The translations under genes and the position numbers were made by a program. The notes below the pieces were generated by a model. That model worked only from the letters and a program-made list of their open reading frames with translations, was not told where the DNA came from and did no database searches. 33,251 nucleotides of DNA from positions 1-33,251 of the forward strand of contig DHQH01000064.1 of NCBI GenBank assembly GCA_002410125.1, read 5' to 3'. The stretch comes from Alphaproteobacteria bacterium UBA5343. GTDB taxonomy: Bacteria > Pseudomonadota > Alphaproteobacteria > RF32 > UBA5343. Below are positions 1 through 33,251 of this stretch, one piece after another. How positions within the stretch are numbered: position 1 is the first letter of the stretch; the number at the start of each line of letters is the position of its first letter.

Positions 1-42
1 TTGTTTAAATGCATTTAAACAAAAAAAAGGAATACATATATA

Positions 43-1413
43 ATGACAACCGAACATATAAAAATCGGCGATATTACTCCCAGAGTAAGATACACCGCCA
101 ATGGAGTGTTAAGTGAATATAGCTTCTCATTCCCAATATTTAATGAAACAGATATTAAAGTTTATTTCAACGATAACCTACAAGAAACAAATTATAGCAT
201 TTCTGGAGTTGGTAATTCTAATGGAGGCTCTGTGATATTTAATACTCCTCCTACCAATGAAACTATCATCACCATTCTTCGAGATTTAAGCATTAAAAGA
301 ACTACTGATTTTCAAGAAGGTGGAGCTTTTAGAGCAAATGTAATTAATGATGAATTAGATTATCAAACAGCCTGCATTCAACAAATTTCAGATAATATCT
401 CAAGGACAGTAACCATTCCACCCTATGCTGCAGATAATATTGATATGACCCTACCTACAGCAACAGCAGGGAAAGCACTAATCTGGAATTCTAATGCAAC
501 AGGTTTAGAAAATTCCATTGAAAATTTCAATGAGATTACACAAACCATCTCAAACTCTGTAGATGAAACTATAAATGCTAAAGATATTACTCTAGCAGCA
601 AAAAATGAAGCAATAACAGCCAAAGATACAGCTGTAAGTATTGCTAATAATATCAATTTACCAAATATTACTGCCAATACTTACCTAAAAGCAAAATCAG
701 ATGCTTCTGGTTATGAAGCAAAATCTATTGGTGAACTAGCAGCAGATATCAACAAAGGTTATATCAACGGTTTAGATATATCATATTTAAATTCAACCTC
801 TATGCAAATCTCAACAGGTGTTTGCTTATCAGATGATAACTCAACAATGCTATCACTAACATCTAACACTAATGCAGTTTTATCTTCTGCTACTGCCAAC
901 ACAACCTATCACCTATTCTTAGGAGAAAATAATATTTTAGAGTTCGCTCAAAATATCAATGGTAGTGATTTGGTAAACATAACAGGAGCTAAAAGAAGAA
1001 TTGCATCATTTATAACCGATGGTAGTGCTAATTTAAGAGCTTTTAATAGCCAAAGAACAGGCAATAAAGTAAGAGTTGATTTGGGTAGTAGTGGATTAAT
1101 ACTTTTTAATGCAACATCTTCTCTTCCAACATCTTTTGCTGATTTATTTTGTGCTGTACCAACAGGGCTAAACTGCAATCTAACCTTAGCTACAGATTTA
1201 GTATCTTCAACAGATTCTATAATGTTATTAAAGGATAAAACTAACAACTTAAGTCCATCGGTCAATAGAACTAACTCATCAGTGCTTATATCCAAACAAT
1301 TCATCACCTTCTTAAAAAGTGATAATTTAGGAACCATTCAACACAAATGCACAACCACATCTGTTGATTATAACTATACAATAACCCTACTTGGTTTTGA
1401 ATATGAGGTATAA
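43..1413 (+). CDS. phage tail-fibre / receptor-binding-like structural protein
   Basis: 456-aa ORF. The N-terminal ~130 aa resemble conserved phage fibre N-terminal adaptor regions, and the C-terminal half is Asn/Ser/Thr-rich. It is followed 1 nt later by a small ORF, as in fibre plus chaperone pairs. Recognition by eye only. Confidence 0.45.
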   Translation: MTTEHIKIGDITPRVRYTANGVLSEYSFSFPIFNETDIKVYFNDNLQETNYSISGVGNSNGGSVIFNTPPTNETIITILRDLSIKRTTDFQEGGAFRANVINDELDYQTACIQQISDNISRTVTIPPYAADNIDMTLPTATAGKALIWNSNATGLENSIENFNEITQTISNSVDETINAKDITLAAKNEAITAKDTAVSIANNINLPNITANTYLKAKSDASGYEAKSIGELAADINKGYINGLDISYLNSTSMQISTGVCLSDDNSTMLSLTSNTNAVLSSATANTTYHLFLGENNILEFAQNINGSDLVNITGAKRRIASFITDGSANLRAFNSQRTGNKVRVDLGSSGLILFNATSSLPTSFADLFCAVPTGLNCNLTLATDLVSSTDSIMLLKDKTNNLSPSVNRTNSSVLISKQFITFLKSDNLGTIQHKCTTTSVDYNYTITLLGFEYEV

Positions 1414-1414
1414 T

Positions 1415-1675
1415 ATGAAAATATATGTAAAAAAAGAAAATGATAAAATAATCGCCTATAGTGAAACCCCACAAATAGGATGGCAGGAACTCGAAAAAGA
1501 TTGTAGTGAAATACAAGAATTTCTAAACCCACCCCCAACTTATAAAGATTTAAGAAAACAAGCCTATCCAAATATAGCAGATCAATTAGATATGTTATAT
1601 TGGGATAAAATCAATGGAACTAACAATTGGCAAGATTTAATATCTAGTATAAAAATCCTCTATCCCAAGCCTTAA
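1415..1675 (+). CDS. small phage-associated protein (possible tail-fibre assembly/chaperone-like)
   Basis: ATG at 1415 is preceded by GAGG (1405-1408) and lies 1 nt after the fibre gene's stop. The track ORF starts at TTG 1391, inside the upstream gene. Function is inferred from position only. Confidence 0.35.
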   Translation: MKIYVKKENDKIIAYSETPQIGWQELEKDCSEIQEFLNPPPTYKDLRKQAYPNIADQLDMLYWDKINGTNNWQDLISSIKILYPKP

Positions 1676-1687
1676 ATCATAAAACAA

Positions 1688-1710
1688 AGGGAGATGTTTT
1701 ACATCTCCCT
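1688..1710. terminator. bidirectional hairpin between convergent genes
   Basis: agggagatgt (1688-1697) / ttt / acatctccct (1701-1710) forms a perfect 10-bp stem. It overlaps the stop codon of the minus-strand Nudix gene. Confidence 0.5.
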
Positions 1711-2265
1711 ACTTGCTCTACAAGCCATAACAATTGATGCAGAATGAGGATTTTTTTTCATATCATTTGTTACCTGCTTATTATTTTCATATATATCAAC
1801 ATCAGCAAGATTTGTTACCTTTCCATGTTTAGAATAAACATTAAAAATCTGCCCTTTTAATATCATATCAAAAATTGGTGTATCAGGATTATGCATTTCA
1901 TGTTTTGGTAAATTTTTCTTATCCTGCCAAAAAGAAAAACATTCGTCATTCTCTCCAACAACTTCCCCCTCATATTCTTCTGTCTTATGAAATTCCACCC
2001 AAAAGTTAGGAGCATCTTTATTCTCAAAATATGCACTACCAACTACTCTTGGATTAATTGGAGTAATACCAGTTTCACTCTCAGTCTCTCTAATACTAGC
2101 CTCTATTAGGCTCTCATTTTTATCCTTCTTTCCTCCAGGACAATTCTTCAAACCTAAAAAAGGACCCCTCTTATGCTTAATCATTAGAAATTCTTGATTA
2201 TTATTTTCAACCACACAAACAGTAGCCTCAATAAACTCTTTACCATTAAATCTTCTTATTCCCAT
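1699..2265 (-). CDS. NUDIX hydrolase
   Basis: Nudix box GKKDKNESLIEASIRETESETGI (Gx5Ex7REUxExxGU-like). ATG at 2265 is preferred because GAGGG lies 5 nt upstream. The track ORF extends to 2292 with no RBS. Confidence 0.8.
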   Translation of the reverse strand: MGIRRFNGKEFIEATVCVVENNNQEFLMIKHKRGPFLGLKNCPGGKKDKNESLIEASIRETESETGITPINPRVVGSAYFENKDAPNFWVEFHKTEEYEGEVVGENDECFSFWQDKKNLPKHEMHNPDTPIFDMILKGQIFNVYSKHGKVTNLADVDIYENNKQVTNDMKKNPHSASIVMACRASREM

Positions 2266-2384
2266 AACACCCTCAAAAACACAACTATCCATAAGTTACA
2301 AACAGTTACAAAACAAAGTTAACCTATTATTAAAACTTATACAATTAACATATTATTATCAAGAAAATTATTTTGGAGGCTGAA

Positions 2385-2582
2385 ATGACTATTTACTATG
2401 TTAATAAAAAGCCTGAAAAGACAGGCGAACATCTAGTACATAAAAAAGAATGTGAACACAGACCAGCATATGAAAATTGTGATTATTTGGGTTATTTTGC
2501 AAAACCAGATGAAGCAGTAAGACAAGCAGAAATATTCTTAGAAAATATTAGCTCTTGTGAATTCTGTTGCAAAGAAGAATAA
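2385..2582 (+). CDS. small Cys-rich hypothetical protein
   Basis: ATG at 2385 is preceded by GGAGG (2375-2379). The 65-aa product has C..H and CxxCC motifs. Family not recognised. Confidence 0.45.
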   Translation: MTIYYVNKKPEKTGEHLVHKKECEHRPAYENCDYLGYFAKPDEAVRQAEIFLENISSCEFCCKEE

Positions 2583-2601
2583 CCCCTATTACAACTACAT
2601 A

Positions 2602-2640
2602 GTATTTACAATGTAAACAGATAACAAAAAATGAATTATA
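2602..2640. repeat. 39-bp direct repeat, copy 1 (contains palindrome TTTACAATGTAAA)
   Basis: gtatttacaatgtaaacagataacaaaaaatgaattata recurs at 2683-2721 with 2 mismatches. Confidence 0.8.
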
Positions 2641-2682
2641 CGAGTTACAACTAAAGCAATACATTCTATTATACGAGTTTAT

Positions 2683-2721
2683 GTATTTACAATGTAAACA
2701 GATAATAAAAAGTGAATTATA
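2683..2721. repeat. 39-bp direct repeat, copy 2
   Basis: gtatttacaatgtaaacagataataaaaagtgaattata. The spacer between copies is 42 bp. The spacer also repeats ttatacgagtt, seen at the 3-prime end of copy 1. Confidence 0.8.
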
Positions 2722-2738
2722 GCTAGTTAGTTTTAGGC

Positions 2739-2782
2739 ATTTAAGTTCGAACGTTTACAGGTTAGTAAATGAGAACTTAAAT
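2739..2782. other. 10-bp-stem hairpin in convergent intergenic region
   Basis: atttaagttc (2739-2748) and gaacttaaat (2773-2782) are exact reverse complements. The loop is 24 nt. Confidence 0.5.
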
Positions 2783-2836
2783 AACAACAAAATAACAGCT
2801 AGAATTCATTTTTCTTAATTATTTGAGAATTACGTA

Positions 2837-3229
2837 TTAGTTGACCGTAGAATCAAATGTTTCTTTGATGTGTTCTAACTCAGATATTATATTTTTGATT
2901 AATTCTTTGTTTACACAAACATCGGCAAATTCTTCACTTGAGAAAAAGTCTTTTTGAATTTTTTCACCTAAAAACTTCTTCACACCTTGTTCTTCAAATA
3001 CTTTTTGAAGTCCTTCGATTGTGTATCTTTTATTGTATAGGAAATCTTTGATTACATGGAGCAGTTTTACATCATCAGGACGATAATATCTTCTACTTCC
3101 GGCTCTTTTCATAGGTTGAAGTTGAGGGAACTTGGTTTCCCAGAATCTCAATACATGAGGGGCTAACTCAAGTTCACCTGAAACTTCAGCAATTGTTCTA
3201 AATGCAGCTTTTGATTTTTTGACTGGCAT
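2837..3229 (-). CDS. MerR-family transcriptional regulator
   Basis: N-terminal [28 protein letters not shown] and the RRYYRPDD motif. It lies downstream of ihfA, as is common in alphaproteobacteria. Confidence 0.85.
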
Positions 3230-3255
3230 ACTAGATTACAACCTTCCATCAACTA

Positions 3256-3552
3256 CTAAGCAGCAGAGTTGATTTCGTCTTTCATAAGTTGAGAAGGTTT
3301 GAAAGAAATAACTTTTCTTGGAGAAATAGTTGCTTCAACACCTGTTTTAGGGTTTCTACCAATTCTTTCATTTTTACTTCTAACTGTGAATGTTCCAAAA
3401 GAAGAAAGTTTTACACTATCACCTTTTACTAATTGGTTAGAAACTTCATCTAATACCATTTCTAAGATGTCTGCTGAATCTTTACGAGACAATCCAACTT
3501 CTTCATAAATAGCTTCAGCTAAGTCTACTCTTGTTATTGTTTTTTCTGACAT
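3256..3552 (-). CDS. ihfA: integration host factor subunit alpha
   Basis: 98 aa. The [14 protein letters not shown]...[23 protein letters not shown] signature of the IHF/HU fold is present. Confidence 0.9.
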
Positions 3553-3661
3553 TTTTAATTTTTCCTTTGTTTTGTATTCATCTCAATTTAAAGAAATAGA
3601 AAATTAATTCAAGTAAAATTTAATTAATTAACAAGTATCTAGTTTCTTTAAAGATAATAGA

Positions 3662-4633
3662 TTAAATTTTGATTAATCCAGCACCCCAAGTAAAACCACC
3701 ACCCATGGCATTAATCACTACTACATCACCTTTTTTGATCTTACCAGAATTAACATTTTCTGATAGAGCCAAAGGAATAGATGCAGCAGAAGTATTTGCA
3801 TGATTTTGTACGGTAATTACCACTTTTTCGTGAGCAATACCTAGCTTTTTACCTGTGCCTTCAATAATTCTAATATTTGCTTGATGAGGAACTAACCAGT
3901 CCACATCTTCTACAGATAAACCTGCATCACTAATAACTTCGTTTGCAACGGAAGTAAGATTAGTAATTGCATGTTTGAAAACTTCTTTACCATTCATATG
4001 GATAAAACCAGCTGTTTTTGTTATAGATGGACCACCATCTGTTGCTAAACTATCATAAAGTCTACCATCAGAATAAATTTTAGTACTAAGAACACCTTCT
4101 TTTTCATTTTCTTCTGTTTCTACAGCTTCTAAAACAACAGCCCCAGCTCCATCACCAAATAATACACATGTATTTCTATCTGTCCAATCAACAATCTTTG
4201 ATAATGTATCTGCACCAACTACAAGAGCTTTTTTAGCTTGCCCCATTTTCATCATATTATCAGCCATAGTCATAGCATACATAAAACCGGAACAAACAGC
4301 CTGCACATCAAATGCACATCCCTTTGCTCCAAGCATGCCTTGTAATTTTGTGGCTGTTGATGGGAAAGTATTATCAGGTGTAGTCGTACCCATAACAATT
4401 AAATCAATATCAGCAGCATCAATTTTTGCATATTCTAATGCTTTTGTAGCCGCCTTAAATGCTAGCTCAGATGTATATTCATCATCTTTTGCAATATGTC
4501 TTTTCTTAATGCCAGTTCTCTCAGTAATCCACTGATCATTAGTTTCAACCATTTTTTCCAAATCATGGTTAGTTAACACTTTTTCCGGCAAATAATGCCC
4601 AAACCCCGTAAGTTTAGAACAAATAACTGTCAT
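3662..4633 (-). CDS. fabH: beta-ketoacyl-ACP synthase III
   Basis: 323 aa. Active-site Cys context AVCSGF, plus HQANIRI and GGGFTWG motifs. Confidence 0.95.
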   Translation of the reverse strand: MTVICSKLTGFGHYLPEKVLTNHDLEKMVETNDQWITERTGIKKRHIAKDDEYTSELAFKAATKALEYAKIDAADIDLIVMGTTTPDNTFPSTATKLQGMLGAKGCAFDVQAVCSGFMYAMTMADNMMKMGQAKKALVVGADTLSKIVDWTDRNTCVLFGDGAGAVVLEAVETEENEKEGVLSTKIYSDGRLYDSLATDGGPSITKTAGFIHMNGKEVFKHAITNLTSVANEVISDAGLSVEDVDWLVPHQANIRIIEGTGKKLGIAHEKVVITVQNHANTSAASIPLALSENVNSGKIKKGDVVVINAMGGGFTWGAGLIKI

Positions 4634-4635
4634 AT

Positions 4636-5673
4636 CTATTTATCACCCTGAACTAGTTCATCCAAATTAAATCCATTGATTTCTTCTTTAATCTTTTCAT
4701 TAAGGTCACCCTTAACTGACTTAATAGCATTGTTAACTGCAATTGAAAAAGCAAATCCATCAGCCCCGCCATGACTTTTCACAGACAAGCCATTTAGACC
4801 TAAAAACATTGCACCATTATAAAGTCTTGGGTCCATAGTTTTCTTAACTTTCCTAAATATAGGTTTAGATAAGAGCCCCATTATAATACCCCAAATAGAT
4901 CCTAGGAAAGCTTTTTTAGTAAGTTTTAATACTAATTTCGCAGTACCTTCAATAGATTTTAAGGCTACATTACCTGTAAACCCATCAGTAACTACAACAT
5001 CAGTCAAACCTTCTGCAATATTATCAGCTTCAACAAAACCATAAAAATTAACATCAGGAAATGAAGTTTTTAAGATATCAGATGCTTTATGCAACTCTTC
5101 TTTACCTTTCATATCCTCAGAACCAATATTTAGTAATCCTACACTAGGTTTGTCAATACCAAGACAAACTCTTGCAAAATTCTCACCCATAATTGCAAAT
5201 TCAACTAGATTCTCAGGACCACATTCAACATTAGCCCCAAGATCAAGCGCAACCACTCTACCTTTAATAGTTGGCATTATAGTACAAATTGCTGGTCTAT
5301 GGATTTTTTGTAAGGTTCTAAGAGCAAGTTTTGATATTGCCATTAAAGCACCAGTATTACCAGCAGACACTACAGCATCAGCCTTACCAGTTTTAACAGC
5401 ATTTACAGCTTGCCACATACTTGTTTTTTTATTTCGAATAACCTGAGACGGTTTATCATCACTAGAAACTATATCCTCGGCATGAATAAACTCACATTTC
5501 TTTAGATTTTTTGCATATTTATCTAAAGAATTGCGACATTTTTCTTCATTACCATATATAATAAAACTTGCTTTAGGGAATTTTTTACTACTAAGCGCAA
5601 CACCCTCAATAATAGCATCGGGGGCATTATCACCCCCCATTGCATCAATAGATATAACTATTTTTTCGGACAA
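4636..5673 (-). CDS. plsX: phosphate acyltransferase PlsX
   Basis: IDAMGGDNAP motif near the N-terminus. TTG at 5673 is preceded by AAAGGAG. The track ORF also starts with TTG, at 5700, but has no RBS. Confidence 0.93.
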   Translation of the reverse strand: MSEKIVISIDAMGGDNAPDAIIEGVALSSKKFPKASFIIYGNEEKCRNSLDKYAKNLKKCEFIHAEDIVSSDDKPSQVIRNKKTSMWQAVNAVKTGKADAVVSAGNTGALMAISKLALRTLQKIHRPAICTIMPTIKGRVVALDLGANVECGPENLVEFAIMGENFARVCLGIDKPSVGLLNIGSEDMKGKEELHKASDILKTSFPDVNFYGFVEADNIAEGLTDVVVTDGFTGNVALKSIEGTAKLVLKLTKKAFLGSIWGIIMGLLSKPIFRKVKKTMDPRLYNGAMFLGLNGLSVKSHGGADGFAFSIAVNNAIKSVKGDLNEKIKEEINGFNLDELVQGDK

Positions 5674-5711
5674 AATATTCTCCTTTGACCGTCGTAACAA
5701 AAACTTAAATC

Positions 5712-5906
5712 TTATTCTTCTTCAGTTTTATTACTTACGCTCACAACTTCTTTTTTATCATAATATCCACACTCTGAACACACATTATGAGGTAATTTTA
5801 ATTCACCACAATTTGGGCATTCCATATATGAGTTTTTACCTAATGCATCATGAGCTCTTCTCATGTTTCTTTTAGATTTGGATACTTTCTTTTTAGGTAC
5901 TGCCAT
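5712..5906 (-). CDS. rpmF: 50S ribosomal protein L32
   Basis: [20 protein letters not shown]-terminus and a CxxC...CxxC zinc ribbon. Confidence 0.95.
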
Positions 5907-6032
5907 TTCTCTTCTCTTTTATATTAAAAATTAAACACTTATAAAATTCATATATTATCAATTCAACATAAATATATATATGAATCCAATATCAACAAGT
6001 GTTCTATATTAAAAAAACTCCCAAATCAAGCA

Positions 6033-6542
6033 TTATTTTAATTTTTTTAGGACCATAAAAGGATTATTTTTAGATTCTTCGGGCTTTGCTTCGATTCTTT
6101 CATCAAATTTCGCCCCATTCTTTTTCGGATTATCATCCAAACTAAGTGAAAAATACTCTAAAATAATCTCACCAATATCAAGCTTACCATCTACAATATA
6201 CTCAATATCATCACTATCAGCATCAAAAACATCCTCTAATTCAGGTTTTGTATGCTCTTCTTCAAATATAACACTAAATTTATCACTATATTTCTTATCA
6301 AAATTCTCTAAACTCACAACACAGTTTTGCACAACTAAAGAATTAAAAACCCCATTGACCTTAAATTTATTCTGTTTACCAATTCTTTTAACTTTAACAT
6401 CCACATCAAAAGATTTAATATCAACAAGTCCCATCCGCTCTGAAATATCTTTTCTACCCTTCTCATCTGCAGATATACTAATCTCACGAACCCTAGAACC
6501 AATCTCATCAACTTTAATAATTAAATTAAATCCACTCATCAA
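6033..6542 (-). CDS. yceD: YceD/DUF177-family protein
   Basis: Acidic 169-aa protein in the conserved position upstream of rpmF-plsX-fabH. Confidence 0.8.
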   Translation of the reverse strand: MMSGFNLIIKVDEIGSRVREISISADEKGRKDISERMGLVDIKSFDVDVKVKRIGKQNKFKVNGVFNSLVVQNCVVSLENFDKKYSDKFSVIFEEEHTKPELEDVFDADSDDIEYIVDGKLDIGEIILEYFSLSLDDNPKKNGAKFDERIEAKPEESKNNPFMVLKKLK

Positions 6543-6624
6543 AAATTTTTCCCTTACAGTTTTTATAAAAATAGATTATAACTATTACTAATTCAACAAT
6601 GTTATGATTATATAAGAGGCAAAA

Positions 6625-7086
6625 ATGTCAATAAATAAGTTTATTATATTAGCAGCTATTTTAACTATCACAGCTTGTAGCACAACCCCTATGGTACAAA
6701 ATAATGGCCATATAATAAGACAAAGTAAAATTGATAAAATAATCCCTCAAAACACCACCAAAAGAGAGGTTACAAAACTACTAGGATCACCCACCACTAA
6801 AACCCTATTTAATGAAGAAAGATGGCTATATATCAGCAGCAACATCGAAGAACTAGCCTTTTATAAACCAGAAGAAACTAAAAGAGAAATATTACAAATT
6901 TCATTTAACGATGATGAAACCGTAAAAGAAGTTAAAATCTTAGATAAACAAGATGGTAAAAATATTATAATATCAGAAGATAAAACTCCAACTCACGGAC
7001 ATAAACTAAAAGCCATAGAGCAAATCCTTGATAATTTCGGTCGTTTTGCAGGAACTAATAGCAATAACAACAAACACCACCCATAA
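6625..7086 (+). CDS. bamE: outer-membrane assembly lipoprotein BamE (SmpA/OmlA)
   Basis: Signal peptide with lipobox LTITAC. Motif TKREVTKLLGSPTTKTLFNEERWLYIS is typical of SmpA_OmlA. Confidence 0.75.
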   Translation: MSINKFIILAAILTITACSTTPMVQNNGHIIRQSKIDKIIPQNTTKREVTKLLGSPTTKTLFNEERWLYISSNIEELAFYKPEETKREILQISFNDDETVKEVKILDKQDGKNIIISEDKTPTHGHKLKAIEQILDNFGRFAGTNSNNNKHHP

Positions 7087-7089
7087 AAA

Positions 7090-7123
7090 AGTTGCAAACC
7101 ACCCATTCTAGTAGCTTGCAACT
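7090..7123. terminator. hairpin between convergent bamE and the EF-hand gene
   Basis: agttgcaa (7090-7097) and ttgcaact (7116-7123) form an 8-bp perfect stem with an 18-nt loop. There is no strong T-run. Confidence 0.35.
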
Positions 7124-7140
7124 CCTTTGCCAATAATAAT

Positions 7141-7848
7141 CTATGCAGCAAATAAAGAATAGGCTTGTGTAGCATTAGCATATAAAGCAGATTCGTCTTC
7201 AATAACTCCTCCTGCTAATTTCTCGCTATAACTAACTACACCATCTTCATTGGTGTCAAGCTCATCATATTCTTCCGAAGATGATTCACCTCCACCACCA
7301 GTAGGTCCAACCCCTCCACCCTTTCCGCCAGGAGGAGGTCCAGCCTGAGCCATTTGCTCTTCTGATACCAAACCTGTACCATCTTCATCTAAAGATGCAA
7401 AAAGTTGAGCAGCTTCTTCCTTACTAACACCTTCTGGTCTAGCAGCAATAAATTCTGCTTCACTTAAATAACCATCACCATCAGTATCAGCACTACTAAA
7501 CATATCACTTCCTTTAGTAGAAGTACTATTCTCTAATTCTTCTATCATTTCTATAATAGAAGCCAACATATCTTCAGCTATTGCTTCAACAGAGCTACCA
7601 ACTACAGCTGGTCGCCCATTAGGAGGAGGTGCACCTTTAGCCATCTGCTCTGCAGATAGACTACCTGTTCCCTCACTATCTAATTCTGCAAACTTTTCAC
7701 TAGCTTGTGATTCGCTTACACCATCAGGCCTATTTAAAACAAATTCTTCCTTTGATACACTACCGTTTCCATCAGTATCAATTCGGCTAAACATATCTTG
7801 TCGTGCATATTGCATTTGACCAGCTGATATTAAAGAAACACTATCCAT
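7141..7848 (-). CDS. EF-hand calcium-binding repeat protein
   Basis: Five DxDGxG-type loops (DTDGNGSVSKEE, DSEGTGSLSAEQ, DTDGDGYLSEAE, DEDGTGLVSEEQ, DTNEDGVVSYSE). ATG at 7848 is preceded by AAGGAGAAG. The track start at 7920 is rejected. Confidence 0.8.
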   Translation of the reverse strand: MDSVSLISAGQMQYARQDMFSRIDTDGNGSVSKEEFVLNRPDGVSESQASEKFAELDSEGTGSLSAEQMAKGAPPPNGRPAVVGSSVEAIAEDMLASIIEMIEELENSTSTKGSDMFSSADTDGDGYLSEAEFIAARPEGVSKEEAAQLFASLDEDGTGLVSEEQMAQAGPPPGGKGGGVGPTGGGGESSSEEYDELDTNEDGVVSYSEKLAGGVIEDESALYANATQAYSLFAA

Positions 7849-8024
7849 GTTCTTCTCCTTCAAAATATTTTGGTTAAACACAAAATTTAAGTGATAATAA
7901 TCACAAACCATTACTATCACCCTAAAACTTATGCAATTTTTATACCTAAACCAAACAAGTCATTTTCTTTATATAGGTATATTTCTTGCATATACTCATA
8001 TAAGATCATCAAAGGAGATTAATT

Positions 8025-8705
8025 ATGGATATTTCAAGCACCCAAAACATAAGCAATAACATCATCACTAATTTAACATCTAAAACCCCACCTATCCCAA
8101 ACCAAGAAACAACCTCACAGGAAACATCAACTGAAATAAAAACATCAAAAACCGCTCAAATAATAGATAATTTACAAAATATAGATGGGGTAACAGTAAC
8201 CACTCAAAATGATACAGGATTACCATTAATTGACTTTGAACATATGCGAGAAGATTATATTCAAGGCACCAAAGATATTCAAAAACAGATAGGCACATTA
8301 TTCCGCCAATATGGAATATCTGACCACTCGGCAAAAATTACCATCAATAATCAAGGTGAAATAGAAGTCGAGGGTAACGATTTTGTAAAGCAAACTATAG
8401 AAAAAATCTTAAAGGCCAACCCTAATATTGAAAAAGATTTAAGAGAATTAAGAGCTCAAAACGAGTTTTTACAAATATTAGATACTATTTCAGAATATCT
8501 AAGTATGTTAGAACAACACCCAGATAAAGAAGCAATGCTATATGATCAATTACAAAACCTAATAGATGGCATTGCTAGTCTGGATTATAACATCGAATAT
8601 AACAAAGGAGATATTGATATTAACACAACCAATATCAATGGAATTAAAACTTCTGACTGGTCCGCAGAAACAGGCTATCTCGCCTCCCCATTCAAAGTAG
8701 AATGA
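8025..8705 (+). CDS. hypothetical protein
   Basis: 226-aa ORF with AAAGGAG 6 nt upstream of the ATG. Divergent from the EF-hand gene. No family recognised. Confidence 0.5.
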   Translation: MDISSTQNISNNIITNLTSKTPPIPNQETTSQETSTEIKTSKTAQIIDNLQNIDGVTVTTQNDTGLPLIDFEHMREDYIQGTKDIQKQIGTLFRQYGISDHSAKITINNQGEIEVEGNDFVKQTIEKILKANPNIEKDLRELRAQNEFLQILDTISEYLSMLEQHPDKEAMLYDQLQNLIDGIASLDYNIEYNKGDIDINTTNINGIKTSDWSAETGYLASPFKVE

Positions 8706-8784
8706 TTTGAAAAAATTCAACCTCTGCCTTTTTTTTAGGCTATTTATAAGATATTAATACTAGGCATCTATCTACTTTTCCTCC

Positions 8785-8909
8785 AATCTGAAGGATTTTG
8801 TGCCAGTAGAAGTAAACTTTATTTTTCAATGTGGTTTCGCGTATAAGTAATACGTGAACGCCTCATTTAAAAATCAATTTACGATTAATGGTGCAAAAGA
8901 CAAAGATTA
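8785..8909. repeat. MITE-like palindromic element, copy A (125 bp)
   Basis: Ends AATCTGAAGGATTTTGTGCCAGTAGAAG ... ACGATTAATGGTGCAAAAGACAAAGATTA form imperfect terminal inverted repeats. The nusB stop codon (8907-8909) lies inside the right arm. Confidence 0.8.
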
Positions 8910-9407
8910 AAATTCGCTTGAGCGTAAAATATGAGATACGGAGTCTAATATAGCATTCACCATCCTCGGCTCACTCTTATCATAAAACGAATATGCAATA
9001 TCAACATATTCTTTAATGATAACTTTAGCATCGATATCTTGATGCTCTAAAAGCTCCCAAACAGCACAAAAAAGTGCTGCACGAAGAGTATAGTCAACTC
9101 TTTCATAATTCCATTCTTCAGAAAAACTTTTTAGGATAATACCCTCTAATTTTTCTTTATCTTGATAAACGCCTCTAACTATGCTTGCGAAGAAATTTGT
9201 ATCAAAATCTGATAAATCAGTTAGCTCTTCTGTATCTGTATCAAAATCTTCTACCAACGCCACTTTACCAATTTCACCATTGATAAAATCTCTTAATACT
9301 AAATCAATTGCCCTATCACTATTTTCTAGAACATATAGAGCTTGAATTGCCGCAAGTCTTGCACCACTTCTCATTTGTAATTTTTTTGATATGAACTTCT
9401 TAGTCAT
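8907..9407 (-). CDS. nusB: transcription antitermination factor NusB
   Basis: 166 aa. RSGARLAAIQALY N-terminal signature and typical length. Confidence 0.9.
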   Translation of the reverse strand: MTKKFISKKLQMRSGARLAAIQALYVLENSDRAIDLVLRDFINGEIGKVALVEDFDTDTEELTDLSDFDTNFFASIVRGVYQDKEKLEGIILKSFSEEWNYERVDYTLRAALFCAVWELLEHQDIDAKVIIKEYVDIAYSFYDKSEPRMVNAILDSVSHILRSSEF

Positions 9408-9413
9408 TATTTA

Positions 9414-9884
9414 CTAATCTTTCAAATTATTTGGTATAGTTTCAATTGTATCCATAAAATCTTCAAAATCTTTTATCTCTCTAAAGTTTTTATAAACAGA
9501 GGCAAATCTAATATAAGCTATTTTATCAAGATTTTGCAATGCTTCCATCACATATTCACCAATCGTTTGTGTTGGAATTTCTAATTCACCTGATGCCTCT
9601 AATCTTCTTTGAATAGAATTTATAATTTTTTCAACTCTCTCAGGATCGACAGGTCTTTTTCTCACTGCGATTTGAATTGATTTAGCTAATTTATCCCTAT
9701 CAAAGAAAGTTTTAGATCCATTTTTCTTAACAACAGTAAGCTCTCTTAATTGAACTCGTTCAAATGTTGTAAATCTAGATCCACACTCATTACAAAACCT
9801 TCTTCTTCTAATCGCAGAATTATCATCAGTTGGTCTTGAATCTTTTACTTGAGTATCTTCATTTCCACAAAAAGGGCATTTCAT
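9414..9884 (-). CDS. nrdR: transcriptional repressor NrdR
   Basis: MKCPFCG...DSRP...[17 protein letters not shown] zinc ribbon plus ATP-cone. Confidence 0.95.
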
Positions 9885-9979
9885 TGTTTTAGCCTTTCAA
9901 ATTATAAATTATTCTCAATTGTCGTTCTTTTAATGCTTATCTTCATATTTTGCAAGATATTTCTTTAATTTAAAGCCTC

Positions 9980-11386
9980 TTACTTACTCCCATTATCAAC
10001 CAGATATTTAGCCACTTCAAAAACTCTACTCGAATATCTAGCACCTTTTATAAGTAAAGCATCACCATCTCGTAAGATATTATTATATAACTCTTCACCC
10101 AGTCCATCTTTAGTTTCAAAATAATGCTTTTCGACATTATCTGGAATTTGTTCTAATATAATTTTAGTTTCTTCGCAAACCCCAATCACAATATCAATAT
10201 TAAGTTCTGCAACCAATTTACCAACACTAATATGCTCTTTTTCACTCTTATCACCAAGCTCTGCCATCTTACCTAAAACAGCAACTCTTCGCCCCTTAAC
10301 CTTCTTACCATTAAGACCTTTAAGAGCAAGTCTCATCGCTTCTGGTTGACCTGAATAGCTATCATCAATAAGCATATATTCTTCACCATTATAATTATGC
10401 AGTTTATACTCCTTACCTCTACCATCCAAAGCACCAAAATCTTTTAACAAATCAGCAGATTTTTGAATATCTAAACCAAGAGCATAACAAACAGCTAACA
10501 CACTCAAAGAATTATAAACCTTATGCTCTCCAGTCTCTGTCAACATATATTCATATTCTTGCTTAGCAATACTTATTTTCACAAAAGATTTATCATCTCG
10601 CTCTTCAATAGATATAAGTTTTATCACTGCATTATCAGACTTACCATAAGAGATAATATTATAAGCTCCATTATCTGATGCTAAATCAAACAATAAATCA
10701 GCAAAATCAGTATCCGCATTTATAACTGCAGTTTTATATACTGAACTCTCTTTAAACCCTTCAAATATTTCACCTTTAGCCCTAGCAATACCTTCATATT
10801 CATCAAAAAACTCAATATGCATCGGATGAATATTAGTAATAATCGCAATATCAGGCTTAATAATATTAGTCAGATATCTAATCTCACCCTCAGCACTCAT
10901 ACCCATTTCTAAAACTGAATAATCAACATCCTCTGGCATATCACAAATACTAATCGGCACCCCAATAAAATTATTATGATTACCTTTAGTCGCAAACACC
11001 TTACCATAATTTTGCAAAACAAATTTTATTTCTTCTTTAGTTGTTGTTTTACCAGCACTACCAGTCAACCCAACTATAACTCCTGCAAATTTATTTCTCA
11101 TATATCCAGCAATTTTTCCAAATGCTTCAATAGTATCTTCTACAACTACTTGCCTATCTTGTGGAGCACTTTTTATCAGTTTAGATACTAATACAAGCCC
11201 CACCCCTTTTTCTAAAACATCTAACACAAAATTATGCCCGTCGAAGTTTTCACCTTTTATCGCAATAAAAAGATCTCCAGCCTTAATATCCCTACTATCT
11301 CTTGAAGCATTGGTAATAACACAATCAATTACTTCTGATGAGCTACCAACAACCTCAACCAACTCTTTTGATGTTAAATTCAACAT
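9980..11386 (-). CDS. murF: UDP-N-acetylmuramoyl-tripeptide--D-alanyl-D-alanine ligase
   Basis: 468 aa. Mur ligase P-loop GLTGSAGKTTTKE and DSYSGQPEAM near the C-terminal domain. Confidence 0.9.
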   Translation of the reverse strand: MLNLTSKELVEVVGSSSEVIDCVITNASRDSRDIKAGDLFIAIKGENFDGHNFVLDVLEKGVGLVLVSKLIKSAPQDRQVVVEDTIEAFGKIAGYMRNKFAGVIVGLTGSAGKTTTKEEIKFVLQNYGKVFATKGNHNNFIGVPISICDMPEDVDYSVLEMGMSAEGEIRYLTNIIKPDIAIITNIHPMHIEFFDEYEGIARAKGEIFEGFKESSVYKTAVINADTDFADLLFDLASDNGAYNIISYGKSDNAVIKLISIEERDDKSFVKISIAKQEYEYMLTETGEHKVYNSLSVLAVCYALGLDIQKSADLLKDFGALDGRGKEYKLHNYNGEEYMLIDDSYSGQPEAMRLALKGLNGKKVKGRRVAVLGKMAELGDKSEKEHISVGKLVAELNIDIVIGVCEETKIILEQIPDNVEKHYFETKDGLGEELYNNILRDGDALLIKGARYSSRVFEVAKYLVDNGSK

Positions 11387-11413
11387 TAACCTACCTTACA
11401 ATTACAATATTAC

Positions 11414-12682
11414 TTACTTATAAATTGGAAACTGTTTGCAAAGATTAACAACCTTACCTGCAACTTCTTTCTCTATCATATCATTTCCATCTGCACCATT
11501 TGCAGCTAATCCATCAACCACATCACCAATCAGATTACCAATCAACTCAAATTCTTGCACTCCAAATCCACGACTAGTTCCAGCAGGAGATCCAATTCTA
11601 ATCCCTGAGGTAACAGTTGGTTTTTCTGGATCATAAGGAACCGCATTTTTATTACAAGCTATATGAGCTCTCTCTAAAGCCGCATCAACAACCTTACCTG
11701 TTAATCCTTTAGGTCTCAAATCAACTAACACCACATGAGTATCTGTACCATCAGATACAATATCCATTCCTCTTTTCTTTAATGTATCAGCTAAAATATT
11801 AGCATTATCTACTACATTCTTAGCATATTGCTTAAACTCTGGAGCTAAAGCCTCACCAAAACAAACCGCTTTTGCCGCAATCACATGCATTAAAGGCCCA
11901 CCTTGTGAGCCTGGAAAAATAGCAGAATTTACTTTTTTAGCAATTGTCTCATCATTAGTAAGTATCATCCCACCTCTTGGACCTCTAAGGGTCTTATGAG
12001 TAGTGGTTGTAACAACATCTGCATATTTTAAAGGGTTTTCATGTACCCCACCTGCAACAAGACCTGCAAAATGAGCCATATCCACCATCAAATATGCCCC
12101 AACCTTATCCGCAATTGCTCTAAACTTAGCAAAGTCAATCGCTCTTGGATAAGCCGAACCACCAGCGATAATAAGCTTTGGATTATGCTCTAATGCTAAT
12201 CTTTCAACTTCTTCAAAATCTATTCTCGCATCTTCTTTTTTTACACCATATTGAACAGCATTTAACCATTTACCAGAAATAGAAGGTCTAGCACCATGGG
12301 TTAAATGACCACCAGCATCAAGCGACATACCTAAAATAGTATCATGAGGTTTAAGTAGAGCCAAATACACCCCACTATTAGCTTGAGATCCTGAATGAGG
12401 CTGAACATTTGCAAATTTAGCATTAAATAATTTCTTAGCTCTCTCAATTGCAAGGCTTTCTGCTTTGTCAACTACTTCACAACCACCATAATATCTACGA
12501 CCAGGATAACCCTCTGCATATTTATTTGTAAGCACTGACCCTTGAGCATCTAAAACTGCTTTTGATACAATGTTTTCCGAAGCAATCAACTCTATTTGAT
12601 TTTGTTGTCTTTCTAATTCTTCATTCACAATATCAAAAATATCAACATCTACTTCTTTTAAATCTTTTTCAAACCTGTTCAT
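11414..12682 (-). CDS. glyA: serine hydroxymethyltransferase
   Basis: 422 aa. PLP-lysine motif [14 protein letters not shown]. Confidence 0.97.
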
Positions 12683-12739
12683 TATTCACTATTCCTTCTT
12701 TTATCAATCATTTAAATTCACTCTTCAAAATACATAAAA

Positions 12740-12766
12740 GCAAAAGACGAGGATCCAGTTCTATTG
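12740..12766. repeat. degenerate fragment of the palindromic element family
   Basis: gcaaaagacgagga matches the right-arm core of copy F. It is directly followed by ccagttctattg, which matches the stop-proximal arm of copy D. Confidence 0.45.
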
Positions 12767-12787
12767 CTTTAGCAATTCCATATTCTC

Positions 12788-13216
12788 TTAATATTTGTTT
12801 AGACGGTTTTGGTGACGACCACCCTCAAACTCACTATTTAGAAATACTTTAACACATTCCTTAGCTTTATCTAATTCAATAACTCTTCCGCCAAAAATAA
12901 TTACATTAGCATTATTATGTTCTTTAGCCATTTGTGCTTCAAACTCATTATGAAGCAATGCCCCTCTTACATGACTATGTCGATTAACCGCCATTGACAT
13001 CCCAATACCAGTTCCACATACTAAAATTCCGATACTATCAATATTATTAGCTAAAAAATCAGCCATTTTCTTTGCATAATCAGGATAATCAACAGATTCG
13101 GGAGTATAAGGTCCTAAATCATCAGTTTGATATCCTAACTCTTCTACATAATTTTTTAATGAGTTTTTTAACTCATAGCCACCATGATCTGATGCCAATA
13201 TAATTGTTTTTTCCAT
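12788..13216 (-). CDS. rpiB: ribose-5-phosphate isomerase B
   Basis: ILASDHGG and CGTGIGMSMAVNR motifs. ATG at 13216 is preceded by AGGTGA. The track start is GTG at 13225, inside that RBS. Confidence 0.92.
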   Translation of the reverse strand: MEKTIILASDHGGYELKNSLKNYVEELGYQTDDLGPYTPESVDYPDYAKKMADFLANNIDSIGILVCGTGIGMSMAVNRHSHVRGALLHNEFEAQMAKEHNNANVIIFGGRVIELDKAKECVKVFLNSEFEGGRHQNRLNKY

Positions 13217-13320
13217 AAAAATCACCTAGTTAGATTTACACATCTCTTTTAATGTATAGCTAGAATACAGCCAATCATAAAAAAAATGAACATTTTTTTA
13301 TCTTTTTTACAAAAAAATTA

Positions 13321-13349
13321 TTGACCTTCTAAAATATTTTGATTATATA
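13321..13349 (+). promoter_or_regulatory. candidate sigma70 promoter for the tRNA-Cys/tRNA-Asn pair
   Basis: TTGACC (13321-13326), a 17-bp spacer, then TATATA (13344-13349), about 38 nt upstream of tRNA-Cys. Confidence 0.4.
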
Positions 13350-13387
13350 TTCTTCAACGACGAAAGTTGTGGACGACTTTGTATCGT

Positions 13388-13461
13388 GGCCGGATGGCAG
13401 ATTGGTTATGCAGAGGACTGCAAATCCTTGTAGCTCGGTTCGATTCCGGGTCCGGCCTCCA
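13388..13461 (+). tRNA. tRNA-Cys (GCA)
   Basis: Hand-folded cloverleaf. Acceptor GGCCGGA/TCCGGCC, anticodon loop CUGCAAA, T-loop TTCGATT, discriminator U and encoded CCA. Confidence 0.92.
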
Positions 13462-13486
13462 AAAATTACAACAGATTAAAATCTGT

Positions 13487-13562
13487 TCCGGCATAGCTCA
13501 GTTGGTAGAGCAAGCGGCTGTTAACCGCTTTGTCGCAAGTTCGAGTCTTGCTGCCGGAGCCA
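13487..13562 (+). tRNA. tRNA-Asn (GUU)
   Basis: Acceptor TCCGGCA/TGCCGGA, D-stem GCTC/GAGC, anticodon stem AGCGG/CCGCT with loop CUGUUAA, T-stem GCAAG/CTTGC and encoded CCA. Confidence 0.93.
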
Positions 13563-13862
13563 ATTTGAACCCTTTGATAGATTTACGAATTTATCAAAGG
13601 GTTTTCTTATTGAAAACTCTAGATTTTTTCCATCTATTACTAAGTTCGAGAAAACAAAATTAATAATTTTCCTTTTTACATCAATTTCCGAACTTTTAAA
13701 TAACTCAAAAGCCCTAGAAGATATATCCAGTAAGTAGTTAACCGTTATTGAGAACTCATCATTAGCCTTACCTACTTTATCCAATCTTACTTTTATATTG
13801 TATTGTTCTGTTTTTAATTCATTTGCTTTTTTGTTATATACATCTGTTGTAATACTCATCAA
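13521..13862 (-). pseudogene. C-terminal remnant of a large serine recombinase reading antisense into tRNA-Asn
   Basis: The 113-aa ORF resembles only the extreme C-terminal region of large serine recombinases (...SSRAFELFKSSEIDVKRKIINFVFSNLVIDGKNLEFSIRKPF...). No catalytic N-terminal domain is present, and only 91 bp separate it from the next gene. The tail ...WLRQQDSNLRQSG is the antisense translation of the tRNA. Confidence 0.6.
13570..13608 (+). terminator. rho-independent terminator after tRNA-Asn
   Basis: ccctttgata (13570-13579) / tatcaaaggg (13592-13601) form a 10-bp stem, followed by ttttctt. Confidence 0.75.
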
Positions 13863-13892
13863 TAGTTAAATATTAACCACATCTAAATATTA

Positions 13893-13921
13893 TTTACTTA
13901 CAGTTGCATATAAGGTATAAT
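13893..13921 (+). promoter_or_regulatory. candidate sigma70 promoter for the 72-aa ORF
   Basis: TTTACT (13893-13898), a 17-bp spacer, then a perfect TATAAT (13916-13921). GGAG lies at 13940-13943, 10 nt before the ATG at 13954. Confidence 0.45.
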
Positions 13922-13953
13922 GTTTCTTAAGGTAAACACGGAGTAATCAAACA

Positions 13954-14172
13954 ATGACTAATGACAAACCAAAAACTAAGGAAGAAAAAGTGAGTTGGAT
14001 AAACCATATCAAAAACAGATTAAAAAAACTTTGTTCTAAAGAAGATGAAAAACAAGAAGAATTTGTTTCTATGGGCGAAATGAAACTTCCTACTAATGAA
14101 GAATATAAGAAATATTTAGATACATTATCTAAAGAAGAATTAGAAAAAGTAAGAGATAGACACTATAGATAG
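13954..14172 (+). CDS. small Lys/Glu-rich hypothetical protein
   Basis: 72-aa ORF with promoter-like and RBS-like signals upstream. No family recognised. Confidence 0.4.
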   Translation: MTNDKPKTKEEKVSWINHIKNRLKKLCSKEDEKQEEFVSMGEMKLPTNEEYKKYLDTLSKEELEKVRDRHYR

Positions 14173-14282
14173 AGTTTTTTATAACCTCAGAAGCAAAATG
14201 GTATGTTCCCCAACCAACAGGATATTTCTATCAAACCATATTTGATAGAAATAATTTATATGTTTCTGATGATAATATATCT

Positions 14283-15947
14283 GTGTTAAAAGAAATATTC
14301 AATAAACCTAATAATCGTTATAATACTTTTGAAGTTTTACCTTTTAATACTAACAGAGAGATTTTACACAATACTATTTCCTGTTTTTCAACTTATGTAA
14401 AGTATGAAGATGAATCTGAACTAATTGATAATATATCCAACAATACCTATTCTATACAAAATACAATAAATAAAAAAAACATAAGCAAAATTCACAATAA
14501 AATTAATAAAAATATAAATAAAAAGTATAAATTGTATAGATTAAATAGATTATCTAATAACACAGATGAATATAAAGATTTCAAGAAATTTGAAAAATTA
14601 TTACAAGAAAGTAACATCGAAAATATTGATGATAATCTATTATTACTTGTTTCTAGCAAATATAAAAAAATTGAGACTAATAACTTTATTAGAAAACAAA
14701 TTATTAGATATATAAATAAAAATACAAATCTATCAAAAATAAATTCTGATAGAAACAAACACAAAAACATAGCTTTAGTTACTGGAGCACCAGCATCTGG
14801 AAAATCTAGTGTTGTCGATATGTATAAAAGTTTATCTTTTAATAATATGAATTTTAATCAGGTTATTAAGATAAATCCTGACTACTACAAAGAGCTATTG
14901 CTAGATACTAAAGGTTTTAATGAAAGTGATATAATAAACTTTGGTTCATATACACACGAGGAATCTGCTATCATTAACGATATGGTTATAAGTGAATGGA
15001 TAAAAAAAGAAAATAAAAACAAACATTCCCATTTAATGATAGACACAAGCAATGCATCCCCTTGGTATATAGATATTATACAAAACACGAACAAACACGG
15101 GAAACTTGATATATTATCTGTTACTGTTAACACCCAAAATGCTTTAGAAAGGTCATACACAAGAGGAAAAGAAAAGAGTAGATTCGTTCCCACTAAATTA
15201 TTGCTTGCGAGACATAAAGAGCAACTAGGTATATTTATAAATAATACTATACATTATAACGAGTTACCTATCAGAATTTTTTCTAATGATGTTGATTTTG
15301 GAGAAGTTATTAAAGATACTCTAAAAAAGAGAGCTAATGCAGACACAATAGAAATCTACGATATGAAATCAGCTGTAGAGTTTTGGAATAAACAGTATAT
15401 TAATATAGATGCTGTAAATGTTGAAGAAATACAAACAAAAGAAGATGAATATAATGAGGCATTAATAGGTTTTGCCAAAAGAACAGGTAAAGAAGTTAAG
15501 TTATTTGATGTTGAGGGTAAGCAAGTTATAGCTAATGTTACAGAAAATGGTTTTGAAATATTAAATAGATTTGAATTCAATAAGGTAATTGATAAAGCAG
15601 GATATCAAGAAGAAAAGAAAATACCTGAGTTAGGTAGCTTAATTAATAAACATAAAGGAACTTTCAGTAATAAAGAACCTGAAGCAATTAAGAAACCTAT
15701 AAAAGATGAAGAATTAGAAGAAATAAATAATAATTTAGGTTCTACATTTGAAAGAAATAAAGGAATAGCAAAAATACTTAATAGTCTCATTAGGTCTAAA
15801 GATAAGTTATTAGGTAAAGAAAAGAATAACCGTGAAGAGAACAATCAAAAAGATAGTAACTTAACTAATGATATTAACGAAAAGAATAATAAAATATCTG
15901 ATATTATTAATAGCCTTAAAATTGCTAAAGAAAAAAATAATAATTAA
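14283..15947 (+). CDS. zeta-toxin/AAA-like P-loop kinase-domain protein with Asn/Lys-rich extensions
   Basis: Walker A ALVTGAPASGKSS and a Walker-B-like HLMIDTS. The first in-frame Met lies after the P-loop, so the start must be GTG 14283 or a non-canonical codon upstream. The frame is open back to 14169. Confidence 0.55.
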   Translation: MLKEIFNKPNNRYNTFEVLPFNTNREILHNTISCFSTYVKYEDESELIDNISNNTYSIQNTINKKNISKIHNKINKNINKKYKLYRLNRLSNNTDEYKDFKKFEKLLQESNIENIDDNLLLLVSSKYKKIETNNFIRKQIIRYINKNTNLSKINSDRNKHKNIALVTGAPASGKSSVVDMYKSLSFNNMNFNQVIKINPDYYKELLLDTKGFNESDIINFGSYTHEESAIINDMVISEWIKKENKNKHSHLMIDTSNASPWYIDIIQNTNKHGKLDILSVTVNTQNALERSYTRGKEKSRFVPTKLLLARHKEQLGIFINNTIHYNELPIRIFSNDVDFGEVIKDTLKKRANADTIEIYDMKSAVEFWNKQYINIDAVNVEEIQTKEDEYNEALIGFAKRTGKEVKLFDVEGKQVIANVTENGFEILNRFEFNKVIDKAGYQEEKKIPELGSLINKHKGTFSNKEPEAIKKPIKDEELEEINNNLGSTFERNKGIAKILNSLIRSKDKLLGKEKNNREENNQKDSNLTNDINEKNNKISDIINSLKIAKEKNNN

Positions 15948-16064
15948 AAACTAAACAATTCTGTTTGTAACTCCTTCAATTTGAGGAATTAATGGATAGA
16001 AAAACATAATATCATCATAAGATTTTGTTCGGAGTTCCTCCAATAAGGGGAGCCAATTAAAATG

Positions 16065-16092
16065 AAAAACCACTCCTTTAGGGGTGGTTTTT
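16065..16092. terminator. bidirectional rho-independent terminator
   Basis: aaaaa-ccactcc-ttta-ggggtgg-ttttt has A- and T-runs on both sides. It overlaps the last codons of the minus-strand 384-aa gene. Confidence 0.65.
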
Positions 16093-17232
16093 TATTTTAG
16101 ATAGTTTTTTATAATAAAACCTTGAACTTAGAAATTTTATCTCCCCCCCATTATCACTTCTATCATATACAGTCATGATTCTAGCTTTTTCCCATGTATT
16201 TAATATATGTTTATCTTCTTCGCCAAAATGATTTTCACTTTTCTCAATTTTCCAATCATCTCTTATTTTATCTTCTAACTCATACTGAACACCAAAAGCA
16301 TGTCGCTCAAAAGGAAGCATCGTATAAAAATCCTTATAGTCAACATCATCCTTCGATATTTCCTCATCTTCATAGACTTTAACAGCCCCAATATTTGCCG
16401 TCATCACCCTATTTATATCCTCATCTTCAAACTTATTAGAAGTCTGATAAAGATGTATAGCCTCATGAAAAGGAACAGAAATTGGGAAGAAATTATCACT
16501 CTTCATCAACCGCTCTTCGTTAAAGTTAAAACTACCATTATAAAAAGCCCCAGGAACATGAACATCTACACTCCAGCCTTTCTCTTCCCTTCTCTTCAAA
16601 TAACTTTCACTATTATAGAAATTAACATCCTTACTCTCAACTCCATAAACCTCATAAAAAATTTCCAATGTCTCTCTAATCAAATTTTTTCTATCTTCCA
16701 AAGAACAATTGTCATAATCTGCAATCATATTCTTAGTATTCTCATTATGCTTAATCTTACTCCAAAATTGATCAACTAATTTACTTTCCTTATCCATAAA
16801 CTCCCTAGAGAACTTCATATTAAATAAACAAGCCTTCAAATTATCTTTTTGTTCAACTATCAAATCCTTAATATTACTAAAATCCTCACGAAGTAAAGAA
16901 TCTGGAAATAAAGCTTCAAGATAATCAACTTTCTCCTTAAAAGATAACCCCACCACCTCATTAGAACTCATTGATTTAAACTTGCTGACTTTCTTTACTC
17001 TTAATTTTTCCTTTAGCTCTGTATTCTTTTTATATTTAGTAAAATATTGCTTATGCTTTTCTGTAAATTCAGACTTAGAAATCTCATTAAATTTTTTTAT
17101 AATACTATTAACAATTTGTCTCTTTTTATTAGGATGTTTTTTATATTTAAAATAAATTGTATCATCTTTTGGATTTAGAATAAAACAACAATAATCCATA
17201 AGAAATTCATAATCTTTATAAGTCATTTCCAT
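16078..17232 (-). CDS. HExxH-motif protein (putative zinc metallopeptidase-like)
   Basis: 384 aa. PFHEAIHLYQ (HExxH), with LPFERHAF about 50 aa downstream as a possible third-ligand region. AGAGG lies 9 nt upstream of the ATG. Confidence 0.5.
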   Translation of the reverse strand: MEMTYKDYEFLMDYCCFILNPKDDTIYFKYKKHPNKKRQIVNSIIKKFNEISKSEFTEKHKQYFTKYKKNTELKEKLRVKKVSKFKSMSSNEVVGLSFKEKVDYLEALFPDSLLREDFSNIKDLIVEQKDNLKACLFNMKFSREFMDKESKLVDQFWSKIKHNENTKNMIADYDNCSLEDRKNLIRETLEIFYEVYGVESKDVNFYNSESYLKRREEKGWSVDVHVPGAFYNGSFNFNEERLMKSDNFFPISVPFHEAIHLYQTSNKFEDEDINRVMTANIGAVKVYEDEEISKDDVDYKDFYTMLPFERHAFGVQYELEDKIRDDWKIEKSENHFGEEDKHILNTWEKARIMTVYDRSDNGGEIKFLSSRFYYKKLSKIKNHP

Positions 17233-17382
17233 ATTAAAAAACCTCTAATTAAAAACATATTACAACAATATCATATTATTCATCAAAAATCCACCCCACA
17301 AAAAAAAGAACCATCCTCCCCCATTAGAAAATAAATTTACATTTAATATTTGATAATCTATTATAAAATAAATAACATATAA

Positions 17383-17886
17383 ATGGATAATCATATGCTT
17401 CTATTAACAGGTAAACCTCATATTGGAAAATCAACCGCAATTAAAAAAATTATTAATTGTCTTGGACACGAAAATTGCGGAGGATTTTGGACTGAAGAAA
17501 TTATAAAAGAAAATGAAGAATTAAGAACAGGTTTTATGATACATACCTTTGATGGTAACTCAGGCATACTAGCAGATGTAAATTATACATCAGATTTAAG
17601 AATTAGCCGTTATGGGGTCAATATTGAAGAATTTGAGAAATTATGCCTTCCTGCTTTAGAGACAGCAATTAGAGACAAAGAATATGTAATCATCGATGAA
17701 ATCGGACCTATGCAGGTTTTTTCTAAAAAATATCAAAATATATTATACAAACTATTAAATTCAAATAAGAAAATAATCGGCACTATATTCCATGACTCTC
17801 ACCCTTGGTTAGATGAATTTAAAAAACAAAAATCAATCAAACTATATGAACTAACCAAAGAAAACAGAGATACATTATGGCTTTAA
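17383..17886 (+). CDS. THEP1-like nucleoside-triphosphatase (P-loop)
   Basis: Walker A LLTGKPHIGKST, Walker B VIIDEIGPMQ, GF.T.E and RTGF spacing, and a size of about 165 aa. The start may be ATG 17395. Confidence 0.65.
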   Translation: MDNHMLLLTGKPHIGKSTAIKKIINCLGHENCGGFWTEEIIKENEELRTGFMIHTFDGNSGILADVNYTSDLRISRYGVNIEEFEKLCLPALETAIRDKEYVIIDEIGPMQVFSKKYQNILYKLLNSNKKIIGTIFHDSHPWLDEFKKQKSIKLYELTKENRDTLWL

Positions 17887-17937
17887 CTTGTTCAACAAGT
17901 AAACTCTACCCAAACATCATAAAAAACTCACAAAAAA

Positions 17938-18936
17938 CTATTTCTTATCAATCTTAAATATTGCCTGAATAGATTCTAAAACCTTATCCAAATTTATCGG
18001 TGGTTTATATTCTTTCTTTAATTTAATAATTGATATAAACTGCTTAAGACTCAAATTATTCCAATCCCCAATCGCCTCAATAATCTTAGCCCCAACCACA
18101 AATGGTTGTTGAAACTTATGATAAGGATAAGTTCTCAGCACTGCAGTTGATGAAATCAAAGGAATAAGCAAATCCTTATCTATAAATATTTTGCGATTAG
18201 GCTTTGGCAACTCATTATAAAAATCAACAATATCATAAACGAAATTTTTAGGAAAAGCCAAATCCGATAAATTCGACCCAATAGAAATAAACTCAACATA
18301 AACACTAGACATTCTAGCCACACCAAAATCAATAAAACTAACCTTTTGTGTTTCTATATCGTAAAAGATATTTCTAGGTGCAATATCACCATGAATTGGC
18401 ACAATAACATCATCTTTTAAAAAGCTATCAGCCTTTTTCAAAAACTCTTTAAAACTTTTCCAAACTCCAATTTTTTTAATATCTTTCATTATCTTCTTAT
18501 TACCCATCAAAAAAGGTTTTATCCCCTTAGGATATTTCTTCCAAAAAGATGATTTAGACTGATGTAAATCATTTAAAAATAAAGCAATATTTTTAGCTAT
18601 ATCATATTTCTTCACCTTACTCATATTTTCCATCATATCTTTTGTAAGCTCTTTACCTATAGCACACTCTTCTATCGAATAGCCAATCTCTTCATTTATA
18701 CAAAGAATACGAGGAATTAACACATTGGGGTTTTTATTAATTTTATAAGCAAAATCACCTGCAATTTTAGCTCTTTTTTGTAGAATCAACCAAGAATGTT
18801 TAGTCTCTTCATTTATAGCTTTTTTAACTATATATTTCTTACCATCTTCATCATTATTATACATATAAGCATTAGAAAAAATCCCAGCTCCAATCTTTTC
18901 CAAATTATCTATTTCTTTACTGTTAAATTTTCTCAT
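17938..18936 (-). CDS. protein-kinase-like fold phosphotransferase (APH/ePK-like)
   Basis: Gly-rich loop KIGAGIFSNAY, Lys in YIVKKA, catalytic loop IHGDIAPRNIFY and metal-binding IDFGVA. Confidence 0.7.
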   Translation of the reverse strand: MRKFNSKEIDNLEKIGAGIFSNAYMYNNDEDGKKYIVKKAINEETKHSWLILQKRAKIAGDFAYKINKNPNVLIPRILCINEEIGYSIEECAIGKELTKDMMENMSKVKKYDIAKNIALFLNDLHQSKSSFWKKYPKGIKPFLMGNKKIMKDIKKIGVWKSFKEFLKKADSFLKDDVIVPIHGDIAPRNIFYDIETQKVSFIDFGVARMSSVYVEFISIGSNLSDLAFPKNFVYDIVDFYNELPKPNRKIFIDKDLLIPLISSTAVLRTYPYHKFQQPFVVGAKIIEAIGDWNNLSLKQFISIIKLKKEYKPPINLDKVLESIQAIFKIDKK

Positions 18937-18994
18937 TTTTCTATCTCAAAATTAATATCACTTTTTATGATAATACTATTATAATAATACACAA

Positions 18995-19026
18995 CAAAAA
19001 AAGAGAGTGGTACTTTCACCACTCCC
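18995..19026 (-). terminator. rho-independent terminator of the hydG transcript
   Basis: The minus strand reads GAGTGGT-GAAAGT-ACCACTC followed by TCTTTTTTTG. It lies distal to palindromic element B. Confidence 0.7.
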
Positions 19027-19093
19027 TATTTATATTTTAAGAGATTACAGGAGAAAGATAGCAGTCTGTCGATTGCGACTAGTAGCCCCCCTA

Positions 19094-19218
19094 AATCTGA
19101 CAGATTTTGTACCAATAGAAGTAATTTAAGAAATTTTGCGATTGATTTTAGCCTTTACTAAATGACCTGAGCAAAATATTCGAAGAATCACAATTAGTGG
19201 TGCAAAAGATGAAGATTA
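19094..19218. repeat. MITE-like palindromic element, copy B (125 bp)
   Basis: AATCTGACAGATTTTGTACCAATAGAAG ... ACAATTAGTGGTGCAAAAGATGAAGATTA. The hydG stop codon (19216-19218) lies inside the right arm. The central ~55 bp are about 90% identical to copy D. Confidence 0.8.
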
Positions 19219-20679
19219 AAAATAGATGTCCCTCTCACCTTTATTAGAAATCCTTGAAAGAGCCTCTTTCACTTTTACTTTCATATCCCCCTCATCCATT
19301 TTTTCAAATTCTTTCCTGATAAGCTCCATACCAACTTTTTTAGTTTTCTCACTTGCATAATCATTTAGATATTCCGAAAAAGTACACATCGCATTTGGAG
19401 TACAACATTTTTTAATAAAGTTCGACTTAGCCAATCCCATAAAATGATCCCCAGTTCTGCCTAACCTATAACAACCAGTGCAAAATGACGGAATATAATC
19501 AAGTGTTGTAGCTAAATCACAAATCACCTCATCAAGAGGTCTTTCATCCCCAATTGAGAATTGCTGTTCTTGAGGTACATTAGCTTTCATATCAACATAT
19601 CCTCCTGGATAAGTCCTAGATGCTGCCGAAATTTGCGAGATTCCAAGTTCCAAAAGTTCTCTTCTAAATTCTGTATTTTCTCTAGTTGATAAAATCAACC
19701 CAGTATAAGGAACAGCCAATCTTAAAATTGCAATAATTTTTTTAAACTCATAATCACTCATTTGATATGGAGGTTGATATGACATTTCAGAACCAAGTGC
19801 TGGCTCAATCCTTGGGAAAGAAATTGTATGAGGTCCCACTCCAAATTTATCTTCTAATTCTTCCGCATGAGCAAGAAGTCCTAAAACTTCAAACTTATAA
19901 TCAAACAACCCAAACAAAGCTCCCGTTGCCACATCATCAAGCCCTGCTTCTTGTGCTCGATGCAATGCATATAATCTCCATTTGTAATTAGTTTTATTAC
20001 CACTTATATGCATCTTATTATAAGTCTCTGTATGATAAGTTTCTTGAAAACATTGATAAGTTCCAATATTAGCATTTTTAAGAGTTCTAAAACCTTCCAC
20101 ATTCAAAGGAGCACAATTTATATTAACCCTTCTAACCTCTCCTGACGGATTAGTTTTTGTTGCATAAACTTCATCAATAGTATGAGCCAACCATTCAGGA
20201 GAATAATCATACTCACCATAAACAACTAAAACTCTTTTATGTCCCATCCCTTCAATAACACTAACCTCTGCTTTAATTTCTTCATCGGTTAAAGTCTTTC
20301 TAACTAATTCTTTATTTGTTTTTGCAAAAGCACAATAAGCACACACATTTTTACAAACATTAGAGATATAAAGCGGAGCAAATAACACCATACGATTACC
20401 ATAAATTCTTTGCTTAACTTCTTTAGCTAGTGCAAAAATTTCTTCATCTAAAGCTTTATCTTTATTTTGTAATAACACAGCTGTTTCATATTGAGAAAGT
20501 CCCTTATTATCAATATCTCTAGCCTTATCTAAAATATCTTTTACTTCTTGTTTATCTGCTTTTTTTGCCTTCTCTAAAATATTAAAAATATTTTCTTCAT
20601 CAATAAAATTAGGCAACTCATCAGCTTTAGCAATTTCTTTTTTTAATTGCTTTGCATATTCTTTTGAAATCATTTTCAT
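19216..20679 (-). CDS. hydG: [FeFe]-hydrogenase maturase HydG (radical SAM tyrosine lyase)
   Basis: 487 aa. Radical-SAM CKNVCAYC (Cx3Cx2C), GHKRV, GPHTISFPR and a C-terminal SFCTGCYRLGRTGDHF...KKCC (CX2CX22C-type) cluster motif. Confidence 0.88.
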   Translation of the reverse strand: MKMISKEYAKQLKKEIAKADELPNFIDEENIFNILEKAKKADKQEVKDILDKARDIDNKGLSQYETAVLLQNKDKALDEEIFALAKEVKQRIYGNRMVLFAPLYISNVCKNVCAYCAFAKTNKELVRKTLTDEEIKAEVSVIEGMGHKRVLVVYGEYDYSPEWLAHTIDEVYATKTNPSGEVRRVNINCAPLNVEGFRTLKNANIGTYQCFQETYHTETYNKMHISGNKTNYKWRLYALHRAQEAGLDDVATGALFGLFDYKFEVLGLLAHAEELEDKFGVGPHTISFPRIEPALGSEMSYQPPYQMSDYEFKKIIAILRLAVPYTGLILSTRENTEFRRELLELGISQISAASRTYPGGYVDMKANVPQEQQFSIGDERPLDEVICDLATTLDYIPSFCTGCYRLGRTGDHFMGLAKSNFIKKCCTPNAMCTFSEYLNDYASEKTKKVGMELIRKEFEKMDEGDMKVKVKEALSRISNKGERDIYF

Positions 20680-20691
20680 TTGTTCTATCCC

Positions 20692-20931
20692 TTACACTAT
20701 AAGACTTTTAACTTTAATTCCTGACATCTGCCCTAACTTACCAGTTAGCTCACCTATATCATCTGTTGTTGACTCCACAACTACAGAAATAATACTAATG
20801 CCTCTTTCTTTGTAAGGAATACCAAGCCTACCGATAATCTTATCGCCAAACCCTGATAATAATTGATTTACATTGTGTGCTTGTTCTCTATCCATCACAA
20901 TAATCGTGATCGTACAGATTCTTTTTTCCAT
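20692..20931 (-). CDS. TM1266-family iron-only hydrogenase system regulator (small ACT/NikR-C-like)
   Basis: 79 aa. The pattern ICTITIIV.DRE....VN.LL..F...IIGRLGIPYKERGISIISVVV is as I recall for this family. It lies 12 nt upstream of hydG. Confidence 0.75.
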   Translation of the reverse strand: MEKRICTITIIVMDREQAHNVNQLLSGFGDKIIGRLGIPYKERGISIISVVVESTTDDIGELTGKLGQMSGIKVKSLIV

Positions 20932-21062
20932 GATTTTAACTCCAAACTAATTTATAGAATTAAGTCGAAGAGAAAGTAGTTGATAATTTAAGAATATCAA
21001 TTTTAAAAGATATAAAAAATTTCAAACCCTCAAGCTCAGATGAACTCCTTCCCTCAGGCTAT

Positions 21063-21079
21063 GAGTAAAATTTTTACTC
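21063..21079. promoter_or_regulatory. 17-bp perfect palindrome in the divergent hydG-operon/GNAT intergenic region
   Basis: GAGTAAAA-T-TTTTACTC. It is flanked by the direct repeat ccctcaagct (21027-21036) / ccctcaggct (21051-21060). Confidence 0.3.
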
Positions 21080-21151
21080 CTATCAAATTAATTAGTCAAT
21101 AAAGAATAAAAAAAGATTGAGATTAAAAATTTCATCAGTAAAATTAATATT

Positions 21152-21697
21152 ATGAAAATAGAAATCATCAGACCAGAATTAGAACACAGCTTTGATATGG
21201 CTCACATCCATGTGAGAACTTGGCAATTCGCATATCACAATTTACTAGATAAAAAATTCCTCCAAGAATTATCTGTAACCGAACAAGCAGAAAAATGGTC
21301 AAGAAGATTAATCGATGCCGATTCTAGTTTTATAATCTTTGCTGCCACCGTTAAGAAAAAAATCATTGGTTATATTTTTGGAGGCAGACCACAATATAAA
21401 GAAGACAACCGCTATGATTGTGAGATTTATGCTTTTTATGTCCTGCCAGAATATCAAGGACTAGGAGTTGGTAAAAAATTATTCAAAACCTTTACCACTG
21501 AAGCCATAAACCGTGGTTATAAGCATGGTTGTATCTGGTGCTTAGATGGTAACCCTACCGAAGGTTTTTACAAGCATACCAATGGAATTTATAAAAAGTC
21601 TAAAAGAATTCCAATCCCTGCTAACGGCAAAAACAAATACAAAAATAATATGTATATCTATCCCGATTTAAATCTTTTACTAAAAAAACTAAATTAG
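21152..21697 (+). CDS. GNAT-family N-acetyltransferase
   Basis: Acetyl-CoA site YVLPEYQGLGVGKKLF (Q/RxxGxG). Confidence 0.85.
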   Translation: MKIEIIRPELEHSFDMAHIHVRTWQFAYHNLLDKKFLQELSVTEQAEKWSRRLIDADSSFIIFAATVKKKIIGYIFGGRPQYKEDNRYDCEIYAFYVLPEYQGLGVGKKLFKTFTTEAINRGYKHGCIWCLDGNPTEGFYKHTNGIYKKSKRIPIPANGKNKYKNNMYIYPDLNLLLKKLN

Positions 21698-21788
21698 TTT
21701 TGACAAAAATAAAAAACTCTCATAAATTATAGGAATAATCCCCTATAATAAAGAAATTATTCAATTACAAAACATAAAATATTATTCT

Positions 21789-22130
21789 ATGACACATTCA
21801 CAATTTCGAATTCGCACTTTCATTGGTTTCATGGTTATTGCTACTATCGCAGTAATATTTAGTAGAGAACCACAAAAATGTTCAACTACGCTACCTTTAG
21901 AAAAAGTTTCTAAAGAACCTGTTGAAAAAATAGGTTATGTAAAAGGCATCGTCGGTGATACAGCTCTTTACATCGCCTATGACAAACACCGATATGAACC
22001 TGTAGCTATAACATCACTAGCTAAATACAGGTTAAATAAAAAGGATAGTATATCCTTTAGAACGATGAAAAAATTAGCCTTTACCTTAACAGGTATTGAA
22101 GCTAGTAATATAAAAGAAATAAGCCCGTAA
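21789..22130 (+). CDS. hypothetical membrane-anchored protein
   Basis: 113-aa ORF with one N-terminal hydrophobic helix (FIGFMVIATIAVIF). A terminator overlaps its stop. Confidence 0.45.
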   Translation: MTHSQFRIRTFIGFMVIATIAVIFSREPQKCSTTLPLEKVSKEPVEKIGYVKGIVGDTALYIAYDKHRYEPVAITSLAKYRLNKKDSISFRTMKKLAFTLTGIEASNIKEISP

Positions 22131-22151
22131 CTTACGGGCTTTAACTTTTTT
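22121..22151 (+). terminator. rho-independent terminator
   Basis: AAGCCCG-TAACTTA-CGGGCTT followed by taactttttt. Confidence 0.75.
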
Positions 22152-22160
22152 AAATCATCA

Positions 22161-22195
22161 TTTTTTACGATTAATCGTGCAAAAAACGAGGATTA
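22161..22195. repeat. solo right-arm copy (C) of the palindromic element
   Basis: ttttttACGATTAATCGTGCAAAAAACGAGGATTA contains the 12-bp palindrome ACGATTAATCGT. The tyrA stop codon (22193-22195) is inside it. Confidence 0.65.
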
Positions 22196-23068
22196 AACAC
22201 GGTTTTGCTTAGCTTCAATCACCTCATCCCTAACCTTCTTAGTCCTGTTAAAGAGTTCTTCTAATTCCAGAGCATTACCCCACCGAATATTTTTCTGTAA
22301 TGCTATTAAATCTTCTGTAAATCTTTGCAAAAGTTCTAATATCATATCTTTATTGTTCATTGCTATATCTCGCCACATTATAGGGTCAGACCCTGCAAGT
22401 CTGGTCATATCTCGAAAGCCACCAGCCGAATATTTAATAATTTCTTTTTCTTCAAAACCTTCCAAATCATCCACTGTTCCAACTAAAGAATATGATATGA
22501 AATGAGGTAAATGAGAAACCGCCGCCATCACTTTATCATGATGTTCAGGTGTCATTTTAGATATTTTCATCCCTGCTGCCTTCCAAATTTTTGCAATTTT
22601 ATTTAAGTTAGTTTCATCCTTATTAATCGGAGTAAAAATAAACCATCTATTATTAAACATCTCAATAAATCCAGCTTCTGGTCCTGATTTTTCAGACCCT
22701 GCAATTGGATGCCCTGGCACAAATTCTATTCCCTTAGGTAATACTGACAATATATCTTCTATCACAGCTTGCTTTACGGAACCAACATCAGTAATCACCG
22801 CACCCTTTTTAAGAAATGGTGTAATTTCTTTTACAATATTTTTATAGGTACTAACAGGTGTCGCAAGCATTACTAAGTCAGCATCATTAACTACATCAGC
22901 TACATTTTCACTATAGCTATCAACTACTCCTAGTTCTTTTGCTTTTTTCATATAAAAATCATTAGTATCAAAACATGATAATTCTACACATTGCTTATTT
23001 TTTTTGATAACCCGGGCAATTGACGATCCAATCAACCCTATTCCTATAATTGATATTTTATTAAACAT
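22193..23068 (-). CDS. tyrA: prephenate/arogenate dehydrogenase
   Basis: N-terminal Rossmann ISIIGIGLIGSS and the catalytic GHPIAGSEKSG motif. Confidence 0.88.
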   Translation of the reverse strand: MFNKISIIGIGLIGSSIARVIKKNKQCVELSCFDTNDFYMKKAKELGVVDSYSENVADVVNDADLVMLATPVSTYKNIVKEITPFLKKGAVITDVGSVKQAVIEDILSVLPKGIEFVPGHPIAGSEKSGPEAGFIEMFNNRWFIFTPINKDETNLNKIAKIWKAAGMKISKMTPEHHDKVMAAVSHLPHFISYSLVGTVDDLEGFEEKEIIKYSAGGFRDMTRLAGSDPIMWRDIAMNNKDMILELLQRFTEDLIALQKNIRWGNALELEELFNRTKKVRDEVIEAKQNRV

Positions 23069-23213
23069 ATTCTTCTTCTTTATTCTTTGATGATTATATA
23101 TTCTAGAACTTACTCTGCTTTGAAATAGCTTTCAAACTCGCTCTTCGCTTACCTATGACACCTTTAATAAGAGATAGAGTCCATCACTTATAAACTCAGT
23201 CTTCGCTCGTTAT

Positions 23214-23319
23214 ATTAGGTGAGTTTTAGGCGATAAGAAATTTTGCGACTGATTTTAGCAATTACTAAATGACTGGAGCAAAATATTCGCAATCAACGAC
23301 AAAATCACCAATAGAACTA
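23214..23319. repeat. MITE-like palindromic element, copy D (~106 bp)
   Basis: Left arm TTAGGTGAGTTTTAGGCGATAAGAAATTTTGCG. The reverse complement of the right arm is TAGTTCTATTGGTGATTTTGTCGTTGATTGCGAATATTTTGC. The motB stop TAG (23317-23319) is at the outer edge. Confidence 0.75.
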
Positions 23320-23979
23320 GCGAAGAGGTTCGATGTGGATAGTTACACGCCTATTCTTGCGTTGATTCTCTGGAATTGGCTCTCCATAAGCATCTCTATT
23401 TGGAACTTTTGGTGAGATATCTGCAAAACCTACGGCTCTTAACCTAGTTGCTTCGATACCACGAGAAAGTAACACTCTTAGCACTGCTGATGCTCTGGCT
23501 GATGATAACTCCCAATTTGATGGAAACTCTTCGGTTTCTATTGGAATGTCATCGGTATGCCCTTCTACAGCGAATTTGAACATTTTATATCGCTCTACTT
23601 TTAGGGTTGCTGCAATTCTTTTAATCACTGATAGAGATTGAGGGAGTAGTTCTGCTGATGATGGTTCAAAAAGAGTTTCACTTGGAAATTCTAACACGAT
23701 ACCTTGAGAATCTGTACCAAGTGCTATGGTTTCACCCATATCCATTGATTGTACATCTTCTGATAATTCCATTACCATTAATTCCACTGGTCTTTGAACA
23801 TCTTTTTTACCAATACCCTCATTCATACCGGCTTGGATTTGTTCAAATAATGCCACATCAACTTTAGATGCTGATGCAAGTAACACAAAGAAACACATCA
23901 AAAGTGTTACCATATCACCGTAGGTGGCAAGCCAATCTTCGCATTCTTCACATTCTTCTTGTTTTTTTCTTCTAGCCAT
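23317..23979 (-). CDS. motB: flagellar stator protein MotB/PomB family (OmpA-like C-terminus)
   Basis: TM segment with the conserved Asp (ATYGDMVTLLMCFFVLL, PomB-like). OmpA-like VEGHTDD...SNWELSSARA. Confidence 0.85.
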   Translation of the reverse strand: MARRKKQEECEECEDWLATYGDMVTLLMCFFVLLASASKVDVALFEQIQAGMNEGIGKKDVQRPVELMVMELSEDVQSMDMGETIALGTDSQGIVLEFPSETLFEPSSAELLPQSLSVIKRIAATLKVERYKMFKFAVEGHTDDIPIETEEFPSNWELSSARASAVLRVLLSRGIEATRLRAVGFADISPKVPNRDAYGEPIPENQRKNRRVTIHIEPLR

Positions 23980-24002
23980 TTTTATACCTTATCACCTATT
24001 GG

Positions 24003-24806
24003 TTATGGATTTTCAGTCATATCTTTATCAATAGAATATTGATTATCTGTATCTAAGAATGAATTCATTTTATCTTGAATATATCTTGGACTTTTTCTAT
24101 CTGCTAAAAGACCTAACCCCTCAGTAATAAGTAATCTTTTATATTGAGCAAGATCTTCCCTTTGTGATGATTTTGTAGCAAGAGGAATAAAAACTAATCT
24201 TGCAAATCCCACACCATAAAGAGTTGTAATCAGAGCCACCGCCATACCAGGACCAATCGCCGATGGATCCCCCCCCATATTACCAAGCATAATGATAAGA
24301 CCAATTAGAGTACCAATCATACCAAATGCAGGAGAATCACCACCGAGTTTTTTTAGAACATCCGTTTTCTTTTTAACTCTATCTCCAGCCATATCAATAG
24401 TATCAGCTAAAATATCTCTAACTTCTTGCCCTGTATAACCAGTAACCACCAAATCGATACCATAGCCCAAAAACTTATCTTTTTTTGCAACTTCTGCAGA
24501 ATCACCTTCTAAACCTTGAAGACCATTTTTTTGAACAATATAACCCCATCTAACAATTCTACCAACTTCATTTTTCAGAATTGCATTCGCATTACTATCA
24601 TTTGAAAAACATGCAATAGCTTTCTTAAAAGCAGCTATACAATGTTTAGCCTCAGAAGAAATAAATGCAGCAGCAAATGTCCCTCCTAAAACCATGATAA
24701 GACTTGGAATATTGATGAAAACACCAGCTTTATCAGTTGACATTAAGATCGATCCAATAATCAATCCAAAACCACCTAAAAAGCCGACTAAAGTACCAAT
24801 TGACAT
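24003..24806 (-). CDS. motA: flagellar stator protein MotA/PomA family
   Basis: 267 aa with four predicted TM helices. C-terminal GPGMAVALITTLYG...FIPLA motif of MotA/TolQ/ExbB channels. Confidence 0.87.
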   Translation of the reverse strand: MSIGTLVGFLGGFGLIIGSILMSTDKAGVFINIPSLIMVLGGTFAAAFISSEAKHCIAAFKKAIACFSNDSNANAILKNEVGRIVRWGYIVQKNGLQGLEGDSAEVAKKDKFLGYGIDLVVTGYTGQEVRDILADTIDMAGDRVKKKTDVLKKLGGDSPAFGMIGTLIGLIIMLGNMGGDPSAIGPGMAVALITTLYGVGFARLVFIPLATKSSQREDLAQYKRLLITEGLGLLADRKSPRYIQDKMNSFLDTDNQYSIDKDMTENP

Positions 24807-24853
24807 AATTACATATCCTTTAATTTAGTTTTTAATTATTCTTAAATAATAAG

Positions 24854-25216
24854 CTATTTTTTTGTAGGTTTTACAAAAGCAATCTTTGCATGTTCTTCAC
24901 AATAAATATTACCAGCTTGCACTTTCTTTCCACAAAAGTGGAAATCTTCATCTCTTGGATCACCAATTGGCCATCTACAAGTATGAATATTCAAATCCAA
25001 CAAACTAAGCTTATCTGTTTTTTTAACTTCTTCTTTTTTTACTTCTGCTTTTTTAGTTCTTTTAATAGGAGATGGTCTACTTTTTAACTTTAATCTATGC
25101 ACTTTACCTACTACAGAATTTTTAGAAACACCAAGTCTCTTCCCAATTTCACCTGTAGTTAAACCTTCATCCCATAATTTTTTAAGGGTTGCAACTTTTT
25201 CATCTGTCCAAGACAT
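24854..25216 (-). CDS. gcrA: cell-cycle regulator GcrA
   Basis: MSWTDEKVATLKKLWDEGLTTGEIGKRLGVSKNSVVGKVHRL N-terminal domain and a C-terminal CRWPIGDP...FCG...YCEEH. ATG at 25216 is preceded by GGAGGA. The track start at 25243 is rejected. Confidence 0.9.
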   Translation of the reverse strand: MSWTDEKVATLKKLWDEGLTTGEIGKRLGVSKNSVVGKVHRLKLKSRPSPIKRTKKAEVKKEEVKKTDKLSLLDLNIHTCRWPIGDPRDEDFHFCGKKVQAGNIYCEEHAKIAFVKPTKK

Positions 25217-25404
25217 TTCATCCTCCAATACATACTTTAACAAAACTATACATATTTTATAAATCTTATTTTATGCCGAGTCTAGTTAAAAAGATATAAT
25301 AAACACAAAAATACTATTTAAAAAAGCTAAGTTATAGTATAGAAATTATATATCAAGATGCTAAATATTCTATTAACACTATATGTTTTTATAAGGATAA
25401 AAAA

Positions 25405-26832
25405 ATGAAAATACTTAGTAAAATCACCCTATTTGCTGTAATTATGACCATATTTTCATCAACTAACGTTATATCTAACGAAATTCAAATTCCTTCTCAA
25501 AATAGAGACAAGCTAGATCTAACTATATATAACAACGACTTATCATTAGTAACAGATTCTAGAAATATAAAAATTGATACCGGTATTAATAATATAGCTT
25601 TTGAAGATATTTCATCAGAAATTCTTCCAGAAACCGCCATTATCAAAATTAAAAACGCTAGCATATTAGAACAAAATTTTGATTACCAATTAATCACTTA
25701 TAAAAATTTATTAAATAAAAATATTGGGAAAACAGTAATTACCATTACAACCAACCCAAGTAATGGTAAAAATATAAAAGAAGAAGCCACTCTAATCTCT
25801 GCCAACCCTAATATTATTTTACAGTTTAAAGATAGAATAGAAGCTAATTTTAGTGGTAGAATTGCATTTACCAATATATCAAACGAACTAACAACTAAAC
25901 CCACCCTATTTGTAAAACTAGACAATCTTACTAATAACAGTAAAAATATGAAATTATCATACCTATCAAATGGTATTAGTTGGAAAACCAATTATGTTGC
26001 AGATTTAGATGAAATAAACTCTATTTTAGACCTTAACTCTTGGATATCAATTACCAATCATTCTGGTACAGATTTTAACAATGCTAATATCCAATTAGTA
26101 GCAGGTAATATTAATAAAACCAGAAGTACTTCTCGCCAACCAGAGTTAATGATGATGGATGGTGTTGCCGAAGCTGGCTTTAGTGCTAATAGGATGATGG
26201 TAAAATCAGCAAGCAGTAGTATATCTCAAGAAAACTTTGCCGACTATCATATCTATACTATACCAAGAAGAATAGATATTAAAGACAAACAAAACAAACA
26301 AATCTCATTATTTACTAAAAAAGACATCAAATTTGATAAAAAATATATAATAACATCACCTCTTGGTAGTTATTACAGATCAAATGGAGATTTTGAGAAA
26401 AGAAATCCTGAAATTGAAATAACTTTCAAAAATAATATAAATAGTCTTAATGCTCCCTTACCAAAAGGTGTTGTGAGATTTTATAAAAATAATAAATTTA
26501 TTGGTGAAAATAACATAACAAACACCCCTATTAATGAAGAAATCAAACTGACCATTGGTAAAGCCTTTGACATATTTGTTGATGGCAAAATCACCGATAG
26601 TAAAAAGATTTCAAAAAATATTTTTGAAAACAGCTATGAAATAACTTTCAATAATTCAAAAAATTCTCCAGCCAAAATTGAATTTACTCAAAATGTTTAT
26701 GGAACAAATTGGGAGATTTTAAAAGAAAATATCACAAGTAAAAAAGAAAAAAGTAATACAATAAAATGGGAATTAGAAATTCCTGCAAAAACTAAGAAAA
26801 AACTAGAATATCAAATAAGAGTTACCAACTAA
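25405..26832 (+). CDS. DUF4139-domain secreted protein (MuiA-like)
   Basis: Signal peptide, then DLTIYNNDLSLV... and ISWKTNYVADL...SWISITNHSGTDFNNANIQLVAG. This matches my recollection of DUF4139. Confidence 0.7.
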   Translation: MKILSKITLFAVIMTIFSSTNVISNEIQIPSQNRDKLDLTIYNNDLSLVTDSRNIKIDTGINNIAFEDISSEILPETAIIKIKNASILEQNFDYQLITYKNLLNKNIGKTVITITTNPSNGKNIKEEATLISANPNIILQFKDRIEANFSGRIAFTNISNELTTKPTLFVKLDNLTNNSKNMKLSYLSNGISWKTNYVADLDEINSILDLNSWISITNHSGTDFNNANIQLVAGNINKTRSTSRQPELMMMDGVAEAGFSANRMMVKSASSSISQENFADYHIYTIPRRIDIKDKQNKQISLFTKKDIKFDKKYIITSPLGSYYRSNGDFEKRNPEIEITFKNNINSLNAPLPKGVVRFYKNNKFIGENNITNTPINEEIKLTIGKAFDIFVDGKITDSKKISKNIFENSYEITFNNSKNSPAKIEFTQNVYGTNWEILKENITSKKEKSNTIKWELEIPAKTKKKLEYQIRVTN

Positions 26833-28137
26833 ATGAAACTTGTTTATTTAACGATATTTATAAGCCTATTTTCCTTTACTTTGTTAGCTGATGCAAAAGC
26901 TAAACCAGTAACTTATAATAAGTTATTTTCTGTAGATCTTGATGTAAATTTTAAAGCTCCACAATATCTCAAATTAAACGAGATGATTGATAATAATATT
27001 ACCCCAACTATGCCAATGAATATAAAACAAGAAGATAAATTAAAAAAACTTGTAAATACCATTAAAGATATTTTTGGCTTAGAGAAAAAAGAAAAAAATT
27101 CACCAAGCAATATAATAAATCTTGATCAACTTGAAACTAGAGAAAAACCTTTTTATGAGGATCAATTAATCTCTATTCTAGCAAGAATGCCTCAATATAC
27201 TTACCAATATATTGGTCCTTATATGCACAGCCTTCCTTTTATGTCTGAAAAAATATTAAATATGCCAGGCATTAAAGAAACTAAAGGCAAACTCCCAACG
27301 AGAATCGCCCCTGCAATGAAAAAAATAGTTGATCAACATGGTGATTTTTTATCCCCTGCCCTTTATTTTTTACTAATGCCTGAAACATGGGAAAAAAGAA
27401 AGTTAGAAAAAGAAAAAACTAGATCTCAAACATTTTCAAGGCAAACTAAATTTAAAAGAAATAATAAATTATATGAAAGAATAGCCAAACAAATACCAAT
27501 AGAAGACTATCTAAATGGTGAAGAAAAATACACCCCAAATATGACCAGAACTAAAAACCCAGATCTTAATTCTCCACTCACTGATGGTGATGTAATTGCA
27601 TTTGCTAATAGTATAATGGATATTAGATTATTTGGAAAAGAAAATAAACAAAGAAGAAATCATATTCGTCGCATTGGTTATCTATTAAACAACCTATACA
27701 ACCCAAATGGCACGATGGATCCAACAGGATTAATGAAAGATGTTGCCAATCCTTGTCAAAGACTGGCTCAAAGAGTTAAAATATTAGGCTTAGAAACAGA
27801 ATTTAATGCAATATTACTTCCTCATGGATTTAATATTGATAGCTGGGCTTATACGGGTGATAAAACTATTAAGGCTTATAGATTATCAAATATCACAATG
27901 TCTCAATTACATGCTCTTAGAAATGCAAAATTTGATAAGAAAAAAAGATATACAAAATTTCTAACCCAATATGAAAGTGACTTTGCCGATAAAGCCTATG
28001 CATTATATATAGAATTATACAATGCAAATGAGCATGACAGAAACATTCTCTGGCATAATAAATCTGTTATCAAAAAGCAATTCACTTATCATAAAGACAG
28101 ATACTTACTATCCCTGCCCATATCCCTTCTATATTAA
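26833..28137 (+). CDS. secreted hypothetical protein
   Basis: 434 aa with a signal peptide (LFSFTLLADA). Its ATG directly abuts the upstream TAA (taaATG), implying translational coupling. Confidence 0.5.
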   Translation: MKLVYLTIFISLFSFTLLADAKAKPVTYNKLFSVDLDVNFKAPQYLKLNEMIDNNITPTMPMNIKQEDKLKKLVNTIKDIFGLEKKEKNSPSNIINLDQLETREKPFYEDQLISILARMPQYTYQYIGPYMHSLPFMSEKILNMPGIKETKGKLPTRIAPAMKKIVDQHGDFLSPALYFLLMPETWEKRKLEKEKTRSQTFSRQTKFKRNNKLYERIAKQIPIEDYLNGEEKYTPNMTRTKNPDLNSPLTDGDVIAFANSIMDIRLFGKENKQRRNHIRRIGYLLNNLYNPNGTMDPTGLMKDVANPCQRLAQRVKILGLETEFNAILLPHGFNIDSWAYTGDKTIKAYRLSNITMSQLHALRNAKFDKKKRYTKFLTQYESDFADKAYALYIELYNANEHDRNILWHNKSVIKKQFTYHKDRYLLSLPISLLY

Positions 28138-30497
28138 AGAAATTCCTCAGCTTCAACTTCAAGCATTTTAATATCTTGCTCAATATCATCAACACCTAAA
28201 ATTTCATCAATCTCATTAGCTATTTTACCCTCAACTTCAATCTCATCTTCAACTCCATTTTCTTGAGTTTCCATCTTATTAATAACAGGTATTACTTCAT
28301 CAACAACGGTCTCTACTTCTTTTTCAGATATTACCTCATCATCAACTTTTTGAACTTTTTCTTCAATCGTAGCTTTAGGTTCTTCCACAGATTGTATCAC
28401 TTTATCAACAACCTCCTCCTCAATCAAATACTTAGGTTCTATAATTTCTTCAGCCATAGGTGTTTCGATGTTAATCAAAGCCTTACTAGTTTTAGCTTTC
28501 AATCCTACTGCCTTCTTACCAATTTCTTTTCTTGGTTTCTTCAATGAATTATAAGATTTTTGATAATCTTCTATATGTTTACTATATTCATCATTCCATT
28601 TAATATGCCACTCTTGGTAAACTTTCTTAGCATTGTCATAATCATACAAGAATTGATTTCTGTTAGAAATAAGTTTATTTATATGAACATTAAAATTAGG
28701 ATGGAATTTAAGATCTTCAAGTCCTACACATTTTTTTACATTGCCAAATCTAGCTGACAATAATGATGAAATATCACAAAAAACATTATTCGGTATAAAC
28801 TTATTTCTACCACTATCAAATATAGCATAAGTAGTAAAATAATTATTTCTCATTTTCTTAATTTCATCATTTATAGACCTCTTATACTTCACATCTTTTT
28901 TATCACCTATATTAACATCACCATGAATCACCACCACACTCTTATCAAGCATACCCTGATGTTTCATATTCTCCATTAATTTACCAATCATTCCATAACT
29001 ACAAGCAATTTGTTCACCATAAGCCTTATGAGTTTTTTCAATAGTCTTATCATTAACCATTTGCCAATCGTTATAACCAAGACTTTGCCACTCAGAAAAT
29101 TCATTTTGAACACGACAATATTGATCAAACACAAGAGATGAAGAAGGTAACATTAAATAAGCAATATAAGCATTATTTTTACTTTTATCACTTCCCTTCA
29201 TATCAGTTATCATATCATCAATAACATTAAATTGATTGGCAGCATAAACTTCATTAAATTGCTTATATATAAATGGATAATCTTCAACTTTATCAATATA
29301 AGGACCAATAAGTTTATACATAAGTTTATAATCAAAAATATGTAAAGCGTTTAACCATTTTACTACTAAAATCATCATTTTTTTCATATTATCAAGATAT
29401 AAATTATCAACCGAAATAGGTTTGGTTATATATGACCGACATTTATCGATCTCACCCACTGAACAAAGGTCAACATTTTTCGTATTATAAACATTAATAT
29501 TATACCCATTTTGTTTTAAGTTTTTAAATAACTCATTCTCTTTCATTGGCTTCAAATTAAAGCTATCATTATTATAATAAATTAACCCGATACTATAATC
29601 TTCATCAAAATATTTCATATCTTTACTATCAATATTTCTATCAAATCTTGAATCAAAATTCATATTAGCCATAACAGATTGAGAACTATCTTTATGAGTA
29701 TTAAAACTATTATTAAATAATTCAAAATTATAATTAGCATAAAACCCTGCTACAATATCTAAGTATTTTTTATATTTTTGTGGTTCTTTTAGATATTCAC
29801 TAGAAAAATATTCATTAAGTTCAACAAAATTACCATGCCTATTTAGTATAATATAGACAAGACTATTACCCATATCCTCTTTTGATACCACCTTATCATC
29901 TATATTATTGTTATTTTTCAAAGTAATACTAGATAGTAATATTACAACAGATATCAGTCCAACCAATACTAATGAAGAAACACCAATAAACCTTGCTCTA
30001 TTTAACAATAAAGTTATAAATAAAATAAAAGCTATAACAGCAGATAAAATCACATTACCGTGACTTAAAATATAATCAACATATATAGGATCTAAAAAAG
30101 AACTGAGTTGGGGTTGGAAAGACATAATAAAATAGCTAATATCAACAGCTAAAAACATATCCATAAAAATATATAAAATACATCCTGTAAATAAAGCCAA
30201 AAAGAGTTTAGATAAAAATCTAGAAAAAGCAAATAATAGCATTAAAAGAAAAGAGACAATAATTATCACACCAAATATCATAAATATTTCTGTATTTAAA
30301 TGCCCAAATTTATTAAATATAGAATAATCCCCTGCTGTAATATATAAAATAAAATTTAGAAACAAAAACAAAGCAATATAAATAAACCCAGTAAAGAAAT
30401 AAGATATTCGATAACTCTCAGCTTTTCTTTTTCTAAGAATTGGTATTGCAACTTTATTATCTATTGATTTATTTTTTGATTTTCTTCTAACAACCAT
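28134..30497 (-). CDS. large polytopic membrane protein with an acidic C-terminal tail, function unknown
   Basis: ATG at 30497 is preceded by AGGTGG. The track start is TTG at 30548. It has about 6 N-terminal TM helices, a ~450-aa soluble domain and a Glu/Asp/Val-rich tail. A faint sulfatase/LtaS-like architecture is unverified. Confidence 0.55.
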   Translation of the reverse strand: MVVRRKSKNKSIDNKVAIPILRKRKAESYRISYFFTGFIYIALFLFLNFILYITAGDYSIFNKFGHLNTEIFMIFGVIIIVSFLLMLLFAFSRFLSKLFLALFTGCILYIFMDMFLAVDISYFIMSFQPQLSSFLDPIYVDYILSHGNVILSAVIAFILFITLLLNRARFIGVSSLVLVGLISVVILLSSITLKNNNNIDDKVVSKEDMGNSLVYIILNRHGNFVELNEYFSSEYLKEPQKYKKYLDIVAGFYANYNFELFNNSFNTHKDSSQSVMANMNFDSRFDRNIDSKDMKYFDEDYSIGLIYYNNDSFNLKPMKENELFKNLKQNGYNINVYNTKNVDLCSVGEIDKCRSYITKPISVDNLYLDNMKKMMILVVKWLNALHIFDYKLMYKLIGPYIDKVEDYPFIYKQFNEVYAANQFNVIDDMITDMKGSDKSKNNAYIAYLMLPSSSLVFDQYCRVQNEFSEWQSLGYNDWQMVNDKTIEKTHKAYGEQIACSYGMIGKLMENMKHQGMLDKSVVVIHGDVNIGDKKDVKYKRSINDEIKKMRNNYFTTYAIFDSGRNKFIPNNVFCDISSLLSARFGNVKKCVGLEDLKFHPNFNVHINKLISNRNQFLYDYDNAKKVYQEWHIKWNDEYSKHIEDYQKSYNSLKKPRKEIGKKAVGLKAKTSKALINIETPMAEEIIEPKYLIEEEVVDKVIQSVEEPKATIEEKVQKVDDEVISEKEVETVVDEVIPVINKMETQENGVEDEIEVEGKIANEIDEILGVDDIEQDIKMLEVEAEEFL

Positions 30498-30596
30498 AAC
30501 CCACCTATTTATCACTAAATATTTATTTTCTTTGCAATTATATGACAAAAAAGTGAATTTAAAATTAATAGAAATAAGACTAATTTAGAAAAATTT

Positions 30597-30672
30597 TGGT
30601 GGGTGCTAAGGGGATCGAACCCTTGACCCACAGATTAAGAGTCTGTTGCTCTACCAACTGAGCTAAGCACCC
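30597..30672 (-). tRNA. tRNA-Lys (CUU)
   Basis: Hand-folded. Acceptor GGGTGCT/AGCACCC, D-stem GCTC/GAGC, anticodon stem ACAGA/TCTGT with loop CUCUUAA, T-stem AAGGG/CCCTT and encoded CCA. Confidence 0.93.
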
Positions 30673-30722
30673 AAAATTCAACATAAGAAGAAACTAAACC
30701 TTTAATATAAAAAAATCAACAC

Positions 30723-30750
30723 AAAAAAAACCTGCTCATTAAAAAACAGG
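30723..30750 (-). terminator. weak terminator-like hairpin with a T8 run downstream of rpsD
   Basis: The minus strand reads GCCTG-TTTTTTAATGAG-CAGG-TTTTTTTT. The stem is short. Confidence 0.3.
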
Positions 30751-30803
30751 CTTTCAATTTTATTTCTCTATTTTAATCTTCTTACTACCCCAAATAAGTT
30801 GGG

Positions 30804-30929
30804 TAGTCTAGTGAGTTTTACACGAATAGAAGTTAATTAAGAAAAGCCAAAACTTGAGCTTAGCAATTTACTAAGTTAGTTTTGGCTTATTCGAAAATTC
30901 ACGATTAGTCGTGTAAAAGACACAGACTA
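30804..30929. repeat. MITE-like palindromic element, copy E (126 bp, best-preserved hairpin)
   Basis: Outer arms TAGTCT/AGACTA. Middle arms TTTTACACGA (30816-30825) / TCGTGTAAAA (30909-30918). Inner arms AAGCCAAAACT (30844-30854) / AGTTTTGGCTT (30878-30888). The loop is centred at about 30866. The rpsD stop TAG is 30927-30929. Confidence 0.85.
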
Positions 30930-31541
30930 ACGAGAGTAGAACTCGATTACTAAGTTCGGTTCCATTGACACTGGATATGGAACATCGTCTAATTTTGGAG
31001 CAAAGCTGTATTTTACTTTAAAGTTCTTTTCATCTGATTCGATATATTCTGGAACTTCTCTTTCTTGTGATGCCATAGCTTCAATAACCATTGGAATTTG
31101 TCTTGAGCTTTCTGCAACTTCGATTACATCACCTGCTTTTACCACATATGACGACACATTTACTTTTTTACCATTAACTAGGATATGTCCGTGGTTGATG
31201 AATTGACGAGAAGCAAATACTGTTGGTACAAATTTTGAGTGATATACTACTGCATCTAATCTTGATTCTAAGATACCGATTAAGTTTTGTGCAGCATCAC
31301 CTCTTCTTCTGATTGCTTCTGCATAGTATTTTGCAAATCTTTTTTCTGATATGTTACCATAGAATGTTTTTAATTTTTGTTTAGCATGTAATTGTACAGC
31401 ATAATCTGTTGGTTTTTTTCTTCTTTGACCATGTTCACCTGGTCCATATTCTCTTGTATTTACTGGAGATTTAGCTCTTCCCCATAAATTGATGCCATAA
31501 CGACGATCAATTTTCATCTTTTTGTTATTAATACTTTTCAT
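30927..31541 (-). CDS. rpsD: 30S ribosomal protein S4
   Basis: 204 aa. The [12 protein letters not shown]..., S4 domain [10 protein letters not shown] and [11 protein letters not shown] motifs are present. Confidence 0.95.
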
Positions 31542-31717
31542 TTTAATTTCCTTTTTTAAGTTTTTTATTGTCCTGGTATTTTAATCTTTTGATTAAAGGA
31601 GTGTTTTTCACTCTCATTCCCAGAAGTGATTTGAAAAATAACATAAAAATTATAAATTACAAGCATTTTTTATAATAATACTGGATTTAAATTTTAAATG
31701 ACTTAGAATTGGCTGGT

Positions 31718-31779
31718 ATATTGAGTTTTCTTAAAAATTAATTTGCGATTAGTCGTGCAAAAGACGAGGACAGAGGCTA
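31718..31779. repeat. miniature copy (F) of the palindromic element abutting a start codon
   Basis: TATTGAGTTTTC...TTTGCGATTAGTCGTGCAAAAGACGAGGACAGAGGCTA contains the hairpin CACGA-CTAA-TCGTG equivalent. It ends 1 nt before the ATG at 31780. Confidence 0.6.
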
Positions 31780-33251
31780 ATGTCATACGACATAATGTTA
31801 CAAAAAGCAGTAGAATACTACGAGGGTGGAGATTTAGATCAATCTGAAGCCTTACTCAGAAAGATTCTTGAAACCGTGCCTAACAACCCAGAAATACTAA
31901 ATTTATTAGGACTAATCGCCCATCAAAAAGGCATATTTGAAGAAGCTCATAACTTATTTTATAGAGCAATTCAAAATAAAGATAATTTTGCACCATTTTA
32001 TTTTAATCTTGCCAATTCCCTGCAAGATTCTGGCAGATTAAATGAAGCTCTAACCTATTATAACAAGCTAATCCAAATTGATTCTAACATTCCTGAAACA
32101 TATCTAAACATTGGTAACATTCATCGCCAATTGGGAGATATTAAGGAAGCCCAAAAACAATATTGGAAAACCCTAGAAATTTCGCCTAATTTTATAATTG
32201 CCAAAACCAATCTCGCTCTTAGTTATTTAGATTTAGGTGATATTGAAACAGCAAAAACTAGATTAGAAAAAATCACCAGTGAACACCCTAATGAAGATGA
32301 CACCCTATTTCACTTGGCAACCCTTTATAGAAACGAAAACAATCTAAATAAAGCTTATGAGTTATATAATAAAGCCATATTTCTCAATCCTTCAGTTTTT
32401 TATTATTACAATAGCTTAGGCATTACTTTTGAATTAGAAAATAAGTTCAACAAAGCCAAAGAGAATTATAAAAAATCTTTTGAATTAAACCCAAACTTTA
32501 CAGATGCAATAATAAATCTTGCTAATATGTATGCTCTTGAAAAAAACTATATCACTGCCAAATCGTTATACCTAAAAGCAATTGATTTAGAACCGAACTC
32601 TTTTGATGCCCACTTAAATTTTGGTAACTTACTTCAAAATAATAATGAATTATCACTTGCTTTAGAAGAATATAGAAAAGCCATTATAATTCACCCAAAA
32701 TCAGCAATTGCCAATATCAATATCGCCCTCATAACTAGATTAAACAAAGAATATGAAGAAGCATTAGGGTTATTATTTAATGCCCTAAGCCTTGATAAAA
32801 ATATCCCATCAATCCCAATTATCATATCAGAAACTCTTTATTTATTTGCAGAAAAAAATAACAAAAATCAAGCCATCAAAATCGCCAAAAACTGGGTTCA
32901 TAATTATCCTGATTGCAAAATCGCAAGACACTCCCTTCTCTCCCTTGAGGGAAAAGCAATAGATATCGAAACAAAGCTTATATATAACAAAGCATTATTT
33001 GACAACTTCGCAGAAAATTATGAAGAAAAACTAATTGATATTGATTATAAAATCCCAACCGAGATAAAACATCTACTCAAAGCCATTAACTATAATAATG
33101 TCTTAGATCTAGGTGCAGGAACCGGCATTATTGGTAATATCATCAAAGAAAATAACAAGAACAGCAAAATCACCGCTATTGATATTTCTAAAAAAATGTT
33201 AAATATCGCAAATGAAAAAGCAATCTATCACGAACTCATCCAAGCCGATAT
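31780..33251 (+). CDS. TPR-repeat protein with C-terminal class I SAM-dependent methyltransferase domain (3-prime partial)
   Basis: Not in the ORF track because it runs off the window. My translation is MSYDIMLQKAVEYYEGGDLDQSEALLRKILE..., with many 34-aa TPR-like units, then VLDLGAGTGIIG (SAM motif I). GAGG lies 3 nt upstream of the ATG. Confidence 0.8.
   Translation, partial: MSYDIMLQKAVEYYEGGDLDQSEALLRKILETVPNNPEILNLLGLIAHQKGIFEEAHNLFYRAIQNKDNFAPFYFNLANSLQDSGRLNEALTYYNKLIQIDSNIPETYLNIGNIHRQLGDIKEAQKQYWKTLEISPNFIIAKTNLALSYLDLGDIETAKTRLEKITSEHPNEDDTLFHLATLYRNENNLNKAYELYNKAIFLNPSVFYYYNSLGITFELENKFNKAKENYKKSFELNPNFTDAIINLANMYALEKNYITAKSLYLKAIDLEPNSFDAHLNFGNLLQNNNELSLALEEYRKAIIIHPKSAIANINIALITRLNKEYEEALGLLFNALSLDKNIPSIPIIISETLYLFAEKNNKNQAIKIAKNWVHNYPDCKIARHSLLSLEGKAIDIETKLIYNKALFDNFAENYEEKLIDIDYKIPTEIKHLLKAINYNNVLDLGAGTGIIGNIIKENNKNSKITAIDISKKMLNIANEKAIYHELIQAD

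Follow-up and report, generated by a model that had tools for sequence, protein, structure and literature searches.

Integron attC sites, for example the Vibrio VCRs, are imperfect palindromes of 60-140 bp at the 3′ ends of ORFs, whose ends are conserved, whose palindromic centre varies and whose two strands fold unequally, and doublets of REP palindromes have been conceptualised as REPINs. The REP/BIME sequences and REPINs of Enterobacteria and Pseudomonas are, like the elements that we describe here, short extragenic palindromes found as singlets and inverted doublets; also as here, the doublets enclose a variable spacer and form one long hairpin, their locations include 3′ UTRs and the spaces between convergent genes, and different subfamilies coexist (PMC3733652). 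REPs carry a conserved GTAG or CGTC tag at one end, and their termini can supply the stop codon of a flanking ORF, which provides a precedent for the stop-codon phasing reported below (PMC3733652). Bacterial MITEs are commonly TA-ended and co-transcribed as hairpins (PMC2229807). Within this class, two accounts describe the Correia/NEMIS elements of Neisseria, RUP and ERIC as 100-160 bp long and non-coding, with terminal inverted repeats, TA ends and variants in core size, all of which are features of the elements here, and describe Correia-type elements as co-transcribed hairpins that RNase III can cut or bind and that also occur as truncated and nested copies (PMC2229807; PMC2649163). Finally, the Rickettsia palindromic elements (RPEs) share with our elements an alphaproteobacterial host, a palindromic structure, a length of about 100-150 bp and a fixed phase to host ORFs (PMC2229807, PMC3733652).

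The stretch of DNA analysed here (33,251 nucleotides, hereafter the window) is a contig from a beach-sand metagenome (ENA ERZ937827, run SRR1569871) with a G+C content of 31%, and of about 25% in its intergenic DNA. Its host is an uncultured, marine, AT-rich alphaproteobacterium: protein similarity places it among the alphaproteobacteria, GcrA is encoded in the window, and its rpsD is at most 70-73% identical to any named sequence, the nearest being from Rhodospirillales-like genera and MAGs. Everything concluded below is based on this one 33-kb contig and on eight short contigs of two close relatives. The window has a very strong strand bias (6284 C and 3990 G on the + strand; whole-window GC skew -0.22), which extends to intergenic DNA and, in the genes of either strand, to third codon positions. 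The minus strand carries 24 of the 36 protein genes and, judging from skew and gene orientation, is probably the leading strand. Several of the encoded proteins are unusual for a free-living alphaproteobacterium, specifically a 235-aa protein with several EF-hand calcium-binding domains (7141-7848, -), a 554-aa protein with a Zeta-toxin domain (14283-15947, +), an APH/kinase-like protein (17938-18936, -) and a TPR protein with a fused methyltransferase domain (31780-33249, +); these genes may indicate a host-associated lifestyle. The [FeFe]-hydrogenase maturase gene hydG (19216-20931, -) adjoins a TM1266-like small gene, and this pair in a beach-sand alphaproteobacterium of 31% G+C suggests anaerobic hydrogen metabolism. 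A called ORF of 112 aa (13521-13859, -) overlaps a tRNA-Asn gene (13487-13562) on the other strand and was probably called in error in the source annotation.

A family of palindromic elements recurs in the window at the coordinates given by the original prediction, which had been made from the sequence alone, and the sequences are as it described them (Table 1). The family is known from about eight pieces on this single contig. Four full copies (106-126 nt) and three partial ones lie within 33 kb, none contains an ORF of at least 60 aa, and in being small, non-coding and multicopy they match bacterial MITEs, whose length is below about 300 bp. A 34-nt right-arm motif, TTTACGATTAATGGTGCAAAAGACAAAGATTAAA, is present as five direct repeats at 8878, 19187, 22164, 30898 and 31742, all on the + strand. 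When we searched with a 19-nt consensus pattern, CGATTARTSGTGCAAAAGA, five matches with up to 3 mismatches were found, against 0.02 expected from shuffles, and the exact 14-mer GCAAAAGACGAGGA, common to the piece at 12740 and copy F, has three matches with up to one mismatch, against 0.03 expected. Full-length profile matches of the family reach E = 1e-30 or better. The 56-nt centres of B and D are 91% identical, A and F are 85-89% identical, and all family pieces together sum to 551 nt, or about 13% of the window's non-coding DNA. A profile search with models of both subfamilies found no further copies in the window. The lone arms C, F and 12740 are decay products.

Not every predicted piece fared equally well. 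The fragment reported at 12740-12766 shares its first 14 nucleotides (12740-12753) exactly with F. Copy F, listed as a partial copy of a family sitting at gene 3′ ends, is indeed a right-arm remnant, but it lies directly upstream of the ATG at 31780. The inverted fragment proposed at 19053-19080 is at chance level, with a best local alignment of p ~0.08, and a supposed subfamily-2 arm fragment downstream of D was dropped after it failed the pattern test. The low G+C content of the window and of its intergenic DNA, together with the chance-level fragment at 19053-19080, might suggest that the whole family is a chance similarity of AT-rich intergenic DNA. This explanation is refuted by the two pattern counts, the profile matches and the covariation described below, and it is so improbable that we set it aside.

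Table 1. Members of the repeat family and neighbouring terminator-like hairpins in the window. Energies are for RNA folds, in kcal/mol.
Feature	Position	Strand	Length (nt)	Description	Energy, + strand	Energy, gene-sense strand
Copy A	8785..8909	+	125	Subfamily 1, full hairpin; left arm 8785-8817, right arm 8878-8909; 8907-8909 (TTA) is the nusB stop codon (minus strand)	-39.3	-24.4
Copy B	19094..19218	+	125	Subfamily 1 arms, B/D-type centre; 19216-19218 is the hydG stop codon	-29.3	-24.1
Copy C	22161..22195	+		Lone right arm; core 22164-22197; 22193-22195 is the stop codon of the prephenate dehydrogenase (tyrA-like) gene		
Copy D	23214..23319	+	106	Subfamily 2 arms, weak hairpin; 23317-23319 (CTA) is the motB-family stop codon	-20.4	-17.9
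Copy E	30804..30929	+	126	Subfamily 1, stablest hairpin; 30927-30929 (CTA) is the rpsD stop codon	-46.5	-42.8
Copy F	31731..31779	+		Lone right arm; core 31742-31775; abuts the ATG (31780) of the + strand TPR/methyltransferase gene		
Right-arm remnant	12740..12753	+	14	Outer part of right arm; 34 nt downstream of the rpiB stop codon		
Far-arm remnant	30768..30785	+		Remnant of older subfamily-2 element downstream of E; CTATTTTAATCTTCTTAC in the window, CTATTTTAATCTTATTAT in relative L182		
Hairpin downstream of B	19002..19027	-		Intrinsic-terminator-like; terminator scan		
Hairpin downstream of C	22121..22141			Bidirectional, terminator-like; separates a 113-aa gene (+) from tyrA (-); follows C on the minus strand		
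Hairpin downstream of E	30726..30755	-		Intrinsic-terminator-like; terminator scan		

A full element consists of a left arm (consensus RTCT-N6-TTTTRYRCSA-RTAGAAGTWA), a variable palindromic centre and a right arm (consensus YACRATTART-SGYRYAAAA-GAYNN-AGAYTA), and two subfamilies occur in addition to the lone right arms; the ends read TARTCT in subfamily 1 and TARTTCT in subfamily 2. The predicted lengths of A, B and E proved exact, and all three are long imperfect hairpins that fold far better than shuffled controls, with z scores of -6.0 (A), -3.8 (B) and -7.8 (E) for the + strand using RNA parameters and -4.8, -3.0 and -8.1, respectively, using DNA parameters. Copy D, counted by the prediction as one more full copy, is real and lies at the motB stop codon, but it belongs to a different subfamily with different arms, and its hairpin is barely beyond shuffles (z ~ -2). 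The lone arms C and F do not fold on themselves beyond shuffles (z = -0.6 and +0.5).

The right arm had been described as the inverted counterpart of the left, and the two arms do pair. Each arm is about 33 nt long, and among the cells of the 26 arm pairs in A, B and E the paired fraction is 93.6%. Six pairs have changed on both sides; 1 of 500 shuffles matched these six double changes, and slid controls were 35-44% paired. In their pairing the arms resemble the terminal inverted repeats of a bacterial MITE, although left and right differ in ways that are conserved between copies and are not simple inverted repeats of one another. The paired arms form a 10-bp helix, TTTTGTGCCA with TGGTGCAAAA, and this helix is flanked by conserved non-canonical features: a G.A or A.G opposition, a tandem A.A/A.G mismatch and a G.U pair that does not vary among A, B and E. 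Flanking TA (or TAA/TTA) is found at both ends of B, E and the element of relative L182, and A has CA/TA; because TA is itself palindromic, it may merely extend the hairpin. Forcing a hairpin onto every gene's stop codon gave multibranch folds and was uninformative.

Only three tRNAs in the window pass the Rfam gathering score. At E <= 5 nothing in Rfam overlaps any full element, and one sub-threshold Trp_leader match (E 0.92) falls on solo arm C and its terminator. Inspection by eye found no IHF, CtrA, parS or CcrM (GANTC) motif in the elements. The window also holds other hairpins. One of about 108 nt (2706-2815; RNA z = -5.8 on the minus strand) lies 22 nt downstream of the stop codon of a merR-family gene and adjoins a 39-nt direct repeat of 95% identity (2602-2640 and 2683-2721); it occurs once in the window and is outside the stop-codon repeat family. 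The Zeta-toxin-domain gene and a 384-aa gene converge on an imperfect hairpin (15970-16052) and a strong bidirectional terminator (16055-16090). Sub-threshold Rfam matches to psRNA14, BSnc120 and Phe_leader all fall on this terminator region near 15970-16090 and are probably generic hairpin matches.

The neighbouring genes were confirmed as nusB, hydG, a prephenate dehydrogenase (tyrA-like) gene, a motB-family gene and rpsD, and the claim that every full copy and copy C start at their stop codons holds to the nucleotide: the ORF ends 8907, 19216, 22193, 23317 and 30927 coincide with the element ends 8909, 19218, 22195, 23319 and 30929, and each of the five gene-adjacent copies closes with the three nucleotides that serve the minus-strand gene as its stop codon. 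In the direction of the gene, these junctions are TAA-TCT or TAG-TCT, and TAG-TTCT in D. By our own arithmetic, if the five element ends were placed at random in their own spacers, all would coincide with stop codons with p ~1e-10. The RpsD and HydG proteins align to their family profiles through the last residue, so their stop codons are native. TyrA is about 15 residues shorter than its distant homologues, both in the window (22193-23068, -) and in the closest relative (locus L184), consistent with a new stop codon contributed by an old element insertion. The frame that follows the stop codon would give a similar peptide (S-x-S-F-A-P/R-L-I-V) in A, B, C and E; we rejected a translated element tail, as the fixed phase explains this similarity and the mix of synonymous and non-synonymous differences makes no case for translation.

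The exception to this positional rule is F, which ends at an ATG (31780), upstream of a + strand gene and not at a gene 3′ end. The GAGGA of this right-arm remnant (31757-31779) lies at the expected ribosome-binding site of the TPR gene; GAGGA is also found there in relative L188 (25-60; TTG start) and is reduced to AAGGA in L182 (1527-1560). Judging by its placement, the repeat sequence may have been exapted here as a translation signal, with GAGGA/AGAGG as the putative ribosome-binding site.

A terminator scan called none of the elements as an intrinsic (Rho-independent) terminator, the hallmark of which is a short GC-rich hairpin with a T run behind it, and called separate hairpins beyond B, C and E. 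As these terminators follow the elements on the gene strand, the elements would be part of the 3′ UTRs. Their place between stop codon and terminator, and a helix kept by compensatory changes, could suggest that they are cis-acting RNA modules selected by the host, in which a hairpin at the stop codon protects the 3′ end of the mRNA, directs its processing or slows ribosome release, and which spread by duplication or gene conversion and not by transposition. We regard this as rather unlikely; lone arms and fragments that do not fold persist in the window, and the fold of D is barely distinguishable from shuffles. Further evidence on this explanation comes from the relatives and from the two strands of the hairpin.

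The description of the family as previously unannotated agrees with the lack of any Rfam match and with searches of genome and metagenome collections, in which nothing rose above chance. Exact and degenerate right-arm patterns gave 26 scattered single matches, at chance level, in 185,579 species-representative genomes, and the family is absent from this set. It is likewise absent from JGI metagenome contigs, where none of 68 pattern matches had the flanking motif; these matches are apparently due to chance, with some recurring in identical contexts. Profiles of the arms had no matches in 80 rpsD loci of relatives. Two closer organisms could be compared. Organism 1 (Logan SRR22455134/5) is identical to the window at 84% for NusB, 79% for TyrA and 88% for rpsD DNA, and organism 2 (ENA ERZ23499948 / SRR13957626) at 93% for the rpsD protein and 90% for rpsD DNA.

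Four sites, those at rpsD, tyrA, motB and nusB, are visible in these close relatives. All are filled, each by an element that starts at the stop codon, and in each case the variant differs from that in the window. At the rpsD stop codon, the window has the subfamily-1 copy E and the leftover far arm of a subfamily-2 element (30768-30785), and L182 and L188 have a 114-118-nt subfamily-2 hairpin (TAATTCT...AGAATTA); the leftover arm, downstream of E, points to an older element at this stop codon that E has replaced. Copy D of the window belongs to the subfamily of the rpsD-linked elements in both relatives. At tyrA, the lone subfamily-1 arm C corresponds to a subfamily-2-like element in organism 1 (L184), and at motB the subfamily-2 copy D corresponds to a canonical subfamily-1 left arm in organism 1 (L184) that is 90% identical to that of A. 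At nusB, where the window has the subfamily-1 copy A, organism 1 (L176) has an unrelated palindrome that begins at the stop codon and is followed by a conserved lone left arm. Paralogous copies in the window (the B/D centres; A and F) are closer to each other than are the occupants of one orthologous site in different organisms. Turnover of these occupants outpaces change in the neighbouring intergenic DNA, where the window and organism 2 are about 80% identical.

The comparison of orthologous sites proposed with the original prediction, as a search for empty sites, gave a divided answer. In relatives at about 70% protein identity, a plain stop codon is followed by a terminator or the next gene: L186 (rpsD 72%) has a plain terminator 17 nt after rpsD and no element, and L187 (TyrA 67%) has a tyrA gene with a full-length C-terminal tail and no element. 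In the close relatives, however, there is no clean empty site among the four examined. An apparent empty site at F in L182 was withdrawn, as the intermediate remnant GTACAAAAGGCGAGGATTTTAAA in L188 leads to the reading of the L182 sequence as a degenerate copy. These distributions suggest that the family arose in, or invaded, one narrow lineage. The short-read unitigs of the relatives (L177, L183, L184 and L185) stop inside elements, with L184 and L185 ending at the same base; since unitigs end inside repeats, this suggests that the elements are multicopy in the relatives' genomes too. In L182, the far half of the rpsD-linked element and the terminator are present in two to three tandem copies (2413-2510, 2553-2650, 2770-2800) on either side of a run of Ns that marks a scaffold gap. 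Between rpsD and the next gene, L182 has no visible tRNA-Lys gene; the window has one.

For an RNA module selected by the host, these comparisons cut both ways. The anchoring on the stop codon is exact in the relatives as well as in the window, even where the sequence is different, as in the L176 palindrome, and the same four sites are occupied across the close relatives. On the other hand, rpsD and tyrA have no such element in relatives at about 70% identity, and the exchange of occupants between close relatives argues against a structure adapted to a specific gene.

The two strands of the hairpin are not equivalent. The + strand, which is antisense to all five host genes, gives the more stable fold in each of the four full copies, whether RNA or DNA parameters are used (RNA energies in Table 1), a count that does not represent four independent observations, as the copies share ancestry. 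Along the + strand, G.T oppositions outnumber A.C oppositions by 8 to 2, and purine-purine mismatches outnumber pyrimidine-pyrimidine mismatches by 30 to 11. The elements are G-rich on this strand (skew +0.175), in contrast to other intergenic DNA, which is C-rich there (skew -0.255). The L176 palindrome has the opposite preference, its sense strand folding better. This asymmetry is not predicted by a purely selfish passenger of 3′ UTRs. It weakens the case for a host-adapted mRNA module, in that every full copy folds less well as the mRNA-sense strand, and it keeps alive a different explanation in which the + strand is the functional form. That strand could give rise to a family of small or antisense RNAs, or it could fold as single-stranded DNA into a hairpin that a transposase or recombinase reads strand-specifically, in the manner of integron attC sites and REP/RAYT systems.

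Several features agree with a functional + strand: in addition to its greater stability, the G.U pair is invariant in A, B and E, the purine-rich internal loops are conserved between copies, the G-richness of the elements opposes the local skew, and all confirmed pieces have a single orientation. A promoter scan, however, scored below the shuffle expectation, with no promoter-like signal standing out. Single-strand transposons of the IS200/IS605 and REP/RAYT types use the lagging-strand template, whereas skew and gene orientation suggest that the better-folding strand here is not that template. The common descent of the copies and the sense-strand preference of the L176 palindrome likewise count against this explanation. 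We rejected integron attC sites, which the elements resemble by anatomy only: on inspection the ends misfit the RYYYAAC...GTTRRRY consensus, the neighbours are core genes in conserved operons (nrdR-nusB, motA-motB, rpsD) and not cassettes, and there is no integrase among the called genes of the window. Overall, we consider a functional + strand very doubtful.

Comparison with the described families brings out several differences. REPs are GC-rich and the elements here AT-rich; the latter are without a GTAG or CGTC end tag, and GTAG occurs at the outer end of one arm only (E, left). The REP unit is an imperfect palindrome of 20-40 nt that folds alone, whereas the lone arms here do not self-fold and the two arms of an element are not repeats of a single unit. 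In addition, no RAYT gene was seen in these 33 kb. The elements therefore fall outside the REPs proper on the tag and on the self-folding of the unit. Every gene-adjacent copy here is phased on a stop codon, which is not known to be the rule for Correia elements; the sequences of the two are unrelated, no pattern match was found in any species-representative genome, and we identified no IHF site or end-borne promoter here. RPEs typically lie in frame inside ORFs and are translated, whereas the elements here begin at the stop codon, outside the protein, with only TyrA looking shortened. There is also no sequence match to RPEs, and by rpsD the host is nearest to Rhodospirillales-like lineages and not to Rickettsia. 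Thus, the sequence family is unannotated, but the class to which it belongs, that of small non-autonomous bacterial repeats of the MITE/REP-like kind, is already known.

We favour the reading, which we consider probable, that the family is a lineage-specific, non-autonomous and non-coding repeat of MITE/REPIN-like type, probably transcribed as a 3′-UTR hairpin, that turns over by transposition or gene conversion. This reading as a MITE or REP doublet draws on the lineage restriction, the subfamilies, the conserved ends with variable centres, the lone arms, the greater similarity of paralogues than of orthologues and the nested remnant. Mobility is suggested by the turnover of occupants at individual sites, there being no filled/empty pairs in the close relatives. 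The designation MITE-like, as it was first proposed, holds in the loose sense: size, copy number and inverted arms fit, as do the variable centres, truncated copies, lineage restriction and fast turnover. An unambiguous target-site duplication was not found, nor was a clean empty site in the close relatives, and the 33-kb window contains no transposase, RAYT gene or insertion sequence with matching ends.

The repeat reading also offers a simple route to the stop-codon phasing. Insertion would take place at the TA of a stop codon, and because the element, in gene-strand orientation, begins with a purine, TAA or TAG would be rebuilt and the protein left unchanged. The element would then occupy the first part of the 3′ UTR, with the intrinsic terminator of the gene lying beyond it, and would be co-transcribed and fold into a hairpin of about 60 positions per side with the stop codon in its base. 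Copies could be replaced or homogenised through further insertion or through gene conversion between copies. Effects on the host, such as protection of the 3′ end, RNase processing or interference with terminating ribosomes, would be secondary.

The same observations could conceivably, though we doubt it, reflect a system specific for stop codons: a mobile hairpin, integrated or converted by machinery directed at the stop codon or at the junction between stop codon and element, with the conserved asymmetric loops (tandem purine mismatches and the G.U pair that A, B and E share) marking a strand-specific RNA or single-stranded DNA ligand (a recombinase site, or a family of antisense RNAs at gene 3′ ends) and the same stop codons being re-occupied by variants.

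With this family, the recorded bacterial MITE/REP-like elements gain an unannotated member whose host is an uncultured marine alphaproteobacterium. Metagenome assemblies break at such repeats, and the contigs of the relatives end inside elements; they can mislead the annotation of gene ends and small RNAs, and they could serve as lineage markers. The features most worth following are the strict stop-codon phasing and the conserved asymmetry between left and right. If the phasing holds genome-wide, the family would be a clean natural system for understanding how a small repeat targets, or is retained at, translation stops, and also for the fate of mRNAs under a hairpin that terminating ribosomes must melt.

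Follow-up and report, generated by a model that had tools for sequence, protein, structure and literature searches.

A probable decayed large serine recombinase mini-element at the 3' tip of tRNA-Asn in Alphaproteobacteria bacterium UBA5343

Introduction

Which of the genes that follow the tRNA-Asn gene of Alphaproteobacteria bacterium UBA5343 were brought there by an integrative element? The locus lies in a stretch of 33,251 nucleotides (contig DHQH01000064.1 of assembly GCA_002410125.1), called here the window. A preliminary description had outlined a hyper-AT-rich accessory island at 13388-18936, composed of a decapitated serine recombinase gene next to tRNA-Asn and of five cargo genes, for a 72-amino-acid (aa) K/E-rich polypeptide, a zeta-like P-loop protein, an HExxH protein, a THEP1-like NTPase and a kinase-fold protein. 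All five genes are present in the orientations given there. The locus is very probably explained by a smaller object, a decayed large serine recombinase (LSR) mini-element of 2,493 bp at the tRNA-Asn tip, which carries two cargo genes and later underwent an internal deletion.

A truncated recombinase gene runs into tRNA-Asn

The left end of the locus has the following features:
13388..13461, plus strand: tRNA-Cys(GCA), first gene of a tRNA-Cys/tRNA-Asn pair (ARAGORN; Rfam tRNA, 54.2 bits)
13487..13562, plus strand: tRNA-Asn(GTT), intact, the probable integration target (ARAGORN; Rfam tRNA, 69.6 bits)
13521..13862, minus strand: LSR 3' stump of 113 codons, matching residues ~390-505 of relatives of ~500 aa
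13567..13604, plus strand: 17-bp hairpin directly 3' of tRNA-Asn, within the recombinase coding end, encoding KPFDKFVNLSKGS
13863..13910, minus strand: degenerate recombinase continuation with in-frame stops, where tblastn alignments reach 13907-13910

The tRNA-Asn gene is confirmed, while position 13388, given as the start of the island, is that of a tRNA-Cys gene absent from the preliminary description. The synteny of rpiB, tRNA-Cys and tRNA-Asn is conserved in the distant relatives L004, L025 and L030.

Judged from its sequence, the 113-aa ORF is a decapitated LSR gene at a tRNA attachment site. A phmmer search of 1.84 billion representative proteins gave 1835 matches with E <= 1e-3, 535 of them with E <= 1e-10, all at the C-termini of the relatives, whose full-length members are 492-544 aa long and have Pfam Resolvase, Recombinase and Zn_ribbon domains. 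Recombinase homology is thus found, and only to the C-terminal end, as had been proposed. The reading frame does continue antisense into the tRNA: the final 13 codons of the stump overlap the 3' end of tRNA-Asn by 42 nt and its tail QQDSNLRQSG is what the T-arm and acceptor end encode when translated in reverse. The claimed loss of the catalytic domain also holds, since tblastn with 16 full-length relatives matched the window solely at 13524-13910 and detected no catalytic, recombinase or zinc-ribbon part anywhere in it. In translation, three stop codons precede the TTG/ATG start of the stump. The deletion junction lies at about 13910-13950 and ~370 N-terminal codons are gone. That the stump is still open over 113 codons is unexplained under an old deletion, and we count this against our main reading.

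Antisense overlap with a tRNA gene is found in six of the six relatives that end at one (Leu, Glu, Gln, Asn, Gln and Gln). The sixth of these, at a tRNA-Gln, is a truncated copy (L094). The only other relative examined is a truncated form with a native tail (L095-L097); its vicinity contains no tRNA gene. Tails of the family diverge after a conserved PFD-x11-W motif, being either tRNA-encoded, in the integrated form, or native with the motif WLPLLDxxRT; the 146 representatives with PFD-x11-W include 66 tails of the tRNA type and about 23 native ones. Other relatives of the stump sit on human-gut virome contigs.

The detached native tail probably marks the far end of the element

Features at the two ends are:
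13556..13565, no strand: attL core GGAGCCAATT, the final 7 nt of tRNA-Asn followed by ATT
15951..16048, minus strand: detached native recombinase C-terminal tail LPLLEELRTKSYDDIMFFYPLIPQIEGVTNRIV with its stop codon, P' arm of attR (native-tail HMM)
16049..16058, no strand: attR core GGAGCCAATT, direct repeat of attL
16057..16100, plus strand: putative ancestral intrinsic terminator of tRNA-Asn, 20 pairs and a T-run (terminator scan; fold z = -5.0)

An HMM built from 23 native tails, picked by regular expression, matches the window once, at 15954-16091 on the minus strand (26.4 bits, E = 5e-7), with the tail proper at 15954-16048, the second-best match in the window having E = 0.79. The tail match adjoins the second copy of GGAGCCAATT, a sequence that occurs exactly twice in the window (0.014 expected by chance), precisely at the codons for N-W-L. 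Read on the minus strand, the attL copy specifies N-W-L, in register with the W that the recombinase family conserves, and the core links stump and detached tail in one reading frame. Because the native tail adjoins the second repeat of the tRNA tip, we place attL at 13556-13565 and attR at 16049-16058, which bounds an element of 2,493 bp that contains the LSR stump, the 72-aa ORF, the zeta-like kinase gene and the detached LSR tail. These ends replace the extent 13388-18936 proposed for the island. The repeat of the tRNA end, sought at 19.0-21.1 kb, was found instead at 16.05 kb and is 10 nt long, so that a single island of ~5.5 kb with five cargo genes gives way to one of 2.5 kb that encloses only two of the five. 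Both ends were found in no intact relative that could serve as a positive control, L093 showing no tail within 10 kb, and this counts against our reading.

The repeat is short and the HMM derives from few, selected tails, which leaves room for the view that both matches are coincidental and that a stranded stump without a definable far end is surrounded by ordinary chromosome. We regard this as extremely improbable, for it would need three independent chance events at one spot. The score of 26.4 bits compares with best scores of 6.0-12.2 bits in 30 shuffled windows, and the best E over 2786 pieces of control loci was 0.59; the match abuts the repeat at N-W-L in frame with the stump; and the flank beyond the tail matches the terminators of relatives.

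The putative ancestral terminator, at 16057-16100, sits immediately past attR and is common to the convergent HExxH gene; the insertion displaced it by 2.49 kb from tRNA-Asn. With the flanks joined, a canonical terminator comes right after tRNA-Asn, the same layout as in distant relatives. The joined flanks align to L004, L030 and L025 with scores of 7, 10 and 1, in comparison to 6-9 among those three loci themselves and to -9 against each for the present, unjoined sequence. A truly empty site was not found in a close relative, the best RpiB identity in genome contigs being 56%, and a metagenome scan for the tRNA-Asn site yielded only unrelated high-GC tRNA-Asn genes; this, too, weighs against our reading.

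A terminator had been described right after tRNA-Asn, and the 17-bp hairpin at 13567-13604 is indeed there (-22.5 kcal/mol, fold z = -5.7) and is detected by the terminator scan, though its T-run is weak. Of four relatives checked, L082 and L083 have a comparable tRNA-adjacent hairpin; no such hairpin turned up in L086, nor does L092 fold significantly at that place (z = -0.13). The hairpin may act as a surrogate terminator for the tRNA-Cys/Asn operon.

Cargo of the element

With attR at 16.05 kb, just two of the five genes remain inside the element, the 72-aa ORF and the zeta-like gene:
13954..14172, plus strand: 72-aa K/E-rich ORF (ORF call), candidate antidote, regulator or recombination directionality factor
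14223..14253, plus strand: 13-bp AT-rich hairpin in the spacer between the two genes (fold of 14165-14285, z = -3.4)
14283..15947, plus strand: 554-aa zeta-toxin-family P-loop kinase, element cargo (Pfam Zeta_toxin)

The zeta-like assignment is supported by a Pfam Zeta_toxin match of 39.5 bits (gathering cut-off 22.3; E = 5.5e-10). The kinase core spans residues 154-311, flanked by long N- and C-terminal extensions, and has a Walker A motif GAPASGKS at 168-175 and the sequence INPDYY at 197-202. The protein has one homolog, of 43% identity and in another gene context, and gives weak matches to Bacteroides phage proteins. Family searches with the 72-aa polypeptide, whose ORF has a promoter-like site nearby at 13893-13921, gave sub-threshold matches only and it resembles no known antitoxin.

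The kinase and the 72-aa polypeptide may constitute a module of the addiction or abortive-infection type that aids persistence of the element. Like epsilon/zeta and PezAT, the pair combines a Zeta_toxin domain, with its Walker A motif and a plausible catalytic Asp, with a small upstream ORF and a location in a mobile element. Unlike in those systems, whose toxins zeta and PezT have about 250-290 aa, the kinase has long extensions and matches no solved structure of zeta or PezT in sequence, and the two genes are separated by a spacer of 110 nt. The toxin-antidote reading is weak because the 72-aa product lacks likeness to antitoxins, a hairpin lies between the genes and the kinase is twice the classical size.

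Genes to the right of attR

Three of the genes previously assigned to the island lie beyond attR:
16078..17232, minus strand: orphan protein of 384 aa, single HEAIH motif at residues 256-260, outside the element
17383..17886, plus strand: 167-aa NTPase of the THEP1/NTPase_1 family (Pfam NTPase_1, 148 bits, 2.6e-43), outside the element
17938..18936, minus strand: 332-aa protein with an APH/protein-kinase fold (HGDIAPRN at 182-189, IDFG at 202-205), outside the element

The 384-aa protein does carry the HExxH motif for which it had been named, once, and no family: it has no Pfam, NCBIfam, PHROG or PADLOC match and no homolog among 5.8 billion proteins, and its AlphaFold2 single-sequence model (pLDDT 42.7) is unusable. 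The THEP1-like assignment of the NTPase is secured by its Pfam score; the protein shares 46% identity with a nucleoside-triphosphatase of Pontibacillus and reaches 144.8 bits against NCBIfam PRK13695, under the 156-bit cut-off. For the 332-aa protein, Pfam APH (32.2 bits, cut-off 23.2; 1.2e-7) bears out the kinase fold, Pkinase scoring 29.2 bits against a cut-off of 31.7; APH(2'')-Id is hit in the PDB with E = 7e-5, and a word-indexed search returned no homolog. The genes had been credited with their own terminators. Strong hairpins bear this out downstream of tRNA-Asn, downstream of the 72-aa gene and in the gap that separates the zeta-like gene from the HExxH gene, but the THEP1-like and kinase genes have no such hairpin between them.

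The AT-richness of the region stands as a number, with 27.0% GC in 13863-18995 and 31.6% elsewhere, and fails as a distinction, since 25.3-30.5 kb is equally AT-rich. Genes of 13863-18995 have a GC3 of 0.213 versus 0.212 elsewhere (p = 0.84), and their AT excess stems from the first two codon positions and hence from the amino acids encoded. With a GC3 that matches that of host genes, the low GC is no signature of foreign DNA.

Composition bears on two further readings. A single remnant of ~5.5 kb, from tRNA-Asn to about 18.95 kb, with five cargo genes and a right end lost or near hydG, would account for the low GC and N/K/I-richness of all five genes; three of these are orphans or near-orphans, none adjoins tRNA-Asn in L025 and L030, and assembly depth equals that of the flank. 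It nevertheless appears highly unlikely, given that the recombinase's own native tail marks attR at 16049-16058, that the ancestral tRNA terminator follows directly and overlaps the end of the HExxH gene, that GC3 is host-like and the 25.3-30.5 kb segment just as AT-rich, and that neither a second tail nor a longer tRNA repeat occurs further right. Alternatively, the HExxH-THEP1-kinase block could be an older tRNA-Asn island, its recombinase and att sites decayed beyond recognition, with the 2.5-kb element as the newest arrival. Stacked serine-integrase islands are known at tRNA and tmRNA genes, as in the Dehalococcoides ssrA islands (PMC3146451), and GC1 and GC2 are low in all three genes, for which homologs are few or absent. 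We hold such accretion to be unlikely: no recombinase fragment, tail or core repeat is found right of 16.06 kb, GC3 is host-like, and the terminator past attR, which the end of an older element would have displaced, resembles the native ones of relatives. In the 2.5-kb reading that we favour, the three genes appear, by sequence, to lie outside the element, and nothing ties them to any mobile element.

Comparison with known recombinase systems

The stump's full-length relatives share the Resolvase, Recombinase and zinc-ribbon organization of phage and ICE LSRs (phiC31, Bxb1, A118/LI, TP901-1, SPbeta SprA) and of staphylococcal CcrAB. LSRs act by a 2-bp crossover mechanism, with which the short identical core is consistent. 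Classical LSRs mostly target protein-coding genes or intergenic sites, with attP outside the integrase gene, whereas the site of the stump family is inside the integrase's last codons; integration would therefore swap the C-terminal ~33 residues for a tRNA-encoded tail.

The ssrA-specific islands of Dehalococcoides have a CcrB-like serine recombinase, DsiB (McMurdie et al. 2011, PMC3146451). As here, the 3' end of a small stable-RNA gene harbours attL, with a reverse-strand LSR gene directly beside it, and the far boundary is a short direct repeat of that 3' end; in the closest dsiB relative, on a metagenomic fosmid, dsiB itself contains the ssrA direct repeat that sits at the attL position, and fixed, immobile remnants also occur among the DsiB islands (PMC3146451). 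These islands differ in being 10-30 kb long with a six-gene integration module (PMC3146451), while the element described here is tiny, its recombinase decapitated, and its target a tRNA tip with a 10-nt core.

Proposed history of the locus

We propose that a small LSR-driven element entered the 3' tip of tRNA-Asn in an AT-rich uncultured alphaproteobacterium. Its attP would have been part of the final codons of its own recombinase gene, for which reason integration would split that gene: the gene body would come to adjoin the tRNA and read antisense into it, yielding a tRNA-encoded tail that ends in NWLRQQDSNLRQSG, and the native 33-residue tail (LPLLEELRTK...) would be moved to the far end of the element. 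A later internal deletion would have taken the ~370 N-terminal codons with the catalytic, recombinase and zinc-ribbon domains. Since the insertion pushed the original terminator (16057-16100) 2.5 kb away, transcription of the tRNA-Cys/Asn pair may now end at the hairpin in the dead recombinase end (13567-13604). The HExxH, THEP1-like and kinase-fold genes would have been neighbours of tRNA-Asn since before the insertion. The loss of three recombinase domains agrees with the fixed remnant first suggested for this locus: the element is fixed and unable to move alone, an ordinary dead integrative element of a known kind.

Setting of the tRNA-Asn locus

The DNA, from an uncultured alphaproteobacterium of a beach-sand metagenome (run SRR1569871), has a GC content of about 31% and encodes GcrA. 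The features discussed here are as follows.

Features of the tRNA-Asn locus, from left to right
Left of the tRNA pair (-): murF, glyA and rpiB
13388-13461 (+): tRNA-Cys
13487-13562 (+): tRNA-Asn
13521-13862 (-): stump of a large serine recombinase (LSR), by phmmer and tblastn homology
13556-13565: attL, predicted
13567-13604: 17-bp hairpin, z = -5.7
13954-14172: 72-aa K/E-rich ORF
14283-15947: 554-aa zeta-like gene
15954-16048 (-): detached native LSR tail, by HMM
16049-16058: attR, predicted
16057-16100: ancestral intrinsic terminator of tRNA-Asn, 20 pairs and a T-run, z = -5.0
16078-17232: HExxH orphan, outside the element
17383-17886: THEP1/NTPase_1 protein, outside the element
Next along, also outside the element: APH/protein-kinase-fold protein
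Right of the studied stretch: hydG, then a TM1266-like gene

Exact protein look-up of RpiB returns a single match, a 1.9-kb Logan contig of the same sample (L001), and no record for the THEP1-like protein. In the source run, Logan contigs have an even depth of ~7x and contain no alternative junction, an observation of little weight at such low depth. This ~7x depth holds over 13.5-21.5 kb and falls to ~0x over glyA/rpiB (11500-13500), genes that are nonetheless present on L001. The gap is probably due to a filter against conserved genes rather than to true absence.

A decapitated serine recombinase at tRNA-Asn

Pfam detects no domain in the 113-aa ORF that runs antisense into tRNA-Asn. A phmmer search of 1.84 billion representative proteins gives 1835 matches at E <= 1e-3, including 535 at E <= 1e-10 (best 8e-26). 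All full-length matches (492-544 aa) align solely by their last ~110 residues, approximately 390-510. Resolvase and Recombinase domains, with or without Zn_ribbon, are found in six full-length phmmer relatives and in two gut-virome proteins retrieved by tblastn. When 16 full-length relatives are used as tblastn queries, the sole match in the window spans 13524-13910; none of them finds LSR residues 1 to ~372, which include the catalytic Resolvase domain with the serine nucleophile, and neither Pfam nor tblastn reveals Recombinase or zinc-ribbon domains in the window. Three in-frame stops precede the TTG/ATG start of the stump. The missing first ~370 residues and these upstream stops indicate that an internal deletion, with its junction at about 13910-13950, decapitated the gene. 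By its homology, the 113-aa ORF descends from an LSR and is predicted to yield no functional enzyme, in agreement with the preliminary description, which had recognized a decapitated recombinase of this type.

The recombinase family at tRNA genes

The DNA of seven LSR relatives was read, six ending in a tRNA gene and one being a 283-aa form with a different tail. In the six, the 3' end of the LSR gene runs antisense into tRNA-Leu (L082), tRNA-Glu (L083), tRNA-Gln (L086, L093 and a truncated copy on L094) or tRNA-Asn (L092). Alignments reveal a conserved PFD followed, after 11 residues, by a W that is the antisense of the tRNA CCA, and then by 'L..xDSN', which corresponds to the acceptor and T arms read antisense. 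The window stump has the same PFD-x11-W spacing, its W antisense to CCA as in the six relatives, which upholds the earlier view that the recombinase sits at its tRNA target. Its tail ends in RKPFDKFVNLSKGSNWLRQQDSNLRQSG, and the stop codon falls within the tRNA anticodon loop. Among 146 representatives that have the PFD motif, 66 carry tails of the tRNA type. A second, conserved class, here called native, is not tRNA-derived and reads W-L-P-L-L-D-x-x-R-T followed by ~25 residues; its truncated 283-aa form (L095-L097) has no tRNA gene nearby.

Truncated copies are met elsewhere in the family. L094 carries an internal 238-aa LSR stump at tRNA-Gln (2947-3663) on a contig of 31.7% GC. An identical 283-aa stump with native tail, also an internal ORF, occurs on four contigs; three of them (L095 5050-5901, L096 565-1416, L097 118-969) come from three different samples, and in each the stump is followed by an ATPase_2 gene. 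Either truncation is a frequent, recurring event in the family or the C-terminal half leads an independent existence. On L093 (46-5520 and 10001-11548) an intact LSR lies at tRNA-Gln and is preceded along the contig by HsdR, HsdM, HsdS and an HTH gene, apparently a cargo made of a complete type I restriction-modification system and the HTH gene. The far end of this intact element, sought as a positive control for attR, shows no tail within the available 10 kb. The window and nine related loci have no cargo in common. Viral contigs gave no match to the stump, to the family alignment or to a full-length relative, and the literature searched contained no account of tRNA tips as targets of this LSR family.

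The far end of the element

The whole window, cut into 1498 six-frame pieces, was searched with an HMM built from 23 native tails. The HMM gives one strong match, at 15954-16091 (-) with 26.4 bits and E = 5e-7, reading NWLPLLEELRTKSYDDIMFFYPLIPQIEGVTNRIV up to a stop codon; the runner-up has E = 0.79. The best E among 2786 pieces of seven other loci is 0.59, and 30 locally shuffled windows reach best scores of 6.0-12.2 bits. The N-W-L codons of the match coincide with the decamer GGAGCCAATT at 16049-16058, of which the window holds two copies (0.014 expected by chance). The other, at 13556-13565, consists of the final 7 nt of tRNA-Asn and an added ATT. Joined over this core, stump and detached tail are in frame and recreate a complete C-terminus of the family type. 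The in-frame join, the core repeat and the tail match lead us to place attL at 13556-13565 and attR at 16049-16058, the predicted ends of an element of 2,493 bp.

Pieces of 18, 31 and 42 nt from the tRNA-Asn 3' end find no second copy in the window even with mismatches allowed, because the core is only 10 nt long. Right of attR, the window contains no recombinase fragment, tail or core repeat. A repeat of the tRNA-Asn 3' end had been anticipated near 19.0-21.1 kb, where it is absent; the 10-nt repeat at 16049-16058 is found instead. With both junctions mapped, the supposed island of ~5.5 kb shrinks to an element of 2.5 kb.

The reconstructed target site and its proposed terminators

Joining the flanks gives tRNA-Asn followed by ATTAAAATGAAAAACCACTCC-TTTA-GGGGTGGTTTTTTATTTT, the ancestral terminator that now lies directly right of attR and overlaps the last codons of the HExxH gene. 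The glyA-rpiB-tRNA-Cys-tRNA-Asn synteny is kept in three distant alphaproteobacterial loci (L004, L025 and L030), and all three have such a terminator within ~8 nt of tRNA-Asn. In alignments of the first 50 nt past CCA, the joined flanks score 7 (L004), 10 (L030) and 1 (L025), similar to the 6-9 among the relatives themselves; the unjoined present sequence scores -9 against all three. The joined flanks thus have the same tRNA-Asn-plus-terminator arrangement as these distant relatives, a comparison that is the closest stand-in at hand for one with an empty site. In a search of genome contigs for RpiB, the best identity among the matches listed is 56%, again to distant relatives, and a single metagenome scan with the tRNA-Asn 3' 31-mer finds five unrelated high-GC organisms and no close relative.

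The three loci (L004 366-519, L025 9680-9838, L030 9498-9665) belong to gut and rabbit uncultured Alphaproteobacteria, including CAG:495. Beyond the tRNA-Asn terminator their genes are wholly different, so synteny within the group breaks at this position. In the window, the tRNA-Asn terminator (16070-16090) and the hydG terminator (19005-19024) have the stem motif ACCACTC/GAGTGGT in common; the tRNA-Asn terminators of the relatives instead carry ACCACC/GGTGGT.

The insertion parts the tRNA from this terminator. From that separation we infer that the hairpin at 13567-13604, located in the coding end of the LSR where it encodes KPFDKFVNLSKGS, is a candidate surrogate terminator with a weak T-run. 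Perfect hairpins occupy the same place in L082 (11 bp) and L083 (9 bp). No hairpin was found there in L086, and in L092 the fold at this place is not significant.

Cargo of the element

The element contains the stump, the 72-aa ORF, the zeta-like gene and the detached LSR tail. The 554-aa protein matches Pfam Zeta_toxin (PF06414) over residues 154-311 with 39.5 bits for a cut-off of 22.3 (E = 5.5e-10) and has a Walker A motif, GAPASGKS, at residues 168-175. Its kinase core bears a weak likeness to hypothetical proteins of large Bacteroides phages. The core has no sequence match to solved zeta/PezT structures in the PDB and no PADLOC hit, the PADLOC defence models giving solely local P-loop or catalytic-loop matches. 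No epsilon/PezA-type antitoxin is found upstream, the 72-aa ORF having sub-threshold hits alone and no antitoxin family match; between it and the zeta-like gene lie 110 nt that include a hairpin (z = -3.4). From family and location we infer a putative toxin-antidote or abortive-infection role, which we regard as possible and rather doubtful.

The zeta-like frame is open for 38 codons before its GTG start (14166-14285), a segment devoid of ATG, GTG and TTG. This open frame starts one base off the stop of the 72-aa ORF (TAG 14166-14168; TAG 14170-14172). A past frameshift may have split one longer gene into the 72-aa ORF and the zeta-like gene. The sole homolog of the latter (L085; 43% identity), on a 2.2-kb contig of 26% GC with another context, likewise has its N-terminal portion encoded in another frame.

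Neighbouring genes and base composition

Three of the five genes previously counted as cargo lie beyond attR and the ancestral terminator and are simply plain neighbours; the 72-aa ORF and the zeta-like gene keep their place inside. The THEP1-like protein aligns to PF03266 over model positions 2-164 of 168 (148.2 bits, cut-off 23.9) and has Walker A and B motifs, GKPHIGKST at 10-18 and IIDEIG at 103-108. It scores 144.8 bits with the NCBIfam equivalog PRK13695, just short of the 156-bit cut-off. This NTPase family has a patchy distribution in bacteria; a protein annotated as nucleoside-triphosphatase on a 0.9-Mb Pontibacillus replicon shares 46% identity with the window protein. The kinase-fold protein passes the general APH fold model PF01636 (32.2, cut-off 23.2) and has no homolog by word-indexed search. 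It was rejected as a resistance gene, the best APH(2'') score being 26.3 bits for an NCBIfam cut-off of 475. The HExxH protein has one HEAIH at 256-260 (0.027 expected by chance in the protein), a single motif with no supporting family match. It finds no homolog by word-indexed search, no plasmid match and no family match at E <= 10; its PDB match to M23 is marginal (E = 0.06) and its single-sequence AlphaFold2 model is unusable (pLDDT 42.7). A simple hydropathy scan of the five proteins reveals no signal-peptide-like or transmembrane hydrophobic segment.

The GC content of 13863-18995 is 27.0%, compared with 31.6% in the rest of the window. As a sign of foreign origin this composition fails: GC3 is 0.213 in the five genes and 0.212 in 27 other genes (Mann-Whitney p = 0.84), and the deficit is confined to GC1 and GC2, the proteins being rich in N/K/I and poor in G/A/R/P. 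Since GC1 and GC2 alone differ, the deviation reflects amino-acid content and not synonymous sites. The low-GC stretch represents weakly constrained proteins in an AT-biased genome and carries no foreign signature. The envelope-gene region 25300-30500 (DUF4139, secreted-protein and 804-aa membrane-protein genes) is equally AT-rich, with 27.2% GC and the same GC1/GC2-driven pattern at normal GC3.

Known systems and significance

General statements describe tRNA genes as island targets, with attP often completing the gene (PMC12884075). The closest match to the window element among the published systems consulted is the Dehalococcoides ssrA island family, in which the CcrB-like serine recombinase DsiB is encoded on the reverse strand adjoining attL, the far boundary is marked by a 20-bp direct copy of the tmRNA 3' end, and tandem and fixed remnants occur (PMC3146451). 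In the closest dsiB relative, on a metagenomic fosmid, dsiB itself contains an ssrA repeat at the attL position (PMC3146451). DsiB is the nearest case in the searched literature, where we found no direct description of the in-gene att habit. The copy in the window is dead and belongs to a type of element already known.

In this recombinase family, the excised form would encode an enzyme with the native tail (WLPLLDxxRT...) and the integrated form one with the tRNA-encoded tail. Without any separate directionality factor, the two tail isoforms might differ in how actively they integrate and excise. We consider it unlikely that the in-gene attP is a built-in directionality switch and that, jointly, the end of the stump has been exapted as terminator of tRNA-Cys/Asn. 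If true, the exapted terminator could partly explain why the stump is retained.

The preliminary description stands for the recombinase and its tRNA target (stump and antisense tail) and gives way for the island size and three cargo genes, attR being at 16.05 kb. Searching for the detached native tail, and not for a long tRNA repeat, yields base-precise boundaries from a stranded stump; here it reduced the presumed 'effector island' of five genes to an element of 2.5 kb in which a single gene is real cargo. Where a patch of an AT-rich genome is low in GC and its GC3 is host-like, it denotes weakly constrained proteins, not recent import. The remnant is immobile and its biology ordinary, with a putative cargo function. 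The value of the finding lies mainly in two cleanly mapped junctions and in the wider host range of the integrase family: tRNA-tip serine integrases with an att site inside their gene now extend to Alphaproteobacteria and gut-virome contigs.

Follow-up and report, generated by a model that had tools for sequence, protein, structure and literature searches.

The RUP elements of Streptococcus pneumoniae, which are mobilised by IS630-Spn1, and the Correia/NEMIS elements of Neisseria are hairpin-forming MITEs associated with TA dinucleotides; a TA is found at the insertion site, and the Correia hairpins are substrates of RNase III (PMC2229807). The termini of GTAG-tagged REPs often provide TAG stop codons, and G-T pairs in the stems of these repeats have been taken to indicate that they are transcribed (Di Nocera et al. 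2013, PMC3733652). Some copies of the Coxiella burnetii MITEs QMITE1 and QMITE2 reach 1-3 bp into the 3' end of a functional gene (2 bp at ubiB, 3 bp at CBU_2020 and 1 bp at kdgK), and a role in RNase III processing has been proposed for the QMITE hairpin (PMC5896051).

The placement of bacterial palindromic repeats is usually described loosely, as intergenic or near genes. In the 33,251-nucleotide stretch of DNA analysed here (the window), palindromic elements are placed to the exact base at the ends of five unrelated genes. In related genomes, different elements have made use of the same junction at the stop codon, one base of which appears to come from the element.

The window and its host lineage

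The window corresponds to a contig of 33 kb assembled from a beach-sand metagenome (ENA ERZ937827 / SRR1569871). It has a G+C content of about 31%, and the GC skew on its + strand is negative throughout. Its genes include those for GcrA, S4, NusB, NrdR, GlyA, MotA/MotB and HydG. The best named matches of its ribosomal protein S4 were Rhodospirillales-like, with about 70% identity, and only two other sequences (from the relatives R1 and R2) reached 93%; these matches indicate that the host is an uncultured, poorly sampled low-GC alphaproteobacterium. The genome is compact (12.6% non-coding). Among 32 window genes, 22 end in TAA, nine in TAG and one in TGA. As TGA is almost unused, nearly every gene end in the window is a potential TA/R site.

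The window also encodes HydG with a TM1266-like regulator (19216-20931; [FeFe]-hydrogenase maturation), an EF-hand protein of 259 aa (7141-7920) and a zeta-toxin-domain protein (14283-15947), whose gene lies within a stretch of 25% G+C. Such a combination of genes is not usual among alphaproteobacteria and may point to a lifestyle that is anaerobic or associated with a host.

Six copies of a palindromic element

Repeat finding, together with an HMM built from the copies, identified six window copies, each of them on the + strand. Copies A, B and E are full, G is a full copy of a shorter variant, and C and F are partial:

8785-8909, + strand: copy A, full type-1; its right end holds the nusB stop, TTA at 8907-8909 (TAA)
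19094-19218, + strand: copy B, full type-1; its right end holds the hydG stop, TTA at 19216-19218 (TAA)
22164-22195, + strand: copy C, partial, gene-proximal arm only; ends on the tyrA stop, TTA at 22193-22195
23209-23319, + strand: copy G, type-2 variant without the TAGAAGT segment; ends on the motB stop, CTA at 23317-23319
30804-30929, + strand: copy E, full type-1 palindrome (nhmmer E=7e-31)
31731-31779, + strand: copy F, partial, gene-proximal arm only; CTA end, followed by ATG (31780)

The elements are 110-130 nt long (typically about 125 nt) and non-coding, and each of the six reading frames of the copies contains at least one stop codon. They have terminal inverted repeats, in which outer and middle arms pair over about 20 positions. 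A preliminary description of this DNA had reported outer arms TAGTCT and AGACTA in copy E with the rpsD stop inside them, a TAA stop with an AATCT far arm in copies A and B, and middle arms that change on both sides together, and all of this can be read directly from the sequence. In copy E, TAGTCT (30804-30809) pairs with AGACTA (30924-30929), and the stop of rpsD, TAG, is the CTA at 30927-30929 within the right arm. In copies A and B, the corresponding outer arms are AATCT...AGATT. Copy E has TTTTACACGA (30816-30825) and TCGTGTAAAA (30909-30918) as its middle arms, versus TTTTGTGCCA and TGGTGCAAAA in copy A.

The full copies each fold end to end as a single long hairpin, with stabilities at z -3.3 to -8.7 relative to shuffled sequence (0 of 200 shuffles were as stable). 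An unpaired TAGAAGT opposite CGATTAGT is kept in all type-1 copies, and the two arms are thus consistently unlike. When we compared the two strands of the type-1 copies, the + strand (antisense to the genes) folded better, at -39.4, -29.6 and -47.3 kcal/mol versus -26.2, -24.4 and -43.5 kcal/mol for the gene-sense strand. This is due to G-U pairs, and the type-2 copies have no such bias. On the + strand of the type-1 copies, 14 pairs were G-U and two A-C when flank pairs were left out (14 versus 6 in the raw count). We considered these strand-specific pairs as proof of an RNA structure and rejected them, since most are shared by descent and the type-2 copies have none; for the same reason, they were not used to choose between RNA and DNA as the level of constraint.

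A search of the window for perfect stems that begin at a stop codon, run over all its stops, did not discriminate. The fabH stop (3640-3664) is followed by TAATCTATTATC, which matches TAATCT, the first six bases of copies A and B, and the similarity ends there. The match may have arisen by chance, or it may be all that is left of a former copy.

Copy E and the rpsD locus

The features around copy E, in addition to the copy itself, are the following:

30927-31541, - strand: rpsD, ribosomal protein S4, 204 aa (ORF, homologues); C-terminus EFYSR
30768-30803, - strand: remnant of an older type-2 element, distal arm, 36 nt (alignment)
30726-30755, - strand: terminator-like hairpin with a T run, downstream of rpsD

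The sequence of copy E was identical in an independent Logan assembly (L002), and copy E is therefore not an assembly artefact. The remnant stands directly after it and is orthologous to the distal arm of the element found at the rpsD stop of R1 and R2; the 13-mer AAGATTAAAATAG of this remnant occurs once in the window, against 0.01 expected.

Copy E is placed between the rpsD stop and the terminator-like site at 30726-30755. A terminator-like site (19002-19027) also lies downstream of copy B, and a terminator hairpin comes after copy C at tyrA, which encodes prephenate dehydrogenase. With terminators downstream of E, B and C, the elements lie in the 3' UTR, between stop and terminator, and are probably transcribed together with the upstream gene.

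Placement on native stop codons

Five of the six window copies (A, B, C, E and G) end exactly on a stop codon, namely those of nusB, hydG, tyrA, rpsD and motB. The register is identical in all five, the same arm faces the gene in every case, and all five genes are on the minus strand. For random intergenic placement, five of six copies on stops has P ~4e-12, and if insertion is restricted to intergenic TA dinucleotides P is ~3e-6; both nulls were computed with the elements removed, leaving 4,200 non-coding bases and 513 intergenic TA in the window. The coincidence of these copies with stop codons is not due to chance.

The only window copy off a stop codon is copy F, which abuts the ATG of a + strand TPR-methyltransferase gene. 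The GAGG motifs of copy F stand where the ribosome-binding site would be. In R1, the TPR-methyltransferase gene has its own AAGGA site and no element.

We compared the C-termini of the anchored proteins with those of homologues. S4 ends in EFYSR in every homologue, including two without the element. The HydG tail [ED]RD[IL][FY][FYL] stands at the same position in 13 homologues (ERDIYF here, mostly ERDLYF among the homologues), and NusB ends in RSSEF in both the window and R2. These comparisons support native C-termini for S4, HydG and NusB and insertion at a pre-existing stop, and replacement of the C-terminus was rejected on the same grounds.

Empty sites and exchanged elements in relatives

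The rpsD locus of a more distant relative with the same gene order (L127; S4 72% identity, 31% G+C) reads TAA, 17 nt and then a terminator, with no element. Likewise, hydG carries no element in L129 and L131. Copies were absent from the more distant relatives L127 and L129-L131, and from a second R1 contig (L132).

In R1 (L121; assembly ERZ23499948) and R2 (L124; SRR22455134), whose S4 is 93% identical, rpsD ends in TAA, and a type-2 palindrome resembling copy G begins at this stop. Pairing of the stop with the far arm involves its third base in R1 and all three bases in R2. The nusB gene of R2 (L134) ends in TAG, and the palindrome that we observed flush with this stop is a different one, X (TAGTTA...TAGCTA); downstream of it is a type-1 distal-arm remnant, GCAAAATCCTTCAGATTGG, orthologous to copy A. 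At two loci, rpsD in the window and nusB in R2, a full element at the stop is thus found upstream of the remnant of a different, older one.

X belongs to a second, unrelated-looking family of palindromic repeats. In the window this family is seen as an inverted repeat at 2697-2822, about 15 nt downstream of the stop of a merR-like gene, its relative at the nusB stop of R2 being at L134 1025-1125; beside the window repeat is a direct repeat of 39 nt (2602-2640 / 2683-2721, 95% identical). In R1 (L121 2417-2830), the distal arm of the rpsD element and a terminator-like hairpin are repeated two to three times in tandem across a run of N, which could be a real duplication or a scaffolding artefact.

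We also searched further sequence collections. A gapped two-arm pattern run on JGI metagenome contigs gave one true extra full copy (L120, type-1); a match in L119 was discarded as chance, as it lies inside a dehydrogenase gene. A degenerate 17-nt pattern run on genome contigs was too short, and gave only chance single matches (L003-L118). Viral contigs gave only one chance match, in a coding region, and a blastn search of copy E against plasmids gave no match. All conclusions rest on about 10 loci in a barely sampled lineage. The stop-flush full palindromes number only seven, with L120 as one further full copy; as the rpsD and nusB loci are each common to relatives, this makes about six to eight independent events.

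The third stop base and maintenance of the hairpin

Seven stop-flush full palindromes were compared: A, B, E and G from the window, those at rpsD of R1 and of R2, and X at nusB of R2. The third base of the stop was paired with the far arm in all seven, without exception. TAA went with an A-T pair in A, B, R1-rpsD and R2-rpsD, and TAG went with a G-C pair in E, G (C23317 paired with G23209) and X. The helix always closes at the third stop base; only three of these palindromes pair the TA as well.

The same gene may have either stop. The rpsD stop is TAG with copy E and TAA in R1, R2, L127 and L128, and the nusB stop is TAA with copy A and TAG with X in R2. The third stop base, as judged from these loci, goes with the element and not with the gene, and this places the element boundary at TA/R, where TA would belong to the host, R to the element, and the last base of the far arm would be the complement of R.

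Compensatory changes within the stem were evaluated in an alignment of A, B, E and L120, the four full copies of type 1. Six of the 19 consensus pairs had changed on both sides, and 94.7% of cells were paired, compared to 31.6-51.3% when the partner was slid by one to three columns. For four out of five covariation measures, the observed values were reached by 0-2 of 500 shuffles; the fifth, which counts further pair types, was not above the shuffles (197/500). The compensatory changes are real, resting on four sequences, and would fit a constraint at the level of RNA, of single-stranded DNA or of matched inverted repeats alike.

The preliminary description had further proposed that the stop lies in the terminal stem and covaries with the far arm, that the hairpin is maintained, and that the element more likely inserted at an existing stop than replaced the C-terminus. 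The first is borne out with a refinement, closure being at the third base; the second agrees with the two-sided changes in the four aligned copies, and the third with the native protein ends and the empty sites.

Origin of the elements

With moderate confidence, we take these elements to be a lineage-restricted family of non-coding mobile palindromes of the MITE kind, situated in the 3' UTR and flush with the native stop. The host would give the TA of the stop, and the first base of the element (A or G) would complete it. The last base of the far arm would be the complement of this first base, so that the hairpin closes on the third stop base, and stop identity and far-arm base therefore change together. 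Mobilisation would be in trans, by a TA-cutting transposase, as for MITEs of the IS630/Tc1-mariner type (RUP, Correia). Insertion into the TA of a TAA or TAG would be harmless, since the element restores the stop, and copies would persist at such sites as a compact genome tolerates little else. As RNA, the hairpin may act as an exonuclease barrier or an RNase III site.

The dispersal of copies over unrelated loci (the six of the window, L120, R1 and R2), with empty rpsD or hydG sites in L127, L129 and L131, is consistent with mobility. TA is present at both ends in three of the seven full copies (E, R2-rpsD and X), where about 0.7 is expected by chance; copy B would be a fourth if a 1-nt asymmetry is allowed, and A, G and R1 have none. 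As TA is self-complementary, a flanking TA is not separable from the inverted repeat. Under a simple TA duplication, the site of copy E before insertion is predicted to be TAC, which is not a stop, and this site has a two-step history. Neither the 33 kb window nor about 50 kb of sequence from relatives yielded a transposase or an autonomous element whose ends match.

Cut-and-paste MITEs should insert in either orientation, and the single orientation of all six window copies speaks against simple cut-and-paste. TA targeting alone is insufficient for the enrichment at stops; either a more specific target or strong selection has to be added. Such selection, favouring copies flush with the stop and in this orientation, could be for harmlessness or for function.

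Function is the basis of the first alternative, according to which the placement reflects no insertion preference. The elements would be REP- or ERIC-like RNA hairpins of the 3' UTR, selected only at the stop and in one orientation. A ribosome on the proximal arm could couple the hairpin to termination, which could tune mRNA decay (as an exonuclease barrier or through RNase III) or ribosome release. We consider this unlikely as a full account, though far from negligible, and it overlaps with a mobile origin, as mobile elements may be co-opted. In its favour, every stop-anchored copy turns the same arm towards the gene, the asymmetric internal-loop motifs TAGAAGT and CGATTAGT are kept in all type-1 copies, and the stem changes are compensatory. 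The rpsD and nusB sites are still occupied in three lineages despite exchange of the element, which lies upstream of real terminators and is probably part of the mRNA, and REPs provide a precedent both for TAG stops from termini and for stem G-T pairs as a sign of transcription (PMC3733652). However, the G-U pairs of type-1 favour the antisense strand, the opposite of what a sense RNA predicts, with no bias in type-2; the decayed copies (C, F and the remnants) indicate that the hairpin is not always kept, and the more distant relatives do without the element at the same genes.

A second possibility is active homing, in which the machinery would recognise TAA or TAG at the end of a reading frame, or a local DNA or RNA state there, and insert at TA/R, with the base of the element rebuilding the stop. 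The same stop would be hit repeatedly, and older copies would be pushed downstream and eroded. We offer this as a speculative and rather improbable reading. If true, it would be a safe-harbour strategy like that of Tn7 at glmS, but generic for any gene end. To our knowledge, stop-codon homing is an undescribed mode of target selection for bacterial transposons.

Movement of the elements in single-stranded form, by an HUH/Y1 transposase like those of REP-RAYT or IS200/IS605 systems and with strand-specific insertion 3' of T-A-R on the lagging-strand template, seems very doubtful to us. Such insertion would account for the uniform orientation, seen here as six copies in one direction within a region of uniformly negative + strand GC skew, and for the lack of a consistent direct duplication of the target. 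The strand-asymmetric quality of the type-1 hairpins also agrees with it, as does the supply of TAG stops by GTAG-tagged REPs (PMC3733652). Yet it is the + strand that folds better, and exposure at the fork should concern the other one, the G-rich minus strand; gene orientation is confounded with replication direction in the window. Moreover, each element is one palindrome of about 125 nt with inverted ends, and not a REP of 20-40 nt or a pair of subterminal hairpins; a GTAG or CGTC tag is missing from most copies, and neither the window nor the contigs of relatives showed a gene for RAYT or TnpA.

That the overlap of stop and arm and their covariation are a coincidence, or a matter of ascertainment in an AT-rich genome where TA is everywhere and 31 of 32 stops are TAA or TAG, is barely credible: copies are very few and outer stems short (5-6 bp), but the placement of five of six exactly on stops is improbable even under the most generous simple null, the register recurs at independent loci from two other samples, and three of the seven paired third bases are in G-C pairs.

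Comparison with known systems

Several classes of palindromic element were considered and set aside. The Rickettsia palindromic elements (RPEs) described by Ogata et al. (2000, 2002) are reportedly about 100-150 bp long, belong to an alphaproteobacterium that is likewise low in GC, and preserve their hairpin through compensatory changes. They are found in frame within genes, as translated insertions. The present elements have stops in all six frames and stand after native C-termini, and the host is not a Rickettsia. The attC sites of integrons (e.g. the Vibrio cholerae repeats), imperfect palindromes 57-141 bp long, begin at the preceding stop or overlap it and form a strand-specific hairpin. 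Here, there are no RYYYAAC/GTTRRRY core sites, the ends being TAATCT.../...AGATTA or TAGTCT.../...AGACTA; the neighbours are housekeeping genes in conserved synteny (nrdR-nusB, rpsD) with no cassettes, and no integrase gene was seen. An intrinsic (Rho-independent) terminator was rejected, as no T run follows the element on either strand and separate terminators lie downstream. When the window was compared with Rfam 15, only three tRNAs reached the gathering score.

Palindromes derived from IS200/IS605 have a subterminal hairpin at each end, no inverted ends, a fixed 3' target and one orientation. The present elements are like them in having a single orientation and a fixed TAR at one end, and unlike them in being one end-to-end palindrome with inverted ends. 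With the GTAG-tagged REPs they share the form of extragenic palindromes after unidirectional or convergent genes. REPs, however, are 20-40 nt long, RAYT-linked and marked by a conserved GTAG/CGTC tag, whereas the present elements are about 125 nt long and occur with TAA as well as TAG, with no RAYT seen. A REP or REPIN was rejected on length, and also because copy E owes the GTAG at its left end (30803-30806) to chance alone, while A, B and G have none. The QMITEs have no sequence relationship to the present elements; their overlaps vary from 1 to 50 bp and concern a minority of copies, whereas a single register is found here in every anchored copy.

There is also a close resemblance to RUP and Correia. 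Like these, the present elements are within about 100-155 bp, non-coding, with stops in all frames and inverted ends that fold into one hairpin, and they are intergenic, near genes and probably co-transcribed, with a TA at the presumed insertion site. Unlike these, they have no cognate IS that we could find, and a TA at both ends is clear in only three of seven copies (four with B); there is no sequence similarity. Neither strict stop-flush placement nor a fixed orientation towards the gene is described for the RUP and Correia families.

If the pattern holds genome-wide, it would show clearly, in a natural setting, how a mobile element can spare its host by landing on the stop codon, and it would help in learning how termination and mRNA decay respond to a long hairpin placed where a reading frame ends. 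For annotation, the third bases of many stops in such genomes, together with at least the first 100 bases of many 3' UTRs, would be mobile in origin.

Taken together, these comparisons suggest that the kind of element is already known, from TA-associated hairpin MITEs, stop-supplying REPs and gene-end QMITEs, and that the present family is an unusually strict version of it. What appears undescribed for RUP/Correia, the GTAG REPs and the QMITEs is the base-exact register, the occurrence of both TAA and TAG with a matching far arm, and a stop that carries a full element upstream of the remnant of a different one.
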